DNA of 64,000 nt from an uncultured Candidatus Rokubacteria bacterium (GTDB taxonomy: Bacteria > Methylomirabilota > Methylomirabilia > Rokubacteriales > CSP1-6), in assembly GCA_963771355.1 (NCBI GenBank), contig CAVYTA010000006.1:1408001-1472000 (forward strand), read 5' to 3'. Made by a program: the position numbers and the translations under genes. Below are positions 1-64,000 of the stretch, in pieces. Each line of letters starts with the position of its first letter. Position 1 is the stretch's first letter. The notes beneath the pieces are model-generated. The model worked only from the letters and a program-made list of their open reading frames with translations. It was not told the DNA's origin and did no database searches.

Positions 1-715
1 GCGTGAAGAGGAGGCCCGCGCGCGCGGTGGAGAGCCCGAGCACGCCCACGAGATAGTAGGGCACCAGGAGCCAGACGGCGAACTGGGCCCAGTTCGCGAG
101 CGCGGACAGGAGCAGGGCGCCCAGCACACTGCCGCGCAGCCATTCCGTGCGCGGCGGGAGACGCCACACGCCCCCGCGCCCGCCGCGGGGCAGCTGGAGC
201 AGCGCGAGAACACCCACCGCGAGGGCGAGCGGGGCGCGATAGAGGAAGACCGCGCGCCAGCCGGACACGTCCACCAGGGCGCCCCCGACGATGGGCCCCA
301 GCGTCAACCCTACTCCCATGCCGAGCGCGAGGCGGCCCAGCCCGAACCCGTGACGCTCACGCGGGAGCGCGAGGGTGATCAGCGCCGGCGCGGTCCCGTA
401 GATGAGGCCACCGCCCACGCCCTGCAGCACGCGGGCGGCGAGGAGGAGCCCGAAGGACGACACCACGAGATAGCCCGCGAAGGCGGCGGTGGAGATCCAG
501 AGCCCCGCCGTGAACACGGGGCCCGGGCCGAAGCGATCGGCGAGGAGCCCCGCGCCGAAGGCGGTGAGCGCATACGTGAGCACGTAGCAGACGATCACCC
601 AGCGAATGGACACCGGGCCCACGTCGAAGGCCACCGACATGGCGGGAAAGGCGATGTTCACGGAGGCGTCGAGCGAGACCACCAGCGCGCCAAGCGCGGC
701 GACGGCGACGGACAC
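1..715 (-). CDS. MFS transporter, DHA2 (EmrB/QacA-like); runs off the window start
   Basis: Manual translation of the minus strand: VSVAVAALGALVVSLDASVNIAFPAM...GLLADRFG...ARVLQGVGGG...LGPIVGGALVDVSGWRAVF (MFS motifs A and C). Start codon uncertain. Confidence 0.85.
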   Translation of the reverse strand, partial: MSVAVAALGALVVSLDASVNIAFPAMSVAFDVGPVSIRWVIVCYVLTYALTAFGAGLLADRFGPGPVFTAGLWISTAAFAGYLVVSSFGLLLAARVLQGVGGGLIYGTAPALITLALPRERHGFGLGRLALGMGVGLTLGPIVGGALVDVSGWRAVFLYRAPLALAVGVLALLQLPRGGRGGVWRLPPRTEWLRGSVLGALLLSALANWAQFAVWLLVPYYLVGVLGLSTARAGLLFT

Positions 716-764
716 CAGAGTATACTAGCCGGGCTGTCCAGCCATTTCGAGGAGGTTTTCAGCG

Positions 765-1553
765 ATGCGCTTGAGAAATCAGGTCGCCCTCGTCACCGGC
801 GCCGGCCGCGGCATCGGCGAAGCCATCGCGCGTGCCTTTGCCCGCGAGGGCGCGCGCGTCGCCGTGGCCGACATCGATCCGCGGACCGCGGCCGCCACCG
901 CGCGCCGGCTGGGCGCGGGCCGCGGCCTCGCGCTGCACATGGACGTGGCCGATTCCGCGTCGGTGGCCGCGGGCTTCGCCGTCATCGAGCGGAAGTGGAA
1001 GCGCCTCGACATCGCAGTGACCAATGCCGCCATCGAGCCCATCGTGCCCTTCCTCGAGCTCACCGAGGACACGTGGGACCGGGTGCTCGATACCAACCTC
1101 AAGGGCACCTTCCTCGTCGCGCAGGCGGCCGCGAGGCGGATGGTCCCGCGCCGCCGCGGGGTCATCATCACGCTGTCGTCCGTGAACGCGGAAGTGGTGC
1201 GGCCGGAGTCCGCCGCCTACGGCGCCTCGAAGGGCGCGGTGCGCCAGCTCACCAAGGCCATGGCGATCTCGCTGGCGCCGTACGGCATCCGCGTCAATGC
1301 CATCGGCCCGGGCACGGTGGTGACGGGGCTGACGCGGCATCTCCTCCGCAAGAAGACGTGGCGTGACGCCGTCTACGCGCGCACGCCCATGCAGCGCGTG
1401 GCCGACGCGAAGGAGATCGCGGCGGTGGCGCTCTTCCTCGCCTCGGACGAGTCCTCCTACATGACCGGCACCACCGTCTACGTGGACGGGGGCCGGCTCG
1501 CGCTCAATGGCCTGATGCCGCCCAAGGGTTCCCGCCGCCGGACCCGTCGCTAG
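765..1553 (+). CDS. SDR family NAD(P)-dependent oxidoreductase
   Basis: TGAGRGIG, NAA, YGASK, IRVNAIGPG motifs; GGAGG RBS. Confidence 0.95.
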   Translation: MRLRNQVALVTGAGRGIGEAIARAFAREGARVAVADIDPRTAAATARRLGAGRGLALHMDVADSASVAAGFAVIERKWKRLDIAVTNAAIEPIVPFLELTEDTWDRVLDTNLKGTFLVAQAAARRMVPRRRGVIITLSSVNAEVVRPESAAYGASKGAVRQLTKAMAISLAPYGIRVNAIGPGTVVTGLTRHLLRKKTWRDAVYARTPMQRVADAKEIAAVALFLASDESSYMTGTTVYVDGGRLALNGLMPPKGSRRRTRR

Positions 1554-2288
1554 GTGCCGGAGCCGGCCGGCTGGCTCGCGCTGGGCCTGGCCGCCATCGT
1601 CGCCTCGTCCATCGGCGGCGTGGCCGGCTTCGGAACCGGCGCCATGATGATCCCCGTCATCGCGTGGACCCTCGGGCCCAAGGCCACCGTGCCGGTGCTC
1701 ACGGTGGGCATGTTCATCGGCAACGGCGCGCGCGTCTGGTTCTCCCGCCACGAGATCGACTACCGCGTGGTGGGGGCGTACCTCCTGGGCGCCATCCCCA
1801 CCGGCATCGTGGGTGCCGTCCTCTACTCCTCCATCGAGGGCGCGTGGATCAGCCGCCTGCTGGGCGGCTTCCTCCTCATCGCCGTTCCCGGCCGCCGCTG
1901 GCTCAAGGCCCACGGCATGCGGGTGCGCCTGGTCCACTTCCCGCTCATCGGCGGCGTCTTCGGCTTCCTGTCCTCGCTGGTGGGTGCGGTGGGGCCCATC
2001 CTGAGCCCGTTCTTCCTGGGCTACGGTCTCCTCCGCGGGGCCTACGTCTCCACCGATGCCCTCTGCACCGTCGGCACCTACTTCACCCGCGGTCTCGTCT
2101 TCCACCGCTATCACCTGATGACGGAGCCCACCGTCACCGTGGGGATCTACATCGGGGTCATCATGATCGCGGGCGCGTGGATCGGCCGCCGGCTCCTCGA
2201 CCGGATGACCGAGCGGGCCTTCCTGCGCCTGATCGAGACCCTGCTCGTGCTCTGCGGCCTGCAGATGCTGCTCTTTCCCGCCCGTTGA
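1554..2288 (+). CDS. TauE/SafE (sulfite exporter) family membrane protein
   Basis: About 8 hydrophobic segments; GGVAGFGTG and duplicated GxxSSLVGAVGP motif. Confidence 0.85.
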   Translation: MPEPAGWLALGLAAIVASSIGGVAGFGTGAMMIPVIAWTLGPKATVPVLTVGMFIGNGARVWFSRHEIDYRVVGAYLLGAIPTGIVGAVLYSSIEGAWISRLLGGFLLIAVPGRRWLKAHGMRVRLVHFPLIGGVFGFLSSLVGAVGPILSPFFLGYGLLRGAYVSTDALCTVGTYFTRGLVFHRYHLMTEPTVTVGIYIGVIMIAGAWIGRRLLDRMTERAFLRLIETLLVLCGLQMLLFPAR

Positions 2289-2322
2289 CCCCGGCTTGCG
2301 TGTCGCGGTAGAACTGGGGCTC

Positions 2323-2730
2323 ATGACTTCGCCGCTGGCCCCGGGCCTGTCCGCCGAGATCCAGATCGCCGTCACCCGCGAGCTCACCGCCGACGCCCTG
2401 GGCAATACGGGGGTGCTCGTGTTCGCCACCCCCCACGTGATCGCGTGTCTCGAGAACGCCTCCAGCGTGGTCCTCAAGGGCCACCTCCCACCCGGTGGGG
2501 GGTCGGTGGGCACCATGATCGAGATGAGGCATCTCGCCGCCACCCCGATGGGCATGACGGTGCGGGCCAAGGCCACCATTCTCGAAACCGACGGCAAGCG
2601 GGTGCTGTTCGCGGTGGAGGCCTGGGACGAGGTGGAGAAGATCGCCGAGGGCCGCCACGAGCGTTTCGTCGTGGGCAACCTCGAGCGCTTCCTCGAGCGC
2701 GCGATGGCCAAGGGCAAGTCCAGAAGCTGA
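2323..2730 (+). CDS. FlK-like (fluoroacetyl-CoA) thioesterase, hot-dog fold
   Basis: VFATP..IACLE, SVGT.I...HLAATP.G, G.HER motifs (Thr/Glu/His triad). Confidence 0.9.
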   Translation: MTSPLAPGLSAEIQIAVTRELTADALGNTGVLVFATPHVIACLENASSVVLKGHLPPGGGSVGTMIEMRHLAATPMGMTVRAKATILETDGKRVLFAVEAWDEVEKIAEGRHERFVVGNLERFLERAMAKGKSRS

Positions 2731-2740
2731 GGAGATCCCC

Positions 2741-3196
2741 ATGCCCATATCGATCAACACGAGCATCAAGGGCAAGGAGTACGCGCCCTACGTGGTTCAC
2801 GTGGAGCGGGGCAAGATCAAGGAGTTCGCCCGCGCCATCGGCGACCTCTCCCCCTTCTATCTCGACGACGAGGTGGGGCGCGCGTCACCGTGGGGCGACA
2901 TCATCGCCCCGCCCACCTTCGCCATCACCTTCCGCGACGAGCGAGCCGACACCGGCGCGCTCCTGAAGGATCTCGGCACCGACATCTCCCGCATCCTCCA
3001 CGGGGAGCAGGAGTTCGAGCACTACAAGCCCATCCGGCCCGGCGACACCCTGCTGTGCCGGGGGCGGATCTCGGACGTCTACGAGAAGTCCGGCAAGTCC
3101 GGCCCCATGGCCTTCGTGGTCCGCGAGACCACGGTCACCGACGCCGACAACGAGGTGGTGGCTCGGGTCCGCGGCATCACCGTGGTCCGTCTCTGA
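2741..3196 (+). CDS. MaoC-like dehydratase N-terminal domain protein (HadA-like)
   Basis: VERGKIKEFARAIGD, APPTF, LHGEQEFE..PI..GD. Confidence 0.9.
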   Translation: MPISINTSIKGKEYAPYVVHVERGKIKEFARAIGDLSPFYLDDEVGRASPWGDIIAPPTFAITFRDERADTGALLKDLGTDISRILHGEQEFEHYKPIRPGDTLLCRGRISDVYEKSGKSGPMAFVVRETTVTDADNEVVARVRGITVVRL

Positions 3197-3203
3197 GGAC
3201 GCC

Positions 3204-3656
3204 ATGAAATACGCCAAGGTCTATTTCGAGGACGTCGAGGTCGGCAGCGAGATGCCCCCGCTGGTCAAGGGGCCCATCGAGCAGATTCAGCTCACACGCT
3301 ACGCGGGCGCCTCGGGCGACTTCAACCCTATTCACCAGGACGCCGCCTTCGCCCGGGCGGCGGGCATGGGCGACGTCTTCGGTCACGGCATGCTCTCCAT
3401 GGGCTTCGTGGCCCAGTCCGTGACGGATTGGCTCGGGGTGGGCACCGCGCAGAAGATCGGGGTGCGCTTCGCCGGCCTGGTGCGCCTGGGCGACGTCATC
3501 ACGTGCCGCGGCAAGGTCATCGCCAAGCGGCCCGCGAAGGAGCCTGGCCGCGGGCCCGGCCAGGTGGACCTCGAGCTGTGGGCGGAGAATCAGAAGGGCG
3601 AGAAGGTCGTCACCGGGCGCGCGACGGCCACCCTCGTCTCGCGCGAGAACGAATAG
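3204..3656 (+). CDS. MaoC family (R)-specific dehydratase (HadB-like)
   Basis: Hydratase-2 motif YAGASGDFNPIH..FA...G...GHGM. Confidence 0.92.
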   Translation: MKYAKVYFEDVEVGSEMPPLVKGPIEQIQLTRYAGASGDFNPIHQDAAFARAAGMGDVFGHGMLSMGFVAQSVTDWLGVGTAQKIGVRFAGLVRLGDVITCRGKVIAKRPAKEPGRGPGQVDLELWAENQKGEKVVTGRATATLVSRENE

Positions 3657-3683
3657 GCGGAAGGTCGGCGAGGCGGACGACGC

Positions 3684-4220
3684 CTAGACGGTCCTGCCGC
3701 TCAGGAACTCACGGAGCGCGGCATCGGTGGACGGAAAGGCCAGCTCCGCCCACGGGATGTCCGCCGGGGCCACCCACTCCACGCGATCGCACTCGTGGCA
3801 GGTGGTCAGCGTGCCGCCGGTGACGGCGGCGCGGTACACGACGATCACGATGGGCGAGGCGCGATAGGAGTAGACCCCCACCAGCCGCCCGAGCTCCACG
3901 CGGAGCCCGGTCTCCTCCCAGGTCTCGCGCACCGCCGCCGCCTCCACCGGCTCGCCCCAGTCCACGAAGCCGCCCGGAAAAGTCCACTTGCCGTAGGACG
4001 GGTGGATGGCCCGTCGCGTGAGCAGGATCCGGCCGTCGGACTCCGGGATGGTGCCCGCGACCACCTTGTGATTGAGGTAGAAGACGAATCCGCAACCCGT
4101 GCACACCGGCTCGGGTCGACCCTCCGGCCCCACAGGCCGGCGCTCGAGAGCGCCGCCGCAGAGCGGGCAGAAGCGCACGCCGTCCGGCGTGAGCTGGCGG
4201 AGGGATTCGTTGACGCTCAT
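3684..4220 (-). CDS. NUDIX hydrolase with N-terminal zinc ribbon
   Basis: FCPLCG..CTGCG; Nudix box GGFVDWGEPVEAAAVRETWEETG. Confidence 0.92.
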   Translation of the reverse strand: MSVNESLRQLTPDGVRFCPLCGGALERRPVGPEGRPEPVCTGCGFVFYLNHKVVAGTIPESDGRILLTRRAIHPSYGKWTFPGGFVDWGEPVEAAAVRETWEETGLRVELGRLVGVYSYRASPIVIVVYRAAVTGGTLTTCHECDRVEWVAPADIPWAELAFPSTDAALREFLSGRTV

Positions 4221-4253
4221 CCGCGCAGAGTCTACCATCGGGCAAGTATTATC

Positions 4254-4288
4254 TGCGGGGGCCTCGACATGGCCCCCGCACTCCCCCC
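4254..4288. repeat. REP-like palindrome (10-bp stem, 7-nt loop, CTCCCCCC tail)
   Basis: TGCGGGGGCC-TCGACAT-GGCCCCCGCA-CTCCCCCC; near-identical copy at 34196-34230. Confidence 0.75.
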
Positions 4289-4337
4289 AAGGTGGGCGAT
4301 CAACGCGCGTGATGACTTGCCCTGAGAGAAAGCAGTC

Positions 4338-5774
4338 ATGAAGTGGGTGGCGGCGAAGTCGGGCTTCGACGAGATGTTCGGGCGGGGCCACACCCCGCGC
4401 GCGCACTATGCCGCCCTCATCTCCATCCTCGAGTCCTTCACCCTCGAGGACGTGGCGCGGCGCGAGCGCCTCCAGCGCCTGGCCCTCATGAATCAGGGCA
4501 TCACCTTCACCGTGTACGGCGAGAAGGAGGGGCTCGAGCGCATCTTCCCCTTCGACTTCGTGCCCCGCATCATCCCCGCCCCGGAGTGGAAGCTGGTCCA
4601 GGACGGCCTCGTCCAGCGCATCACCACGCTCAATCTCTTCCTCCTCGACATCTACGGGGACCAGAAGTGTCTCGCCGACAAGATCGTTCCCGCCGAGCTC
4701 CTCCTCTCGCGCAAGGAGTACAAGCGCGAGCTGCGCGGGGTGGTGCCGCCGCGGAAGATCTTCACCCACGTGGTCGGCACCGACATCATCCGTGACGGCA
4801 AGGGCCAGTACCTGGTGCTCGAGGACAATTGCCGGGTGCCCAGCGGCGTGTCCTACGTGCTGGAGAACCGCACCTTGCTCAACCGCGTGTTCCCGGAGTT
4901 CTTCGCCTCCTACCCGGTGCGCCCGATCAAGGACTATCCGAGCCTCCTCCTCGACACGCTGCTGCACGCCGCCCCGCGATCCAGCCAGAGCCCGGTCACG
5001 GTGCTGCTCTCGCCCGGCATCCACAACTCCGCCTACTTCGAGCACTCCTACCTCGCCCGCGAGATGGGCGTGGACCTGGTGGAGGGCCGGGATCTCCTCG
5101 TCGAGGGCAACCGCGTCTTCATGCGCCGCACTCACGGCAAGCGGCAGGTGGACGTCATCTACCGGCGGGTCGACGACGAGTTCCTCGATCCCCTCACCTT
5201 CCGCCGCGATAGCCTGCTCGGCGTGCCCGGCCTCCTCAACGTCTACCGCGAGGGCAACGTGGCCCTGGCCAACGCGCCGGGGGCGGGCGTGGCCGACGAC
5301 AAGAGCGTCTACGCCTTCATGCCCGCCCTCATCAAGTACTACCTGGGCGAGGAGCCGCTGCTGCCCCAGGTGCCGACGTATCTCGGCGCCAGCAAGGACG
5401 GCCTGCGCCACATCACGGAGCACGCGCACGAGCTGGTGGTGAAGACCACCGGCGACGCGGGCGGGTACGGGATGCTCATGGGCCCCTTCGCGTCGAAGAA
5501 GGAGATCGAGGCCTACGTGGCCCAGGTGAAGAAGAACCCCGGCAACTACATCGCCCAGCCGCTGGTGGACCTCTCCTCGCATCCCACCCACGTGGAGGGG
5601 CGCTTCGAGCCGCGCCGCATCGACCTGCGGCCCTTCATCCTCTATGGCGACCGCATCCGCGTCCTGCCCGGCGGGCTCACCCGCGTGGCGCTGCGCCCCG
5701 GCTCCTACGTCGTCAACTCCTCCCAGGGCGGCGGCAGCAAGGACACCTGGGTGCTCGCGCCCCGCGACCCATGA
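4338..5774 (+). CDS. Circularly permuted type 2 ATP-grasp protein
   Basis: GITFTVYG, ERIFPFD.VPRII, VLEDN.RVPSGVSY, SAYFEH, VVNSSQGGGSKDTWV. Confidence 0.95.
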   Translation: MKWVAAKSGFDEMFGRGHTPRAHYAALISILESFTLEDVARRERLQRLALMNQGITFTVYGEKEGLERIFPFDFVPRIIPAPEWKLVQDGLVQRITTLNLFLLDIYGDQKCLADKIVPAELLLSRKEYKRELRGVVPPRKIFTHVVGTDIIRDGKGQYLVLEDNCRVPSGVSYVLENRTLLNRVFPEFFASYPVRPIKDYPSLLLDTLLHAAPRSSQSPVTVLLSPGIHNSAYFEHSYLAREMGVDLVEGRDLLVEGNRVFMRRTHGKRQVDVIYRRVDDEFLDPLTFRRDSLLGVPGLLNVYREGNVALANAPGAGVADDKSVYAFMPALIKYYLGEEPLLPQVPTYLGASKDGLRHITEHAHELVVKTTGDAGGYGMLMGPFASKKEIEAYVAQVKKNPGNYIAQPLVDLSSHPTHVEGRFEPRRIDLRPFILYGDRIRVLPGGLTRVALRPGSYVVNSSQGGGSKDTWVLAPRDP

Positions 5775-6730
5775 TCCTCTCCCGCGTCGCCGACGGGCTG
5801 TACTGGATGGGCCGCTATCTCGAGCGGGCCGAGAACACCGTCCGCCTCCTGCTCGTCGCCGAGGAGCTGTCCACCGAGGTGTTCGGGCTCGACGAGGACC
5901 TCGCCCGGTCGGAGTGGCACGACCTGGGCGAGATCTTCCCCGGCCCCGCGCTGCCCGAGCGGACGACCCGGCAGGTGGCCAGCCTCGCCGCGATCTCGCT
6001 CCAGGCGCTCACCTTCTCCGCCGCCCATCCGAACTCGGTGTACTTCTCGCTCAAGCGGGCCCGCGACAACGCGCGGGGCGTGCGGGAGGCGCTCACCTTG
6101 GAGGTCTTCGTCAATCTCAACGAGACCTACCGCGAGCTCGAGGAAGCGGCCAAGCGGCGCCTGGTGGACACGCCCTCCTTCCGCAGCGCGCTCGGCAGCA
6201 CCCACCGCGGCATCCTCGCCACCGTGGGATCCGTCGAGCACACGCTCACGCGGCAGCCGGGCTGGCTGTTTCTTCGGCTCGGGGAGTCGATGGAGCGCCT
6301 GTACCGGACGGCGGCCGTGCTGCGGGTGAAGCTCCCCGCCCTCATCGTGCCGGAGCCCAAGGTGGACCTGCCGCTTCTCCATACGCGCTGGCGGGGCCTC
6401 CTGCGCGGGCTCTCGTGCTTCGAGGCCTTCCGCCAGTCGTACGGGGCGCGACTGGAGCCCCTGGAGGTGCTGCATTTCCTCCTCTTCGACGGCCAGGCTC
6501 CCCGCTCGCTCCGCTACGGCACCACCGCGGTGAAGGAGTACCTCGACCGGCTCTCCGCGGGCGGCAGCCCCAGCGCGCCCGCGCGCCTCATGGGCCGCCT
6601 CTTCGCGGAGCTGACCTATCAGAGCGACGAGGTGATCCGCCGGAGCGAGTACATCCCCTTCCTCGAGCACGTTCTCGAAGAGGTCACCAAGACTCACGAG
6701 GCGCTCTCCACGCAGTACTTCGGGACCTGA
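5771..6730 (+). CDS. Alpha-E domain protein
   Basis: LSRVADGLYWMGRYLERAEN and a second ER motif; ATGA overlap with the ATP-grasp gene. Confidence 0.93.
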   Translation: MILSRVADGLYWMGRYLERAENTVRLLLVAEELSTEVFGLDEDLARSEWHDLGEIFPGPALPERTTRQVASLAAISLQALTFSAAHPNSVYFSLKRARDNARGVREALTLEVFVNLNETYRELEEAAKRRLVDTPSFRSALGSTHRGILATVGSVEHTLTRQPGWLFLRLGESMERLYRTAAVLRVKLPALIVPEPKVDLPLLHTRWRGLLRGLSCFEAFRQSYGARLEPLEVLHFLLFDGQAPRSLRYGTTAVKEYLDRLSAGGSPSAPARLMGRLFAELTYQSDEVIRRSEYIPFLEHVLEEVTKTHEALSTQYFGT

Positions 6731-6735
6731 GCCTC

Positions 6736-7703
6736 GTGTTCCTCGAGGTCGAGCACCGGCTGTCCTTCGACTACGACGCGTTCATCCGCGAGTCCTTCAT
6801 CGAGCTGCGGATGCAGCCGAAGACCACTCCGCATCAGACGCTCCAGTCCTTCGTCCTCGCGGTGGGGCCGCCCACCACGCTCTCGCGGTACCGGGACTGG
6901 AACGACAACATCGTCCACCACTTCACGGTGACGTCCTACCACGACCGGATCGCGGTGGCGGGCCGCGCGCTGGTGAGCACCCATCCCGCGGCCTCCCCGC
7001 TCGACGACGTCATCGATCGCCTTCCCCTGGAGAGCCTCCCCTATCCGTTCTGGGACTTCCTCCAGCTGGGCGGCCCGGTGCGAGGCAGCGCGGCTCTGCG
7101 CAAGTTCAACCAGGGGGTGTCGATCCCGCCCGGCGCCGGGCTGGGGGAGCAGATCGAGGCGCTGGGCGGCCACATCCACACGAGCTTCGAGTACCGGAAG
7201 AACGTCACCCGGTACGACTCCAGCACCGACGACTTCCTGGTCGCCGGCGCGGGCGTCTGCCAGGACTTCACCCACCTCATGCTGGGGCTCCTGCGCCTGC
7301 GGCAAATCCCCTGCCGGTACGTGAGTGGCTATCTCCACGTGGCACCGGCGGAGGGCGAGGCGGCGCAGAGCCATGCCTGGGTGGAGGTCTACTCGCCCGC
7401 GCGCGGCTGGGTGCCGTTCGACCCCACCCACAACCGGCCCATCGACGAGCGGTACGTCGCGGTGGGCCACGGCCGCCACTACGAGGACGTTCCCCCCAAC
7501 AAGGGTATCTTTCGCGGGAACGCGAAGGAGGCGCTCACCGCCGAGGTCTACACGCGCCCTTCCATGCAGAAGGACATCTCGACCTTGCGCGAGGAGATCG
7601 AATCCATCGACCTGCCCGTGTTCCAGGAGATTCCCGAGCGCACGCGAGACTGGACGGTGGCGGTCTCGGACGCCAACATCGCGCGCAGCAGCAGCAGCAG
7701 TAG
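6736..7703 (+). CDS. Transglutaminase-like protein (probable true end at poly-Gln stop 7703; as read it runs on to 7839)
   Basis: GVCQDFTH, RYVSGY, SHAWVE, FDPT catalytic Cys/His/Asp; (CAG)5 TAG lies in a shifted frame just before the convergent gene. Confidence 0.88.
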
Positions 7704-7708
7704 TCCGC

Positions 7709-8473
7709 TCAGTCGGGAGAGGCCGGACTCTCCGGCTCCGCCCGCCGCGGCAGCTGCAGCCGCGCCACCACCGGCAGATGATCCGAGGCGACGCGGGCCA
7801 GCCGGCTCCGGTGCACCCGGAAGCCGTCGCCCTGTATGACGCGGTCCCAGTAGATCCGGTCCAGCGCGAAGAACGGCATCGGCGAGGGATGGGTGCGCCG
7901 GTGCCGCGGTCCCGCCAGCGCGCCCCGAAGCGCCCGTCCCACCGCGCCGGGGAACCACTCGTTGAGGTCGCCCACCACCACCCGGGGCCCGGTGAGGTCG
8001 GCGTGAAGGATGTGCTGGCTGACTAGCCGCGCCACCTGCGCGGCCCGCTCGCGGATCCGCAGGCCGAAGTGCACGTTGAAGAGATGCAGCAGGCCCTCGG
8101 GAAGGATCAGGTCCACGCGAATGCCGCCGCGCGGCTCGCGGATCGAGTGAGTGAGGTCGAACACGCCCGACCCGCGCGCGGGGAGCCGCGTGAGCACGGC
8201 ATTGCCGTACGGGCCCTCCAGTCGGGTGTGGGTGACCCCCATGTGCATCTGCAGCCCCAGCCGCGCCGCGAGCATCTCCGCCTGCGGGCGAAAGATCTCC
8301 TGGACGCCCACGAGGTCGGCATTGAGCTCCTCGATGACGGCGGCGATCCGCATGAGATCGACGCGGCCGTCGATCCCCTGGCCCTTGTGGATATTGTAGG
8401 AGGCAACGGTGAGCGTGGTCCGGTGAGGCTCGCTCGTCGGGTCCGTCCCTCTCGGTCGGCGTCGTCGGAACAT
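7709..8473 (-). CDS. Endonuclease/exonuclease/phosphatase family protein (YbhP-like)
   Basis: SYNIHKG, GVQE, GNAVL, GDLNEW, LDRIY, SDHLP. Confidence 0.92.
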   Translation of the reverse strand: MFRRRRPRGTDPTSEPHRTTLTVASYNIHKGQGIDGRVDLMRIAAVIEELNADLVGVQEIFRPQAEMLAARLGLQMHMGVTHTRLEGPYGNAVLTRLPARGSGVFDLTHSIREPRGGIRVDLILPEGLLHLFNVHFGLRIRERAAQVARLVSQHILHADLTGPRVVVGDLNEWFPGAVGRALRGALAGPRHRRTHPSPMPFFALDRIYWDRVIQGDGFRVHRSRLARVASDHLPVVARLQLPRRAEPESPASPD

Positions 8474-8552
8474 GGCTTCTCCTTGCTATCTTAACAAGCC
8501 GTCTGGTAGGCTGGCGCCACCCGAGACGGACGCCCACACCGCGAGGACTTCC

Positions 8553-10841
8553 GTGAGCGAGGTGCTCTCACCCGATCCAGCGACGCCGCCTCCCCCGTCC
8601 GCCGTGCATCCGCCCGCGGCGCATCCGATCATCTCCACCATCCGCCGATTCGTGGAGACCGAGGTGACGCCGGTGGCCGCCGCGCTCGAGCACGCGGACG
8701 AGTACCCTCACGCCCTCGTCGGCCGCATGCGAGAGCTGGGACTGTTCGGCGCGCTGGTGCCACCGGAGCACGGCGGGCTCGGCCTGCGCATGACGGACTA
8801 CGCGCGAGTGATCGAGGAGCTGTGCCGGGGCTGGATGTCGCTGGCGGGCGTGATCAATAGCCACACCATGGCCGCCCTCATCGTACTTCACCACGGCACC
8901 GACGAGCAGCGCCAGCGCCTCCTGCCGAAATTGGCCAGCGGGGTCGCGCGCGGGGGCCTTTGCCTCACCGAGCCGCACGCGGGCTCCGACGTCCAGGCCA
9001 TCCGCACGGTGGCGCGCCGACACGGCGACGGCTACCTCATCTCGGGCACGAAGATGTTCGTCACCAATGGTCGTGAGGGTAACACTTTTGCTCTCCTCGC
9101 TCGCACCGACACTGCCGCCGAGCCTCCGCATCGCGGCATGTCCTGCTTCATCGTGGAGAAGGGCGCGCCCGGTCTCGAGGTGGTCAAGTCCATCGCCAAG
9201 CTCGGCTACAAGGGCGTGGACACCGCGGAGCTGGTCTTCGACGGCTTCCTCGTTCCCGCCGCCAACCTGGTGGGCGGGGCGGAGGGCCGCGGCTTCAAGC
9301 ATGTCATGGACGGGCTGGAGACGGGGCGCATCAACATCGCCGCGCGCGCGGTAGGAGTGGCGCAGGCCGCTCTCGAGGAGGCGACCGCCGCCGTCCGGCA
9401 GGACACCGCGGAGCCCGCCCTGGCCGCGCTGGCCGGCATTGCCGCGCGCGTGGAAGCCGCCCGCCTCCTCACCGGCTGGGCGGCGGGAATGAAGGACCGC
9501 GCCGAGCGCTGCGACCTCGAGGCGGGCATGGCCAAGCTCTATGCCTCCGAGGCCGCGCAGGAGGTGGCGGTGGAAACCCTCCGGATCGCGGGCCGGCGCG
9601 GTGTCCTCGCGGAGTCGCCGGTGGAGCGCTTCTACCGCGACACGCCGCTCATGATCATCGGCGAGGGCGCCAACGAGATCCAGCGGATCCTCATCGCCCG
9701 CCAGCTCCTCGAGCGCCACGGCGAGCGGTTCGGCGCCACCACCTCGCGCGAGAACGAGCCCGAGGAGCGACGGCAGGTGATCATGGCGGTGCGGCAGTTC
9801 GTCCAGAAGGACGTGATGCCGCTGGCCCAGGAGGAGGATGCCGCCGGCCGATTCCCGGGCGCGCTCGTGGAGCAGCTCGCCGAGCTCGGGGTGTTCGGCG
9901 CGCTGGTGCCCGCGGACTACGGCGGGCTCGGTCTCGACCTCACCACCACCGCCATGGTGGTCGAGGAGCTGGCGCGCGGCTGGGCCATGCTGGGAGCCCT
10001 GGTCGCCGGCCACCTCGCCACCGCCGACGCCATCGCGCACTACGCGGGAGGGGCGGAGCGCGCGCGGCTGCTCCCCGCCATGGTGCGGGCCGAGCGCCTC
10101 GGCGCCGTGGCGCTGGGCGCTCCCGCCGCCGCACGCCGCGCCGGCGGCGGCTGGGGCCTGGCCGGCCGCGCGCCGCTGGTCCCCGCGGCCGCGCGCGCGA
10201 CGGTCTTCGCGATCCTCGCCGACCACGAGGGCCATCGGGCCGCCTTCCTGGCCGAGAGCGGCGTCGCCGGCCTCGAGGCGGGGCCCGCGGTGGATACCCT
10301 CGGGCTGCGAGGGCTCGGCGCCGCCGACCTGACCTTCGCCCACCTGCGCCTCCCGTACGACGCTCGCCTGGGCGGTGACGACGCGGACGTGGCCACCGCG
10401 ATCGAGTCCCGCCTGCGCCTGGGCGAGGCGGCGGTGGCAGTGGGAATCGGCGAGGCCGCCTTCGAGGCGGCGCTCCGGTACGCGCAGCAGCGCAGCACCT
10501 TCGGCAAGCCCATCGCCCAGCACCAGGCCATTCAGCTCAAGCTCGCGGACATGGCCACCCGCATCGCCGCCGCACGCCTGCTCGTCTATCGCGCGGCCGC
10601 TCGCCTCGGCGCGCGCCCGGGCGAGGCCGCCGCGGCGGCGATGGCGCGACTGGAGGCCGCCGAGACCGCCTATCACGCCGCGCTCGAGTCCATGCGCACG
10701 CACGGCGGCTACGGCTACACGAAGGAGTTCCCGGCGGAGCGCTTCTATCGGGACGCCGCCGTGCTGCTCGCGGGCGATGGCGCGGCGGGACGGCTGCGAC
10801 TCACGGTGGCTCGCGCGGTGCTCGAGGGACGGCCGGTATGA
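8553..10841 (+). CDS. Tandem (two-domain) acyl-CoA dehydrogenase fusion
   Basis: Two consecutive ACAD folds: LTEPHAGSD, KMFVTNG, IGEGANEIQR in the first; QRSTFGKPIAQHQ, HGGYGY in the second. GTG start with GAGGA RBS. Confidence 0.9.
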   Translation: MSEVLSPDPATPPPPSAVHPPAAHPIISTIRRFVETEVTPVAAALEHADEYPHALVGRMRELGLFGALVPPEHGGLGLRMTDYARVIEELCRGWMSLAGVINSHTMAALIVLHHGTDEQRQRLLPKLASGVARGGLCLTEPHAGSDVQAIRTVARRHGDGYLISGTKMFVTNGREGNTFALLARTDTAAEPPHRGMSCFIVEKGAPGLEVVKSIAKLGYKGVDTAELVFDGFLVPAANLVGGAEGRGFKHVMDGLETGRINIAARAVGVAQAALEEATAAVRQDTAEPALAALAGIAARVEAARLLTGWAAGMKDRAERCDLEAGMAKLYASEAAQEVAVETLRIAGRRGVLAESPVERFYRDTPLMIIGEGANEIQRILIARQLLERHGERFGATTSRENEPEERRQVIMAVRQFVQKDVMPLAQEEDAAGRFPGALVEQLAELGVFGALVPADYGGLGLDLTTTAMVVEELARGWAMLGALVAGHLATADAIAHYAGGAERARLLPAMVRAERLGAVALGAPAAARRAGGGWGLAGRAPLVPAAARATVFAILADHEGHRAAFLAESGVAGLEAGPAVDTLGLRGLGAADLTFAHLRLPYDARLGGDDADVATAIESRLRLGEAAVAVGIGEAAFEAALRYAQQRSTFGKPIAQHQAIQLKLADMATRIAAARLLVYRAAARLGARPGEAAAAAMARLEAAETAYHAALESMRTHGGYGYTKEFPAERFYRDAAVLLAGDGAAGRLRLTVARAVLEGRPV

Positions 10842-11320
10842 GCTACGGCCGCTACTACGAGGAGTTCACGGTCGGCCAGGAGTTCCACCACTGGCCGGGC
10901 CGCACCATCACCGAGGCGGACTGCACCTGGTTCGCGCTCCTCACCATGAACCAGCACCCGCTCCACTCGGACGCGCACTATGCCGAGACCCACACCCAGC
11001 ACAAGCAGCGCGTGGTCCTCGGTCCCCTCGTCTACAGCGTGGTGATCGGAATGACGGTGGCCGACATCTCCGGCCGCGCCATCGCCAACCTCGAGGTGAA
11101 CACGCTCAAGCACGAGAAGCCCACCTTCATCGGCGACACGCTCTATGCGCACAGCCGGGTGCTGGAGCTGCACGAATCCCGGCAGGGAGATCGCGGGATC
11201 GTGACCGTGGAGACGCGCGGCACGAACCAGCGCGGCGACCAGGTGTGCTCCTATACGCGCAAGGTCCTGGTGCCGAGGAAGAATCACCCCACCCTCGGCG
11301 AGGGCCGTCTCCCCTACTGA
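10838..11320 (+). CDS. MaoC family dehydratase
   Basis: GRYYEEF.VG..F.H.PGRTITEAD..F...TMN.HPLH.D. Confidence 0.9.
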   Translation: MSYGRYYEEFTVGQEFHHWPGRTITEADCTWFALLTMNQHPLHSDAHYAETHTQHKQRVVLGPLVYSVVIGMTVADISGRAIANLEVNTLKHEKPTFIGDTLYAHSRVLELHESRQGDRGIVTVETRGTNQRGDQVCSYTRKVLVPRKNHPTLGEGRLPY

Positions 11321-11321
11321 C

Positions 11322-12542
11322 ATGACCCGACCACCTCTGCAGGGCGTGCGGATTCTCGCGGTGTCGCAGTTCGGCGCGGGCCCCTTCGGCACCCAGGTGC
11401 TGGCCGACCTGGGCGCCGAGGTCATCAAGATCGAGGACCCCAGCGTGGGCGGCGACAGCGCTCGCTACGTTCCTCCGTTCGAGGGCGAGGCCGACTCCCC
11501 CTACTTCCAGTCGTTCAATCGGGGCAAGCGCTCGCTCACGCTGAACCTCCGCCATCCCGACGGCCAGGCCGTGCTCCACGACCTGGTGCGGGTCTCGGAT
11601 GCGGTCTTCAACAACGCGCGCGGCGATCTCCCCGGCAAGCTCGGGCTGACCTACGAGACCCTCAAGGCCGTCAACCCCCGGATCGTCTGCTGCGCCCTCA
11701 CCGGGTTCGGCACCACCGGGCCGCGCGCCGCGGAGCCGGCCTTCGACTATCTGATCCAGGGCTACGCGGGCTACATGTCCGTGACCGGCGAGCCGGACGG
11801 CCCTCCCGGCAAGTGCGGCGTCTCCATCATCGACTTCGCGGGCGGCTATGTGGGCATGGTCGGGCTCATGGTCGGCCTCTTCGACGCCCAGCGCACCGGG
11901 ATCGGGCGGGACGTGGACATCGCCCTCCTCGACACCGCGGTGAGCATGCTGTCGTACTTCGCGATCTGGACGCTCAACCGCGAGTGGGCGCCCGAGCGGA
12001 CGCGCGACTCGGCGCATCAGGTGCTGGTCCCCGCCCAGAACTTCCCCACCAAGGACGGCTGGATCGTCGTCTTCTGCAACAAGGACAAGTTCTGGCAGGA
12101 GCTCGTCGAGGCCCTGGAAGCGCCGGAGATCGGCGCGGATCCGCGCTTCCGGACCTTCCCCGACCGCCACACCCACCGTGACGTGCTGCTCCCGCTGCTC
12201 AAGGCGCGCTTCGCGACGCGCACCACCGCGGACTGGCTGGACCGGCTGCGCGGCCGCGTGCCGTGCGCGCCCGTCAACGACGTGCGCCAGGCCCTGGCCG
12301 ATGAGCAGGTCCGCGCACGCGACATGATCGTGGAGGTCCCGCACCCGGAGTTCGGGATGCTCAAGGAGGTGCGCAGCCCCATCCGCACCGAGGGCGAGGT
12401 GCGCAATCCCCGGCGCGCGCCGAAGCTCGGCGAGGATACCGACGCCATCCTGGGCGAGGTCCTCGGCTATAGCGCCTCCACCATCGCCCGGCTGCGGGCC
12501 CAGCGGGTGCTGGGCGCCCCCTCATCCGCGCCGACGGAGTGA
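11322..12542 (+). CDS. CaiB/BaiF family III CoA-transferase
   Basis: AGPFGTQVLADLGAEVIKIE, NRGKRS, FD...Q, APKLGEDT. Confidence 0.95.
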   Translation: MTRPPLQGVRILAVSQFGAGPFGTQVLADLGAEVIKIEDPSVGGDSARYVPPFEGEADSPYFQSFNRGKRSLTLNLRHPDGQAVLHDLVRVSDAVFNNARGDLPGKLGLTYETLKAVNPRIVCCALTGFGTTGPRAAEPAFDYLIQGYAGYMSVTGEPDGPPGKCGVSIIDFAGGYVGMVGLMVGLFDAQRTGIGRDVDIALLDTAVSMLSYFAIWTLNREWAPERTRDSAHQVLVPAQNFPTKDGWIVVFCNKDKFWQELVEALEAPEIGADPRFRTFPDRHTHRDVLLPLLKARFATRTTADWLDRLRGRVPCAPVNDVRQALADEQVRARDMIVEVPHPEFGMLKEVRSPIRTEGEVRNPRRAPKLGEDTDAILGEVLGYSASTIARLRAQRVLGAPSSAPTE

Positions 12543-12546
12543 TCCC

Positions 12547-12852
12547 CTGAGCCCGCTGTCGAACGCTGCTCCCTCGAAGGCTCCGGACGCGGAGCAGGTC
12601 GAGCGCACGGAAGAGACCCTCGCGCCCCCGTGGATGACCATCCTGCACAACTGCGAGTGCCATACCTTCGAGCAAGTGGTGCAGCAGCTCATGAAGGCCA
12701 TCGCCTGCTCCGAGGAGCGCGGCTGGGAGCTGGCCTGGGAAGTCCACAACCGGGGCAAGGCCGTCGTGAAGGTCGGCCCCGAGTCCGAGTGCGTCCGCGT
12801 GGGAAACGTGCTCGCCGCGATTGGTCTCGTGGTCACCGTGGTGCAGTCCTAG
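12547..12852 (+). CDS. clpS: ATP-dependent Clp protease adaptor ClpS (variant); probable CTG start
   Basis: PPWMTILHNCECHTFEQVV...EVHNRGKAVV; frame open upstream of the ATG at 12634; GGAG 7 nt before the CTG at 12547. Confidence 0.8.
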   Translation: MSPLSNAAPSKAPDAEQVERTEETLAPPWMTILHNCECHTFEQVVQQLMKAIACSEERGWELAWEVHNRGKAVVKVGPESECVRVGNVLAAIGLVVTVVQS

Positions 12853-13006
12853 CGGGTCTCGCTCCACCACGCAGTCCCTTCGCGGGAAAACCACTCTCCA
12901 ATTTATCGAGGTACGTCCTACTTTGAGGTGGTCCGCGTTCGACCCCGGGTGGTGGTGAGACATGAAGGATGGACGTGATTTCAGCTACTTACGGAAAATC
13001 AGGCAC

Positions 13007-13022
13007 TGGCATCCTGATTGCT
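13007..13022 (+). promoter_or_regulatory. Sigma-54 (-24/-12) promoter with an upstream IHF-like site
   Basis: TGGCAT-CCTGA-TTGCT fits TGGCAC-N5-TTGCW spacing; TTTCAGCTACTTA at about 12979-12991 resembles the IHF consensus WATCAR-N4-TTR. Confidence 0.75.
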
Positions 13023-13065
13023 CTAGGGATGTGTGGCTGAAGTCAGGCCCACAGGAGCCCCGACA

Positions 13066-13257
13066 ATGAACCGACTGCTCGATCTGATCCGGGAAGCGTG
13101 GCAGGAAGATCATCGGGGCGGTATCGTTCGCCCCTGGTACCGCCGCCCCAATGCGTGGATGCTGGGCGCAGCTATCGTGCTTCCGTTCGGCTGGCTGCTT
13201 CCGATCGCGAAGGTGGCCTACGTCGAGGCCCGCAACCGTCGAGCCCGCCGCTTCTAG
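13066..13257 (+). CDS. Small hypothetical single-pass membrane protein (63 aa)
   Basis: AGGAG RBS, ATG 13066, one hydrophobic segment, basic tail; lies directly after the sigma-54 site. Confidence 0.6.
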   Translation: MNRLLDLIREAWQEDHRGGIVRPWYRRPNAWMLGAAIVLPFGWLLPIAKVAYVEARNRRARRF

Positions 13258-13286
13258 CTTGCCGTCTCAAACCAGGTGAGGGCGGC

Positions 13287-13859
13287 GTGAGCCCCGGAGG
13301 CCATCTCGTCACGACGGCGGTGGCTTGTGCCGCCGTCCAGGTCGCTACCGGTTCCGCCGCCCTCACCGTAGGAGTCGCCGCCGGCGGCTTCCTGATCGAC
13401 CTCGACCACGTCCTCGACTACGTTGCCTTCGAGCGGCAGCGTGACCTTCGCCCCGCCGCCTTCCTCCGCTACTACCTGGCCGGACGTCCTCGCACCGTGG
13501 TGCTGCTCCTGCACTCGTACGAGATACTGGCGCTCCTCGCCCTCGCCGCCTGGTCGTGGAACCTGGAGTGGCTCTGGGGCTATGTGCTGGGGGCGGCGGC
13601 GCTGCACCTGCCGCTGGACATCGTGTTCAACGGCAAGGTGGCCGGCCGCAACATGGTGCCGTTCTACAGCCTCGTCTATCGGGGTCGCGCGGACTTCCAG
13701 ACCGAGCGCCTCCTCGACACGCGCCGGCTGGCCGCGCCGCCGTCGCGCTTCTGGTCCGCCTTCTTCGTGGGGGCCGTGGTCACTCCTAAGACGGCGGTCA
13801 TTTCGCCGGAGTTGGTGCCACCGGCCTCGCTCCGCTCGGCGAGGCTCTCTGTTCTCTGA
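13287..13859 (+). CDS. Membrane-bound metal-dependent hydrolase-like protein (YdjM/DUF457-like)
   Basis: N-terminal His, IDLDH, LHS, LHL.LD metal-ligand pattern within TM segments. Confidence 0.65.
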   Translation: MSPGGHLVTTAVACAAVQVATGSAALTVGVAAGGFLIDLDHVLDYVAFERQRDLRPAAFLRYYLAGRPRTVVLLLHSYEILALLALAAWSWNLEWLWGYVLGAAALHLPLDIVFNGKVAGRNMVPFYSLVYRGRADFQTERLLDTRRLAAPPSRFWSAFFVGAVVTPKTAVISPELVPPASLRSARLSVL

Positions 13860-13956
13860 TTGCTCGCCTCGCCTTCGGCTGCGGCTCGCCCGCCCTCGCT
13901 CCGCTCGGACACCTCTTTATCGAATTGCTCGCCTCGCCTTCGGCTGCGGCTCGCCC
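13823..13956. repeat. Cluster of REP-like repeats between convergent genes
   Basis: TGCTCGCCTCGCCTTCGGCTGCGGCTCGCCC at 13861-13891 and 13926-13956; CCTCGCTCCGCTCGG twice (about 13824 and 13894). Confidence 0.8.
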
Positions 13957-15506
13957 TACATTACCGGCCCGATGATCCAGGGGGCGAACTCTTCCTCGCC
14001 GACTCCGCTTAGCTCACTCTTCGACCGCTTCCCGGACGCCACCGCCACGATCTCCTCGAAGATCTGACGACCCACCTCGGGGAGGGGCACGCCCTCGAGG
14101 ATGGTCCCGCAGTTGATGTCCATGTCCTCCGCCATGTGCCGGTACATGAGGGAGTTGGTGGCGAGCTTGATGGAGGGCACCGGCTTGCAGCCGAAGACGG
14201 AGCCGCGGCCGGTGGTGAAGCAGACGAGGTTGCACCCGCCCGCCACCAGCCCCGTGATGGAGACGGGATCGTGGCCCGGCGTGTCCATGAAGACGAAGCC
14301 GCGGGTGGAGATGGGCTCGCCGTACTGAAAGACGTCCTGCATCGGCGTGGTGCCGCCCTTGGTGACACCGCCCAGCGATTTCTCGAAGACGGTGGTGATG
14401 CCGCCCGCCTTGTTGCCGGGGGCGGGATTGTTATCCATGGCCTCGATGCCGCGGCAGTACCACTCCCACCACTTGTACCGGTCGATGAGCTTCTTGGCCA
14501 CACCCTCGTTGACCGCGCGCCGGATCAGCAGGTGCTCGGCGCCGTAGATCTCCGGGGTTTCGGCCAGCACGCCGGTGCCGCCGTAGCGCACGAGCTCGTC
14601 CACCGCCCAGCCCAGAGCGGGATTGGCGGTGATGCCGGAGTTGGAGTCGGAGCCCCCACAGTTGGTGGCGAGGCAGATCTCTGACACCGGCTGCCGGCTC
14701 CGCCGCGCCTCGTTGGCCTGCGGCAGGAGCCGGGCCACCTCGCGTGCCGCGATCTCCACCGTCTTCCGGATCCCGCCCGCCTCCTGGATGTTCACCACGA
14801 AGGGCTTGCGCTCCGGATGTCCCGGCGCGGCCATGCGCTGCTTGTCCACCATCACCGCGGCCTGGTTGACCTCGCAGCCGAGCCCGACCAGGATGTAGGC
14901 GGCCACGTTGGGATGCTTGGCGTAGCCGGCCAGCACCCGCTGCAGCGCCATATGGTCCTCGCCGAAGAGCTTGGTGCCGCAGCCGGACTTGTGCGTGATG
15001 GCGAGCACCCCGTCGATGTTCGGATAATCCTTCTGGACGTCACGGAACTTGTCCTTCACGAACTGGCTCACCGAGGCGGAGCAGTTGACGCCGGAGATGA
15101 TGGCCACGTAGTTCCGCGTGCCGACGCGGCCGTCCTCGCGCTGGTAGCCGTCGAAGTAGCGCATCTGCGCGGGCGGATAATAATCCACCGGCCGCACGTC
15201 CACGCCCACCTCGTAGCGGTCGGCGGCAAGCTCGCCGATGCCCAGGTTCTGGGTGTGGACGTGGTCGCCCACCGCGATGGCCTCGGTGGCGAAGCCGATC
15301 ACCTGGCCATAGCGCCGCACCGTCTCCCCCGCCGCGCGCGCGTGCCGGGCCACCTTGTGGCCGGGGCGGATGTCCTGCCGCGCGGTGATGGCCACGCCCC
15401 CCGTGTCCGCGAGCACGGTGCCGGCCTTGATCTCCTTCTTGGCGATGGCGACGTCGTCCTGCGGGTGAAGGACGATCGCGACGTCGGTGAGCGCGTGCGT
15501 GGCCAT
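13956..15506 (-). CDS. UxaA/GarD family sugar-acid dehydratase
   Basis: SAF domain (HPQDDVAIA, GHKVA, HVHTQN), GRVGTRN, LGCE, CGGSD, NPAPGNKAGG, FTTGRG. Confidence 0.93.
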   Translation of the reverse strand: MATHALTDVAIVLHPQDDVAIAKKEIKAGTVLADTGGVAITARQDIRPGHKVARHARAAGETVRRYGQVIGFATEAIAVGDHVHTQNLGIGELAADRYEVGVDVRPVDYYPPAQMRYFDGYQREDGRVGTRNYVAIISGVNCSASVSQFVKDKFRDVQKDYPNIDGVLAITHKSGCGTKLFGEDHMALQRVLAGYAKHPNVAAYILVGLGCEVNQAAVMVDKQRMAAPGHPERKPFVVNIQEAGGIRKTVEIAAREVARLLPQANEARRSRQPVSEICLATNCGGSDSNSGITANPALGWAVDELVRYGGTGVLAETPEIYGAEHLLIRRAVNEGVAKKLIDRYKWWEWYCRGIEAMDNNPAPGNKAGGITTVFEKSLGGVTKGGTTPMQDVFQYGEPISTRGFVFMDTPGHDPVSITGLVAGGCNLVCFTTGRGSVFGCKPVPSIKLATNSLMYRHMAEDMDINCGTILEGVPLPEVGRQIFEEIVAVASGKRSKSELSGVGEEEFAPWIIGPVM

Positions 15507-15630
15507 GGGCTCCTCCTCGGGGATGGGCGGGCTCTTGAGTGGCGGCCCGGTGCCGCTACTCTACCGCGGGGCCGCCCCCTATTGCCAAGGCTTCACCGCG
15601 GGCGCTAGATTCGCCGCGGAGCCTGACCCC

Positions 15631-16863
15631 GTGACCTTACGCCCCCTCGCCACCGCCCTCCGCCATCCGGGACTTTGGCGGGGTCTCTGGGTGGGTCTCT
15701 GGCTCCTGGGTCTGTCCAGCGCGCCGGCCGCGCGCGCCCAGGAGCCCGAGCTTCGCTGCGGCCAGGAGCCGGGCTCGCGCTTCTTCTGGACGGAGTGGGG
15801 CTTCTGCGATCTGCCGCCGCATGGCCCGGAGAAGGCGCGCGGGCTCGTGATCTGGAACCACGGTATCGCGGGCACCGCGGAGCAGTACAAGGCGGCGCCC
15901 GCGCTGGCGCTGCGGCTCCTCCATTCCCGCGGCTGGGACATCCTCAAGCTCAACCGGAACAATCTCGGCGAGACCCGCGATCTCTCGCTCGCGCGGGCCG
16001 CCGAGCGCAACGCGGCGGAGATCCGCACCCAGCTTGCCCGGGGCTATCGCCGCGTGGTGCTGGCCGGCCAGTCCTTCGGCGGGTACATCGCCCTGGAGAC
16101 GGCGGCGGGATCGCGCGACGTCTTCGGCGTGGTGGCGATGGCTCCCGGGGTGACGGCGCGCGGTGGGGTGGACCGGCTCGACCCGAGCATCACCGAGCGG
16201 CTGATCGCGGAGGTCAAGGCGCGCCGCCTCGCCTTGGTCCTTCCCCAGGGGGACGCCCTCTTCGACAACCGGGTCCGCGGCCCGGGGGTGCTGCGGGCAC
16301 TGGCCGGCCGGCCGGCGCCTTATCTCCTGATTGACGAGACGGCCACCGCCGTCACCGGCCATGGCGGCGGCCTCGGCGGCCGCTTCGCGCTACGCTACGG
16401 GCACTGCCTGGCCGACTTCCTCTCCGCCGCCGACGCGCCGCCGCCCGGCCGCATCGTCTGCTCCGGCGGCCGCGAGGCCGCCGCCGCGCGCGACCTGCTC
16501 CTGACTCCGTGGCCCGCGGGCGCGCCGCCCACGCGCGACGGCGACGCGCCGGCCGCCTTCCCGCCACCTCCCGGGGGATTCTGGTACGGGCTCGTGGGGG
16601 AGACGGTGGTGGTGGCCATCGTGCTGCGAGGGGAGGGCGATGCCCTGCGCGTGCTCTATCGCGCGGCGAGCCCGAACGTGAGCGGCGGAGTGCATCCCGC
16701 GCGGTGGCAAGGCGACGAGCTCCGCGCCACGCTGGGCGAAGGAAGCGTCCCCTCCATCGCGCTCCGGCGCGCGCCGGGAAACGCGCTGGAGCTCCACTGG
16801 ACCTCCGCCGACGGCGGACGCACGCTTCGCACCACGCTCTATCCCGCGGGCGATCTCGACTAG
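15631..16863 (+). CDS. Secreted alpha/beta hydrolase-fold protein
   Basis: Signal peptide (..APAARA-Q), WNHG, nucleophile elbow GQSFGG, GHGG; start uncertain. Confidence 0.75.
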   Translation: MTLRPLATALRHPGLWRGLWVGLWLLGLSSAPAARAQEPELRCGQEPGSRFFWTEWGFCDLPPHGPEKARGLVIWNHGIAGTAEQYKAAPALALRLLHSRGWDILKLNRNNLGETRDLSLARAAERNAAEIRTQLARGYRRVVLAGQSFGGYIALETAAGSRDVFGVVAMAPGVTARGGVDRLDPSITERLIAEVKARRLALVLPQGDALFDNRVRGPGVLRALAGRPAPYLLIDETATAVTGHGGGLGGRFALRYGHCLADFLSAADAPPPGRIVCSGGREAAAARDLLLTPWPAGAPPTRDGDAPAAFPPPPGGFWYGLVGETVVVAIVLRGEGDALRVLYRAASPNVSGGVHPARWQGDELRATLGEGSVPSIALRRAPGNALELHWTSADGGRTLRTTLYPAGDLD

Positions 16864-16871
16864 GGCCATAT

Positions 16872-16900
16872 TTGACCGGGCCCTTGCCCCGCCGTACACT
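16872..16900 (+). promoter_or_regulatory. Sigma-70-type promoter
   Basis: TTGACC-N17-TACACT, 10 nt before the ATG at 16911. Confidence 0.6.
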
Positions 16901-16910
16901 CGCCCTCGCC

Positions 16911-17762
16911 ATGACACCCAATACTGAGCCCCGCGATCACACGCTCACGCTGCGCGGCATCCGCTTCCACTACGTCGAGTGGGGCGATGCCGCCGGCCGT
17001 CCGCTCGTTCTCCTCCACGGCATCACCGGCCATGCCCGCACCTGGGATCACCTGGCCGCTTCGCTCGGCCCCACCTGGCGCGTGCTCGCCCTGGACCAGC
17101 GCGGCCACGGGGACTCCGAGCCGGCGCCCGATCGGGACTACGGCGTGGGCGCCATGGCCGAGGACCTCGCCGCCTTCGTGGACGCGCTGCGCCTCGACCG
17201 CCTCACTCTGCTCGGGCTCTCCATGGGCGGGCGCGTGTCCATGGCCTATGCCGCCGCGCATCCCGCGCGGCTCGAGCGGCTCGTGATCGTGGACATCGCG
17301 CCCGACATCCATCCCCCCGGCATGGCGCGCATCCGGACCATGATGGCCAATGCCCCGGAGGCCATCGAGTCGGAGGAGTGGGCGGTGGAGACGGCGGCCG
17401 CGGCCAATCCGCGCGCCGACCTCGGCGAGCTGCGCCACCGCATCAAGCACGCGATCCGGCGCGCGCCCGACGGGGTGCTGACCTGGAAGTACGACCGCGA
17501 GCTGCGCGAGATGATGCGGCGGGGCGGGCGGCGCGAGACCCTCGACCTCTGGGCCTGCCTGCCGCGCATCACCTGCCCCACCTTGCTCATCCGCGGCGCC
17601 GAGAGTGACGTGTACTCGCCCGAGCTCGCGCAGCGCATGCTCGCCGCGCTGCCCGACGGCCGCGTGGTCGAGGTGCCGGGCGCCGGGCATACCGTGCCGG
17701 GCGACCGACCCGAGCAATTCGCCGACCTCGTGCGGCGCTTCGTGGGCGACGGCGGCCGCTAG
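16911..17762 (+). CDS. Alpha/beta hydrolase
   Basis: LLHG, DQRGHGDS, GLSMGG, GAESD, GAGH. Confidence 0.93.
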   Translation: MTPNTEPRDHTLTLRGIRFHYVEWGDAAGRPLVLLHGITGHARTWDHLAASLGPTWRVLALDQRGHGDSEPAPDRDYGVGAMAEDLAAFVDALRLDRLTLLGLSMGGRVSMAYAAAHPARLERLVIVDIAPDIHPPGMARIRTMMANAPEAIESEEWAVETAAAANPRADLGELRHRIKHAIRRAPDGVLTWKYDRELREMMRRGGRRETLDLWACLPRITCPTLLIRGAESDVYSPELAQRMLAALPDGRVVEVPGAGHTVPGDRPEQFADLVRRFVGDGGR

Positions 17763-17820
17763 CTCCCGCTGACCCGGGAGCGAAGCACGGGTCGTCCAGG
17801 GCGGTGGGGCCGCCCGCGCG

Positions 17821-18462
17821 TCAGCGGCCGCGTAGTTTCCGCGCCGCCTCCGCCCGCAGGCGCTGCATCGCGTCCGTCTCCTGATCGGAGTAGCGCTCCT
17901 CTTTCCACGGGTCCGCGTGCATGTGGTAGCCGTTCAGCTCCCAGAAGCCGGGCGCGTTGACGTCGAGGAACTCGAAGGCCCGGAGCCACTTCGCGCTCTT
18001 CCAGAAGTAGAGCTTGGGCACCACCAGCCGCAGGGGTCCCCCGTGGTCCGGGGTGAGGTCCTGGCCATCGTGACGGAGGGCGAGGAGCACGTCGTCGTCC
18101 ACCAGCTCGGCGAGGGGGAGATTGGTGGTGTAGTCGGGATCGGCGTGGATGCGGACGAAGCGCGCCTCAGGCTTCACGCGCACCCGCCGCATGATCTCCC
18201 CGATGGGCACCCCCTCGAAGCGGTTGTCGAGGCGCGACCATCGCGTCACGCAGTGGATGTCGCAGCGCATCTCCGCGCGCGGCAGGGCCCGGAACTCGTC
18301 CCAGGACCAGGAGACTTCCGCCTCCACGAGGCCGAAGCATCGGAAGCTCCACTTCTTCGGGTCGAAGCGGGGCGTCTGCCCATAGGTGAGCACCGGCCAC
18401 TTCTCGGTGAGCACCTGGCCCGGGGGCACGCGGTGCGCCAGCTCGGGCGGAGGCTTCCTCAC
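17821..18462 (-). CDS. Molybdopterin-dependent sulfite oxidase-like oxidoreductase (YuiH-like)
   Basis: RVPPGQ..TEKWPVL, DIHCVTRWS, HGGPLRLVVP.LYFWKSAKW, GFWE.NGYH. Confidence 0.92.
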   Translation of the reverse strand: MRKPPPELAHRVPPGQVLTEKWPVLTYGQTPRFDPKKWSFRCFGLVEAEVSWSWDEFRALPRAEMRCDIHCVTRWSRLDNRFEGVPIGEIMRRVRVKPEARFVRIHADPDYTTNLPLAELVDDDVLLALRHDGQDLTPDHGGPLRLVVPKLYFWKSAKWLRAFEFLDVNAPGFWELNGYHMHADPWKEERYSDQETDAMQRLRAEAARKLRGR

Positions 18463-18746
18463 TCGCGGATCCAGGACTCGGCCAGCGGGATGTCGGGGAC
18501 GCGGCGCTTGCGCGCGCGGTCACGGTCGGGAGGCGCGGGAGACACAGGCGCCGGGCCGCCCGCGGGCGCCACCCGCAGCAGCGCCTCCACCTCGGCGCGC
18601 CGGTACAGGCGCTGGCGCTTGATCCCCTGCCGGTAGCTCCGGATGACGCCGCGGCTCACATAGGCGTAGAGCGACGCCGGCTTGATACCGAGCCGGGCCG
18701 CCGCCTCCTCCACGGTCAGGAACTCATCGCCGTCGAGCACGATCAT
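18459..18746 (-). CDS. Excisionase/MerR-like helix-turn-helix DNA-binding protein
   Basis: LTVEEAAARLGIKPASLYAYVSRG, the HTH type usually fused to citrate-synthase-like regulators. Confidence 0.85.
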   Translation of the reverse strand: MIVLDGDEFLTVEEAAARLGIKPASLYAYVSRGVIRSYRQGIKRQRLYRRAEVEALLRVAPAGGPAPVSPAPPDRDRARKRRVPDIPLAESWIRE

Positions 18747-18786
18747 CGCGCCTCCATCGTACAGGCCAGTCCGCCGGCGGGCAGCC

Positions 18787-18835
18787 GATTCAATGGGTGT
18801 CTACTTGAATCAATATAAATCATGTATAGTCAATC
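18787..18835. promoter_or_regulatory. AT-rich operator/divergent promoter region
   Basis: GATTCAA-N11-TTGAATC inverted repeat plus repeated TCAAT in an AT island between the HTH gene and citrate synthase. Confidence 0.55.
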
Positions 18836-18877
18836 TGTACCGAAACCGGCTCGGCAACCTACGAGGAGGGACCACCC

Positions 18878-20074
18878 ATGGTGACGGCGACGCGGGACGA
18901 CTGGAAGGCGGGCCTGGAAGACGTAGTGGCGGCACGGTCGGCGATCTGCGCGGTGGACGGCACGGCGGGGCGCCTGTACTACCGGGGCTACGAGATCGGC
19001 GACCTCGCCGGGCGCGTCTCGTTCGAGGAGGTCACCCAGCTCCTCTGGGAGGGCGAGCTGCCCGAGCCCGCCTCTGGCCGCGCCTTCGCCGCCCTCCTCG
19101 CGGAGGCGCGCGGCCTGCCCGCCGAGGTGGCGGCGCTGCTCCATACCCTGCCCCGCGACTGCCACCCCCTGGACGCGCTCCGCACCGCGATCTCCCTGGC
19201 CGCCATCCGCGATCCCGACGTCCGGTCCAGCGACCCCGCCGCCAACCACCGCAAAGCGATCCGGTTGATGGCGCTGGTGCCGGAGGCGGTGGCGGCGTGG
19301 CACCGCATCCGGTCGGGTCGCGAGCCGGTGGCGGGCCCCCGCGACGGCGCGCACGCCGCCCACTTCCTCCACCTCCTGGAGGGCCGGGCGCCGACGGCCG
19401 AGGTGGCGCGCGTCCTGGACGTCATCCTCACCCTCCACGCCGACCACGAGCTCAACGCCTCCACCTTCGCGGCGCGCGTGGCGGTGGCCACGCTCGCCGA
19501 TCTCCATGCCGCCGTGGTCGCCGCCATTTCGACCCTCAAGGGTCCCCGCCACGGGGGGGCCAACGACGACGTGCTCGCCATGCTCCACGAGATCGGCGAC
19601 CCCACGCGCGCCGAGGCGTACGTCGAGGCACGCATCGGCGGGCGCGGCCGCCTCTCCCGGGCCGAGCGCGCCGACCCCCGGGCACGCATGCCCGGCTTCG
19701 GCCACCGCGTCTACAAGGTGGATGACGCGCGGGCGCGCGTCCTGCGCGGCATGGCCCGCGACATGGCCGAGGCCACCGGACGCACGCAGCTCTTCGAGGT
19801 CGCGGAGGCCGTGTACGCGGCGGTGACCTCCCGCACCGGGCTCCCCGTGAACGTGGACTTCTTCTCCGCGGTGGTGTACGACGCCCTCGGCATCCCGCCC
19901 GACTTCTGCACCTCGATCTTCGCCACCGGCCGCGTGGCCGGCTGGTGCGCCCACGCGCTCGAGCAGTTCGCCGACAACCGCCTCATCCGGCCGCGCGCCC
20001 ACTTCATCGGGCCGTCCCCCCGTCCCCTCTCCCGGCCGCTGCCACCGGTCTCTCCGCCTCCCCGGCCGCGCTGA
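18878..20074 (+). CDS. Citrate synthase / 2-methylcitrate synthase
   Basis: GLEDVVA, LYYRGY, HADHELNASTF, GPRHGGAN, GFGHRVYK, NVDFFS, RLIRPR. Confidence 0.95.
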   Translation: MVTATRDDWKAGLEDVVAARSAICAVDGTAGRLYYRGYEIGDLAGRVSFEEVTQLLWEGELPEPASGRAFAALLAEARGLPAEVAALLHTLPRDCHPLDALRTAISLAAIRDPDVRSSDPAANHRKAIRLMALVPEAVAAWHRIRSGREPVAGPRDGAHAAHFLHLLEGRAPTAEVARVLDVILTLHADHELNASTFAARVAVATLADLHAAVVAAISTLKGPRHGGANDDVLAMLHEIGDPTRAEAYVEARIGGRGRLSRAERADPRARMPGFGHRVYKVDDARARVLRGMARDMAEATGRTQLFEVAEAVYAAVTSRTGLPVNVDFFSAVVYDALGIPPDFCTSIFATGRVAGWCAHALEQFADNRLIRPRAHFIGPSPRPLSRPLPPVSPPPRPR

Positions 20075-20160
20075 TCCCGCCCGCCGATCCTTGGCCCGCC
20101 CCGCGGAGCCCCCCTATAATGGGGACCAGAGGGCGGGCCGCCCCGCAGGAAGGACGGAGG

Positions 20161-20922
20161 ATGAGCGACGACAGGAAGCTCGCGATGTTCATCGACTTCG
20201 AGAACATCGTGCGCGGGGTCAAGGAAGCGCAGTACAAGCAGTTCGAGATCAAGCTGGTGCTGGAGCGGCTCGTCGAGAAGGGCAAGATCATGGTGAAGCG
20301 GGCCTACGCGGACTGGAACCGCTACACCGAGTACAAGCGCCCCTTCCACGAGCACGCCATCGAGCTCATCGACGTCCCCCAGAGCCGGTATAGCGGCAAG
20401 AACTCGGCGGACATCCGGATGGTGGTGGACGCCATGGACCTCGCCTACGCCAAGCAGTACATGGACACCTTCGCGCTGGTCTCGGGCGACTCCGACTTCT
20501 CTCCCTTGGTCTCGAAGCTACGGGAGAATGATAGGTATGTGATAGGGCTCGGGGTGAAGTCGTCCTCCTCCGAGCTGCTCGTGGGCAACTGCGATGAGTT
20601 CATCTTCTACGAGGACCTCATCCGCGAATCCCGGAAGACCACCGCGCTCCGCGGGCTCCCGGAGAAGAAAGCCGAGGCCTTCGCCCAGCTCATCGAGGCG
20701 ATCCTCGCGCTGCAGCGCGAGAACAAGGACACCCTCTGGGGTTCCATGGTCAAGCAGACCATGATCCGGAAGAACCCGGCCTTCAACGAGACGTACTACG
20801 GGTACTCGACCTTCTCCAAGCTCCTCGAGGAGGCCGAGAAGCAGAAGATCCTCACTCTCGAGCGCGACGCGAAGAGCGGCACGTACATAATTACCTCCCT
20901 CGAGGAGGGCCGCGCCGCCTAG
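20161..20922 (+). CDS. NYN (LabA/DUF88) domain protein with C-terminal OST-HTH
   Basis: FIDFEN, KRAYADW, KNSADI, SGDSDF, CDEF, YGYSTFSKLL; TATAAT at 20115-20120. Confidence 0.93.
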   Translation: MSDDRKLAMFIDFENIVRGVKEAQYKQFEIKLVLERLVEKGKIMVKRAYADWNRYTEYKRPFHEHAIELIDVPQSRYSGKNSADIRMVVDAMDLAYAKQYMDTFALVSGDSDFSPLVSKLRENDRYVIGLGVKSSSSELLVGNCDEFIFYEDLIRESRKTTALRGLPEKKAEAFAQLIEAILALQRENKDTLWGSMVKQTMIRKNPAFNETYYGYSTFSKLLEEAEKQKILTLERDAKSGTYIITSLEEGRAA

Positions 20923-21116
20923 CCCCGGCGGGGCGTCCGGCCGCGATGCGTGGCGGCCGATTTTTGCTCCGCGCGCCCGTCGATCTTGCCTCACCTCGGG
21001 GTCTCGCGTATTGTGAACTCACCCCTGAAGCTACCCTATGGTGCTGCGGTTGAACCGGATGCATTCGATCGCTGACTCAGATAACGAGACGCCGGATCAC
21101 GAGACGAAGGAGAAGC

Positions 21117-21722
21117 GTGACGCGAACGGCAAGCCTGGCCGCCCTGGCGCTGGCCCTCTGGGTGAGCGCGTGCTCCGGCCAGACGGATCGAACCACGGCG
21201 GGCTCCATCACGGTGGATCCCGTGATGACCAAGGGCCCCGCGGAGGCCGTCGTCACCATCGTCGAGTTCTCGGACTACCAGTGACCCTTCTGCAAGCGAG
21301 CCCAGCAGGTGCTGGGCCAGGTCATGGCGGAATTCCCGGGTCAGGTGCGCCTGGTCTTCAAGGACTTCCCGCTCGACTTCCACGACCGCGCCCGGCCGGC
21401 GGCGCGGGCGGCGCGCTGCGCGGGCGAGGCGGGACGCTTCTGGGAGTACCACGACCTGCTCTTCGTCGGCCAGTCAGACTTGAGCCAGGAGCGCCTGCTC
21501 CAGTACGCGGACCAGGTGGGCATGGGCCGCGAGACCTTCGCGCGATGCCTGGACGGCGAGCGCTTCCAGACGGAAGTGGAGAAGGACCTGGACGAGGGCC
21601 GCGCGCTCGGGGTGACCGGAACGCCGACCTTCTTCATCAACGGCCGCCGGCTGGTGGGCGCGCATCCGGTCGAAACCTTCCGCGAGGTCGTGCGCGAGGC
21701 TCTGGAATCTGCCCGGCGCTAG
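21117..21722 (+). CDS. DsbA/BdbD-like thioredoxin-fold lipoprotein, selenoprotein (UPFC active site)
   Basis: AAGGAG RBS + GTG, lipobox VSAC, VTIVEFSDYQ-TGA-PFC in frame with the downstream DsbA body (KDFPL, GVTGTPTFFING). Confidence 0.88.
21300..21317 (+). promoter_or_regulatory. Bacterial SECIS hairpin
   Basis: GCCCAGC-AGGT-GCTGGGC stem-loop starting 16 nt after the in-frame UGA (21282-21284), with G in the apical loop. Confidence 0.75.
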
Positions 21723-21758
21723 CGTCGGGAGAACCGTACCTGGTCGGGAGAGCGTGAG

Positions 21759-22091
21759 ATGAGCGAGGCAATGACGAGTCACTTCGTGAGCACCGCGGAC
21801 GTGCCGTGGGTGGAGCGACGCCCGGGCGTGTTCTGGAAGACAGTATGGGAAGACCCGGATGGCCGGCACAAGGCCATCCTCATGCGGTACGCGCCGGGGG
21901 CCGTCATTCCCCGGCATCGCCACCTCGGGGACGAGCAGATCTACGTGCTCGAGGGCAGCGTCGCCGACGAAACCGGAGTATGCACCGCAGGCAACTATGC
22001 CCGGCGCCCGCCGGGCTGCGTCCACAGCGTCCGGAGCGAGACGGGTGCGCTCGTCTTCGCCGTGACGTCGGGACCCACGGAGGCCGTCTGA
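21759..22091 (+). CDS. ChrR-like cupin domain protein
   Basis: PGAVIPRHRHLGDEQIYVLEGS...PPGCVHS. Confidence 0.88.
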   Translation: MSEAMTSHFVSTADVPWVERRPGVFWKTVWEDPDGRHKAILMRYAPGAVIPRHRHLGDEQIYVLEGSVADETGVCTAGNYARRPPGCVHSVRSETGALVFAVTSGPTEAV

Positions 22092-22092
22092 G

Positions 22093-22329
22093 ATGGAGCG
22101 TCGCGTGAACCACGTCCGCAAAGCGCTGGGAATGAGAATTCGCGGGCTCCGCAAGGAGCGCGGCTGGAGTCAGGAAGCGCTGGGCGAACGCTCCGCGTTG
22201 TCCGGCAAGTTCATCGGCGAGGTCGAGCGCGGCGAGAAGTCGATCTCGGTGGACAGTCTCTACCGCGTCTCGGTCGCGCTGAAGATCCAGTTGCGCAAGC
22301 TCATCGACCTGCCCGCGCGCCCGCAGTAG
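22093..22329 (+). CDS. XRE family helix-turn-helix regulator
   Basis: LGMRIRGLRKERGWSQEALG...IGEVERGEKSISV. Confidence 0.9.
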   Translation: MERRVNHVRKALGMRIRGLRKERGWSQEALGERSALSGKFIGEVERGEKSISVDSLYRVSVALKIQLRKLIDLPARPQ

Positions 22330-22336
22330 GGGCGCG

Positions 22337-22825
22337 TCAGCGGTCCACGGGCCCGAGGTCGAGGGCATCGGTGAGGGTGCCGAGCAGGAGGGCGAGGTTG
22401 GCCCGCACCCCGTCGTCGTAGTCCGCCGCCGCCCCGCCGCCTCCGTAGAGCGTGGCGAGAATGTGGGTGACCAGGCTCGGGTGCGCCGCGCCGTCCATCG
22501 CGCGCACCACGGTGCCGGGATCGGCCGTTTCCTGCCCGTCCAGCCAGGCCCGGGTGGCCGCGTAGGCGTCGGTGATGCGCGCCTCCGCCAGCTCCGGGAA
22601 CGGCCGCCCCAGGCTCCGCTCCAGCACCTTGAAGAGCAGGAAGCACAGCCCGAGGCCCGCGCGCTGGACGGTCTCGTTGGCGCCCCGAGTGACCGCGTGG
22701 GAGAAGGCGACGACGTGCGGCTGTTGCGCGAGGAAGGCCTGGGCTTCCACCGCCACCCGTTCGGGCGCGTAGCCCGTCATCTCGCGCCACACCTCGTCGA
22801 CGAGCTCCGGGTCGATTCCGCGCAA
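22337..22825 (-). CDS. Hypothetical protein
   Basis: AAGGAG RBS + TTG; host-like codon usage; alpha-helical pattern (FLAQQPHV). Confidence 0.65.
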   Translation of the reverse strand: MRGIDPELVDEVWREMTGYAPERVAVEAQAFLAQQPHVVAFSHAVTRGANETVQRAGLGLCFLLFKVLERSLGRPFPELAEARITDAYAATRAWLDGQETADPGTVVRAMDGAAHPSLVTHILATLYGGGGAAADYDDGVRANLALLLGTLTDALDLGPVDR

Positions 22826-22915
22826 AACTCCTTGCCCCGCTGGGACGTCTCCGGTAAGGTGAACCGCTGGAATTCTAGCACGCAGCCGCGGGGAGCCCCC
22901 GGGAGCGAAAGGCAG

Positions 22916-23200
22916 ATGACCGGAGAGCATGTCTGGGTGGCGGTAGGCTTTCTCGGGCAGACGCTCTTCTTCATGCGCTTCTTCTTCCAGTGGATCGCCT
23001 CCGAGAAGCGAAAGGAGAGCGTCATCCCGGTGGTGTTCTGGTACTTCTCCATCGGCGGCGGCCTCGTGCTCCTGATCTACGCCATCTACCGCCGTGACCC
23101 TGTCTTCATCGTCGGCCAGGGCTGCGGGCTCTTCGTCTACCTGCGCAATCTCTTCCTCATCCGCCAGAAGGAGCGCCGGCTCGCTGAAGCCGGCGCCTGA
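22916..23200 (+). CDS. Lipid A biosynthesis N-terminal (LAB_N) domain membrane protein
   Basis: GFLGQ.LF.MRF..QW.ASEK.K.SVIP..FWYFS..GG..LL.YAI.R.DPVFI.GQ. Confidence 0.9.
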   Translation: MTGEHVWVAVGFLGQTLFFMRFFFQWIASEKRKESVIPVVFWYFSIGGGLVLLIYAIYRRDPVFIVGQGCGLFVYLRNLFLIRQKERRLAEAGA

Positions 23201-23229
23201 TCCCGGCGGGGAGCCTCGGAGGACCATTC

Positions 23230-24456
23230 ATGGAGTCCGGCATCCAGTGGGGCACGCCGCAGGGCCGTGCGATCCTCATGATCCCCGGCCCCACCGAGCT
23301 GCCCTGGTCGGTGGTCCAGGCGATGAATCAGCCGCCGACCATCCAGTACGACATGAACTTCGACGTGAACGTGCTCGAGCCCACCACCCTGGCCCTGCGC
23401 GACGTCTTCCAGACGCCCCGGGGCGAGGTCATCGTGATGCCGGGATCGGGCCGTACCGCGCTGGAGGCGGGCGCGATCTCCGTGATCGAGCCGGGTGACC
23501 GGGTGCTGGTGGTGGTGGCGGGCGTGTTCGGCGTGCTCATGCGCGAGATCATGGTGCGCGCGGGCGCGGAGGTCACCGAGTTCTCCGTGGAGTGGGGCCG
23601 GCCCCTCGACCTGGCGCAGCTCGAGCGCGAGATCGAACGCGTGCGGCCGAAGGCCGTCACCATGGTGCACAACGAGACCTCGACCGGCAGCACCTACCCT
23701 GCCGCCGAGGTGGGCCGGGTGGTCAAGCGCCACCGCGCGCTCTACCTCCTCGACACCGTGTCCTCGCTGGCCGGCATCGACGTGCGGACCGACGAGTGGG
23801 GCATCGACCTCAACATGACGGGATCGCAGAAATGCCTGGCCGCGCCGCTGGGGATGGCCCTGGCCTCCGTCGGCCCCGCCGCGTGGGACGCCATGGAGCG
23901 GCGCAAGCACAAGGCCAGCTCGCTCGTCTACGATCTGCTGCGCTGGAAGGAGAACTGGATCCCCACCTCTCGCGGAGGGCAGATCCCCGACGGCCAGGGC
24001 CGCCGCCAGCCGGTTTCCATCCCCACCCACCTCACCGCCGCCCTCGCGGAAGCTGCGCGGCTGATCCGGGAAGAGGGGCTCCCGAATCGCTTCCGCCGTC
24101 ACGCGGTGGCGGGCGCGGCGTTCCGGGCGGGTCTCGACGCCATGCGGCTCGAGATGTTCCCCGAGGCCGCCATCGCCTCGGATACCGTGTCCTGCTTCAA
24201 GACCCCGGCGGGGATCGATCCCGCCGCGGTGGTGAAGCACATGCGGGACCGCTACGGCATCCTCATCGGCACCGGGCTCGACAAGATCCGCACCACCACC
24301 CTCCGCGTCGGCCACATGGGGATCACCGCCAACCCGATGTACGTGCTGCCCACGCTGTCGGCGCTGGAGCTCACGCTGCGCGACCTGGGCCACCGCAGCG
24401 AGTCCGGGGCGGGCGTGGCCGCCGCCCAGGCCGTGTTCTCGGCGAAGACCGCGTGA
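23230..24456 (+). CDS. Class V PLP aminotransferase (alanine-glyoxylate/serine-pyruvate family)
   Basis: LMIPGPT, SGR.ALE, VHNETSTG, DTVSS, GSQKCL, RVGHMG. Confidence 0.95.
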   Translation: MESGIQWGTPQGRAILMIPGPTELPWSVVQAMNQPPTIQYDMNFDVNVLEPTTLALRDVFQTPRGEVIVMPGSGRTALEAGAISVIEPGDRVLVVVAGVFGVLMREIMVRAGAEVTEFSVEWGRPLDLAQLEREIERVRPKAVTMVHNETSTGSTYPAAEVGRVVKRHRALYLLDTVSSLAGIDVRTDEWGIDLNMTGSQKCLAAPLGMALASVGPAAWDAMERRKHKASSLVYDLLRWKENWIPTSRGGQIPDGQGRRQPVSIPTHLTAALAEAARLIREEGLPNRFRRHAVAGAAFRAGLDAMRLEMFPEAAIASDTVSCFKTPAGIDPAAVVKHMRDRYGILIGTGLDKIRTTTLRVGHMGITANPMYVLPTLSALELTLRDLGHRSESGAGVAAAQAVFSAKTA

Positions 24457-25415
24457 TCGTCGTCCCCGACGACTTCCCGTCGGTGTTCCAGGGCTCGGCC
24501 GCCCAGGAGCGCGCCAAGGCCCTGGGCGCGCTGCGCGTCTTCAGCGAGCGCGGGGCCGATCAGGAGCAGGAGCTGATCCGCCGCATCGGTGATGCCCGGG
24601 TCGCCATCAATATCCGGGCGCACGCTCGCTTCGGCGACGGCGTGTTCGTCGCTTGCCCCGCGCTCAAGATGGTCTCGGTGTGGGGCACCGGCACCGACAA
24701 CATCGACCTCCACGCCGCCGGCATGCGGGGCGTCACCGTCTGCAACACCCCCGGGGTCAACGCCTTCGCGGTGGCGGAGCACGCGCTCACGCTCATGCTC
24801 GCGGTGGCGCGGAAGATTCCCGCCATCGACCGGGAGATGCACGCGGGCAAGTGGCCGCGCGAGATGCTCACCCAGCTCCTGGGCAAGACCCTGGGCGTGT
24901 TCGGCATGGGCACCATCGGGAGCCGGGTGGCCGCGCTCGGACGCGCCATCGGGATGGACGTGCTCGCGTGGAGCGCGCGCGGCGACGAGGGCCGCATCCG
25001 CGCGGCGGGGGCGCGCGCGGCGACCAAGGAGGATCTCCTGCGCCAGGCCGACGTGGTGAGCCTGCACGTGCGGCTGGCCGAGGACACGCGCGGCTTCATC
25101 GGCCGGAAGGAGCTCGCGATGATGAAGCCCACCGCCATCCTCGTGAACACCGGCCGGGGGGCGCTGGTGGAGCGGGACGCGCTCATCGCCGCGCTCCGCG
25201 AGGGGAAGATCCTGGGCGCCGGGCTCGACGTCTTCCACCACGAGCCGCTGGCGCCGGACGACCCCATCCTGACATTGCCGAACATCATCTGCTCGCCGCA
25301 CAATGCCGGGCAGACCCCGGAGGTCGTGCGGGACGGCCTCCTGCGCGCCGTGGCCAACGTCGAGCACTTCCTGGCCGGCAACCCCACCGACGTCGTCGTC
25401 GCCCCCGTCCGATAA
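24453..25415 (+). CDS. D-2-hydroxyacid dehydrogenase (SerA-like, no ACT domain)
   Basis: GTDNID, AVAEH, GMGTIG, VNTGRG, GLDVF..EP, SPHNAG; GTGA overlap. Confidence 0.92.
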   Translation: MIVVPDDFPSVFQGSAAQERAKALGALRVFSERGADQEQELIRRIGDARVAINIRAHARFGDGVFVACPALKMVSVWGTGTDNIDLHAAGMRGVTVCNTPGVNAFAVAEHALTLMLAVARKIPAIDREMHAGKWPREMLTQLLGKTLGVFGMGTIGSRVAALGRAIGMDVLAWSARGDEGRIRAAGARAATKEDLLRQADVVSLHVRLAEDTRGFIGRKELAMMKPTAILVNTGRGALVERDALIAALREGKILGAGLDVFHHEPLAPDDPILTLPNIICSPHNAGQTPEVVRDGLLRAVANVEHFLAGNPTDVVVAPVR

Positions 25416-25420
25416 ACCGC

Positions 25421-26179
25421 ATGGTCCTCAGGGAGGACCGCGGGTCCGTGGCCGTGCTCCGGATCCAGCACGGGCGGGCCAACGCGCTCGATCCGGAGCT
25501 CCTGGGCGCCATCGGGCAGGCGCTCACCGCCGCAGAGGACGCGGGGGCGATCGTCCTCACCGGCACCGGCCCGATGTTCTCCGCCGGCGTCGATCTGAAG
25601 CGCCTGGCCGCCGGCGGCTCCAGCTATCCCGCCGCGCTCCTCCCCGCACTCTCCGACTGCTTCGCCCGCCTCTTCTTCCATCCTCGCCCGGTGCTCGCCG
25701 CCGTCAACGGTCACGCCATCGCCGGCGGGTGCGTGCTGGCCTGCGCCGCCGACCGGCGGCTGGGCACGCGGGGCCCCGGCCGCATCGGGGTCACCGAGCT
25801 GCTGGTCGGAGTCCCCTTCCCCGCCATCGCGCTGGAGATCATGCGGTCGGTGACGACAGGCCCCGCCTTGGCGGAGATGCTCTACACGGGGCGGACCTGG
25901 GACATGGCGGACGCGGAGGCGCGCGGGCTGGTGGACGCCCTCGTGGATCCCGACGCCCTGATGGACACGGCCGTGAGGGAGGCGGCGGCGCTCGCTGCCC
26001 TGCCCGCGCAGAGCTTCACTCTTACCAAGGCGCAGGCGCGTCAGCCCATCCGCGATTTTCTGAGCCTCCACGCGGCGCGCCTCGACGGCGAGGTGGCGCG
26101 GATCTGGAGCGCCGCGCCCGCGCAGGACGCCATCCGGCGCTATGTGGACAAGACGCTCGGGGGGACCGCGCGCGACTAG
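25421..26179 (+). CDS. Enoyl-CoA hydratase/isomerase family protein
   Basis: ANAL, FSAGVDL, AVNGHAIAGG.VLA.AAD.R, E..VG. Confidence 0.92.
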   Translation: MVLREDRGSVAVLRIQHGRANALDPELLGAIGQALTAAEDAGAIVLTGTGPMFSAGVDLKRLAAGGSSYPAALLPALSDCFARLFFHPRPVLAAVNGHAIAGGCVLACAADRRLGTRGPGRIGVTELLVGVPFPAIALEIMRSVTTGPALAEMLYTGRTWDMADAEARGLVDALVDPDALMDTAVREAAALAALPAQSFTLTKAQARQPIRDFLSLHAARLDGEVARIWSAAPAQDAIRRYVDKTLGGTARD

Positions 26180-26182
26180 CGG

Positions 26183-26212
26183 TTGACAAGCCGGGCTCCC
26201 CCTTCCTATTCT
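26183..26212 (+). promoter_or_regulatory. Sigma-70-type promoter
   Basis: TTGACA-N18-TATTCT. Confidence 0.6.
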
Positions 26213-26405
26213 CAGCCGGACTCGCCCCAAACGTCCGACCCGCTCCCAGGGGAGGTCGTATGGTCCTCGCTCGGGCCTTCGCATTCGGTCCTTGCGTCCG
26301 CGCTGGCGCGGTCACGTGCCGGTGCCCGCGCCCTCCTCCGCCATCGGCCTGGCCGTCACCCTCACGCCTCGCAGCGCACCCGCGGGACTCAACGAGGAGG
26401 CCCGA

Positions 26406-27891
26406 ATGGCACGCGTGATGGACAATCCGGGCTCGATCGCGTCCGACGAGCGCACCATACACAAGGTCCCCGACCCATTTCCCCTGACCCTGGCGGGCAT
26501 GCTGGCCGCGCTCGGCCCGCAGGCCATCAACTTCGGCATCTCGATCGGCGGCGGCGAGGCCTATCTCCTCCCGAACGTGTCCGCGCGCGGGACGCTCGGG
26601 ATGCACTGGCTCATGGCCATCTCGGTGGTCCTCGAGACCGCGCTCGTCTACGAGTGCATCAAGTACAGCGTCTGCACCGGTCGCTCGTTCTTCGCCGCGA
26701 CCAACGAGCTCAAGCCGCTCGGCTTCTGGCCGTGGTTCTGGACCGTGGTGACCATCGCCACCTTCGCGTGGCCGGCGTGGATGGGCGGCGCCGTCATCGC
26801 CGCGCACCGCTTCACCGGCATCGGCAATCCGCCCGTCCTGGGCCTCCCGCCGCACTACATCTGGGCGGTGGTGGCCCTCCTCGCCGTGCTCGTCGTCTTC
26901 TATTTCTCCGATCGGACCTACAACTTCCTCTCGAAGTTCTTCACCTTCATCATGTTCGCGAACATCGTGCTGGTGCTGGCGGTGACCCTCATCGCGGCGA
27001 AGCCCCAGCACTACTGGCAGGTCCTGATGGGCTATCTCGGCATCACCTTCATGCTCGAAGGGTATCCCGCCGCCCTGCCCAAGACCGACGCCCTCGCCCT
27101 CTTCAATCAGCCCGGCGGGAGCCTCATGTGGGTGAGCTTCTGGGTCATCGCCGCGGGCTTCGGCATGGGCCGCTACGCGGGGCAGGTCACCGGGGTGCTT
27201 CGCCCGCCGGAGCGGATCACCGCCCACGAGCTGCGCTGGGACAGCTCGGATGCCGGAGGAGCGGCGGAAGATGGACCAGTGGGTGAAGATCGGCGGCTAC
27301 AGCCTCATCCTCTGGTGGGCGATCATCGGCGGCCTCATCATGACCTATCTCTACTCCGTATGCGGCCTCGCCTACCTCCACGAGGACTTCCTCAAGACGG
27401 GCAAGATCCCCACCGGCGTCGAGGTCCCGATCCAGATGGCCACCATCGCCCAGGGGGTGCTGGGACCGATGGCGGGCTGGCTCATGCTGGTCTTCATCAT
27501 GGTCACGCTTTACGACGCCCAGTTCCCGCTCTACGACACCTTCATCGGGCGCACCACCTGCGATGCCATCGCGGTCACCGGGCGGGCCCGCCGGCCGTAC
27601 CGCTTCTACTACTTCGTCGTGGTCACCGCCGCGGTCGCGGCGGGCTTCTACCTGATCACGGTGGCCCAGCCCTTCATCTTGTGGATCGGGGTGGCCATCT
27701 CGGCGCTGGTCTATCGCTCGATCGGAGCCTGGCAAATTCTATTGTTGAACAACCGGCGCCTTCCCGAGGGCTTCAAGGTGAGCCGGCTCAACACCGTGCT
27801 CCTGTGGATCACCATCGTCACCGGCTTCGGGGGGGTCGGGATCTGGGCGGTCACGGTGCTCCCCGGGGAGATCGCCAAGCGGTTCGGATGA
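26406..27891 (+). CDS. Nramp/APC-superfamily transporter, with one frameshift near 27250
   Basis: LGP..I.FG.SIGGGE, Y...TG.SF; 11-12 TMs spread over two frames (26406-27250 and 27250-27891); GAGGAGG RBS. Confidence 0.8.
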
Positions 27892-28085
27892 AGGCGTACC
27901 TCTGGCTCGTCATGATGCTGGTCTGGCTCGGCGCCCTCCTCGGGGGGCTCTGGTGGATCTGGCCGCACCTGGAGGCGATGCGGCCCACGCGCGACCTCTT
28001 CATCGGGCTCGCCTGGCTCATCGCGGGCGGAGCCGCCTGGCTCCTCGCCCTGAACCTCGGCGTCGCGCGTTACTGGCGGCGCTGA
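27888..28085 (+). CDS. Small two-TM membrane protein
   Basis: MKAYLWLVMMLVWLG...YWRR; ATGA overlap with the transporter. Confidence 0.65.
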   Translation: MKAYLWLVMMLVWLGALLGGLWWIWPHLEAMRPTRDLFIGLAWLIAGGAAWLLALNLGVARYWRR

Positions 28086-30952
28086 GGTCCGAGCAGCGCG
28101 TCGCGGAGGACCTCGGCGGGGTGGCGCGCCTGCCGCTCGGTGAGGTGCGCGATCTGCTGGCGGCAGGAGATGCCCGGCGCCACCACCACGGTGTCGGCGG
28201 CGGCCGCCTTGACCGCCGGGGCCAGGCGGCGATTGCCCAGGCTCACCGACAGATCGTAGTGCTCCTTCTCGAAGCCGAAGGCGCCCGCCATGCCGCAGCA
28301 ACCGGAGTCCACCTCCGACACCTCGTAGCCCGCCCAGGCCAGCGCGGCCACCGTGGGCGCCGTGCCCACCATGGCCTTCTGATGGCAGTGCCCGTGGAGG
28401 AGCGCCCGGCGCGGCGCGCCGCCGTTCCGCCACGGCAGCGTGAGCCCCCGCGCCCGCTCGCGGAGCAGGAATTCCTCGAGGAGATAGCTCGAGCGCGCCA
28501 CCGCGCGGGCGGCGTCGGTGCGGAGGAGGTCCACGTACTCGTCGCGGAGCGTGAGGAGGCACGAGGGCTCGAGCCCCACCACCGGAACCCCGCGTTCCAC
28601 CCACGGCGTCAGCCGGGTCACGTTCCACTCGGCGTGGTTACGCGCTTCGTCGAGCATGCCCTTGGAGATGAGGGGCCGCCCGCAACACTTCCGCCCTACC
28701 AGCTCCACCCGATAGCCCGCCGCCTCCAGCAGCTCCACCGCCGCCTGGGCGACCTCGGGCGTGTTGTAGGTATTGAAGGTGTCGTGGAAGAGAACCACGC
28801 TGCCGCGCGGGGCGACGGCGTTCGGCTTGCGCGCGTCGAACCAGTCCGTGAAGGACCGGCGCGCGAAGGCGGGCAGCGGCCGGCGGCGGTCCACCCCCAC
28901 CACCACGTCGAGCAGCCAGCGGTTGATCCGCCAGCCGCCGACCCAGTTGGAGAGGGGCGCCAGGCGCGAGCCCCACCAGGACAGATCGCCGATATGCGCG
29001 AAGAGGTCGTTGCGCATCGTGGTGGGGTGGACCTTGTAGTAGTGGTACAGGAACTCGTACTTCATCTTGGCCATGTCGACGTTGGACGGGCACTCCGCCT
29101 TGCAGCCCTTGCACTCGAGGCAGAGGTCCATGACCTCGTAGAGCCGGCGGCCGGTGAAGTCCGCCTCCGGAACCCGGCCGGAGAGCACCGCGCGGAGCGC
29201 GTTCGCGCGACCCCGGGTGGAATGCTCCTCGTCCCGCGTGGCCATATAGGACGGGCACATGGTGCCCTCGAGGTTCTTCCGGCACACGCCCACGCCATTG
29301 CACATCTCCACCGCGGCGGCGAAGCCGCCCTGCTCCCGGAAGTCGAGCAGAGTCTTGGGCTCCCAGGTCTTGTACTGGGCGCCATAGCGCATGTGCTCGG
29401 TGATGCCGGGGCTGGCCACGATATTCCCGGGATTGAGGAGGTTCTTGGGGTCGAAGGCGGCCTTGAGCTCCCGGAAGGCGCCGAACACCAGGGGCCCGAA
29501 CACGCGCTCGAGGTAGGGGCTCCGCGCCCGGCCGTCGCCGTGCTCGCTGGAGATGGCTCCCTCGAACTCGAGCACCATGTCGAAGATCTCCCCCGCCATC
29601 GCCTGGACCTGCTCGAGCCCGCGCTGGGTCTTGAGGTTGATCAGCGGGCGAATGTGCAGGCATCCCACCGAGCAGTGGCCGTAGTAGGCCCCCTCGGCGC
29701 CGTGCTTGGCCATGATGTCGCGAAAGCGCGGCACGAAGGCCGGCATGTGCTTGGGGTCCACCGCGGTGTCCTCGATGAACGCGATGGGCTTGGCGTCGCC
29801 GCGGGTGCCGAGGAGGAGGCCCAGCCCCGCCTTGCGGAGCTTCCAGATGGACTGCTGCTCGGCGGAGTCCAGGGCCACGTGGCCGGCGTAGCCGAAGCGC
29901 TCGCGCGCGCGGAGCGCCTCCAGCTTCTCCACCTTGTCCTTCGCCTCGGCCTCCGTGTCCCCCGTGTATTCCACGATGAGGATGGCGGCGGGATCGCCCT
30001 GCACGAAGGCCATGCGCTTGCTGTGCTCGATATTCGCCCGGGCGAGGTCGAGGATCATCTTGTCCGTCAGCTCGACGGCGTAGGGCCCGGTTTCCAGGAT
30101 GGCCTGCGAGGATTCCAGCGCCTCCTGGATGTCGCGATAGTGGATGACGTCCACCGAGGTGTGCTTCGGCCGTCGCACCAGCCGCACCTTGGCCTCGACG
30201 ATCGTGAACAGCGTCCCCTCCGAGCCCACCAGCAGCCGCGCCATGTTGAGCGCACCGTCCTTGATGAGCTCGTTGAGGTTGTAGCCGCAGACCCGGCGCC
30301 AGTGGCCGCGGAAGCGCCGCGCGATCTCCTCGCGGTACTGAACGCGGATCCGGGCGACCTCGGCATAGATCTGCCCCTCGAGGCCAGGGAGGCGCGTCTT
30401 GGCCGCGAACTCCGCCGGCGTCACCGTACCGAACGTGACGGGGCTGCCGTCGGCGAGAAAGCCCTTGAGCTCGATCACGTGCTCGACGGTGAGGCCGTAG
30501 GCGATGGAGTGACTGCCGCCGGAGTTGTTCCCGAGCATGCCGCCGAGGGTGGCCCGGTTCGAGGTCGAGGTGTCGGGACCGAAGAGGAGGCCCGGCCCGC
30601 GGACGTGGTGGTTCAGCTCGTCCTGGACCAGCCCCGGCTGCACCCGGGCCCAGAGCTCCTCCGTATTGACCTCCAGCACCCTGTTCATGTAGCGCGAGAA
30701 GTCGAGCACCACCGCGTGGTTCACCGTCTGGCCGGTGAGCGAAGTGCCGCCGCCGCGCGCGAGCAGCGGCGCGCTCAGCCGATTGGCCACCTCCAGCACC
30801 GCTTGCACGTCGTCGGCGTGACGCGGGATCACCACCCCGATGGGCTCCACCTGGTACATGGACGCGTCGGTGGAGTACAGCAGGCGCGAGTAGGGGTCGA
30901 AGCGGACATCGCCCTCGACGGCGCGGCGCAAGGCGTGCTCGAGTTCGCTCAT
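28070..30952 (-). CDS. FAD-binding and (Fe-S)-binding oxidoreductase (YdiJ/GlcD-GlcF fusion type)
   Basis: RGGGTSLTGQ, ATLGGM.GNN, SEHGDG, CNGVGVC, CLECKGCKAECP, CCG domains. Confidence 0.95.
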   Translation of the reverse strand: MSELEHALRRAVEGDVRFDPYSRLLYSTDASMYQVEPIGVVIPRHADDVQAVLEVANRLSAPLLARGGGTSLTGQTVNHAVVLDFSRYMNRVLEVNTEELWARVQPGLVQDELNHHVRGPGLLFGPDTSTSNRATLGGMLGNNSGGSHSIAYGLTVEHVIELKGFLADGSPVTFGTVTPAEFAAKTRLPGLEGQIYAEVARIRVQYREEIARRFRGHWRRVCGYNLNELIKDGALNMARLLVGSEGTLFTIVEAKVRLVRRPKHTSVDVIHYRDIQEALESSQAILETGPYAVELTDKMILDLARANIEHSKRMAFVQGDPAAILIVEYTGDTEAEAKDKVEKLEALRARERFGYAGHVALDSAEQQSIWKLRKAGLGLLLGTRGDAKPIAFIEDTAVDPKHMPAFVPRFRDIMAKHGAEGAYYGHCSVGCLHIRPLINLKTQRGLEQVQAMAGEIFDMVLEFEGAISSEHGDGRARSPYLERVFGPLVFGAFRELKAAFDPKNLLNPGNIVASPGITEHMRYGAQYKTWEPKTLLDFREQGGFAAAVEMCNGVGVCRKNLEGTMCPSYMATRDEEHSTRGRANALRAVLSGRVPEADFTGRRLYEVMDLCLECKGCKAECPSNVDMAKMKYEFLYHYYKVHPTTMRNDLFAHIGDLSWWGSRLAPLSNWVGGWRINRWLLDVVVGVDRRRPLPAFARRSFTDWFDARKPNAVAPRGSVVLFHDTFNTYNTPEVAQAAVELLEAAGYRVELVGRKCCGRPLISKGMLDEARNHAEWNVTRLTPWVERGVPVVGLEPSCLLTLRDEYVDLLRTDAARAVARSSYLLEEFLLRERARGLTLPWRNGGAPRRALLHGHCHQKAMVGTAPTVAALAWAGYEVSEVDSGCCGMAGAFGFEKEHYDLSVSLGNRRLAPAVKAAAADTVVVAPGISCRQQIAHLTERQARHPAEVLRDALLGPQRRQ

Positions 30953-30976
30953 GCGCGGATTATACTGGATGACGTC

Positions 30977-31480
30977 ATGGCCCGATCACGCCTTCTCCGC
31001 CCCGGCGCCGCGCTCGCGCTCGTCCTGGTGCTCGCGGGGCCGGCGGCGGCCGCGCCCGACACGCCCGCGGCGCCGGCCTTCTCCGCCCGGCTCCTCGACG
31101 AGGGCCGGACGCTGGACTCCCGCGCGCTCATCGGCAAGAAGGTGGTGGTGCTCCGCTTCCAGGGCTCGTGGTGCAAGGTGTGCACCGCGCAGGCGGGGGC
31201 GATCCAGCGGCTCACCGAGAAGTACGGCCCGCGCGACGTCGAGGTGATCGGCGTCCACGTCAACGAGACCGCCGCCGACGCCCGCGCCTGGCGCAAGCGC
31301 TACAAGCAGACCTACGCGGCCGCCCTCGACCCCGGCGCGCGCATCGCCACCCGATTCGGCTTCAAGCGCGCCCCCTATACGGTGGTGATCGACAAGAAGG
31401 GCGAGATGGTCGCGCGCATCACCGGCTCCGCCGACGAGGCGCGCCTGGCCAAGATCATCGAGCCCCTGCTCGCCCCCTAG
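30977..31480 (+). CDS. TlpA/peroxiredoxin-like exported thioredoxin-fold protein
   Basis: Signal peptide, APAFS, F.GSWCKVC, PYTVVIDKKG. Confidence 0.85.
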   Translation: MARSRLLRPGAALALVLVLAGPAAAAPDTPAAPAFSARLLDEGRTLDSRALIGKKVVVLRFQGSWCKVCTAQAGAIQRLTEKYGPRDVEVIGVHVNETAADARAWRKRYKQTYAAALDPGARIATRFGFKRAPYTVVIDKKGEMVARITGSADEARLAKIIEPLLAP

Positions 31481-32526
31481 GGCTTGAGCATCACCTTGAT
31501 GGCGCCCTCTTCCTTCTTGTCGAAGATGGCATAGCCCCGCGGCGCCTCGTCGAGGCCGATGGTGTGCGTGATGATGCGACGCGGGCTCAGCCGGCCCGCC
31601 TGGACCAGCCCCATCAGCGGCGTGATGTAGTTCCGCGCATTGCAGATGCCCATCCGGAGGGTGAGGTCCTTGAAGAACGCCTCGCGCACCGGGAAGCCGA
31701 TGGCGTCCTCCACGTAGACTCCCACCGAGGACACCGTGCCGCCCGGGCGCACCGCCATGATGGCCTGGGAGAACGGCACCTCGTGCCCCACGCACTCCAG
31801 CACGGCGTCGGGTCCGCGCCCGGCCGTCTGGGCCCGGAGCTGCTGGACCGGGTCGCCCGCGTCGAGGTTCACCGGGATGCCGCCCAGCTCCTCCACCAGC
31901 TTCAGGCGATAGTCCACGCGGTCCACCACGTAGACCCGACTGGGGCCGAAGAGATGCGCCGACTGCAGCGCGAAGAGCCCCACCGGGCCCGCGCCGAAGA
32001 TCGCGACGTGGTCGCCCGGCCGGATGCCCGCATTCTCGGCGCAGAAATAGCCGGTGGAGAGGATGTCACCGAGGAAGAAGGCGTCCTCATCCGCCATCCC
32101 CTCGGGAACCTTCTCGCACATGAAGTCGGCGAACGGCACTCGGATGCGCTCCGCCTGCCCGCCCGGATAGACGTGGCCGAATCGGCCGCCGAACACGGCG
32201 CGCCCCGTCACCGAGCACTGGGTGGGCAGCCGCATCCGGCACCAGTCGCAGGTCCCGCAGGAGATGGAAAAGGGAGCGACGATGCGGTCGCCGCGCTTCA
32301 CCTTGGTGACTCCCGACCCGGCGTCCTCCACCACGCCCATGAACTCGTGGCCGAGCACCACGCCCTTGGGCAGTCCCGGCACTCGCCCGTGATACTGGTG
32401 GAGATCGGAGCCGCAGATGGCGCTGGTGGTGATGCGCACCACCACGTCCCCGGGATCGACCAGCTTGGGATCCGCCACCGACTCCACCCGGACATCGCCG
32501 GTCCCGTGCAGCGTGATCGCCTTCAT
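31477..32526 (-). CDS. Zinc-dependent alcohol/aldehyde dehydrogenase (MDR family)
   Basis: ICGSDLH, GHE, CGTCDWC...C, GDILSTG, GAGPVG. Confidence 0.95.
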   Translation of the reverse strand: MKAITLHGTGDVRVESVADPKLVDPGDVVVRITTSAICGSDLHQYHGRVPGLPKGVVLGHEFMGVVEDAGSGVTKVKRGDRIVAPFSISCGTCDWCRMRLPTQCSVTGRAVFGGRFGHVYPGGQAERIRVPFADFMCEKVPEGMADEDAFFLGDILSTGYFCAENAGIRPGDHVAIFGAGPVGLFALQSAHLFGPSRVYVVDRVDYRLKLVEELGGIPVNLDAGDPVQQLRAQTAGRGPDAVLECVGHEVPFSQAIMAVRPGGTVSSVGVYVEDAIGFPVREAFFKDLTLRMGICNARNYITPLMGLVQAGRLSPRRIITHTIGLDEAPRGYAIFDKKEEGAIKVMLKP

Positions 32527-32545
32527 GGTTTGGCTCCTTGGCCGA

Positions 32546-33304
32546 TCAGAGATTGCCGAAGTGGGCGAGATGGATCCCCTCACGGGCGAGCAGGGCGCGT
32601 GCCTCCGGCGCGGTGAGGCCCGCGACCTCGGTCTCCCGCTGCTTGCCGTAGCGGCTGTAGGCGAGCTCCTCGTCGAAGTAGCCGGGATGGGTCATGAACT
32701 CGCTGACGCCGGGCGGGAGCGCGATGAGCTGCTCGAGCACGCGCTCGCGGGACCAGTAGGGATCGGGGCCCGACTCGCCCATGAAGTGATCGGGAGTGCG
32801 GATGCGATCTTTCTTCGCCCGCGCTCGCACCTGCGCGTCCTGGGCGCGCATGGGGATCCTGAGCGCATGCGCGAAGAAGCAGAGCAGGTCGAGGAGGGCG
32901 CCGTCCTTCGCCACGTGGTGGTGGCTATCGAGGTGGGTGGGAAAGCGCCCCATGAGCCGCTGGAACTCCTCGATCTGATTCCCCATCTCGATGCGGGCCT
33001 CGTCCGGCTTGGCCCGCTCGGCCTGGACGCGCGCGTCCCGCACGAGCTGCCCCTCCCCGTCCAGCAGCGAGGCGACGCGCCGCGGATCGGAGATCGGCGT
33101 CCCCAGCGTGAGGTTGACGTGAAGCCCCACCCCCAGCCCCGAGCTCCGGAGCGCCTCGAGCTGCGCCGGATCGGCCCCGCGATTCACCATGAGGGTGGTG
33201 CTGGTCACGATGCCGTTCTGGTAGCACTCGAGGATGCCCCGGCTCACGCCCCGCGTGAGGCCGAAGTCGTCGGCGTTGACGATGAGCCGGCGCGCCGCGC
33301 TCAC
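32546..33304 (-). CDS. ChbG/HpnK (YdjC) family carbohydrate deacetylase
   Basis: LIVNADDFG, GLHVNL, HLDSHHH, MTHPG. Confidence 0.92.
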   Translation of the reverse strand: MSAARRLIVNADDFGLTRGVSRGILECYQNGIVTSTTLMVNRGADPAQLEALRSSGLGVGLHVNLTLGTPISDPRRVASLLDGEGQLVRDARVQAERAKPDEARIEMGNQIEEFQRLMGRFPTHLDSHHHVAKDGALLDLLCFFAHALRIPMRAQDAQVRARAKKDRIRTPDHFMGESGPDPYWSRERVLEQLIALPPGVSEFMTHPGYFDEELAYSRYGKQRETEVAGLTAPEARALLAREGIHLAHFGNL

Positions 33305-33615
33305 CGCTGCCCCATCACGCGACGGAAGTAGAGCCGGAGCGCCTCCTTGAGCTGGGCGCGCGGCCCCGCCCCGGTCTGAGCATCCTCCAGCAGGTCGAGC
33401 TCGAGCGGGAGCGGCACGCCTTCCTTCTTGACGCCGTCCAGCTCGGCGGTGAGCCCGCAGCGCTCGTCGGATTCGGTGAAGACGAGCTTGGCGCGGCTGA
33501 AGGTCTTGTCCTCCTGGGCGAGCTGCTCCACCGTTTCCACGAGGAGCCGCTTGATGGCCTCCTGGTCGGGCCCCAGCACCGACGAGAACGCGGCAGTCAA
33601 GTTGATCTCGGCCAT
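33301..33615 (-). CDS. Hypothetical protein
   Basis: 104-aa ORF with host-like codon usage, GTGA-coupled to the YdjC gene. Confidence 0.7.
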   Translation of the reverse strand: MAEINLTAAFSSVLGPDQEAIKRLLVETVEQLAQEDKTFSRAKLVFTESDERCGLTAELDGVKKEGVPLPLELDLLEDAQTGAGPRAQLKEALRLYFRRVMGQR

Positions 33616-33624
33616 GGCGCCCGC

Positions 33625-35480
33625 CTAGACGCCCGCCGCGCTGGCGTCGCTGGTGGCGTCCAGCCCGGCCTCGAGGCCCTTTCGCGTGACCCGGATGGCG
33701 ATGGGTCGGGCGAAGAAGAAATTCCCGACGGAGCAGTGCTTGGGGGTCACCGGGTGCTTGCGCTTGCGGAGCCCGGTCACGGCGGCCTCGCCTATCCGGT
33801 CGTCCACCAGCAGCTCGCCGCCTTCCGTGTAGAGCCGCGGCGCCTCCACCGCGGCCTGCGGGGCATCGCCCGCATCGGCCATGTTGGAGATCACCTGCGG
33901 GACCACCGCGACGATCTTCCGGCCGCCCGGAGCGCCCAGGGTGAAGAGTGGCTCCCCCTTGCGGAATCCCAGCACCGGCACCATGTTCACCAGCGGGCGC
34001 TTGCCGGCGGCCACGGAGTTCACGCGCCCCGGCTCGGGGTCGAACCAGATCATCCCGTTCTGGAGCAGGATGCCGGTGCCCGGCACCACCATCCGCGCGC
34101 CGAACAGCGAGACGGCGGTATTGGTGAACGACACCATGTTTCGCTGCCGGTCGATGCAACCGATGTGGGTCGTGCAATCGTTGGAGTTCGCCATCAGCGG
34201 GGGCCTAGAAATGGCCCCCGCTCTCCCCCCACCGCGGACACTCCCATTGGCTCCCGCTCTCCCCTCACCGCGGACACCCCCGTGGCCCCCGCTCTCTCCC
34301 CGCCGCGGACTTTCCCGTTTTTGCTATCGCGGACACTTCCTTTGGCCTCTGCTCTCCCCGCGCTGCGGGCATCACCGCCGTATTTCCACGGGTCGGGCGC
34401 GGAGGCGGTGGTGCGGGGGCCGTCGGGCTTGATCTGGCGGGCGAGGTCGTGCGCGTAGGTGCGCGAGGCGAGCCCGTCCCAGGGAGCGGTGACGCGGAGC
34501 GCGTCGCCGAGATAGCGCAGGCGGTCGAGAAACGCCAGCCGCACCGCCTCGGCGCGCACGTGGAGCCCGCCGAGCGTGCGATAGGTCACTTGCGCCCGCG
34601 GGAACTCCGCGAGGAGGTTCAAGATCTCGAGCGCGGTGATGCCGCCGGTCGCTCCGGGCATGAACGCCAGCTCGAGGCCGCGATAACCGCCCGTCAGCGG
34701 AGAGAGCACCCGGGCCTCGTAGCCGGCCAGGTCGTCCCGGGTGAGAAAGCCGCCCCCGCCCTGCACCTCCTCGTGAATGGCCTGGGCGATGGCGCCCCGG
34801 TAGAACGCGTCCGGCCCCTCCTTCGCGATGAGCCGAAGGCTCCGCCCGAGGTCGGGCTGGCGCAAGACGTCGCCGTCCTGGCTGGCGGGTGGCCGATAGA
34901 TGTCCAGCCCGTCGCGCAAGTAGGTGCGCGCGGTCTCGGGAAACGCGCGGAGCTCGCGGGTGTAGAGCGAGATCGTCTGCGCGACGTACCAGTCGGGGAT
35001 GAAGCCCTCTTCCGCGAGCCGGATGGCCGGCGCCAGCACGTCGGCCAGGGTCATGGTGCCGTAGCGCTGCAACGCCAGGCAGAGACCGGCCACCGAGCCG
35101 GGGATGGCGACGGCCCGCGGGCCGAACACATTGGCGTCCCCCACCACGCGGCGCCACGGGAAGAGGTCGTCGGACACGCCCTCACCGAGCTCGTAGCAGT
35201 GCTCGTGCGCCCGGGCGGGCGCCTCCACGTTGGCGTCGATGGCCACGGTCTCGCCGCGCCGGGCCATGTGGATGAGGAAGCTGCCCCCGCCGGCGAGCGT
35301 GGACATGAACGGCTCCACCACCGGCATCGCGAACGCGGTGGCCACCGCCGCGTCCACCGCGTTCCCACCGCGGGCGAGGATGCCCGCGCCCACCTCGGCG
35401 CCGATGGGATGCTCGGCCACCACCATGCCCCGGGCGGCGAAGGGTGTCTGCTTGGTCATCCGGAGGGTGCTACGGATCAT
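33625..35480 (-). CDS. ggt: Gamma-glutamyltransferase with a repeat insertion before the autocleavage Thr; one frameshift near 34280
   Basis: GGNAVDAAVA, PGSVAG, FYRG.IA in the large subunit; TTH..., FG...VVPGTGILLQN, GKRP, GAPGG in the small subunit. Confidence 0.9.
34196..34365. repeat. REP-derived about 36-bp tandem repeat (3-4 degenerate units) inside ggt
   Basis: Units TGGC(C/T)CCCGCTCTC...CCGCGGAC at 34212, 34248 and 34283, partial at about 34343; begins with the same palindrome as 4254. Confidence 0.8.
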
Positions 35481-36097
35481 GCGGCCGTCTCCTTTGGGAA
35501 CTCGAAGGGATGCAGGCCCACCTGCCAGATGCCCGCGTCGTTGTGGATGAGCAGGCAGACGCGGATGCCGTTCCCCCGATGCGCGGTCCAGAGGAAGGTC
35601 CCCGCGTCGGCGGCATCGCCGCATTCGTCGCAGACCCAGGCGACGCGGAACAGCTCCGGCTCGTGCTGGGCGGCGGCATGGGCGACGGGATCCACGTAGA
35701 GCGGCATCTCGGCCGGCATGAAGGCGGACAGATCCTCGAGATACGGCACCACCGGTCGCCCGGGCGCGGCCTTCCACGCCTCGATGAGGGGCAGCACCGG
35801 CGCCTCGTCCGTCACCGCGAGGAATTCCCCGTCGTCGATCAGCTCACCGCGCGCGATCCGGCACTCGGAGAGAAAGTCGCGGAGCGCGGGCAGCCCCACG
35901 CCGCCACGATAGAGCCGCGCCGCGAAGTCCTCCCGCTCCGTGGGCGCGAGCAGGAAGCGCGGCGCGGGCGGCAGTCCCTCGAGTGCGGGTCCCGCCACCT
36001 GGTACATCCGGGGGCCGCCCGGACGCTCGGCGCGCGCGCCATGCCAGAGGAGGGTGGCGGTGTCCCCCGGATGAATCCAGTCCGGTGCGTCAGCCAT
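35477..36097 (-). CDS. Hypothetical protein with CxxC (WVCDEC)
   Basis: 206-aa ORF, ATGA-coupled to ggt. Confidence 0.7.
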   Translation of the reverse strand: MADAPDWIHPGDTATLLWHGARAERPGGPRMYQVAGPALEGLPPAPRFLLAPTEREDFAARLYRGGVGLPALRDFLSECRIARGELIDDGEFLAVTDEAPVLPLIEAWKAAPGRPVVPYLEDLSAFMPAEMPLYVDPVAHAAAQHEPELFRVAWVCDECGDAADAGTFLWTAHRGNGIRVCLLIHNDAGIWQVGLHPFEFPKETAA

Positions 36098-36108
36098 GCC
36101 GCCTTCGG

Positions 36109-36633
36109 CTACTCGGTGAGGAAGAAATGAGGATCGACCCGCCGGATCATGTCCGTCACGCCCTTGTCGTCGAAGTAGAGAACCCATCCGAGCGGATAGG
36201 TCCACGCTTCCTTCGCCTTGGTCGAGATCTGGGCCCAGTGGACCTTGGCCTTCATCTTCATGAGGGCAGGATCGCTGGTCTGCTCGAGCGGCTCGTCGAG
36301 GAGGGCCCGGACCTCGCTGGGCGTGCTGCCCTCGGCCACCTGACGCCAGAACCGGAACTCGCTGTAGCGCGTGGTCTGCTCTATCTCGGGATGCTCGCGC
36401 AGGTACTTGAAGACGCGTTCGTCCATCTGGTCCTTCCACTGCCGCTTCTCGTCGAAGTTGGGCTCGCGACCGCTGGTTGCCGAGACCTTGGCGTAGAACA
36501 TCTCCTCCGCGCGGGGCCCGCGGCCCATCCGCTCGGGGATATCGGTCTTGGGAATCCAGAACCCGCAGCCGCCCACGCCGAGCGTTACCGACAGGACCGC
36601 CGGGATCACCCACCTGGACACAGGCCGATTCAT
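36109..36633 (-). CDS. Putative lipoprotein (BamE/SmpA-like C-terminal fold possible)
   Basis: Lipobox VGGC; G.T.SEVRALL.EP...E.WTY..LYFD pattern. Confidence 0.65.
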   Translation of the reverse strand: MNRPVSRWVIPAVLSVTLGVGGCGFWIPKTDIPERMGRGPRAEEMFYAKVSATSGREPNFDEKRQWKDQMDERVFKYLREHPEIEQTTRYSEFRFWRQVAEGSTPSEVRALLDEPLEQTSDPALMKMKAKVHWAQISTKAKEAWTYPLGWVLYFDDKGVTDMIRRVDPHFFLTE

Positions 36634-36664
36634 TCCATCCTCCTTTTCAAGAGGTTACACCCCA

Positions 36665-39289
36665 TCATATCAGCGCCGACTCGAGCACGATTCCGCGGTC
36701 GATCACGCGGACCGCGCGAGCCAGGATCGCCTGGAGGCTCGTGTCGACCTCCGGCGCATCCGCGAGCTGGCGGAGCACGTCGATGAGCCGCCGCATGGCG
36801 CGGATCAGATCGCCCTCGTGCCCGCCGAAGGATTCCTCCACGATGGCCGCCCAGTCGTCTTCCCCCGACGCCCACCGGAACACCGCGGGCATGAAGCCGG
36901 TGGACACCGACACCCCCATCGGGAGCTGGCGGAGGCGCTGCGCCTCGTACACCGTGCGCGCCACTCCCTCGAGTTCGCCCAGCTTCCGCTTGAGCTTCGG
37001 TCGCTTGCGGAGGAAGAGCCGCGCCATCGCGCTGTCGCCGGAGCGCGACTCCTCGATGAGACAGGAGCAGAGCGCGGCGGCCTCGGCCAGCGTGGTATCG
37101 GCGAGAATGCCGCGGTCCACCATCTCCGCCACCAGCAGCTCGTTGTCGTGTCGCAGGGTGGCGATGAGCTGGCCCTTCGCGAGGAGCTTACCATCCTGTA
37201 CCGCGCCGAACCGCTCGAGGACCTCGACCACCCGGAGAAACTCCCCCCAGTACGCGTTGCGGAGGGCGGCGAGCGTCTCGCTCTTCATGGCGAGGCGGGC
37301 TTCCAGCTTCTCGAGGCCCTTCCACGTGTGCTCGCAGCGCGGCTGGGAGTTCCAGGGGCAGCGGTGGCACTCGATGGCGGCGAGCGCACCCTCGGGGCCC
37401 TCCGCCCGCTCCCGCTCGAGGAGCTCCGCCGCCGTCACCCGCGCCAGCTGCGCCTTGAGCGCCTGGGTGCGGTGCTCCCAGTCGCGCGGGATGGGCAAGG
37501 GCGGGGTGGCCCAGAACACGCGCTTCACGTGGCCGGCCTTGAGATGCACGATCTCTCCATGGCTCAGGAGCACGCTGGCGATCACCTTGTGGCGGCGCGC
37601 GTCGACCCGGCACAGGAGACCCACGGCCTGACCGCCGCGGCGCCGGGCGAGCACGAAGCGCCCGGGCTCCGCGTCCGCCACCGTACGCGCGGCGCGGCGG
37701 CCGCCGCGGCCGAGGGCGGCGCGTGTCGCCTCCACCTCGGTGCGGAGGCGACGGTACCGGCCGATGCGGTCGAAGTCGCCGCAGGGGGCGCGAAAGGTGC
37801 GCGCGTCCGCCACCGCCGTCTCCAGGCTCGCCACCTCCGCCTCGAGGCCCCGGATGCGCTTGAGGTTCTGGTACTGGCCGAAGGAGGACTCCACCGTGCG
37901 CCGGATAGCCGCCATGTCGCTGCCGCTGCCGAGGAGGAGCGCCACCGAGCCATACCCCAGCTTGAACTGGCTCACCACCGGCTCCGGCGCGCCGTCGACG
38001 ACGCGACGAATATCCTCGACGCCGTCGCGCACGTCGAGCGCGATCACGCACTTGCCCTCGGGGTCGATGCCGCGGCGACCCGCCCGGCCCGCCATCTGGG
38101 TCAGCTCGTTGTGGGTGAGGCTGCGAAAACCGCGGTCCGTCCGCTTGGTGAGCGACTGCAGCACCACGCTCTTCGCCGGCATGTGGATTCCGAGGGACAT
38201 GGTCTCGGTGGCGAAGACCACCCGGCACAGGCCGCGCTCGAAGAGGTGCTCGACCAGCCGCTTCACGCTGGGCAGGATGCCCGCGTGGTGCATGCCCACC
38301 CCCATGCCCAGCGCCTGGAAGATGGTCTGGTTCAGCGGCGACTCCGCGATGGTGGGCGTCTCCGCCACCGCCTCGCGGATGGCGTCGTCCACGTGCTGGC
38401 GCTGGGCCCGGCTGAGGAGCGGCTTGCCCTCGGCCAGCACCGTCTCCATGGCGCGCTCGCAGCCCGCGCGGCTGAAGATGAAGTAGATGGCGGGCAGCCA
38501 GCCGCGCGCGTCCAGCGCGTCGAGCATCACGGTGGGGTCCACCACTCGCCGCGTGTACCAGCGGCCCCGGTCATTGGCCCCGCGGTCGTGCTCCTCGCCG
38601 ATGAGATGCACCGTGCCCGCGCGCACGCCCTCGTAACCGTGCAGCTCGCCGGAAAGGTCGGCCACGAGGTACTGGAGCGGCACCGGCCGGTGCGGGTGCG
38701 TGATGGCCTCGATGGGCCGGTGGACGAGGCCGATCCAGTCGGCGATCTCCGCCACGTTGGCGACGGTGGCGGACAAGGCCACCAGGCCCGCGTCCTTGGG
38801 CGCATTGACGATGATCTCCTCCCACACCGTCCCGCGGCCCTCGTCGCCCATGTAGTGGCATTCGTCGAGCACCACCGTCTCCAGCCCCGGCAGCCCGCCG
38901 GTATAGAACATGTTGCGGAGGATCTCGGTGGTCATCACCAGGATGGGCGCGCGCGCGTTGACCTTGACGTCGCCGGTGAGGATGCCGACTTGATCGGCGC
39001 CGAACTGGCGGCCGAAGTCGGCGAACTTCTGGTTGGACAGCGCCTTGAGCGGCGTGGTGTAGGCGAGGCGCCGCCCATGGGCCAGCGCGCGGTGGATGGC
39101 GAACTCCGCCACCAGGGTCTTCCCCGCCCCGGTGGGCGCGGAGACGATCACCGACTTCCCGTCGAGAATGGTCCGGATCGCGCGGAGCTGGAAATCATCC
39201 AGCGGGAACTGGTAGCGCGCGATGAAGGATTCGAGCAGGTCCTGCTTGGAGATAGGCGCCCCCTCGGTGCTGCGCTTCCACGGTATCAT
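36665..39289 (-). CDS. Ski2-like DEAD/DEAH-box RNA helicase (HelY type) with DSHCT domain
   Basis: APTGAGKT, PLKALSNQK, DECH, LSAT, HHAG, QMAGRAGRRG, EGDLIR..RRLID.LRQL; start uncertain. Confidence 0.93.
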   Translation of the reverse strand: MIPWKRSTEGAPISKQDLLESFIARYQFPLDDFQLRAIRTILDGKSVIVSAPTGAGKTLVAEFAIHRALAHGRRLAYTTPLKALSNQKFADFGRQFGADQVGILTGDVKVNARAPILVMTTEILRNMFYTGGLPGLETVVLDECHYMGDEGRGTVWEEIIVNAPKDAGLVALSATVANVAEIADWIGLVHRPIEAITHPHRPVPLQYLVADLSGELHGYEGVRAGTVHLIGEEHDRGANDRGRWYTRRVVDPTVMLDALDARGWLPAIYFIFSRAGCERAMETVLAEGKPLLSRAQRQHVDDAIREAVAETPTIAESPLNQTIFQALGMGVGMHHAGILPSVKRLVEHLFERGLCRVVFATETMSLGIHMPAKSVVLQSLTKRTDRGFRSLTHNELTQMAGRAGRRGIDPEGKCVIALDVRDGVEDIRRVVDGAPEPVVSQFKLGYGSVALLLGSGSDMAAIRRTVESSFGQYQNLKRIRGLEAEVASLETAVADARTFRAPCGDFDRIGRYRRLRTEVEATRAALGRGGRRAARTVADAEPGRFVLARRRGGQAVGLLCRVDARRHKVIASVLLSHGEIVHLKAGHVKRVFWATPPLPIPRDWEHRTQALKAQLARVTAAELLERERAEGPEGALAAIECHRCPWNSQPRCEHTWKGLEKLEARLAMKSETLAALRNAYWGEFLRVVEVLERFGAVQDGKLLAKGQLIATLRHDNELLVAEMVDRGILADTTLAEAAALCSCLIEESRSGDSAMARLFLRKRPKLKRKLGELEGVARTVYEAQRLRQLPMGVSVSTGFMPAVFRWASGEDDWAAIVEESFGGHEGDLIRAMRRLIDVLRQLADAPEVDTSLQAILARAVRVIDRGIVLESALI

Positions 39290-39298
39290 ATGACCCGC

Positions 39299-39499
39299 AT
39301 GAAGCTCACCGGCAAGGTCGCGCTGGTCACCAATGTCCGACACTACATGGGCCCCGCCGTCACCGAGGAATTCGGGAACATCTCCGCGGGGCGCCCGGCG
39401 CGCGGCGAGGAGTCCGCCCGCCTCGCCGTCTACCTCGCCGGCGAGGACTCGGACTTCTTCGGGAACCCGGTGATGCCGTTCGCAGGCGGCTGGATCTGA
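39299..39499 (+). pseudogene. Internally deleted SDR, halohydrin-dehalogenase-like remnant
   Basis: SDR N-terminus (LTGKVALVTNVRHYMGPA) joined directly to an SDR C-terminus (GRPARGEE.A.L..YLA...SDFF...PFAGGW); only 66 aa. Confidence 0.7.
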
Positions 39500-39500
39500 T

Positions 39501-39695
39501 TCAACTTCGTGCGGTCGCGTCCCTGACCTCCGCCTCGCCGGCCAGACCGATCACCTCGTAGACTTCCGTCGCCTTGCCCTTGAGAGCGGCGGCGCCCCGC
39601 GCTCGCGCACGATCACGCGGTCGCCGAGCAGGGCGCGAGCGGCGTCGCTCACGAGGATGGTGGTCCCCAGCTCGCGGTTGAGCCCCGCCAGTATA
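39501..39695 (-). pseudogene. C-terminal remnant of a class III adenylate/guanylate cyclase
   Basis: GLNRELGTTILVSD...LGDR..VRERG then a frameshift to LKGK..EVYEV; no start and no catalytic N-terminal half. Confidence 0.7.
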
Positions 39696-39725
39696 GGTCA
39701 ATCCAGTTGGGGTAAAATGCCCGCC

Positions 39726-40262
39726 ATGATCTACTGCCACGTCGGCATCACCGCCGCGGAGGACTATGCCACGCGGCGCGGCCAGCACCGCCCGGCCCAC
39801 CTCGAGCGCATCGCGGGGCTTCGCGCCGAGGGCTTCGTGGTGGGCGGCGGGCCCGCGCCCGACGGCAAGACCGCGGATCTCTTCTATCGCGCGCCGGATC
39901 TCGACACCGTGGTGCGGCTGGTGGAGGAGGATCCGTACTGGAAAGGCGGGGTCTGGACCGCCTACAAGCCGGAGGCGTTCAGCCAGTTCCTCGAGCCCTG
40001 GCGGCAGGTGGAGATCCTCACGGACGGCAGCCGCACGGTCACCCTCGTGGAGGGGCTGGCGCCTGACGTCGAGATGGCCTCCTTCGCCCTCATCGAGGCG
40101 CGCGGCGCCGGCCGCATGGCCTTCGGCGGATTCTTCCCGGGCGGCCGCACCCTGGCCCTCATGAATACCTCCGATCCCGCGCAGGCGCTCGAGGCTCTCA
40201 CCGAGTCCGGCCTCTGGACGCCGGGCACGCTGACCGGCCGCCCCTTCATTCACGTCCTCTGA
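39726..40262 (+). CDS. YciI family protein (extended, two-domain)
   Basis: RR..HRPAHLER, GGP, EDPY..GVW; TAAAAT 7 nt upstream suggests a leaderless transcript. Confidence 0.8.
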   Translation: MIYCHVGITAAEDYATRRGQHRPAHLERIAGLRAEGFVVGGGPAPDGKTADLFYRAPDLDTVVRLVEEDPYWKGGVWTAYKPEAFSQFLEPWRQVEILTDGSRTVTLVEGLAPDVEMASFALIEARGAGRMAFGGFFPGGRTLALMNTSDPAQALEALTESGLWTPGTLTGRPFIHVL

Positions 40263-40267
40263 CGCGG

Positions 40268-40915
40268 TTGCCGCCTCCGGACCCCCGGTACCCTCCGGAC
40301 GCGTTTCGCCGGCTGGACGAGACGCCGGACCCCGCGTTCTACGCCACGCCCCGCTTCGTCACCCACATCGACGCCGGCGCCATCGCGGCGGTGACCCAGC
40401 TCTATCGCGAGCACCTCCCCGCGGGCGGAGCTGTGCTCGACCTCATGAGCAGCTGGGTCAGCCACCTGCCGATGGACGTCTCGTATGGTCGCGTGACCGG
40501 CCTGGGAATGAACGCCGACGAGCTGGCGGCCAACCCGCGCCTCGACGGCTGGGTCGTCCACGACCTCAACGCCGAGCCCCGGCTGCCCTTCGCGGAGGGG
40601 ACGTTCGACGGCGCGACGTGCTGCGTGTCCATCGACTACCTCGTGCAGCCGGTGGCGGTGCTCCGCGACCTCGCCCGCGTGCTCCGCCCGGGCGCGCCGC
40701 TCGTGGTCACGTTCTCGAACCGGCGCTTCCCCACCAAGGTGATCGCGTTGTGGGAAGCGCTCGACGACGCCGGCCACGCGCGGTTGGTGGAACAGTACCT
40801 GCGGGAGGCGGGCGGCTGGGACGCCGTCATCGCGCTCGACCGCAGCCCGGGGACCGGCGATCCGCTCTGGGCCATCGTGGCCCACCGCGCCGGTAGTAAG
40901 ATGTCCGCCGCATGA
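40268..40915 (+). CDS. Class I SAM-dependent methyltransferase
   Basis: FRRLDE.PD..FY..PRFVTHID, VLDLMSSWVSHLP, GLGMN..EL..N, FSNR.FPTK. Confidence 0.9.
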   Translation: MPPPDPRYPPDAFRRLDETPDPAFYATPRFVTHIDAGAIAAVTQLYREHLPAGGAVLDLMSSWVSHLPMDVSYGRVTGLGMNADELAANPRLDGWVVHDLNAEPRLPFAEGTFDGATCCVSIDYLVQPVAVLRDLARVLRPGAPLVVTFSNRRFPTKVIALWEALDDAGHARLVEQYLREAGGWDAVIALDRSPGTGDPLWAIVAHRAGSKMSAA

Positions 40916-42228
40916 GGCTCCTCCCCGACCTGGTCCTGGTGGACGGGCGCTTCGAGCCCGGACGCGCCGTCGAGATCACCGGCGGCCGCATCACCGGCGT
41001 GGCTCCGTTTCCACCCGCCTGGGGCGATGCCGCCTTCGCCGACGATCTGGTGCGCCTCCCCGGTCGCGCGCTCCTGCCCGGCACCGTCAACGCGCATTGC
41101 CATACCTTCCAGTCGCTCCTGCGGGGTCTCGGCGACGACATGGATTTCATGGGCTGGCGCGACCGCGTGCTCTACCCTTTCTCGACCCGCCTCGACCGCG
41201 AGGGCATCTATCTCGGCGCCGCCTTCGCCTTCGCGGAGATGCTGCTGCACGGGGCCACCACCTGCGTGGACTTCTTCTACCTCCAGGACTCGGGGAACGA
41301 CAACGCGGGCGCCGTCATCCAGGCGGCGCGGGACACCGGGATACGCCTGGTGCTGGCGCGCAGCATGTACGACTGGGAGGGCGCGCCCGCGCGCTACCGC
41401 GAGACGCCGGCGGACGCGGCCCGCCGCGTGACCGAGCTGATCCGGACCCATGCCGGCGATCCCCTCATCACCGTGCAGCCCGCGCCGCACAGCCCGCACG
41501 GCGCCTCCCCGGCCATGATCCGGGCGGGCTGGGAGGTGGCGGAGGCGGCGGACACGCGCTTCCACATCCACGTGGCCGAGGGCCAGTACGAGGGGCAGCG
41601 CACCCAGCAAGAGCACGGTGCCACGCCCATTCGCTTCCTCGACCGGCTCGGCGTGCTCGGCCCGCGGATGATCGGCGTGCACTGCGTCTGGCTCGACGAC
41701 GAGGAGCTCGGCCTCATGGGCGAGCGCGGGGTCGGGCTCGCCTACTGCCCCTCGTCCAACATGGTGCTCGGCGACGGCATCACGCGGATCACCGAGCTGC
41801 AGACCCTCGGTGTCCGCATCGGGCTCGGCACCGACGGCGGCTGCACCAACAATCGGCTCTCGGTGTTCGAGGAGATGCGGATGGCGGCGCTGCTCCAGAA
41901 AGTGCGGCACCTCGACGGCACGCGCCTCCCCGCCGAGGAGGCCTTCCGCATGGGCACCGCGGATGGCGCCGCGCTCCTGGGCTTGCCCGCCGGCGAGGTG
42001 GCGCCGGGCCGGCTCGCGGACCTGGTCGCCGTGGACCTCGGGCATCCGTCGCTGCACCCCCGCGTCAACCTGCTCAAGAACGTGGTCTACGCCATGTCGC
42101 CGCAGGCGATCACCGATGTCTGGGTGCACGGGCACCCGGTGGTCCGCGACGGGCGCCTGGCCACGCTCGACCAGGACGACCTCCTCGCGCGGGTGCGCGC
42201 GCTCACGCGCGACTGGCGCGTGGCCTGA
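40912..42228 (+). CDS. Amidohydrolase (MTA/SAH/5'-deoxyadenosine deaminase-like)
   Basis: NAHCH, PHS, HIHVAE, HCVW, GTDG, GRLADL. Confidence 0.9.
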   Translation: MRLLPDLVLVDGRFEPGRAVEITGGRITGVAPFPPAWGDAAFADDLVRLPGRALLPGTVNAHCHTFQSLLRGLGDDMDFMGWRDRVLYPFSTRLDREGIYLGAAFAFAEMLLHGATTCVDFFYLQDSGNDNAGAVIQAARDTGIRLVLARSMYDWEGAPARYRETPADAARRVTELIRTHAGDPLITVQPAPHSPHGASPAMIRAGWEVAEAADTRFHIHVAEGQYEGQRTQQEHGATPIRFLDRLGVLGPRMIGVHCVWLDDEELGLMGERGVGLAYCPSSNMVLGDGITRITELQTLGVRIGLGTDGGCTNNRLSVFEEMRMAALLQKVRHLDGTRLPAEEAFRMGTADGAALLGLPAGEVAPGRLADLVAVDLGHPSLHPRVNLLKNVVYAMSPQAITDVWVHGHPVVRDGRLATLDQDDLLARVRALTRDWRVA

Positions 42229-42963
42229 TGTTCCGCGTCGGTCGCATCCCCTATCTCAACTGCGAGCCCTTCTTCACCCATCTCACGGGCTTCCCCACCC
42301 TCGACCTGCCCCCGCGTCAGCTGGGGGAGGCGCTCGCCCGCGGCGAGGCGGACGCGGCGGCCCTGTCCCTGGTCGATTTTCTCCGCCTCGAGCCGTCGCT
42401 GGAGGGGCTGCCCTTCGGCATCGCGACGGACGGACCCGCCCGCAGCGTCATCCTCTTCTCCGACCGCGCTCCCGCCGACCTGGAGGATGCCACCATCTCG
42501 GTCACCGACGAGACGGCGACCTCGGTGGAGATCCTCCGCATCCTGCTGGCGCTGCGGTATCGCGTGACGCCGCGGGCCTGGGTAGGGCCCGCCGGCGCCG
42601 CCGACGCGGTGCTGCTGATCGGGGACGGCGCCATTCGCGCGCTCACCGGCCCCCCGCGCTTCCGGCACGCAGTGGATCTCGGGCGCGAGTGGGTGGAGTG
42701 GACGGGCTTGCCCTGTGTCTTCGCACGCTGGGGGGTGCGGCGCGCCGCGGCGGCGGCGGATCGCCTGGCCTTCGCCCGCGCGCTGGACGCGGCCCTCATC
42801 CGCGGCATGGAGAGCCTCCCGGAGATCGCGGCGCGGCGGCGCGACACGGGCTGGGGACCCGCCGAGATCACGACCTATCTCCGGGGCTTCACGTATCGAC
42901 TGGGACCAAGGGAAGAGCGCGCCATCGCCGAGTTCCAGCGCCTCCGCGGCCAGGTGCTCCTGA
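42228..42963 (+). CDS. mqnA: Chorismate dehydratase MqnA (futalosine pathway); stop apparently displaced by a 1-nt indel
   Basis: RVGRIPYLNCEP, G.A.SV.L, T.TSV..L, LLIGD.A, DLG.EW..WTGLP.VFA.W; TGA at 42961 lies one base out of frame. Confidence 0.88.
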
Positions 42964-42971
42964 GCCGGCCC

Positions 42972-43766
42972 TCAGGTGGGGCGGAGGACGCGCAGCGCCT
43001 CGTCGTGGAGGCGCCCGTTGGTCGCCAGCACGCTGCCGTCGTAGATATTGGGCCGGCCGCTGAGGTCGGTGAGACGGCCGCCCGCCTCCTCGATGAGAAT
43101 CTTCATCGGCGCCACGTCCCAGGGCTTGAGGTCGACCTCCACGTAGATCTCGCCCTTGCCCTCCGCCACCAGGCCGTAGCCGTAGTAGTCGCCGAAGCCG
43201 CGGGTCCGCGCGGTGCCGTCCACGAGCCGGACGAAGCCGGGCCAGTACGGCGTGGGGCGCAGGAGCGACAGGCTCGAGTGGAGCAGGAAGGCCTCGGGCA
43301 GCGTCGCCACGTCGGACACGTGCAGCCGCCGGCCGTTGGCCCAGGCGCCGTCCCCCCGTCGCGCCCAGAAGAGATCGCCCGACACGGGGTTCAGCACTAC
43401 CCCGGCGGTGATCTCCCCCTGCTCTTCGAGCGCGAGCAGCACCGCCCACATCGGAATGTGGCGGACGAAGTTCTTCGTCCCATCGATGGGATCGATGATC
43501 CAGCGGCGGTCGGTGGGACCCTGCTGCCCGAACTCCTCCCCGAGGAAGCCGATCTCGGGGAAGGCGCGGCGGAGGCTGGTGGTGATGGCCGTCTCGGCCT
43601 CCCGGTCCGCCTGGGTCACCGGGGTCTGGTCCGGCTTGATGGTGACTTCGAAGCCGCCGTGGTAGTAGCGCAGCGCGATCTCGCCCGCCTCGCGCGCGGC
43701 GGCGATGGCGGCGGCGACGATGGGATGGACCGCTGGGGGATGAGGGGAAGGGGCGCCTACTCCCAT
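42972..43766 (-). CDS. hisN: Histidinol-phosphatase, inositol monophosphatase family
   Basis: K.DQTPVTQAD, GEE, WIIDPIDGTKNFVR, RGFGD, WDVA, EAGG; start uncertain. Confidence 0.82.
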   Translation of the reverse strand: MGVGAPSPHPPAVHPIVAAAIAAAREAGEIALRYYHGGFEVTIKPDQTPVTQADREAETAITTSLRRAFPEIGFLGEEFGQQGPTDRRWIIDPIDGTKNFVRHIPMWAVLLALEEQGEITAGVVLNPVSGDLFWARRGDGAWANGRRLHVSDVATLPEAFLLHSSLSLLRPTPYWPGFVRLVDGTARTRGFGDYYGYGLVAEGKGEIYVEVDLKPWDVAPMKILIEEAGGRLTDLSGRPNIYDGSVLATNGRLHDEALRVLRPT

Positions 43767-44140
43767 TCGCCCCGCTCCTCGAGCACGTCCTTGAAGGTCG
43801 CGAGCGCCTCTACCACCACCGGCATTCCGCCATACGTCACCTGCTGGAACACCACCTCCGCCACCTCCTGCCGGGTGGCGCCCACGTTGAGCGCCGCGTG
43901 GAAGTGGGCGCGCAGCTCGTTCCGGCGGTTCAGCACGGTGAGGGAGGCCACCGCGCAGAGCTCGCGCTGCTTCTGAGAGATGACCTCGCGGCTGTAGAGC
44001 TTGCCGGTGAAGAAGAGCGACAGCTCCCGGGCCAGCTCCTTGTCGAACTTCTTCCAGGTGTCGAACCCCACCCCGCCCTTGACGGTGTGGAAGAGCATCT
44101 GCGCCGTCTTGCGGGTCCGGTCCTTGAGCGCTTCGTCCAT
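43757..44140 (-). CDS. Carboxymuconolactone decarboxylase family protein
   Basis: REL..VASL.VL..EL..H..AALNVGAT..EV.E...Q...YGG.P. Confidence 0.88.
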   Translation of the reverse strand: MDEALKDRTRKTAQMLFHTVKGGVGFDTWKKFDKELARELSLFFTGKLYSREVISQKQRELCAVASLTVLNRRNELRAHFHAALNVGATRQEVAEVVFQQVTYGGMPVVVEALATFKDVLEERGEWE

Positions 44141-44217
44141 GGCGTCTCCTTGTCGCGTTTTTGCTGGACTTCCTCACAACCCCTTTGTCACACTGCCCAC
44201 GCGGAGAAGCGACGCAC

Positions 44218-44805
44218 ATGGCCGAGCCCCACTGCCCACGCTGTCAGAGCGAGGTTATCGAGCGTGCGAGCCGGGCCGGCCTGCTCGAGCGCCTCCTGAG
44301 CGTCGCCTACGTCTATCCCTTCCGCTGCCAGTCCTGCCTGCACCGCTTCCGCACCCTGGCCTGGGGGCAGCGCTACGTGCGCATCCAGCGCGCTCCCCGA
44401 GTCGAGCGGCGGCGGCATCGGCGGGACCCGGTGGACTTCTGGACCACGCTCTGGCTCGAGGCGGGTCAGCAGCCCGGTCGGGCCCGCGATCTCTCCGTCG
44501 CCGGCATGAGCCTCGAGACCGACGCCCCGCTCGAGCCCGGCCAGTATCTCGAGCTGGATCTCCAGTTCGCCCCCGGCGAGCCCCCCATCCGGGTGGAGGT
44601 GGCGGTGGTCCGTTCGGTCCAGTCCGGCCGCGCGGGCCTCCAGTTCGTCCAGATCAAAGACGACGGCGCCGCGCGGCTGCAGAAGTTCTCCCTCGCCGCG
44701 CGCGAGGCCGCCGCCCGCGAGGCCTTCACCCCGCCGCCCCCGCGCCCCGCGCCCCCCTCGGCCCCCTCGCCCGCAACGACGTCATCGCCTGAGGACACTC
44801 CATGA
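44218..44805 (+). CDS. Zn-ribbon + PilZ domain protein
   Basis: CPRC...YPFRCQSC; ERRRHRR and DLSVAG c-di-GMP motifs. Confidence 0.82.
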   Translation: MAEPHCPRCQSEVIERASRAGLLERLLSVAYVYPFRCQSCLHRFRTLAWGQRYVRIQRAPRVERRRHRRDPVDFWTTLWLEAGQQPGRARDLSVAGMSLETDAPLEPGQYLELDLQFAPGEPPIRVEVAVVRSVQSGRAGLQFVQIKDDGAARLQKFSLAAREAAAREAFTPPPPRPAPPSAPSPATTSSPEDTP

Positions 44806-45293
44806 AAGCGCTCGCCTGCCCCAAGTGCAAGAGCGAGCTGGTGGGCCGCACCCACCGCAGCGGGATGGTGGAGCACGCGCTCAGCCTGGCCTATATCTAC
44901 CCGTTCAAGTGCCAGATCTGCCAGCGTCGCTTCCGCACGCTCCGATGGGGCGAGCGCTACGTCCGCGTGCCCCTCGACCGGCGCGTGGCCGAGCGGCTGT
45001 CGACGCGCATTCCCGTCACCATCCACTGGAAGGACGGCGGCCAGGGCCAGGGCACCGTGCGCGACCTCTCCGTGACGGGCTGCGGGATCGAGACGGAGGC
45101 CCCGGTGCCGATGGGCGCCCTCGTGCTCCTGCAGCTGGAGCCGGCCGGAGAGCCGCCCATCGACATCGACGTGGGCGAGGTCCGCTCGCGCCAGCCGCGG
45201 CGGATCGGCGTCCGCTTCGTCCGCGTCGCGCCCACCCACACCGAGCGGGTGCGCCAGATCGTCCAGCGGCTCATCGACACCCGGAGCGCCTGA
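44802..45293 (+). CDS. Zn-ribbon + PilZ domain protein (tandem paralog)
   Basis: CPKC...YPFKCQIC; DRRVAER and DLSVTG motifs. Confidence 0.82.
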   Translation: MKALACPKCKSELVGRTHRSGMVEHALSLAYIYPFKCQICQRRFRTLRWGERYVRVPLDRRVAERLSTRIPVTIHWKDGGQGQGTVRDLSVTGCGIETEAPVPMGALVLLQLEPAGEPPIDIDVGEVRSRQPRRIGVRFVRVAPTHTERVRQIVQRLIDTRSA

Positions 45294-45316
45294 GCCGGTC
45301 CCGGTCCGCCGGACGC

Positions 45317-46045
45317 TCACCCCGCCAGCTTCTCGAGCAGCCGCGCGAGGGCGTCGGGGGCCGACACCATCGGGTCGTGCGCGGTTTTCAGATCTACCGG
45401 GCGCACGCCGAGGCGCGCCGCGTAGGCCGCGGCGCTGGCCGGTGGCACCGCCACGTCGGCGAGGCAGCGGACGTAGTCGCGCGGCACCGAGCTCGAATAG
45501 AAGGTCGTGAGCGTCACCGGCTCGAAGAAGGGTCGGACCGGCTGCGGCGTCAGCAGGGCGAGGGCGCGCGCCACCGCGGGATGGCCGCGCGGCAGATCGC
45601 CCAGGTAGCGGGACCACGCCAGCTCGGCGGGGTAGTGATAGGTCCCGTCGCCGCGCGCGGCGGCGAGGCCCCGCACCACCGCGCGGGCGGCGGGCGACAG
45701 ATGCGTCTCCGCCAGGCTGGCGCCGCTCGGAAGCACCACCGCGGCCAGAAAGACCAGGCGTGCCACGCGCGCGGGCGCCAGCTCTACCACCTTGGGGATC
45801 ACGATGCCGCCCATGGAATGCCCCACCACGATCCCGCGGCTCACGCCCTCGCGCGCCATGACGCCCACCACCGCTTCGGCGTAGGCCGTCACGCTGGCCC
45901 GGCGCGACTCGGCCGCGCGGCGGCCGTGGCCGGGCAGGTCGAGCGTGACGACGCGGTGGCCGCGAGCGGCGAGGCGCGCGGCCACTTCGTCCCAGCACCA
46001 GGCGCCGTGGCTGGCGCCGTGGACGAGCACGAATTCTCTGGGCAT
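45317..46045 (-). CDS. Alpha/beta hydrolase (methyl-salicylate esterase-like)
   Basis: FVLVHGASHGAWCW, DLPGHG, GHSMGG, D.AV, HDPM. Confidence 0.92.
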   Translation of the reverse strand: MPREFVLVHGASHGAWCWDEVAARLAARGHRVVTLDLPGHGRRAAESRRASVTAYAEAVVGVMAREGVSRGIVVGHSMGGIVIPKVVELAPARVARLVFLAAVVLPSGASLAETHLSPAARAVVRGLAAARGDGTYHYPAELAWSRYLGDLPRGHPAVARALALLTPQPVRPFFEPVTLTTFYSSSVPRDYVRCLADVAVPPASAAAYAARLGVRPVDLKTAHDPMVSAPDALARLLEKLAG

Positions 46046-46142
46046 CACGGCTCCGCACCGGAGGGTTGGGGGTTGACGGACGCGGGCGCGCCCTCTAGCG
46101 TAGGGGCACCATAGCACGACACCTCTCGCCCAGGAGCCCCCG

Positions 46143-46538
46143 ATGCCGACGACGATCGAGCCCTATTGCGCACCGTCCGTCTTCAATCCCCCCACCTACA
46201 CGCAGGCGGTGAAGGTCACCGGAGCCCAGACCATCCTGTTCATCGCCGGCCAGGTGGCGTATGGCCCCGACGGCAAGCCCGCGCATCGCGGCGACTTTCC
46301 CGCCCAGGCGCGCGCGGTGTTCCAGGCGCTCAAGGCGCAGGTGGAGGCCGGCGGGGGCACCCTCGCCAACGTGGTGAAGATCAACACCTACCTCGTGGAC
46401 ATCCGCCATCGCGCCGATCTCGTCCCCATCCGCGAGGAGTTCTTCGGCAAGAAGACGCTGGCCTCCACCCTCGTGGCCGTGGCCGCGCTCGCCCAGCCGG
46501 AGTATCTGATCGAGATCGAGGCGGTGGCCGTGATCTAG
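46143..46538 (+). CDS. RidA/Rid family protein
   Basis: YTQAV, AGQV, VVKINTYL, LIEIEAVA. Confidence 0.92.
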   Translation: MPTTIEPYCAPSVFNPPTYTQAVKVTGAQTILFIAGQVAYGPDGKPAHRGDFPAQARAVFQALKAQVEAGGGTLANVVKINTYLVDIRHRADLVPIREEFFGKKTLASTLVAVAALAQPEYLIEIEAVAVI

Positions 46539-46541
46539 GTC

Positions 46542-47915
46542 GTGATCGCGCTGAACCCGTTCATCTTCCGCGCCTACGACGTGCGGGGCAAGGTCGGCAT
46601 CGACATCACCCCCGAGGTGTTCGAGCCGGTCGGCCGCGCCTTCGGCACCCTCGTGCGGCGGCGCGGCGGACGGGCGGTGGCGCTGGGCAGGGATAACCGC
46701 GTCTCCTCCGGGGCCCTCAAGGAGGCCTTCGCCGCCGGCGTGCTCTCCACCGGGCTCGACGTGGTGGATATCGGGATCAACCACACGCCGCTCCTGTACT
46801 TCGCCACCGCGCACTGGCGTCTGGACGGCGGCGCCACCGTGACGGGCAGCCACAATCCCGTCTCCGACAACGGCGTGAAGATGGTGCACGCGGGGGCGGC
46901 GCCGCTCAGCGAGGAGGAGATCTCGGGTCTCCTCGCCACCATCGAGGCGGGCGACTTCGAGCGGGGCGCGGGCCGGCTCACCACGCGGGACCCGCGCGAG
47001 GACTACTTCAACGCCATCACCGCCCATGTCCGCCTCGGCCGCCGGCTGCGCGTGGTGGTGGACGCGGGCAACGGCGTCGCGGGAGTGTTCGCCCCGGAGC
47101 TGCTGCGCCGGCTCGGCTGCGAGGTCACCGAGCTGTACTGCGAGTCGGACGGCTCCTTCCCCCACCATCTCCCCGACCCCGAGATGGAGGAGAATGTCCG
47201 GGACCTCGTGGCCAAGGTGCGGGAGACGAACGCCGACGTGGGCATCGCCTACGACGGCGACGCCGACCGCGTGGGAGTCATCGACGAGCAAGGCCGCCGC
47301 CACGAAGCGGACCTCATCCTCGCGCTGCTCGCCCGGGATCTCCTCACGCGGCATCCCGGCGCCGCCATCGTGTTCGACGTCAAGTCTTCCCAGGTGCTCA
47401 TCGACGACATCCGCAAGCACGGAGGCCGCCCGGTGATGTGGAAGACCGGCCACTCCCACCTCAAGCGCAAGATGCGCGAGGACGGCATCCTCCTCGGGGG
47501 CGAGGTCTCCGGCCACATGTTCTTCGCCGAGAACTGGTACGGGGTGGACGACGGCATCCTCGCCTCGTGCAAGTTCCTCGAGCTGGTGGCCCGCGAGTCC
47601 AAGCCGGTGTCGGCGCATTTCGACAGCCTGCCCCATCTCTTCGCCACTCCCGAGCTCAAGGCGGCCTGTCCCGACGACAAGAAGTTCGCGGTGGTGGCGG
47701 CGCTCCAGCGGGACTTCACGCAGCGCTACGAGACGGTAGACATCGACGGGGTGCGCGTCATCTTTCCCGACGGCTGGGGGCTCGTGCGCGCGTCCAACAC
47801 CAACCCCTACCTCACCCTGCGCTTCGAGGCCACGAGCCGGCCCGCGCTCGAGGCCATGCAGAAGACGGTGTACGACGCCCTCCGGCGATACCCCGAGGTG
47901 ACGCTGCCCGCCTAG
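46542..47915 (+). CDS. Phosphomannomutase/phosphoglucomutase (AlgC-like)
   Basis: FRAYDVRG, TGSHNP, DGDADR, GEVSGH, VRASNT. Confidence 0.96.
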   Translation: MIALNPFIFRAYDVRGKVGIDITPEVFEPVGRAFGTLVRRRGGRAVALGRDNRVSSGALKEAFAAGVLSTGLDVVDIGINHTPLLYFATAHWRLDGGATVTGSHNPVSDNGVKMVHAGAAPLSEEEISGLLATIEAGDFERGAGRLTTRDPREDYFNAITAHVRLGRRLRVVVDAGNGVAGVFAPELLRRLGCEVTELYCESDGSFPHHLPDPEMEENVRDLVAKVRETNADVGIAYDGDADRVGVIDEQGRRHEADLILALLARDLLTRHPGAAIVFDVKSSQVLIDDIRKHGGRPVMWKTGHSHLKRKMREDGILLGGEVSGHMFFAENWYGVDDGILASCKFLELVARESKPVSAHFDSLPHLFATPELKAACPDDKKFAVVAALQRDFTQRYETVDIDGVRVIFPDGWGLVRASNTNPYLTLRFEATSRPALEAMQKTVYDALRRYPEVTLPA

Positions 47916-49087
47916 CGCATGTTGCCGGTATGCCCGAGCGAGTAGCGGCCGGGCTGGGGCCAGACGGTGAGGCCATGCGGCTCCTTGCCGGCCGGGATGC
48001 GCCGCACCTCGCCCGAGGTGGTATCGATCACGTAGACCACGTCGTCGTAGCGGCCGGACAGCCAGAGCTGCTTGCCGTCCGCGCTGACATTGCCCATGTC
48101 CGGGCTGCCCCCGCCGGGGATGACCCAGGTCGCCTCGATCTTCCGGGTGGCAAAGTCGATCACCGCCACGCTGCCCTTGCCCTTCGGCGGCCCGTACACC
48201 CGCGCCGTCCCCCGGTTGATGACGTAGAGCTTCTTCGCGTCCCGGCTGGGATAGAGCCCGTGTGAGCCCACGCCGGTGGCGATGAAGCCCACCTCGGTGA
48301 AGGTCTCCCCGTCCACCAAGAACACGCCACCCGACTGGAGCTCGGCCACGTAGAAGATCTTGCCGTCCGGCGCGGCGCGCACGTCCTGGGGCATGCGCCC
48401 CTTGGAGAGCTTGAGATACCCCAGCACCTTGCGGCCGACGAGGTCGATCTTGACCAGGCTCCCCTGATACTCGCAGGTGAAGATGACGAAGCGGCCGTCG
48501 ATGGAGAAGTCGGCGTGGTTGATGCCGGCGCAGCCCGGAGTGGGCAGGGACCACTGCATCGCCATGGTGTGAGGATCGCGGAAGTCCAGCCGCTTGAGCG
48601 CCTCCGCCACGATCACCGCCGACTTCCCGTCCGGCGTGAAGTACATGTTGTAGGGATCGTCCACCGCGATGGCCTTGCCGGGCTTGCCGGTGGTGGGATC
48701 GATGGGGGTGAGGCTCCCGTCGGTGCGGCCCTCGGCGTTGTTGGTGACCCAGAGAGTCTTGAGGTCCCACGACGGGACGATGTGCTGGGGATTGATCCCG
48801 ACCTTGAAGCGGTCCACGACCTTGAGCGTGGCGGGGTCGATGACGTAGACGTCATTGGACGTCCGGTTCGGGACGTACACCCGCGGCAGCGCCCCCGCCA
48901 CCGCGGGGCTCATGCGGCCGGCCTGGGTCTCGCTGTAGAGATTGGTGGGATCCACCACCGGGGGCATCCCGGGCAGCGGCTCCGCCGCGCGCCCCGCCGC
49001 GGCGACGACAGCCAGGACCGCGCACGCCACGGTGAAGCCGGCCAAGACCCGACGGTGCGACGCGCCCACGCCTCTCGTTCCGGTCAC
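47912..49087 (-). CDS. Exported YncE/YVTN beta-propeller protein
   Basis: Signal peptide, repeated YVxN..S..V.VID..T and PH/PQ motifs. Confidence 0.85.
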   Translation of the reverse strand: MTGTRGVGASHRRVLAGFTVACAVLAVVAAAGRAAEPLPGMPPVVDPTNLYSETQAGRMSPAVAGALPRVYVPNRTSNDVYVIDPATLKVVDRFKVGINPQHIVPSWDLKTLWVTNNAEGRTDGSLTPIDPTTGKPGKAIAVDDPYNMYFTPDGKSAVIVAEALKRLDFRDPHTMAMQWSLPTPGCAGINHADFSIDGRFVIFTCEYQGSLVKIDLVGRKVLGYLKLSKGRMPQDVRAAPDGKIFYVAELQSGGVFLVDGETFTEVGFIATGVGSHGLYPSRDAKKLYVINRGTARVYGPPKGKGSVAVIDFATRKIEATWVIPGGGSPDMGNVSADGKQLWLSGRYDDVVYVIDTTSGEVRRIPAGKEPHGLTVWPQPGRYSLGHTGNMR

Positions 49088-49114
49088 GGGATCTCCTCTG
49101 CGGCCTCGCCGCGT

Positions 49115-49924
49115 CTAGCGGCGGGCGGTGGCCTTCCTGATGGCGTCCACCGTCCGGGTCAGGATGGCGTCCGTGCCCAGCTTCCCCAGCGCGACGGTGG
49201 CCTTGCGGGGGTCGCCGTCCACCCCGTCCGACCGCTCGGACTCACCGCGAGGCTGCAGCCGGTCGGTCCGGACCAGCCGCGGGTCCACCGCGAGCGTCAG
49301 CGACGTGTCGGCCAGGCCCGCGTGCTTCCCCACCTCGTCCTCGCGAAAGCCCCGCTCGCGAAGCAGGCGCGGGAACTCCCCCGCCGCCGCCCGGTAGTAC
49401 TCCTCGCCGGCATGGACACGAACCGCCGAGTCCCTCCACTCGCGGTTGAGCCGGGCCGTCACCGCGCGCTGCCCCGCCTGGGTCGAGCCCGAATCGCCCA
49501 GGAACACGATGTCCCGGAAGCCGTGGAGTCGGAAGCTCCGCGCGGCAGACTCGATCACCTTCTCGAACGCATCCTCCGGTAGCGTGATGGTGCCGGGGAA
49601 GCGCATGTGACCGGTGGGCGGATTCAGCCCGCCCTCCGGCACGTAGGCGAGCACCGGCGCCACCAGAGCGTCGCCGAGCCCGCGCGCGACCTGCTCGGAG
49701 AGTGCCCGCACCCGCGCATTGTGCTTGCCCAGGGCCAGGTGCGGGCCGCTCTGCTCGGTGCCGCCCAGAGGGACCAGGATGGTCGTCTTGCCGACCTTGA
49801 GCAGGTCGCGCACCTCCGTCCACGTGAGCTCCTCCAGGAGCACGGTGTCGGGCGCCTGCGCCCACGCGGGGACGCATCCGACCAGCATCAGGCCCAGGAC
49901 CAGCGGCAGTGCCTTCGCCCGCAT
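49115..49924 (-). CDS. Exported creatininase-family protein
   Basis: Signal peptide; LEELTW.EV, P.GGTEQ.GPH, FPGTI, HAG..DTS. Confidence 0.85.
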   Translation of the reverse strand: MRAKALPLVLGLMLVGCVPAWAQAPDTVLLEELTWTEVRDLLKVGKTTILVPLGGTEQSGPHLALGKHNARVRALSEQVARGLGDALVAPVLAYVPEGGLNPPTGHMRFPGTITLPEDAFEKVIESAARSFRLHGFRDIVFLGDSGSTQAGQRAVTARLNREWRDSAVRVHAGEEYYRAAAGEFPRLLRERGFREDEVGKHAGLADTSLTLAVDPRLVRTDRLQPRGESERSDGVDGDPRKATVALGKLGTDAILTRTVDAIRKATARR

Positions 49925-49964
49925 GCGTCCAGCGTACAGGATGCGCCGCGCGGGAGCCAAGCCA

Positions 49965-50690
49965 TCAGATCCGTTCGCCGAGCAGAATCTCGACGGCGTG
50001 ATCCGCGTCGCGCGCGCGGGGGCAGTCGCGGACGCCCCAGTAGCCCCGCGGGTCGATCAGCACCGCCGCGAGCCCCGCCGTCCGCGCGCCCAGCACGTCC
50101 ACCGAGTACAGGTCGCCCACATAGGCTGCCTCCGACGCCTCCACGCCCGCCCGGGCCAGGCCGAGCGCGAAGATGCGCGGGTCGGGCTTCTCGACGCCGA
50201 CCTCGGAGGAGTCGATGACGAAGTCGATGTGCGCGTCGAGGCCGTGAGCCTCGAGGGTGCCCCGCACGGTGCCATTGGAATTGGAGATCACGCCCACCGC
50301 CAGGCCGGCGGCCCGGGCGCGCGCGAGCGCGGCGGCGGCGCGCGGGTCGGCGCGGGTCCAGAGGCCGATCGGCGCGTTGTAGTCGCGGCGCCAGCGCTCC
50401 AGCGCCGCCACCTCCGCCTCCGCGGTCACGCCGAGATGCTCCAGCAGGTAGCGGAGATAACGGCCGTGGGTGTCGCGGCTCTCGGTGGATGCGGCGGGGG
50501 CGAGGTGGGGATCGAGGCGCACGCGCGCCCGGAGCTCGGCGTCCTCGATGGCGGCGGGATCCCGCACGTGGCCCCGCTCGGCCAGCGCGTCCGCGATCGC
50601 GGCGTAGTCGATCCGGATCAGCGTGTTGCCGGCGTCGAAGAGAACGGCGCGCGGGGCCCGTGTCGGCGGTGTCGGTGTCGAAGAACCCAT
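49965..50690 (-). CDS. HAD-IA family hydrolase
   Basis: FDAGNTL, VISN, EKPDPRIF, YVGD...D. Confidence 0.92.
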   Translation of the reverse strand: MGSSTPTPPTRAPRAVLFDAGNTLIRIDYAAIADALAERGHVRDPAAIEDAELRARVRLDPHLAPAASTESRDTHGRYLRYLLEHLGVTAEAEVAALERWRRDYNAPIGLWTRADPRAAAALARARAAGLAVGVISNSNGTVRGTLEAHGLDAHIDFVIDSSEVGVEKPDPRIFALGLARAGVEASEAAYVGDLYSVDVLGARTAGLAAVLIDPRGYWGVRDCPRARDADHAVEILLGERI

Positions 50691-50724
50691 GACGTGTGAA
50701 CGCCTTCATTATAATGGCGGAGCG

Positions 50725-50931
50725 ATGCCGTGCCTGCTCCGTGTCATGCCCGCCGCCGTGCTGCTGCCGGCGCTCTCGGCAACCTCCGTCCTGGCCGATC
50801 ACGGCGGTCCGCTGCGCGACGCCCCCATGAGTCCCCTCACGCTCGCCCTCTTGGCGGGCGGCGCGGTGCTCGCCGGCGGCGTTCTCGTGGTGATCATCGT
50901 GCGGGCGTTGACCGCAAAGGGGGAAGAGTGA
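50725..50931 (+). CDS. Small exported/membrane protein with His near the mature N-terminus
   Basis: Signal-like segment ..VLA-DHGG followed by one TM; GTGA-coupled to the CopD fusion. Confidence 0.6.
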   Translation: MPCLLRVMPAAVLLPALSATSVLADHGGPLRDAPMSPLTLALLAGGAVLAGGVLVVIIVRALTAKGEE

Positions 50932-52949
50932 CCGCGGTCGCCGCCGCGCTGCGCTGGGCGCATCTCCTCTTCGCCTTCCTCCTCGTCGGCATCTTCGGGC
51001 TCACCCTCCTGGCCGGCCGCGCCACGCACCCCACGCCGCGGGCCTGGGAGGCGCGCATGCTGGCCTGGAGCCGGCGCGCCGCGCTGGCCGCGCTCGGCTC
51101 GGGGGTGCTGCTGCTCGCGCTGCAGGCCGCGCATGTGGCGGGACGCGCCGGCGCGGCACTCGAGCCCGCGGCCTGGATCGGCGTGCTCCTCGGCACGCAG
51201 TTCGGCGCGGTCTGGCTGCTGCGCATGGGCGTGATCCTTCTCCTCACCGCCCTGCTCCTGCTTCGCGAGCGGGAAGACTCCACCGCGGACTGGGCGGCCC
51301 TGCGCGTGGAGGGCTGGCTGCTCGCCGCCGTCGCCGCGGGCGCGCTGGCCTGGGCCGGCCATGCCGCGGCGGTGGAGCCCAGCGGCCGCCTGGCCCTGGC
51401 CGGCGATCTCCTCCATCTGGTCGCCGCCGGCGTCTGGCTCGGCGCGCTCGCGCCGCTGGTTGCGCTGCTCCGCGCCGCCGCCACGCCGGCCGGCGCGGAC
51501 GGACGCCCGCACGCGGTCCTGGTGGTGCGCCGCTTCTCGCAGCTCGCGCTCGTCGCCATGCTGACCCTCATCGCCACCGGGCTCTGGAATACCTGGATGC
51601 AGGTCGGCGATGTGCCCTCGCTGATCGGCACGCGCTACGGCTGGCTGCTGCTCGCCAAGCTCGCGCTGCTCGGGCCCATCCTGGTGCTGGCGGCGGTGAA
51701 CCGCCGACGGCTCCTCCCCGCGCTCTCGGGCGAGGCCGTCACGGTGGGCCGCCCCGCCATGACGCGGCTGGCCCGGTTCGTCAGCTTCGAGTGCCTGCTC
51801 GCGCTGGCCATCGTGGCCGTGGTCGCCGCGCTCGCGGTCACGCCGCCGGGCCGGCACGACACCCCCTGGTGGCCCCTGTCGTTCCGCCTCTCGTGGGAGG
51901 CCACCGCCGGCCTGCCCGGCGTGCGAACCCGCTTCCTCATCGGCAGCCAGATCGCGGTCGCCGGGCTGCTCGCGCTCGCGGTGGCGCTGGTGATCGCGCG
52001 GGCGCGCCTGCTGGCCGCGGCGGCGGGCCTGCTGCTCCTCGCCATCGGGTTGGCCACGGCGCTGCCCCCGCTCTCCGTGGACGCCTACCCGACCACCTAC
52101 CGACGGACGGCGGTGCCCTTTCACGCGTCGTCGATCAGCCGCGGGCTCGAGCTCTATCGCGGCCACTGCGCGGCCTGTCACGGCGTCGCGGGCTGGGGGG
52201 ACGGGCCCGGCGGCGCCGGGCTTCCCCGGAAGCCGGCCGACCTCACCGCGGCGCACACCGCCCAGCACACCGCGGGCGACATGTTCTGGTGGATCACCCG
52301 CGGCATCCCGGCCGGGGGCATGCCGGGCTTCGCGGCGGCGCTTTCCGAGGAAGACCGCTGGGACCTGATCAACTTCATCCGCGCGCTGTCCGCGGCCGAC
52401 AGCGCGCGCATGCTGAGCCCGGCCGTCGAGCCGAACCGTCCGCGCGTCATCGCTCCGGACGCCACCACCGTCCTGGGGCCCCTGCCCGCGAGGAGCCTCA
52501 AGGAGTTTCGAGGCACTCGATCCGTACTCCTTGTATTCTTTACGCTTCCTGATTCGAAGCGACGCCTGGAGCTGCTCGCCCGGAGCTACGAGACCCTCCA
52601 GGCGCTGAACATCGAGATCGTGGCCGTGCCGCTCGACGGCGGCGACGGCGTGCTCTCCCGGCTCGGGGGAAACCCGCCGATCTACTTCCCCGTGGTGACG
52701 GAGGGAAGCGAGGAGATCGCGCGAGCCTATGGGCTCTTCCGGCGTACGCTCTCGCCGGAGGGCATGACGCCGGATCCCCCGATGCCGTCACACATGGAGC
52801 TGCTCATCGACCGGGCCGGCTACCTGCGGGCTCGCTGGATTCCGGGGGCCGGTGGCCCCGGCTGGGCCTCGCTGCCCGCGCTCCTCGCCGAGATCCAGCA
52901 GCTCAATCGCGAGACACCCGCGCCTCCACCCGCCGAGCACGTGCACTAG
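50928..52949 (+). CDS. CopD family copper protein fused to cytochrome c and a C-terminal redoxin-like domain
   Basis: GHAAA, LHLVAAGVWLG, RFS, T.YG.LL..K (CopD); CAACH...MPGF (haem c); SL.EFRG..VLLVFF...LIDRAGYLRARW. Confidence 0.88.
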   Translation: MTAVAAALRWAHLLFAFLLVGIFGLTLLAGRATHPTPRAWEARMLAWSRRAALAALGSGVLLLALQAAHVAGRAGAALEPAAWIGVLLGTQFGAVWLLRMGVILLLTALLLLREREDSTADWAALRVEGWLLAAVAAGALAWAGHAAAVEPSGRLALAGDLLHLVAAGVWLGALAPLVALLRAAATPAGADGRPHAVLVVRRFSQLALVAMLTLIATGLWNTWMQVGDVPSLIGTRYGWLLLAKLALLGPILVLAAVNRRRLLPALSGEAVTVGRPAMTRLARFVSFECLLALAIVAVVAALAVTPPGRHDTPWWPLSFRLSWEATAGLPGVRTRFLIGSQIAVAGLLALAVALVIARARLLAAAAGLLLLAIGLATALPPLSVDAYPTTYRRTAVPFHASSISRGLELYRGHCAACHGVAGWGDGPGGAGLPRKPADLTAAHTAQHTAGDMFWWITRGIPAGGMPGFAAALSEEDRWDLINFIRALSAADSARMLSPAVEPNRPRVIAPDATTVLGPLPARSLKEFRGTRSVLLVFFTLPDSKRRLELLARSYETLQALNIEIVAVPLDGGDGVLSRLGGNPPIYFPVVTEGSEEIARAYGLFRRTLSPEGMTPDPPMPSHMELLIDRAGYLRARWIPGAGGPGWASLPALLAEIQQLNRETPAPPPAEHVH

Positions 52950-52950
52950 C

Positions 52951-53328
52951 ATGCGGCTCTGGCGAGTCATCCTGCTGGTCAACCTCGCGCTGGTGCTGGG
53001 CCTGCTCCTGGGATATCTCGCCTGGGGCCGGCCGCTGGACGCGACGCAGCGGGAGCTGGCCGAGCTGCGGGGCCAGGCGGTGCCCGTCGGCGTGGAGCGT
53101 GTGCTGCGCGCGCGCGGCGTGGTGCGGGCCGTGGTGCCCGAGATCAACGTGATCGTGCTCTCCCACGAGGAGATCGCGGGCTTCATGCCCCCGATGACCA
53201 TGGGCTTCCGCGCGCAGGAGGGCAAGCTCCTCGACGGCGTGCAGGTGGGGGACGTGCTCACCTTCACCCTGCGCGGCGTTCCCCCCAATCTCGTGCTCAC
53301 CGAGCTCCGGAAAGAGGGCCGGCTCTGA
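52951..53328 (+). CDS. CusF-like copper-binding protein with N-terminal membrane anchor
   Basis: LSHEEI.GFMPPMTMGF...VGD...F. Confidence 0.85.
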   Translation: MRLWRVILLVNLALVLGLLLGYLAWGRPLDATQRELAELRGQAVPVGVERVLRARGVVRAVVPEINVIVLSHEEIAGFMPPMTMGFRAQEGKLLDGVQVGDVLTFTLRGVPPNLVLTELRKEGRL

Positions 53329-53756
53329 TGCGGCGACGCGCCGGCGCCGTCCTCCTCGCCGCGGCGCTCGCGGCGGCGGGGCCGGTGCTCGCCGGCCACA
53401 CGCCCGGCGCCTCCTTCCCCACCCTGCGCTCCGACGCCGTGAAGCGGCTGCTCGACGTCCGGGAGCCGCTGGTGCTCGTGGACATGCGCAAGCCGGCGGA
53501 GTACCGCGCGGGCCATCTGCCGGGGGCGATCTCGCTGCCCATCACCGAGCTGGAGCGCCGCTATCGCGAGATCCCCAAGGGCCCGCGGGTGATCCTCTAC
53601 TGCGGCTGCCCGCTCGAGGAGATGGGAAGCGTCCACGCCTTTCTCGCCGGCCTCGGCTGGAAGAACCACGTCGTGCTCGAGGACGGCTTCGAGGGCTGGT
53701 ACAAGAGCCAGTATCCCCGTCGTGAAGTAGCCGCCGCGCCCCGACTTCCGAATTGA
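53328..53756 (+). CDS. Exported rhodanese-like protein
   Basis: VDMR...EY..GHLPGA, LYCGCP, L..GFEGW. Confidence 0.9.
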   Translation: MRRRAGAVLLAAALAAAGPVLAGHTPGASFPTLRSDAVKRLLDVREPLVLVDMRKPAEYRAGHLPGAISLPITELERRYREIPKGPRVILYCGCPLEEMGSVHAFLAGLGWKNHVVLEDGFEGWYKSQYPRREVAAAPRLPN

Positions 53757-53819
53757 GGACGGCGCGGGTGAGGTAGTGTCGCAGCCTGATCCGCACCGTG
53801 CTCCGATCGAGGTGATTCC

Positions 53820-55263
53820 ATGGGCCGTTTGATCGTCGTCTGCCGTGGCCGTCGTCACGCTCGCCGGGTCGCCCGCCTCCGCGCCAGGACGTGGAATCCC
53901 TCCGCCGCGAGGTCGAGGCCCTGCGGAAGCAGCTCCAGTCCGTCACCGAGCGCTTGCAGGCCATGGAGGCGCGTCCGGCCCGCCCGCGCCGCACATTCCC
54001 GCCCCTGCCCGCCGGCCCCTCGCCGCGACGCCGGTCGCCGCGCCCGCCCGGCCGCCCCGCGCTCGCGACGCGGCCCCCGTCGCCCAGGCCCCCACGGCAA
54101 TCGTCCGCGCCGCCGCCCGCCCCCGGGCTCGCCGACTATGCGCGCCCGCACCAGCCTTTCTCGCTGGCCGAGCGCCGCGGGCCCGGCCAGCTCCTCTTCG
54201 ACATCGGGCTCAGCGCGGATTTCGTGGGCAACCTCACCCAGCGGAACGTGGAGAAGGCCCAGGGCGGCACCTTCGCCGGCCAGGAGAACCGCTTCTTCCC
54301 GCGCGCGATCGAGCTGGGGCTGTTCGGGCAGATCGACCCCTATGCGCGCGGCGTGGTGCGGTTCGAGGCCGGCGAGACGGTGGAGGACGGCGAGCGCGGC
54401 TTCCACGTGGAGGTCTCGGAGGCGCATCTCACCCTCCTCACCTTGCCCTTCAATACCCAGCTCAAGCTGGGCCGCATGCTCAACCGCTTCGGCATGCTCA
54501 ACCAGATCCACGAGGACGATCTGCCCCAGACCGATCGCCCCAATGTCCTCGCGCGCTTCCTCGGGCGCGGAAGGCCTCGAACGAGAACGGCGCGGAGCTC
54601 ACCTGGGTGGCGCCTCTGCCCTTCTACCTCGAGGCGCTGGTGGGCGTCTTCGACGGGCGACAACGAGGTCGCGTTCGGCCGCGGCAGCCTGCGCGCGCCC
54701 CCTGCGTCACCGCGCGCCTCCGCACCTTCTTCGAGCTCGACGACGCCAATGCCATCCAGCTCGGCAGTCTCCGCCGCCAATGGCGAGACGCCCGAGAAGC
54801 ACCGCAACACCCTGACGGGCGTCGACCTCAAGTACAAGCTGGTGCCGGAGGGCTGGCGGCACCCGCTGCTCACGCGTGGCCGGCGAGGCTCTCTTCGCGA
54901 ACCGGAAGGTCGACGTCATGGGCGACTCCGACGGCGACGGGATCGCCGACGTGGTCGGGACGACGCACCCGCAAGCGCTGGGGCTGGTACGCGTACGCGG
55001 AGCTCCAGCCGTGGCAGCGCTGGGCGCTCGGCTTCCGCTACGACTGGACGCAGTACCCGACGGCGCCGGGCAGCGAATGGGCGGTGGAGCCCTACGTGAC
55101 CTTCAAGCCGTCCGACTTCCTCCGCTTCCGCCTCGCCTACAAGCACACCGAGCGGACGCATCGGGTCACCGGGCCGGACGACCGCGGCAGCGCGCGCGTC
55201 GTGGACGAGATCCTCTTCCAGGCGACCTTCCTTCTCGGCGCGCATCCGACCGATGCGTTCTAG
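53820..55263 (+). CDS. Putative outer-membrane metal porin, copy 1 (several frameshifts as sequenced)
   Basis: Collinear with the intact paralog at 56671 across three frames; coiled-coil N-terminus, beta-strand pattern, C-terminal Phe (GAHPTDAF). Confidence 0.75.
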
Positions 55264-55282
55264 CGAGGAGCACACATGTCGG

Positions 55283-56194
55283 ATGCGCGCCCTGGCTCTC
55301 CTGCTCGCGCTGGCGCTCGGCGCTGCTGGTGGACACCGCCGCGGCCGCCGACCGGATCCGCGTGGTCGCCACCATCAACGACCACCGGCTGCTCGTCGAG
55401 GCGGTGGGCGGCGACCTGGTGGAGGTGGACGTCCTCGCCCGCCCCGCCCAGAATCCCGACGACCTCGAGGTCCGCCCCAGCCACATGGCCAAGGTGCGGC
55501 GCGCCGATCTGCTGGTGATCAACGGGCTCGACGTCGATGCCTGGGTGGAGGCGGTGGTGGTGGGCGCGAACAATCCGAAGGTCATCCCGGGCGCCGCCGG
55601 GCGGGTCGATGTCTCGCGCGGCATCCCCGTGCTGGAAGTCCCCACCACCAAGGTGGACCGCTCCATGGGCGACGTGCATCCCGCCGGGAATCCCCACTAC
55701 TATCTCGATCCCGGGCTCACGCCGCTCACCACCGGCACGATCCTCGAGGCCCTCGCGCGGGTGGCGCCCCAGCACCGCGCGACCTTCGAGGCCAATCGCC
55801 AGGCCTTCCTCGCCCGCGTCGAGCGCGGCGCTGGCGGGCTGGCAGCGGGCGCTGAGCCGCTTCCGCGGCGCGCCGGTGGTGGTCTACCACAAGGAGTGGG
55901 CGTATCTCCTGTCGCGCTTCGAGATCCGCCAGGTGGACACGGTGGAGGATCGCCCCGGCATCCCGCCCTCGCCCGGGTCACCTCGTCCAGCTCATCCGCC
56001 GCATGCGCGACGAGAAGATCAAGGCCATCCTCGTCTCGGCGTGGAACGACCGGAGAACCGCCGAGCGCGTGGCCGCCGAGGCGGGCGCGCGGGTCGTCCT
56101 GCTCGCCCATGGCGCGGGCGCGCTCAAGGGGACGGACACGTACTTCGACTTCTTCGACTACAACGTCAAGGCGCTGATCCAGGCGCTGGAGTGA
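55283..56194 (+). CDS. Metal ABC transporter substrate-binding protein (cluster A-I), copy 1 (frameshifted)
   Basis: IRVVAT, QNPDDLEVRPS, NGL, GDVHPAGNPHYY.DP, VYH. Confidence 0.82.
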
Positions 56195-56241
56195 CCCCGC
56201 CATTTGCGCGCGCGGAGATCGCGGGTGTATAAGGACGAGCC

Positions 56242-56564
56242 ATGAGCTCCCGCCATGCGGCGCATCCTCTCGGTCCACTCCGCGGAGCCTCGGATTCGTG
56301 GTGCTGCTCGCGGTCGCGCTGGTCGCGCTGCTCGTCGCAGGGCGGCCAGCTCCCCACGTTCACGAGAGCGACACGCTCGGGCTCTACAACGAGCAGCACG
56401 TCGTCCAGGGGCTCGCCGCGCTCACGAACGGGGCGCCGCTGCCCGACGCGCCCGCTGCCGCGTATCTGCTGCTCGTGGTGGCGACGGCGGCGATGGTCGA
56501 GGGGCTTCGCCTCGCCGTCCCCGCCGCCCGTCACGCCGCCCCCCGCGCTCCGCCCGTCCGCTAG
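56242..56564 (+). CDS. Leader ORF: signal/TM segment, HxH...H, C-terminal RAPP (DUF2946/CruR/CutF-like arrest-peptide architecture)
   Basis: Frame 56298-56564 reads VVLLAVALVALLVAG.PAPHVHE.....YNEQH...AAPRAPPVR*; true start (56242, 56255 or 56298) unclear; TTGCGC-N18-TATAAG promoter just upstream. Confidence 0.7.
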
Positions 56565-56670
56565 CCTCCCCCGCGCGCTCGAAACCCGACCTCCGTCCGG
56601 CGGCATTCCGCCGTCCGGCCGCACTCGGTCATCACCCACGGGTTTCCCTTCGAACAGGGAGGAGTCTCTC
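56565..56670 (+). promoter_or_regulatory. Structured intergenic leader sequestering the porin RBS
   Basis: CCTCCC (56565-70) complementary to GGGAGG (56657-62); inner stem GAAACCCG (56581-88)/CGGGTTTC (56639-46). Confidence 0.65.
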
Positions 56671-58092
56671 ATGCGGACATGGATCGGCATCTTCGCCCTC
56701 GTGGCGCTGGGCCTCGGCGAGGCCCCCGCCTGGGCCCAGGATCGGAACGCAGAAGTGGAGGCGCTACGCCGGGAGCTGGAGAACGTGCGCCGGCAGTTCG
56801 AGACCATGAAGGACGGCTACGAGAAGGCGATCAACACGCTCGCGGATCGCCTCAAGGCGGTGGAGAACCGGCCCGCCGTCGTCACCGTCGCCCCGCCGCC
56901 GACCACGCCCTATCTGGGCGATCTGAGCGCCCAGGCGCGACCGGGAGGCCCGCCCTCCTTGATGGAGCTGGCGCGGCCGCGCGAGCCCTTCGGCCTCTAC
57001 GAGCGGCGCGGAGCGGGTCAGCTTCTCTTCGACATGGGGATCGCGGGCGACTTCATCGGCAATGTCACCCAGCGCAACGTGGACAAGGCCAATGCGGGGA
57101 CCTTCGCGGGGCGGGAGAATCGCTTCTTCCCGCGCGAGATCGAGCTGTCCTTCTTCGGCCAGGTCGATCCCTACGCCCGCGCGGAAGTCCGCATCGAGGC
57201 GGCCGAGGAGTTCGAGGACGGCGCGCGCGAGATCGAGCTGCGCCTCGCCGAGGCGCACCTCACCCTCCTGGCCCTGCCGTTCAATACCCAGGCCAAGATG
57301 GGCCTGATGCGGAACCGGTTCGGACTGCTCAACGAGCTCCACCGCCACGACGGGCCGCAGGTCGACCGGCCGAACGTGCTGACCCGCTTCTTCGGCGAGG
57401 AGGGCCTCGTTGAAGCGGGCGGAGAGCTCACCTGGATCGCGCCGCTGCCCTTCTACCTCCAGCTCCTCGGCGGCGTCTTCAACGGCGACAACGACGTCCT
57501 CTTCGGCTATGGGAAGATCAGCGAGCCCCTCTGGACCGGTCGCGTACGGACCTTCTTTGACTTCGATGAATTTGGAGCGATCCAGCTCGGCGCCTCGGTG
57601 GCCAGCGGGACCGATACCGACCGGCAGCGAAGCACCGTGGTGGGGGTGGACGCCAAGTACAAGTACCGGCCGGAGGGCTGGCAGCACGCGCTCTTCACCG
57701 TCGCCGGCGAGTGGCTGCACCTCACCCGCCGGGTCACGACCGAAGCGGCCGACATCGACGGCGACGGAATCCTTGACACCGAGCCCGAGAAGCGGACGCG
57801 CGAGAAGAACGGGTGGTACGCGTACGCCGAGGTCCAACCCTGGAAGCGCTGGCTCTTCGGCTTCCGCTACGACTGGACCGAGTTCCCCGATACGCGCGGC
57901 CACGAGTGGGCCGTCCAGCCCTACGTGGCCTTCATGCCCTCCGAGTTCCTCCGCTTCCGCCTGGGCTACAAGCACACCGAGCGCGACAAGCGCGACGGCT
58001 TCGGCGACAACGGCGGGAGCGCCCGCATCGTCGACGAGCTCCTCCTCCAGGCCACCTTCATTCTCGGCGCGCATCCCGCGCATCCGTTCTAG
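56671..58092 (+). CDS. Putative outer-membrane metal porin, copy 2 (intact)
   Basis: Signal peptide (APAWA-Q), coiled coil, amphipathic strands, LNELHRHD, C-terminus GAHPAHPF; directly upstream of an SBP. Confidence 0.8.
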   Translation: MRTWIGIFALVALGLGEAPAWAQDRNAEVEALRRELENVRRQFETMKDGYEKAINTLADRLKAVENRPAVVTVAPPPTTPYLGDLSAQARPGGPPSLMELARPREPFGLYERRGAGQLLFDMGIAGDFIGNVTQRNVDKANAGTFAGRENRFFPREIELSFFGQVDPYARAEVRIEAAEEFEDGAREIELRLAEAHLTLLALPFNTQAKMGLMRNRFGLLNELHRHDGPQVDRPNVLTRFFGEEGLVEAGGELTWIAPLPFYLQLLGGVFNGDNDVLFGYGKISEPLWTGRVRTFFDFDEFGAIQLGASVASGTDTDRQRSTVVGVDAKYKYRPEGWQHALFTVAGEWLHLTRRVTTEAADIDGDGILDTEPEKRTREKNGWYAYAEVQPWKRWLFGFRYDWTEFPDTRGHEWAVQPYVAFMPSEFLRFRLGYKHTERDKRDGFGDNGGSARIVDELLLQATFILGAHPAHPF

Positions 58093-58120
58093 TCTAATGC
58101 GGTCACAAGGAGATCGAACG

Positions 58121-59041
58121 ATGCGGCATTTGCTCGACCTCATCCTCGTCGCCCTGGCCGGGCTCGCGCTCCTCGCGGGCCCGGCGGGCGCGGCGGACAA
58201 GATCCGCGTGGTGGCCACCATCACCGACCTCAAGGCCCTCACCGAGGCGGTGGGCGGGGACCTCGTGGAAGTGGACGCGCTCGCCCGCGGGAACCAGAAC
58301 CCGCACGACCTCGAGGTACGCCCGAGCCTCATGGTCAAGGTGCGGCGGGCCGACGTCATCGTGATGAACGGCCTCGAGCTCGACCAGTGGGCCGAGGTGG
58401 TGATCCAGGGAGCCAACAACCCCAAGGTGGGCCCGGGGGCGCCGGGACGCGTGGATGCGTCGCGAGGGCATCCTCGTCCTCGAGGTGCCCAGGACCCGGG
58501 TGGATCGCTCCATGGGAGACGTCCATCCGGCGGGCAACCCGCACTACACGGTCGACCCGGGGATGGCCCCGGCCGTCACCGCCAATATCCTCAACGGGCT
58601 CGCCCGGGTCGCGCCGCAGAGTCGCGCCGCCTTCGAGCGGAATCGGGCGGCCTTCCTCGCGCGGCTCGAGCAGGCGCAGGCCCGGTGGACCGAGACCCTG
58701 GCCCCCGTGAAGGGTGCCCGGGTGGTGGTCGACCACGGCATATGGACGTACTTCCTCACGCGCTTCGGCCTCGTCCAGGCGGCCACGCGTGGAGGAGCGA
58801 CCGGGGATTCCCGCTACGCCCCGCCCATCTCGCCAGGCTCATCCAGCTCATCAAGGACGAGCGCATCAAGGTGATCCTGACCGTGCCGTGGAGCGACCGG
58901 AAGCTCGCCGAGCGGATCGGCCAGGAGGGCGGCGCCAAGGCGGTGCTCATGGCCCCGGCGGTGGGCGGGGTCAAGGGGCTCGACGGCTACATCGAGACGG
59001 TGGACTACAACGTCAAGACGCTGGCGCAGGCGCTGCGGTAG
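58121..59041 (+). CDS. Metal ABC transporter substrate-binding protein, copy 2 (frameshifted)
   Basis: QNPHDLEVRPS, NGLELD.W, GDVHPAGNPHY, VDH. Confidence 0.85.
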   Translation: MRHLLDLILVALAGLALLAGPAGAADKIRVVATITDLKALTEAVGGDLVEVDALARGNQNPHDLEVRPSLMVKVRRADVIVMNGLELDQWAEVVIQGANNPKVGPGAPGRVDASRGHPRPRGAQDPGGSLHGRRPSGGQPALHGRPGDGPGRHRQYPQRARPGRAAESRRLRAESGGLPRAARAGAGPVDRDPGPREGCPGGGRPRHMDVLPHALRPRPGGHAWRSDRGFPLRPAHLARLIQLIKDERIKVILTVPWSDRKLAERIGQEGGAKAVLMAPAVGGVKGLDGYIETVDYNVKTLAQALR

Positions 59042-59044
59042 ACG

Positions 59045-59884
59045 ATGGCGCGCCGACCTCCTCGCGCTGATGTGGGTGCCCTTCCTGATGTGCCTGGTCC
59101 TCACCGGCATCCACGCCTATCTCGGCATCCACGTCATCGCGCGGGAGGTCGTGTTCGTGGACATCGCGCTGGCCCAGATCGCCGCGCTCGGCGCCACCGC
59201 GGCCTTCGTCTTCGGGTGGGAGCTCGAGACCTGGGAGTCGTACGCGTTCGGGCTCGGCTTCACCATCCTGGGCGCCGTCGTCCTCGCGCTCACGCGCACC
59301 CGGGAGCGGCACGTGTCCCAGGAGGCGGTGATCGGCGTGGTCTACGCCGTCTCCTCCGCGGCGGCGGTGCTGGTGGCGGACCGCTCCCCCCACGGCGCCG
59401 AGCACCTGCGCGGCATGCTCGTGGGCAGCATCCTGAGCGTGCGGCTCGCCGAGCTGCTCAAGGTCGCCGGACTCTACGCGCTGATCGGGGTCTTCCACTG
59501 GTGGTGCCCGGCGGCCGTTCTTCCTCATCTCGACCAATCCGGCGGAAGCCTTCCGCCAGGGTGTCCGCGTCCGCTGGTGGGACTTTCTCTTCTACGCGTC
59601 CTTCGGCGTGGTGGTCACCAGCTCGGTCCGGATCGCCGGCGTTCTCCTCGTCTTCTCCTACCTGATCGTCCCCGCGCTGGCCGGCATCCTCGTGGGCGGG
59701 AGCCTGCGCACGCGACTCCTCGTCGGCTGGGCCTTCGGCACCGCGGTGAGCGTGCTCGCCATGCTCGCCTCGGCCATCCTGGACCTTCCCACCGGCGCCA
59801 CCGTGGTCTGCGCCTTCGGCGTCTGCCTGCTCGCCCTGGGCGCCGTCGGCCGGCCTCCGCGGACGCCCCGCCGCCGCCTCGTGA
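59045..59884 (+). CDS. Metal ABC transporter permease (ABC-3 family), frameshifted; end approximate
   Basis: HAYLGIHV..R.V.FVDIALAQIAALG, EAVIG, GSIL, GVLLVFSYLIVPA. Confidence 0.8.
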
Positions 59885-60805
59885 TCCGCCACACGCGTGG
59901 TGGGCATGGCGGTGGCCGCGCTCGATCGCGCTGGGGTGCGAGCGGGCCCCCGTGCCGCCTGCGGCGACGGCGCGGCCGCTCGTGGTCGCGAGCTTCTTCA
60001 CGCTCTGGGATTTCACCCGGCAGGTGGCGGGCGAGCGCGCGGAGGTCGTCTCGCTCGTGCCGCCCGGCGTGGAGCCCCACGACTGGGAACCCTCGCCCCA
60101 GGACGTGGTGCAGGCCCGGAAGGCGCGGCTCTTCGTGTACAACGGCGCCGGCTTCGAGCAGGCGGCGGATCGCCTGCTCAAGGAGATCGCAGGAAGCGGC
60201 GCCGCTGCCGGTCAACACCACCGCCGGAATCGCGCTCTCGAGGCGCCGGGAGGCGCGCGGGGGCCCGACAAGGACCACGCCGGACCCGCACGTCTGGCTC
60301 GACCCGGTCCTGGCGCAGGCGCAGGTGGACGCCATCACTGCCGGCCTCACGCAGGCGGATCCGGAAGGCCGAGCCGGGTACGCCGAGCGCGCCGCCGCCT
60401 ACAAGGCCAAGCTCGCGGCGCTCCATGCCGACTTCGAGGCCGGGCTGCGGGAGTGCGCCCGGCGCGACGTGGTGACGTCCCATGCCGCCTTCGCCTACCT
60501 GACGCGGCGCTACCGGCTCAACCAGGTCCCCGTCCTCGGCATCGCGCCCGAGTCCGAGCCGAGCCCCGCCGACCTGGCCCGCCTCGTGCGCTTCGCCCGC
60601 AAGGCCGAGCGTGCGGTACATTTTCTTCGAGACCCTGGTGAGCCCGAAGCTCGCCGAGACCCTGGCGCGGGAGGTCGGTGCGAAGACGCTCGTGCTCAAC
60701 CCGATGGAAGGCCTCACCAAGGAAGAGGCGGCGGCGGGCAAGGACTATCTCGCCCTCATGCGCGAGAACCTCGCGAATCTCCGGACGGCGCTCGAGTGCC
60801 GGTGA
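59881..60805 (+). CDS. ZnuA/AdcA-like zinc ABC substrate-binding lipoprotein (frameshifted; start approximate)
   Basis: Lipobox LGC; GVEPHDWEPSP, DPHVWLDP, SHAAFAYL, IFFE, LNPME. Confidence 0.85.
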
Positions 60806-61007
60806 GGCGCGCGCGGGCCCTGCCCCTCCTGCTGCTCGCCGTCGCCGGCGGGGTCGGCGGCGGCGCGAATGCCGAGCGAGAGAAGGAGAGGAGGGGGGGG
60901 GGGGGGAGGGGGGGGGGGGGGTGAGGGGTGGGTGGGGGGTGACCGAATATCACCGTCGTCGGCTGCCTGCTCGCCGCCGAGGCCTGGACGCGGCTCCGGT
61001 GACGCCG

Positions 61008-61913
61008 ATGCCGGCGCCGCGCGTGTGCTTCGTGACCTGCGCGACCTGGCCCGCCGTCTCGGAGAGCGACGGCTTCGTGGCGCGCGCGCTGGAGCGGCGC
61101 GGTGCCACCGTGACGCCACGCGCCTGGAACGACCCGGCCGCGCGCTTCGACGGCTTCGACGCGGTGGTGTTCCGCTCGAACTGGGACTATCACCACGCGC
61201 CCGAGGACTTCCTCGCCTGGCTCGCCCGCTGGGAGGCGGCGGGCGTCCGCTTCTGGAACCCGCCCGACCTGATCCGCTGGAATCTCTCCAAGCGGTATCT
61301 CGGTGAGCTCGAGCGGGCGGGCGTCTCGGTGGTGCCGACCGCCTACCTCGACGGAGACGATCCCGACGCCCTGCCCGCGCTGCTGTCCGCGCGCGGCTGG
61401 GAGACCGCGGTGGTCAAGCCGGTGCTGTCCGCGTCCGCGCACGACACCGTGCTCGTGGGGCCCGGGGAAGCGGGCGCCGTCGCGCGCACGATCGCCGCGG
61501 GCGGCATCCGGACCCCGGTGATGGTGCAGCCCTTCGTCGAGGAGATCCGGAGCCGGGGCGAGTGGTCCCTCGTCTTCATCGACGGGACGTTCACCCACGC
61601 CGCGCTCAAGCGCCCGGCCGCCGGGGAGTTCCGCGTCCAGCCGCGCTTCGGCGGCAGCTCCACCGCCGAGCGTCCGGGCGCCGAGCTGATCGCCGCCGGC
61701 CGGCGCGCGCTGGACGCCCTGCCCGTCCCGCCGCTCTATGTGCGGGTGGATGGAGTGGAGACGGCGCGCGGCTTCGTGGTGATGGAAGTCGAGGCGCATG
61801 AGCCGGGTCTCTTCTTTGCCCTCGCCCCGGAGGCGGCGGAGGCCTTCGCCGAGGCGATCGTCCGCCGCGTCCTGACTCCGCGCGCCTTGACACTTCGTAC
61901 CGGCGGCCGGTGA
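61008..61913 (+). CDS. RimK/glutathione-synthetase-like ATP-grasp protein
   Basis: RSNWDY, WN..K.YL, VVKP, QPF, GEWS, FRVQ..FGG, RVD, ME.E..EP.L. Confidence 0.88.
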   Translation: MPAPRVCFVTCATWPAVSESDGFVARALERRGATVTPRAWNDPAARFDGFDAVVFRSNWDYHHAPEDFLAWLARWEAAGVRFWNPPDLIRWNLSKRYLGELERAGVSVVPTAYLDGDDPDALPALLSARGWETAVVKPVLSASAHDTVLVGPGEAGAVARTIAAGGIRTPVMVQPFVEEIRSRGEWSLVFIDGTFTHAALKRPAAGEFRVQPRFGGSSTAERPGAELIAAGRRALDALPVPPLYVRVDGVETARGFVVMEVEAHEPGLFFALAPEAAEAFAEAIVRRVLTPRALTLRTGGR

Positions 61914-61938
61914 CTACACTGCAAGCGGTTTTCAACGC

Positions 61939-62601
61939 ATGACTCCGCCCGACCCCGCGCGCTGGCGGGCCCTCTGTCTGGGTGCCCTCGCGCTGTTCCT
62001 CGTCCTGAGCGCCGGGGCCGCTCTCGGCACCCTCCCCGGTGACGTCGCGGTGCGCGCGCTCGTGCGGGCGCATCTCGGGTCCGAGGCGGGGCCGCTGTTC
62101 CACGGCGTCAATCGCGGGGGGACCTGGCTGGTGCTGCTCCCCGCCACCGCGCTCCTCTTTGCCCTGTCCGCCCACGCACGTCGGCGCTGGTGGCTCTGGT
62201 GCGCGGTGCTCGTCCTCGCGCCGATCATCGAGGATGGCTGGAAGGTGCTGGTGGGCCGGACGCGGCCGGAAGGACCGGCGTTCGGCTTTCCGAGCGGGCA
62301 CGCGACCGCCGCCGCCGCCTATGTGGTGATCGCCCTCTATCTCCTCGGCCGCGCGCCGCTCGGACGCGCGGGGCGCGTGGCTCGTGGGCGCGGTCGTCGT
62401 GGTGGTGCTCGGAGTCGGCGTGGGTGCCGCGCGGCTCGCGCTGGACGCGCACTGGGTGTCCGACGTCGTCGGGCGGCTGGGCGCTCGGCACCGCCTGCGC
62501 GGCCGGCGCCGCCTGGTGGGACGCCTCGCGCGAGGCGGCCGCGCGCGCGGGGGCGGCGCCCGACCGCCGCCGAGCGGCTCGCGCGGCGGGCGGCGGATTG
62601 A
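61939..62601 (+). CDS. PAP2 family membrane phosphatase (frameshifted 3' part)
   Basis: K.LVGR.RP, FPSGHA, and ARL.L.AHW.SDV in a shifted frame. Confidence 0.85.
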   Translation: MTPPDPARWRALCLGALALFLVLSAGAALGTLPGDVAVRALVRAHLGSEAGPLFHGVNRGGTWLVLLPATALLFALSAHARRRWWLWCAVLVLAPIIEDGWKVLVGRTRPEGPAFGFPSGHATAAAAYVVIALYLLGRAPLGRAGRVARGRGRRGGARSRRGCRAARAGRALGVRRRRAAGRSAPPARPAPPGGTPRARRPRARGRRPTAAERLARRAAD

Positions 62602-62604
62602 CGC

Positions 62605-63348
62605 ATGCGGCCCTTCGTCGAGATCGAGAAGGTGAGCTTCCGCTACGGCGAGGTCTCGGTCCTCGAGGACATCGACCTCACGGTGGAGCCGGGCGACTTC
62701 CTGGGCATCATCGGGCCCAACGGCTCCGGCAAGACCACGCTGCTCCGCATCATGCTGGGCCTGCTCGCCCCCACCAGCGGCCAGGTCCGGCTGTTCGGCC
62801 GGCCGCCGGCCAGCCTCAAGCAATGGGGCCGGCTGGGCTATGTCCCGCAGAAGGCCACCTTCGACCCCGCGCTTCCCATCACCGTGGGGGAGGTCGTGGC
62901 CAGTGGGCTCGTCGCCACCCTGGGTCTGCTCCGACGCGTGGGCGAGGCCGAGCGGCGGCGCGTGGGGGATGTGCTCGCCCAGCTCGGCATGACCGCGTTC
63001 GCGACGGCGCGCGTGGGGGCGCTCTCGGTGGGCCAGCAGCAGCGCGTGCTCATCGCGCGAGCGCTGGTGTCCGACCCCGAGCTGTTGATCCTCGACGAGC
63101 CCACCGGCGGCGTGGACCCCGAGGCACAGACGAGCTTCTACGCGCTGCTGCATCACCTCAATCGCGAGCGAGAGGTCACGCTCATCCTGGTCAGCCACGA
63201 CATCGGCGTGGTGGCCAAGGAGGTCACGCGCCTGGCCTGCCTGAACCGGCGGCTGATCTTCCACGGCCGCCCCGGCGACTTTCTGAGCGATGCCGCCCTC
63301 ACCGCGCTCTACGGGCCGGCGGTGCGCGTCGTCTCCCACGAGCACTGA
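62605..63348 (+). CDS. znuC: Zinc/manganese ABC transporter ATP-binding protein
   Basis: GPNGSGKTT, GYVPQ, LS.GQQQR, LDEPT, SHD, C-terminal HEH. Confidence 0.9.
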   Translation: MRPFVEIEKVSFRYGEVSVLEDIDLTVEPGDFLGIIGPNGSGKTTLLRIMLGLLAPTSGQVRLFGRPPASLKQWGRLGYVPQKATFDPALPITVGEVVASGLVATLGLLRRVGEAERRRVGDVLAQLGMTAFATARVGALSVGQQQRVLIARALVSDPELLILDEPTGGVDPEAQTSFYALLHHLNREREVTLILVSHDIGVVAKEVTRLACLNRRLIFHGRPGDFLSDAALTALYGPAVRVVSHEH

Positions 63349-63360
63349 GGGAGCCCTCCC

Positions 63361-64000
63361 CTGCCGGAGTTCCTCGCCTACGACTTCATGCATCGCGCCT
63401 TCATGGCGGGGGCGATGACCGCCGTCATCTGCCCCGCCATCGGGATGTTCCTGGTGCCCCGGCGGCTCTCGCTGATCGCCGACAGCCTGGCGCATGTCGC
63501 CCTGGCCGGCGTGGCGCTGGGTCTCTTCCTGGGGATCTCGCCGCTCCTGGGGGCCCTCGTGGTCACGGTGGCGGGAGCGGTGGGCATCGAGCGCCTCCGC
63601 ACCCGCGGCGCGCTCTCGGGCGACGCCTCCCTCGCGGTGTTCCTCTCCGGAGGCTTCGCCCTCGCGGTGGTGCTCATCAGCCTCGCGCGCGGCTTCAACG
63701 CCGATCTGTTCGCCGTGCTCTTCGGCAGCATCCTCACCGTCAGCCCCGCTGACATCTGGCTGATCGGGGGGCTGGGGGCAGTGGTGGGCGTGACCATCGG
63801 GATCTTCTACCCGCGGCTCCTCGCCATCACCATGAATGAGGACCTCGCACGGACCAGCGGGGTCCCCGTCGACGCCCTCAACCTCGTGCTCACGCTCCTG
63901 ACCGCGCTCACCACGGTGGTGGCCATGCGCATGGTCGGGGTGCTCCTGGTGAGCGCCATGATCGTGATCCCGACCCTCACCGGCTTCGCGCTGGGCCGGA
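63361..64000 (+). CDS. znuB: Zinc/manganese ABC transporter permease (runs off the window end); probable CTG start
   Basis: PEFLAYDFMHRAF, G.FLV.RR.SL..D.LAH.AL.G, LFGSIL, VG.LLV.A. Confidence 0.88.
   Translation, partial: MPEFLAYDFMHRAFMAGAMTAVICPAIGMFLVPRRLSLIADSLAHVALAGVALGLFLGISPLLGALVVTVAGAVGIERLRTRGALSGDASLAVFLSGGFALAVVLISLARGFNADLFAVLFGSILTVSPADIWLIGGLGAVVGVTIGIFYPRLLAITMNEDLARTSGVPVDALNLVLTLLTALTTVVAMRMVGVLLVSAMIVIPTLTGFALGR

What the first reader, a model, noticed from the sequence alone, without database searches (positions are those of the whole stretch)
21117..21722. Hidden selenoprotein: DsbA-like lipoprotein with a UxxC active site and SECIS
Seen in sequence: the ORF track splits this gene, but the frame from GTG 21117 reads lipobox...EFSDYQ-UGA-PFC, placing UGA (21282-84) exactly at the nucleophilic Cys of the CPFC motif, followed by a perfect 7-bp hairpin with a G-containing loop. 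Established: bacterial Sec insertion needs such a hairpin just 3' of the UGA, and Sec-containing DsbA-like families are known. Inference: an extracytoplasmic Sec thiol oxidoreductase, apparently co-transcribed with a cupin and an XRE regulator.
Basis: partly seen in the sequence, partly recalled or inferred. Interest (0 to 1): 0.7.

Follow-up and report, generated by a model that had tools for sequence, protein, structure and literature searches.

The report
Selenocysteine-containing exported DsbA-fold enzyme
The apparent stop codon in the middle of this soil bacterium's gene sits exactly at the catalytic cysteine of a disulfide-handling enzyme and is conserved with a matching RNA hairpin across its relatives, so it most likely encodes selenocysteine; this is a real gene that databases cut short, but it belongs to an already catalogued kind of selenoprotein.

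Summary
Confirmed. 21117-21722 reads as one 201-aa protein with a single in-frame TGA (21282-84) in EFSDYQ-U-PFC. A 7-bp hairpin starts its loop 22 nt downstream and meets all four published bacterial SECIS rules. The genome has selB, selC, selD and selA; selA's +1 base is absent from contigs of two runs, so it is probably an assembly slip. Of the 90 best matches in 200 phylum genomes, 66 have one in-frame TGA. A hairpin of at least 5 bp is found in 35 of 36 TGA orthologs but 1 of 7 Cys orthologs, and dN/dS after the TGA is 0.13-0.49. The model has a DsbA fold (closest TsdA, BdbD, ScsC). It files under the listed 'DsbG-like' (PF13462, UxxC) selenoprotein class but misses the NF041057 cut-off and forms its own Rokubacteria-type clade. 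The lipobox is lineage-specific. The cupin/XRE operon is plausible but unproven. Whether it oxidises or reduces substrates is open: DsbB was found in 0 of 61 genomes. The scan had already noted other Sec genes in this genome, and Sec-VKORs on other DNA.

The parts
21107..21112 (+). Shine-Dalgarno-like AAGGAG, 4 nt before the GTG start
   Evidence: sequence
21117..21722 (+). Full coding sequence, 201 aa when TGA is read as Sec; DsbA-fold thiol-disulfide oxidoreductase
   Evidence: Pfam PF13462 110 bits and PF01323 96 bits; AF2 pLDDT 90.3; Foldseek
21117..21173 (+). Signal peptide ending in lipobox V16-S17-A18-C19 (Cys codon 21171-21173); lipidation is predicted
   Evidence: sequence; Cys at this site in 11 of 26 orthologs; lspA in genome
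21282..21284 (+). In-frame UGA at the attacking position of the U-P-F-C motif (Sec56)
   Evidence: present in contigs of runs X2 and X7
21291..21293 (+). Resolving Cys59
   Evidence: invariant in 104 aligned proteins
21300..21317 (+). Bacterial SECIS-like hairpin, 7-bp stem, loop AGGU at 21307-21310
   Evidence: rules from PMC13188914
21417..21548 (+). Cys101 (21417-19) and Cys144 (21546-48) in the helical domain; a predicted structural disulfide
   Evidence: both at least 90% conserved; analogy with the second disulfide described in PMC3792642
21621..21626 (+). Thr169-Pro170, the expected cis-proline loop
   Evidence: P170 invariant, T169 nearly invariant
21759..22091 (+). Downstream ChrR-like cupin gene, a possible operon partner
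   Evidence: PF12973 83.7 bits; within 1.5 kb in 19 of 26 orthologous loci
22093..22329 (+). XRE-family HTH regulator gene, 1 nt after the cupin stop
   Evidence: PF01381; within 1.5 kb in 22 of 26 orthologous loci
20938..20959 (+). Terminator-like hairpin after the upstream NYN-domain gene (20161-20922), suggesting the Sec gene starts its own transcript
   Evidence: consensus scan only: 2 found, 1.4 expected by chance

Best explanation
This is one intact gene whose in-frame UGA is most likely read as selenocysteine, giving a predicted exported DsbA-fold enzyme with a U-P-F-C active site that likely exchanges disulfide bonds on envelope proteins. SelB loaded with Sec-tRNA would bind the hairpin 22 nt downstream and insert Sec56 (established bacterial mechanism; inferred here). 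The signal peptide would export the protein, and in this lineage Cys19 would anchor it as a lipoprotein. Sec56 would attack and Cys59 resolve, cycling through a Se-S bond, with Cys101-Cys144 likely structural. For direction I commit to a disulfide donor (oxidase) like BdbD or TsdA at about 50%. It may be re-oxidised by the thioredoxin domain of a VKOR fusion where one exists, or by small oxidants. Shown: frame, codon, machinery genes, conservation, fold model. Inferred: Sec insertion (about 95%), export (about 90%), lipidation (about 70%), direction (about 50%).
For: Machinery above curated cut-offs: selA 555 bits, selB 367, selD 266, tRNA-Sec 69 bits with a TCA anticodon; selC, selA and selB are clustered on C7. 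Of the 90 best matches (E<=1e-57, all family f1) in 200 phylum genomes, 66 have one in-frame TGA and 24 have none (counted by hand). In 43 orthologous loci read codon by codon, 36 have TGA and 7 have TGC/TGT at this column, followed by 143-149 open codons. A stem of at least 5 bp with a G-led loop occurs in 35 of 36 TGA rows, 1 of 7 Cys rows and 22% of background positions. Pairing: 83% of cells against 17-44% when slid; 14 cells change on both sides, reached by 0 of 500 shuffles. dN/dS after the UGA is 0.13-0.49 in 8 of 8 pairs. The model is DsbA-fold with no confident N-terminal domain, and its best structural hits are C. diphtheriae DsbA/TsdA, Wolbachia DsbA2, BdbD and ScsC (TM 0.66-0.76 among the top ten). 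It is the only strong PF13462 gene in the genome.
Against: There is no protein-level evidence. The assembled selA has a +1 frame break at C7:113220 that cuts off about 75 N-terminal residues. Contigs of runs X1 and X8 lack that base and 5 of 5 relatives are in frame, but X8's contig has only 23 letters on one side and no raw reads were available. selA was not found in 9 TGA-bearing genomes. I re-checked 5: three have selB at a contig end, and two (G014, G206) gave neither selB nor selC but have a TGA-bearing selD. One TGA ortholog (L011) has only a 3-bp perfect stem. The tool warns that relatedness inflates the shuffle control, and the independent-pairs test was uninformative, with 2 pairs. 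Against the oxidase direction: DsbB in 0 of 61 family genomes, VKOR in 33 of 61, and 12 of 12 fetched VKORs carry their own thioredoxin domain.
Confidence: 0.88

Rival explanations
1. Same selenoprotein, opposite direction: an envelope reductase, isomerase or repair enzyme (DsbG- or ScsC-like), kept reduced by CcdA or DsbD.
For: CcdA/DsbD membrane domain in 61 of 61 family genomes. DsbB in 0 of 61, and no VKOR found in 28 of 61. This genome has a DsbD-like gene and a ccdA next to a TlpA-like gene. ScsC and Wolbachia DsbA2 are among the top folds. A Se-S bond is usually harder to reduce than S-S (recalled).
Against: No oligomerisation domain in the model, which isomerases usually need (requirement recalled). 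The DsbD N-terminal domain was found in only 16 of 61 genomes. CcdA is explained by cytochrome c maturation (recalled). The same family puts TGA in the thioredoxin domain of its VKOR fusions in 11 of 12 loci, so Sec seems compatible with oxidising roles.
Confidence: 0.35
2. The Sec gene is real in the family, but this strain cannot decode it because its selA is truly frameshifted, so only a 55-aa stub is made.
For: The assembled selA is split between two frames. No raw reads of the source strain were seen.
Against: Contigs from two runs lack the extra base. A second frame break, in the VKOR-thioredoxin fusion, suggests indel slips in this assembly. selB, selC, selD and another TGA-motif gene are intact.
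Confidence: 0.05
3. Pseudogene: a TGC-to-TGA nonsense mutation.
For: TGA is one step from a Cys codon, and the single hairpin is not significant against synonymous recoding (P=0.11).
Against: The same TGA is kept across many genera. Selection continues downstream. The hairpin tracks the TGA.
Confidence: 0.01
4. Two separate products (a 55-aa peptide plus a restart at GTG 21309 or ATG 21324), or UGA read as Trp or Cys.
For: Gene callers record 132-137-aa fragments, some 96-99% identical to this one.
Against: The restart codons are not conserved among TGA orthologs. The fragment would lack both active-site residues. The TGA column aligns with Cys, never Trp. The adjacent cupin gene ends at a TGA.
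Confidence: 0.02

Closest known systems
'DsbG-like' predicted selenoprotein class (pfam13462 Thioredoxin_4, UxxC; PMC9312934 table, PMC1794560)
   Same: Same best Pfam family, same UxxC motif, in-frame UGA with a SECIS.
   Different: The 2026 review ties this class to NCBIfam NF041057, whose cut-off this protein misses. No Rokubacteria-type member is named in the passages I read.
NCBIfam NF041057, Rcas_1661 family thioredoxin-like (seleno)lipoprotein
   Same: Only strong NCBIfam hit (E 3e-34); a (seleno)lipoprotein by name, with Sec at the same column.
   Different: 118.7 bits against a cut-off of 190. Family members are about 29-34% identical and most have a D-F-L-U/C-T/S-x-C motif. The two groups are separate, well-supported sides of the tree, although their union is not rejected (AU p=0.093).
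'DsbA-like form 1' selenoprotein (PF01323, UxxC; Sargasso Sea set, COG2761)
   Same: DsbA fold, UxxC.
   Different: That set is COG2761 (FrnE type, recalled). This genome has a separate gene of that type with no signal peptide at C6:856885.
C. diphtheriae TsdA/DsbA (4PWO, 7UNN), B. subtilis BdbD (3EU3), ScsC (4GXZ, 7RGV), Wolbachia DsbA2 (6EEZ)
   Same: Thioredoxin fold with helical insertion; about 30% identity, TM 0.76, rmsd 2.0 A to 4PWO.
   Different: The two aligned residue by residue (4PWO, 4PWP) have Cys, not Sec, at the attacking site. Their recharging partners differ from one another (recalled), so the fold does not fix the direction.

Membership tests
Bacterial selenoprotein (SelB/SECIS-decoded) | In-frame UGA aligned to a conserved Cys of homologs | tested here: met
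Bacterial selenoprotein (SelB/SECIS-decoded) | Consensus SECIS: loop 3-9 nt, stem 4-16 bp, G in first two loop bases, 16-37 nt spacing, MFE <= -7.5 | tested here: met
   4 nt, 7 bp, AGGU, 22 nt, -14.7 kcal/mol; rules from PMC13188914
Bacterial selenoprotein (SelB/SECIS-decoded) | selB, selC, selD in the genome | tested here: met
Bacterial selenoprotein (SelB/SECIS-decoded) | Intact selA | tested here: inconclusive
   Frame break in the assembly; base absent in contigs of 2 runs, one with a short flank; in frame in 5 of 5 relatives
Bacterial selenoprotein (SelB/SECIS-decoded) | Selenium in the protein | not testable with these tools
   needs 75Se labelling or MS
DsbG-like selenoprotein class (PF13462, UxxC) | PF13462 domain with a UxxC motif | tested here: met
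   110 bits against a cut-off of 23.2
NCBIfam NF041057 Rcas_1661 | Score of at least 190 bits | tested here: not met
   118.7 bits
NCBIfam NF041057 Rcas_1661 | One clade with family members | tested here: inconclusive
   separate in both best trees; AU p=0.093
DsbA-like form 1 (COG2761/FrnE type) | FrnE-type sequence | tested here: not met
   FrnE chains match only at E about 2e-5, against 1e-18 for DsbA/TsdA; the genome's FrnE-type genes match weakly
DsbA-type oxidase | Thioredoxin fold with helical insertion, CxxC and cis-Pro loop | tested here: met
   cis geometry itself not inspected
DsbA-type oxidase | Re-oxidation by DsbB or VKOR | tested here: inconclusive
   DsbB 0 of 61; VKOR 33 of 61, fused to its own thioredoxin in 12 of 12 fetched
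DsbA-type oxidase | Oxidising redox potential and oxidase activity | not testable with these tools
   needs biochemistry
True DsbG/DsbC isomerase | N-terminal dimerisation domain | tested here: not met
   the confident model begins near residue 31; residues 15-27 have pLDDT under 50
Lipoprotein | Signal peptide with lipobox Cys; signal peptidase II in genome | tested here: met
   V-S-A-C19, lspA; lipobox consensus recalled, no predictor run, lipidation not shown

The most novel reading that the evidence does not exclude
An uncatalogued lineage in which an ordinary exported DsbA-type enzyme gained selenocysteine independently, kept it as a housekeeping gene across an abundant soil bacterial family, and lost it again about five times while selA stayed. 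Together with the Sec-bearing VKOR-thioredoxin fusions and CxxU VKORs of the same family, this could form a selenium-based disulfide-bond pathway in an envelope that lacks DsbB.
Probability: 0.25. Interest if true: 0.6.

Novelty: new member of a known kind. Interest (0 to 1): 0.3.

Why it matters
It corrects a systematic mis-annotation: databases hold only catalytically dead 132-137-aa fragments of a gene common in this soil family. The close Sec and Cys orthologs are a natural set for asking what selenium adds to a DsbA-fold enzyme. The apparent repeated Sec-to-Cys changes in genomes that keep selA are of modest note, since the 2026 review calls such changes rare outside FdhA and SelD. The class itself has been listed since 2006 and lacks biochemistry in the passages I read, so this is useful rather than surprising.

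Tried and rejected
(1) Hairpin stability alone is not significant, so I did not use it as main evidence. (2) RNA runs X15 and X16 have contigs over parts of the gene and across the dsbA-cupin gap and the cupin-XRE junction, but contigs cannot show strand or a single transcript, so the operon remains unproven. It cannot measure how far the Sec form extends. (4) The careful trees did not finish; all trees are quick trees with SH-aLRT support only. Three duplicate rows were dropped. Parsimony gives 6 changes with the outgroup, but starred branches force only 2 within the clade, so 'five reversions' is a best-tree reading. (5) Independent pairs of Sec loss with hairpin loss: 2 pairs, p=1. (6) An independent origin from NF041057 is not shown (AU p=0.093). 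(7) The BSepDB paper and its one held supplement (a species list, cut when stored) had no DsbA, DsbG or Rokubacteria rows, and the database itself could not be searched, so this gene may already be in it. (8) No complex prediction with VKOR was run: it is an enzyme-substrate pair and this genome's VKOR gene has a frame break. (9) One alignment used wrong coordinates and one motif search of VKOR loci failed; these were redone and 91/93. (10) Paper searches for a described Rokubacteria Sec-DsbA found none; the library lacks most subscription journals.

Full report
Observation. From GTG 21117 the frame runs 201 codons to TAG 21720-22 with one internal stop, TGA 21282-84, giving EFSDYQ-U-PFC. The ORF list has only the 137-aa tail, and the protein database holds 132-137-aa fragments up to 99% identical. 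The hairpin at 21300-21317 has a 7-bp stem, an AGGU loop, 22 nt spacing and -14.7 kcal/mol. It meets the four rules of the consensus bacterial SECIS as given in PMC13188914 (passages read). Alone it is weak: synonymous recoding gives 7 bp in 11% of draws, and 3.6% of background codon positions do as well. Contigs of runs X2 and X7 cover the codon with no change listed there.

Machinery. selA, selB, selD and tRNA-Sec all pass their curated cut-offs, and ARAGORN calls a TCA-anticodon tRNA-SeC. The selA match covers only model positions 67-454, because the assembly has its N-terminal part in another frame. One base at L001:1489 is absent from a contig of run X1 (45 letters of left flank) and one of run X8 (23 letters), each otherwise identical. 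Five of five relatives are in frame. I read this as an assembly indel but saw no raw reads. selA was found in 51 of 61 related genomes. It was not found in 9 genomes that carry the TGA form. In 5 re-checked, three have selB at a contig end, and two gave no selB or selC but a TGA-bearing selD, which fits gaps in fragmented assemblies.

Conservation. In 200 phylum genomes, 116 of 126 family members have a match at E<=1e-30. Of the 90 best matches, all from this family, 66 have one in-frame TGA and 24 none (counted by hand from the listing; 80 weaker matches were not listed). In 43 orthologous loci read directly, 36 have TGA and 7 a Cys codon at this column, each followed by 143-149 open codons. 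dN/dS over the 140 codons after the UGA is 0.13-0.49 in 8 of 8 pairs. A stem of at least 5 bp with a G-led loop is present in 35 of 36 TGA rows, 1 of 7 Cys rows and 22% of 4462 background positions. In 33 distinct TGA rows, 83% of cells pair against 17-44% when slid, with 14 two-sided changes (0 of 500 shuffles; relatedness is not controlled). Three rows of this genus use a shifted hairpin with a GGA or AGGAG loop. Distant homologs from other phyla have Cys: 78 of 80 loci, and one of the two TGA rows is a record titled Ca. Rokubacteria. Titled records inside the clade are labelled Ca. Rokubacteria or Methylomirabilota, so the organism is inferred to be of that group.

What the protein is. Pfam gives Thioredoxin_4 (110 bits) and DSBA (96 bits). 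The AlphaFold2 model (mean pLDDT 90.3) shows a thioredoxin fold with a helical insertion and no confident N-terminal domain. It matches C. diphtheriae DsbA/TsdA (TM 0.76, rmsd 2.0), Wolbachia DsbA2, BdbD and ScsC (sequence search). C59 and P170 are invariant and T169, C101 and C144 nearly so in 104 proteins. A second disulfide and a Thr before the cis-Pro are described for a related oxidase in PMC3792642 (passages). A lipobox Cys is present in 11 of 26 orthologs; the other 15 have Cys-free signal peptides (read by eye). Export is therefore general and lipidation lineage-specific. lspA is present. It is the only strong PF13462 gene in the genome.

Mechanism. SelB-directed Sec insertion, export and U56/C59 exchange are inferred from established knowledge. 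The direction is open. This genome has no DsbB, one VKOR-thioredoxin fusion and two CcdA/DsbD genes. In 61 family genomes DsbB was found in 0, VKOR in 33, the DsbD N-domain in 16 and the CcdA/DsbD membrane domain in 61. All 12 fetched VKORs carry their own thioredoxin domain, 11 with TGA in its motif. The fold without an oligomer domain and the nearest structures favour an oxidase (about 50%). The partner pattern keeps a reductase or repair role close behind (about 35%).

Neighbourhood. The gene follows a NYN-domain gene and a terminator-like hairpin, which is within chance expectation. The cupin starts 36 nt after the stop and the XRE gene 1 nt after the cupin. Within 1.5 kb, NYN is present in 23, cupin in 19 and XRE in 22 of 26 orthologous loci, and in none of 4 paralog loci. 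A small ferredoxin-like gene follows the stop in some relatives. The whole block is syntenic, so adjacency does not show a shared function, and the RNA contigs cannot show one transcript.

Comparison with known families. Reviews list a 'DsbG-like' UxxC selenoprotein under pfam13462 (PMC9312934, passages) or NF041057 (PMC13188914), first tabulated in 2006 (PMC1794560, passages). The 'DsbA-like' class is COG2761 (PMC1088965, passages). The same review reports a Methylomirabilota genome with 63 predicted selenoproteins. This protein scores 118.7 bits on NF041057 against a cut-off of 190. In quick trees the 36 Sec and 9 Cys orthologs form one strongly supported clade, nearest to longer Cys paralogs and apart from 14 NF041057 members. 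The union of the two groups is not rejected (AU p=0.093, 42 of 149 rows). With the active-site residues masked, the best tree needs 6 changes, read as one gain and five losses, but starred branches force only 2. selA was found in 22 of the 24 genomes with the Cys form. Searches found no paper on this clade (listings only). BSepDB's text and its held, truncated supplement gave no rows.

Verdict. A real selenoprotein gene with high probability, of a listed kind, in a lineage known to be selenium-rich. It works like a DsbA-fold thiol-disulfide oxidoreductase, fits the DsbG-like PF13462 UxxC class, and is not a member of NF041057 by score. Interest 0.3.

Noticed in passing
L185-L195 (e.g. G122:C107:4412-4870, G128:C82:12062-12511): A stand-alone VKOR-family protein with C-P-L-TGA (CxxU) and a conserved hairpin with a GGUC loop, in 10 of 251 phylum genomes but not in this one. 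VKOR does not appear in the 2026 review and no NCBIfam model fits. The scan noted this family earlier on other DNA.
   Followed up: partly
L169-L180: VKOR-thioredoxin fusions with W-TGA-P-A-C in the thioredoxin domain and a hairpin with a GUU-centred loop in 11 of 12 loci; this genome and G004 have W-C-P-H-C.
   Followed up: partly
G000:C5:257290 (L141): This genome's VKOR-thioredoxin fusion is split between two frames in the assembly, while 12 of 12 relatives are in one frame; probably another assembly indel.
   Followed up: partly
G000:C7:113220 (L001:1489): +1 base in selA in the assembly, absent from contigs of two runs.
   Followed up: yes
G000:C6:856885, minus strand: FrnE-type DsbA-like gene with EYSDYL-TGA-PWC and no signal peptide; probably a second selenoprotein of the listed 'DsbA-like form 1' class.
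   Followed up: partly
G000:C4:225335 (L005): selD lies in an 817-aa open frame, apparently fused to an upstream domain, with Cys rather than TGA in its motif.
   Followed up: no
L023 (G024), L049: Cys orthologs that keep the hairpin stem but begin the loop with C: likely remnant SECIS elements after a Sec-to-Cys change.
   Followed up: partly
rows in G119, G121, G016, G118, G206, G035, G202, G120, G203: Weak CcdA/DsbD-domain matches with one in-frame TGA in nine family genomes; possible further selenoproteins, or matches that run across a gene end.
   Followed up: no
window 20161-20922: The NYN/LOTUS-domain gene is unusually conserved (83-99% identity across the family).
   Followed up: no
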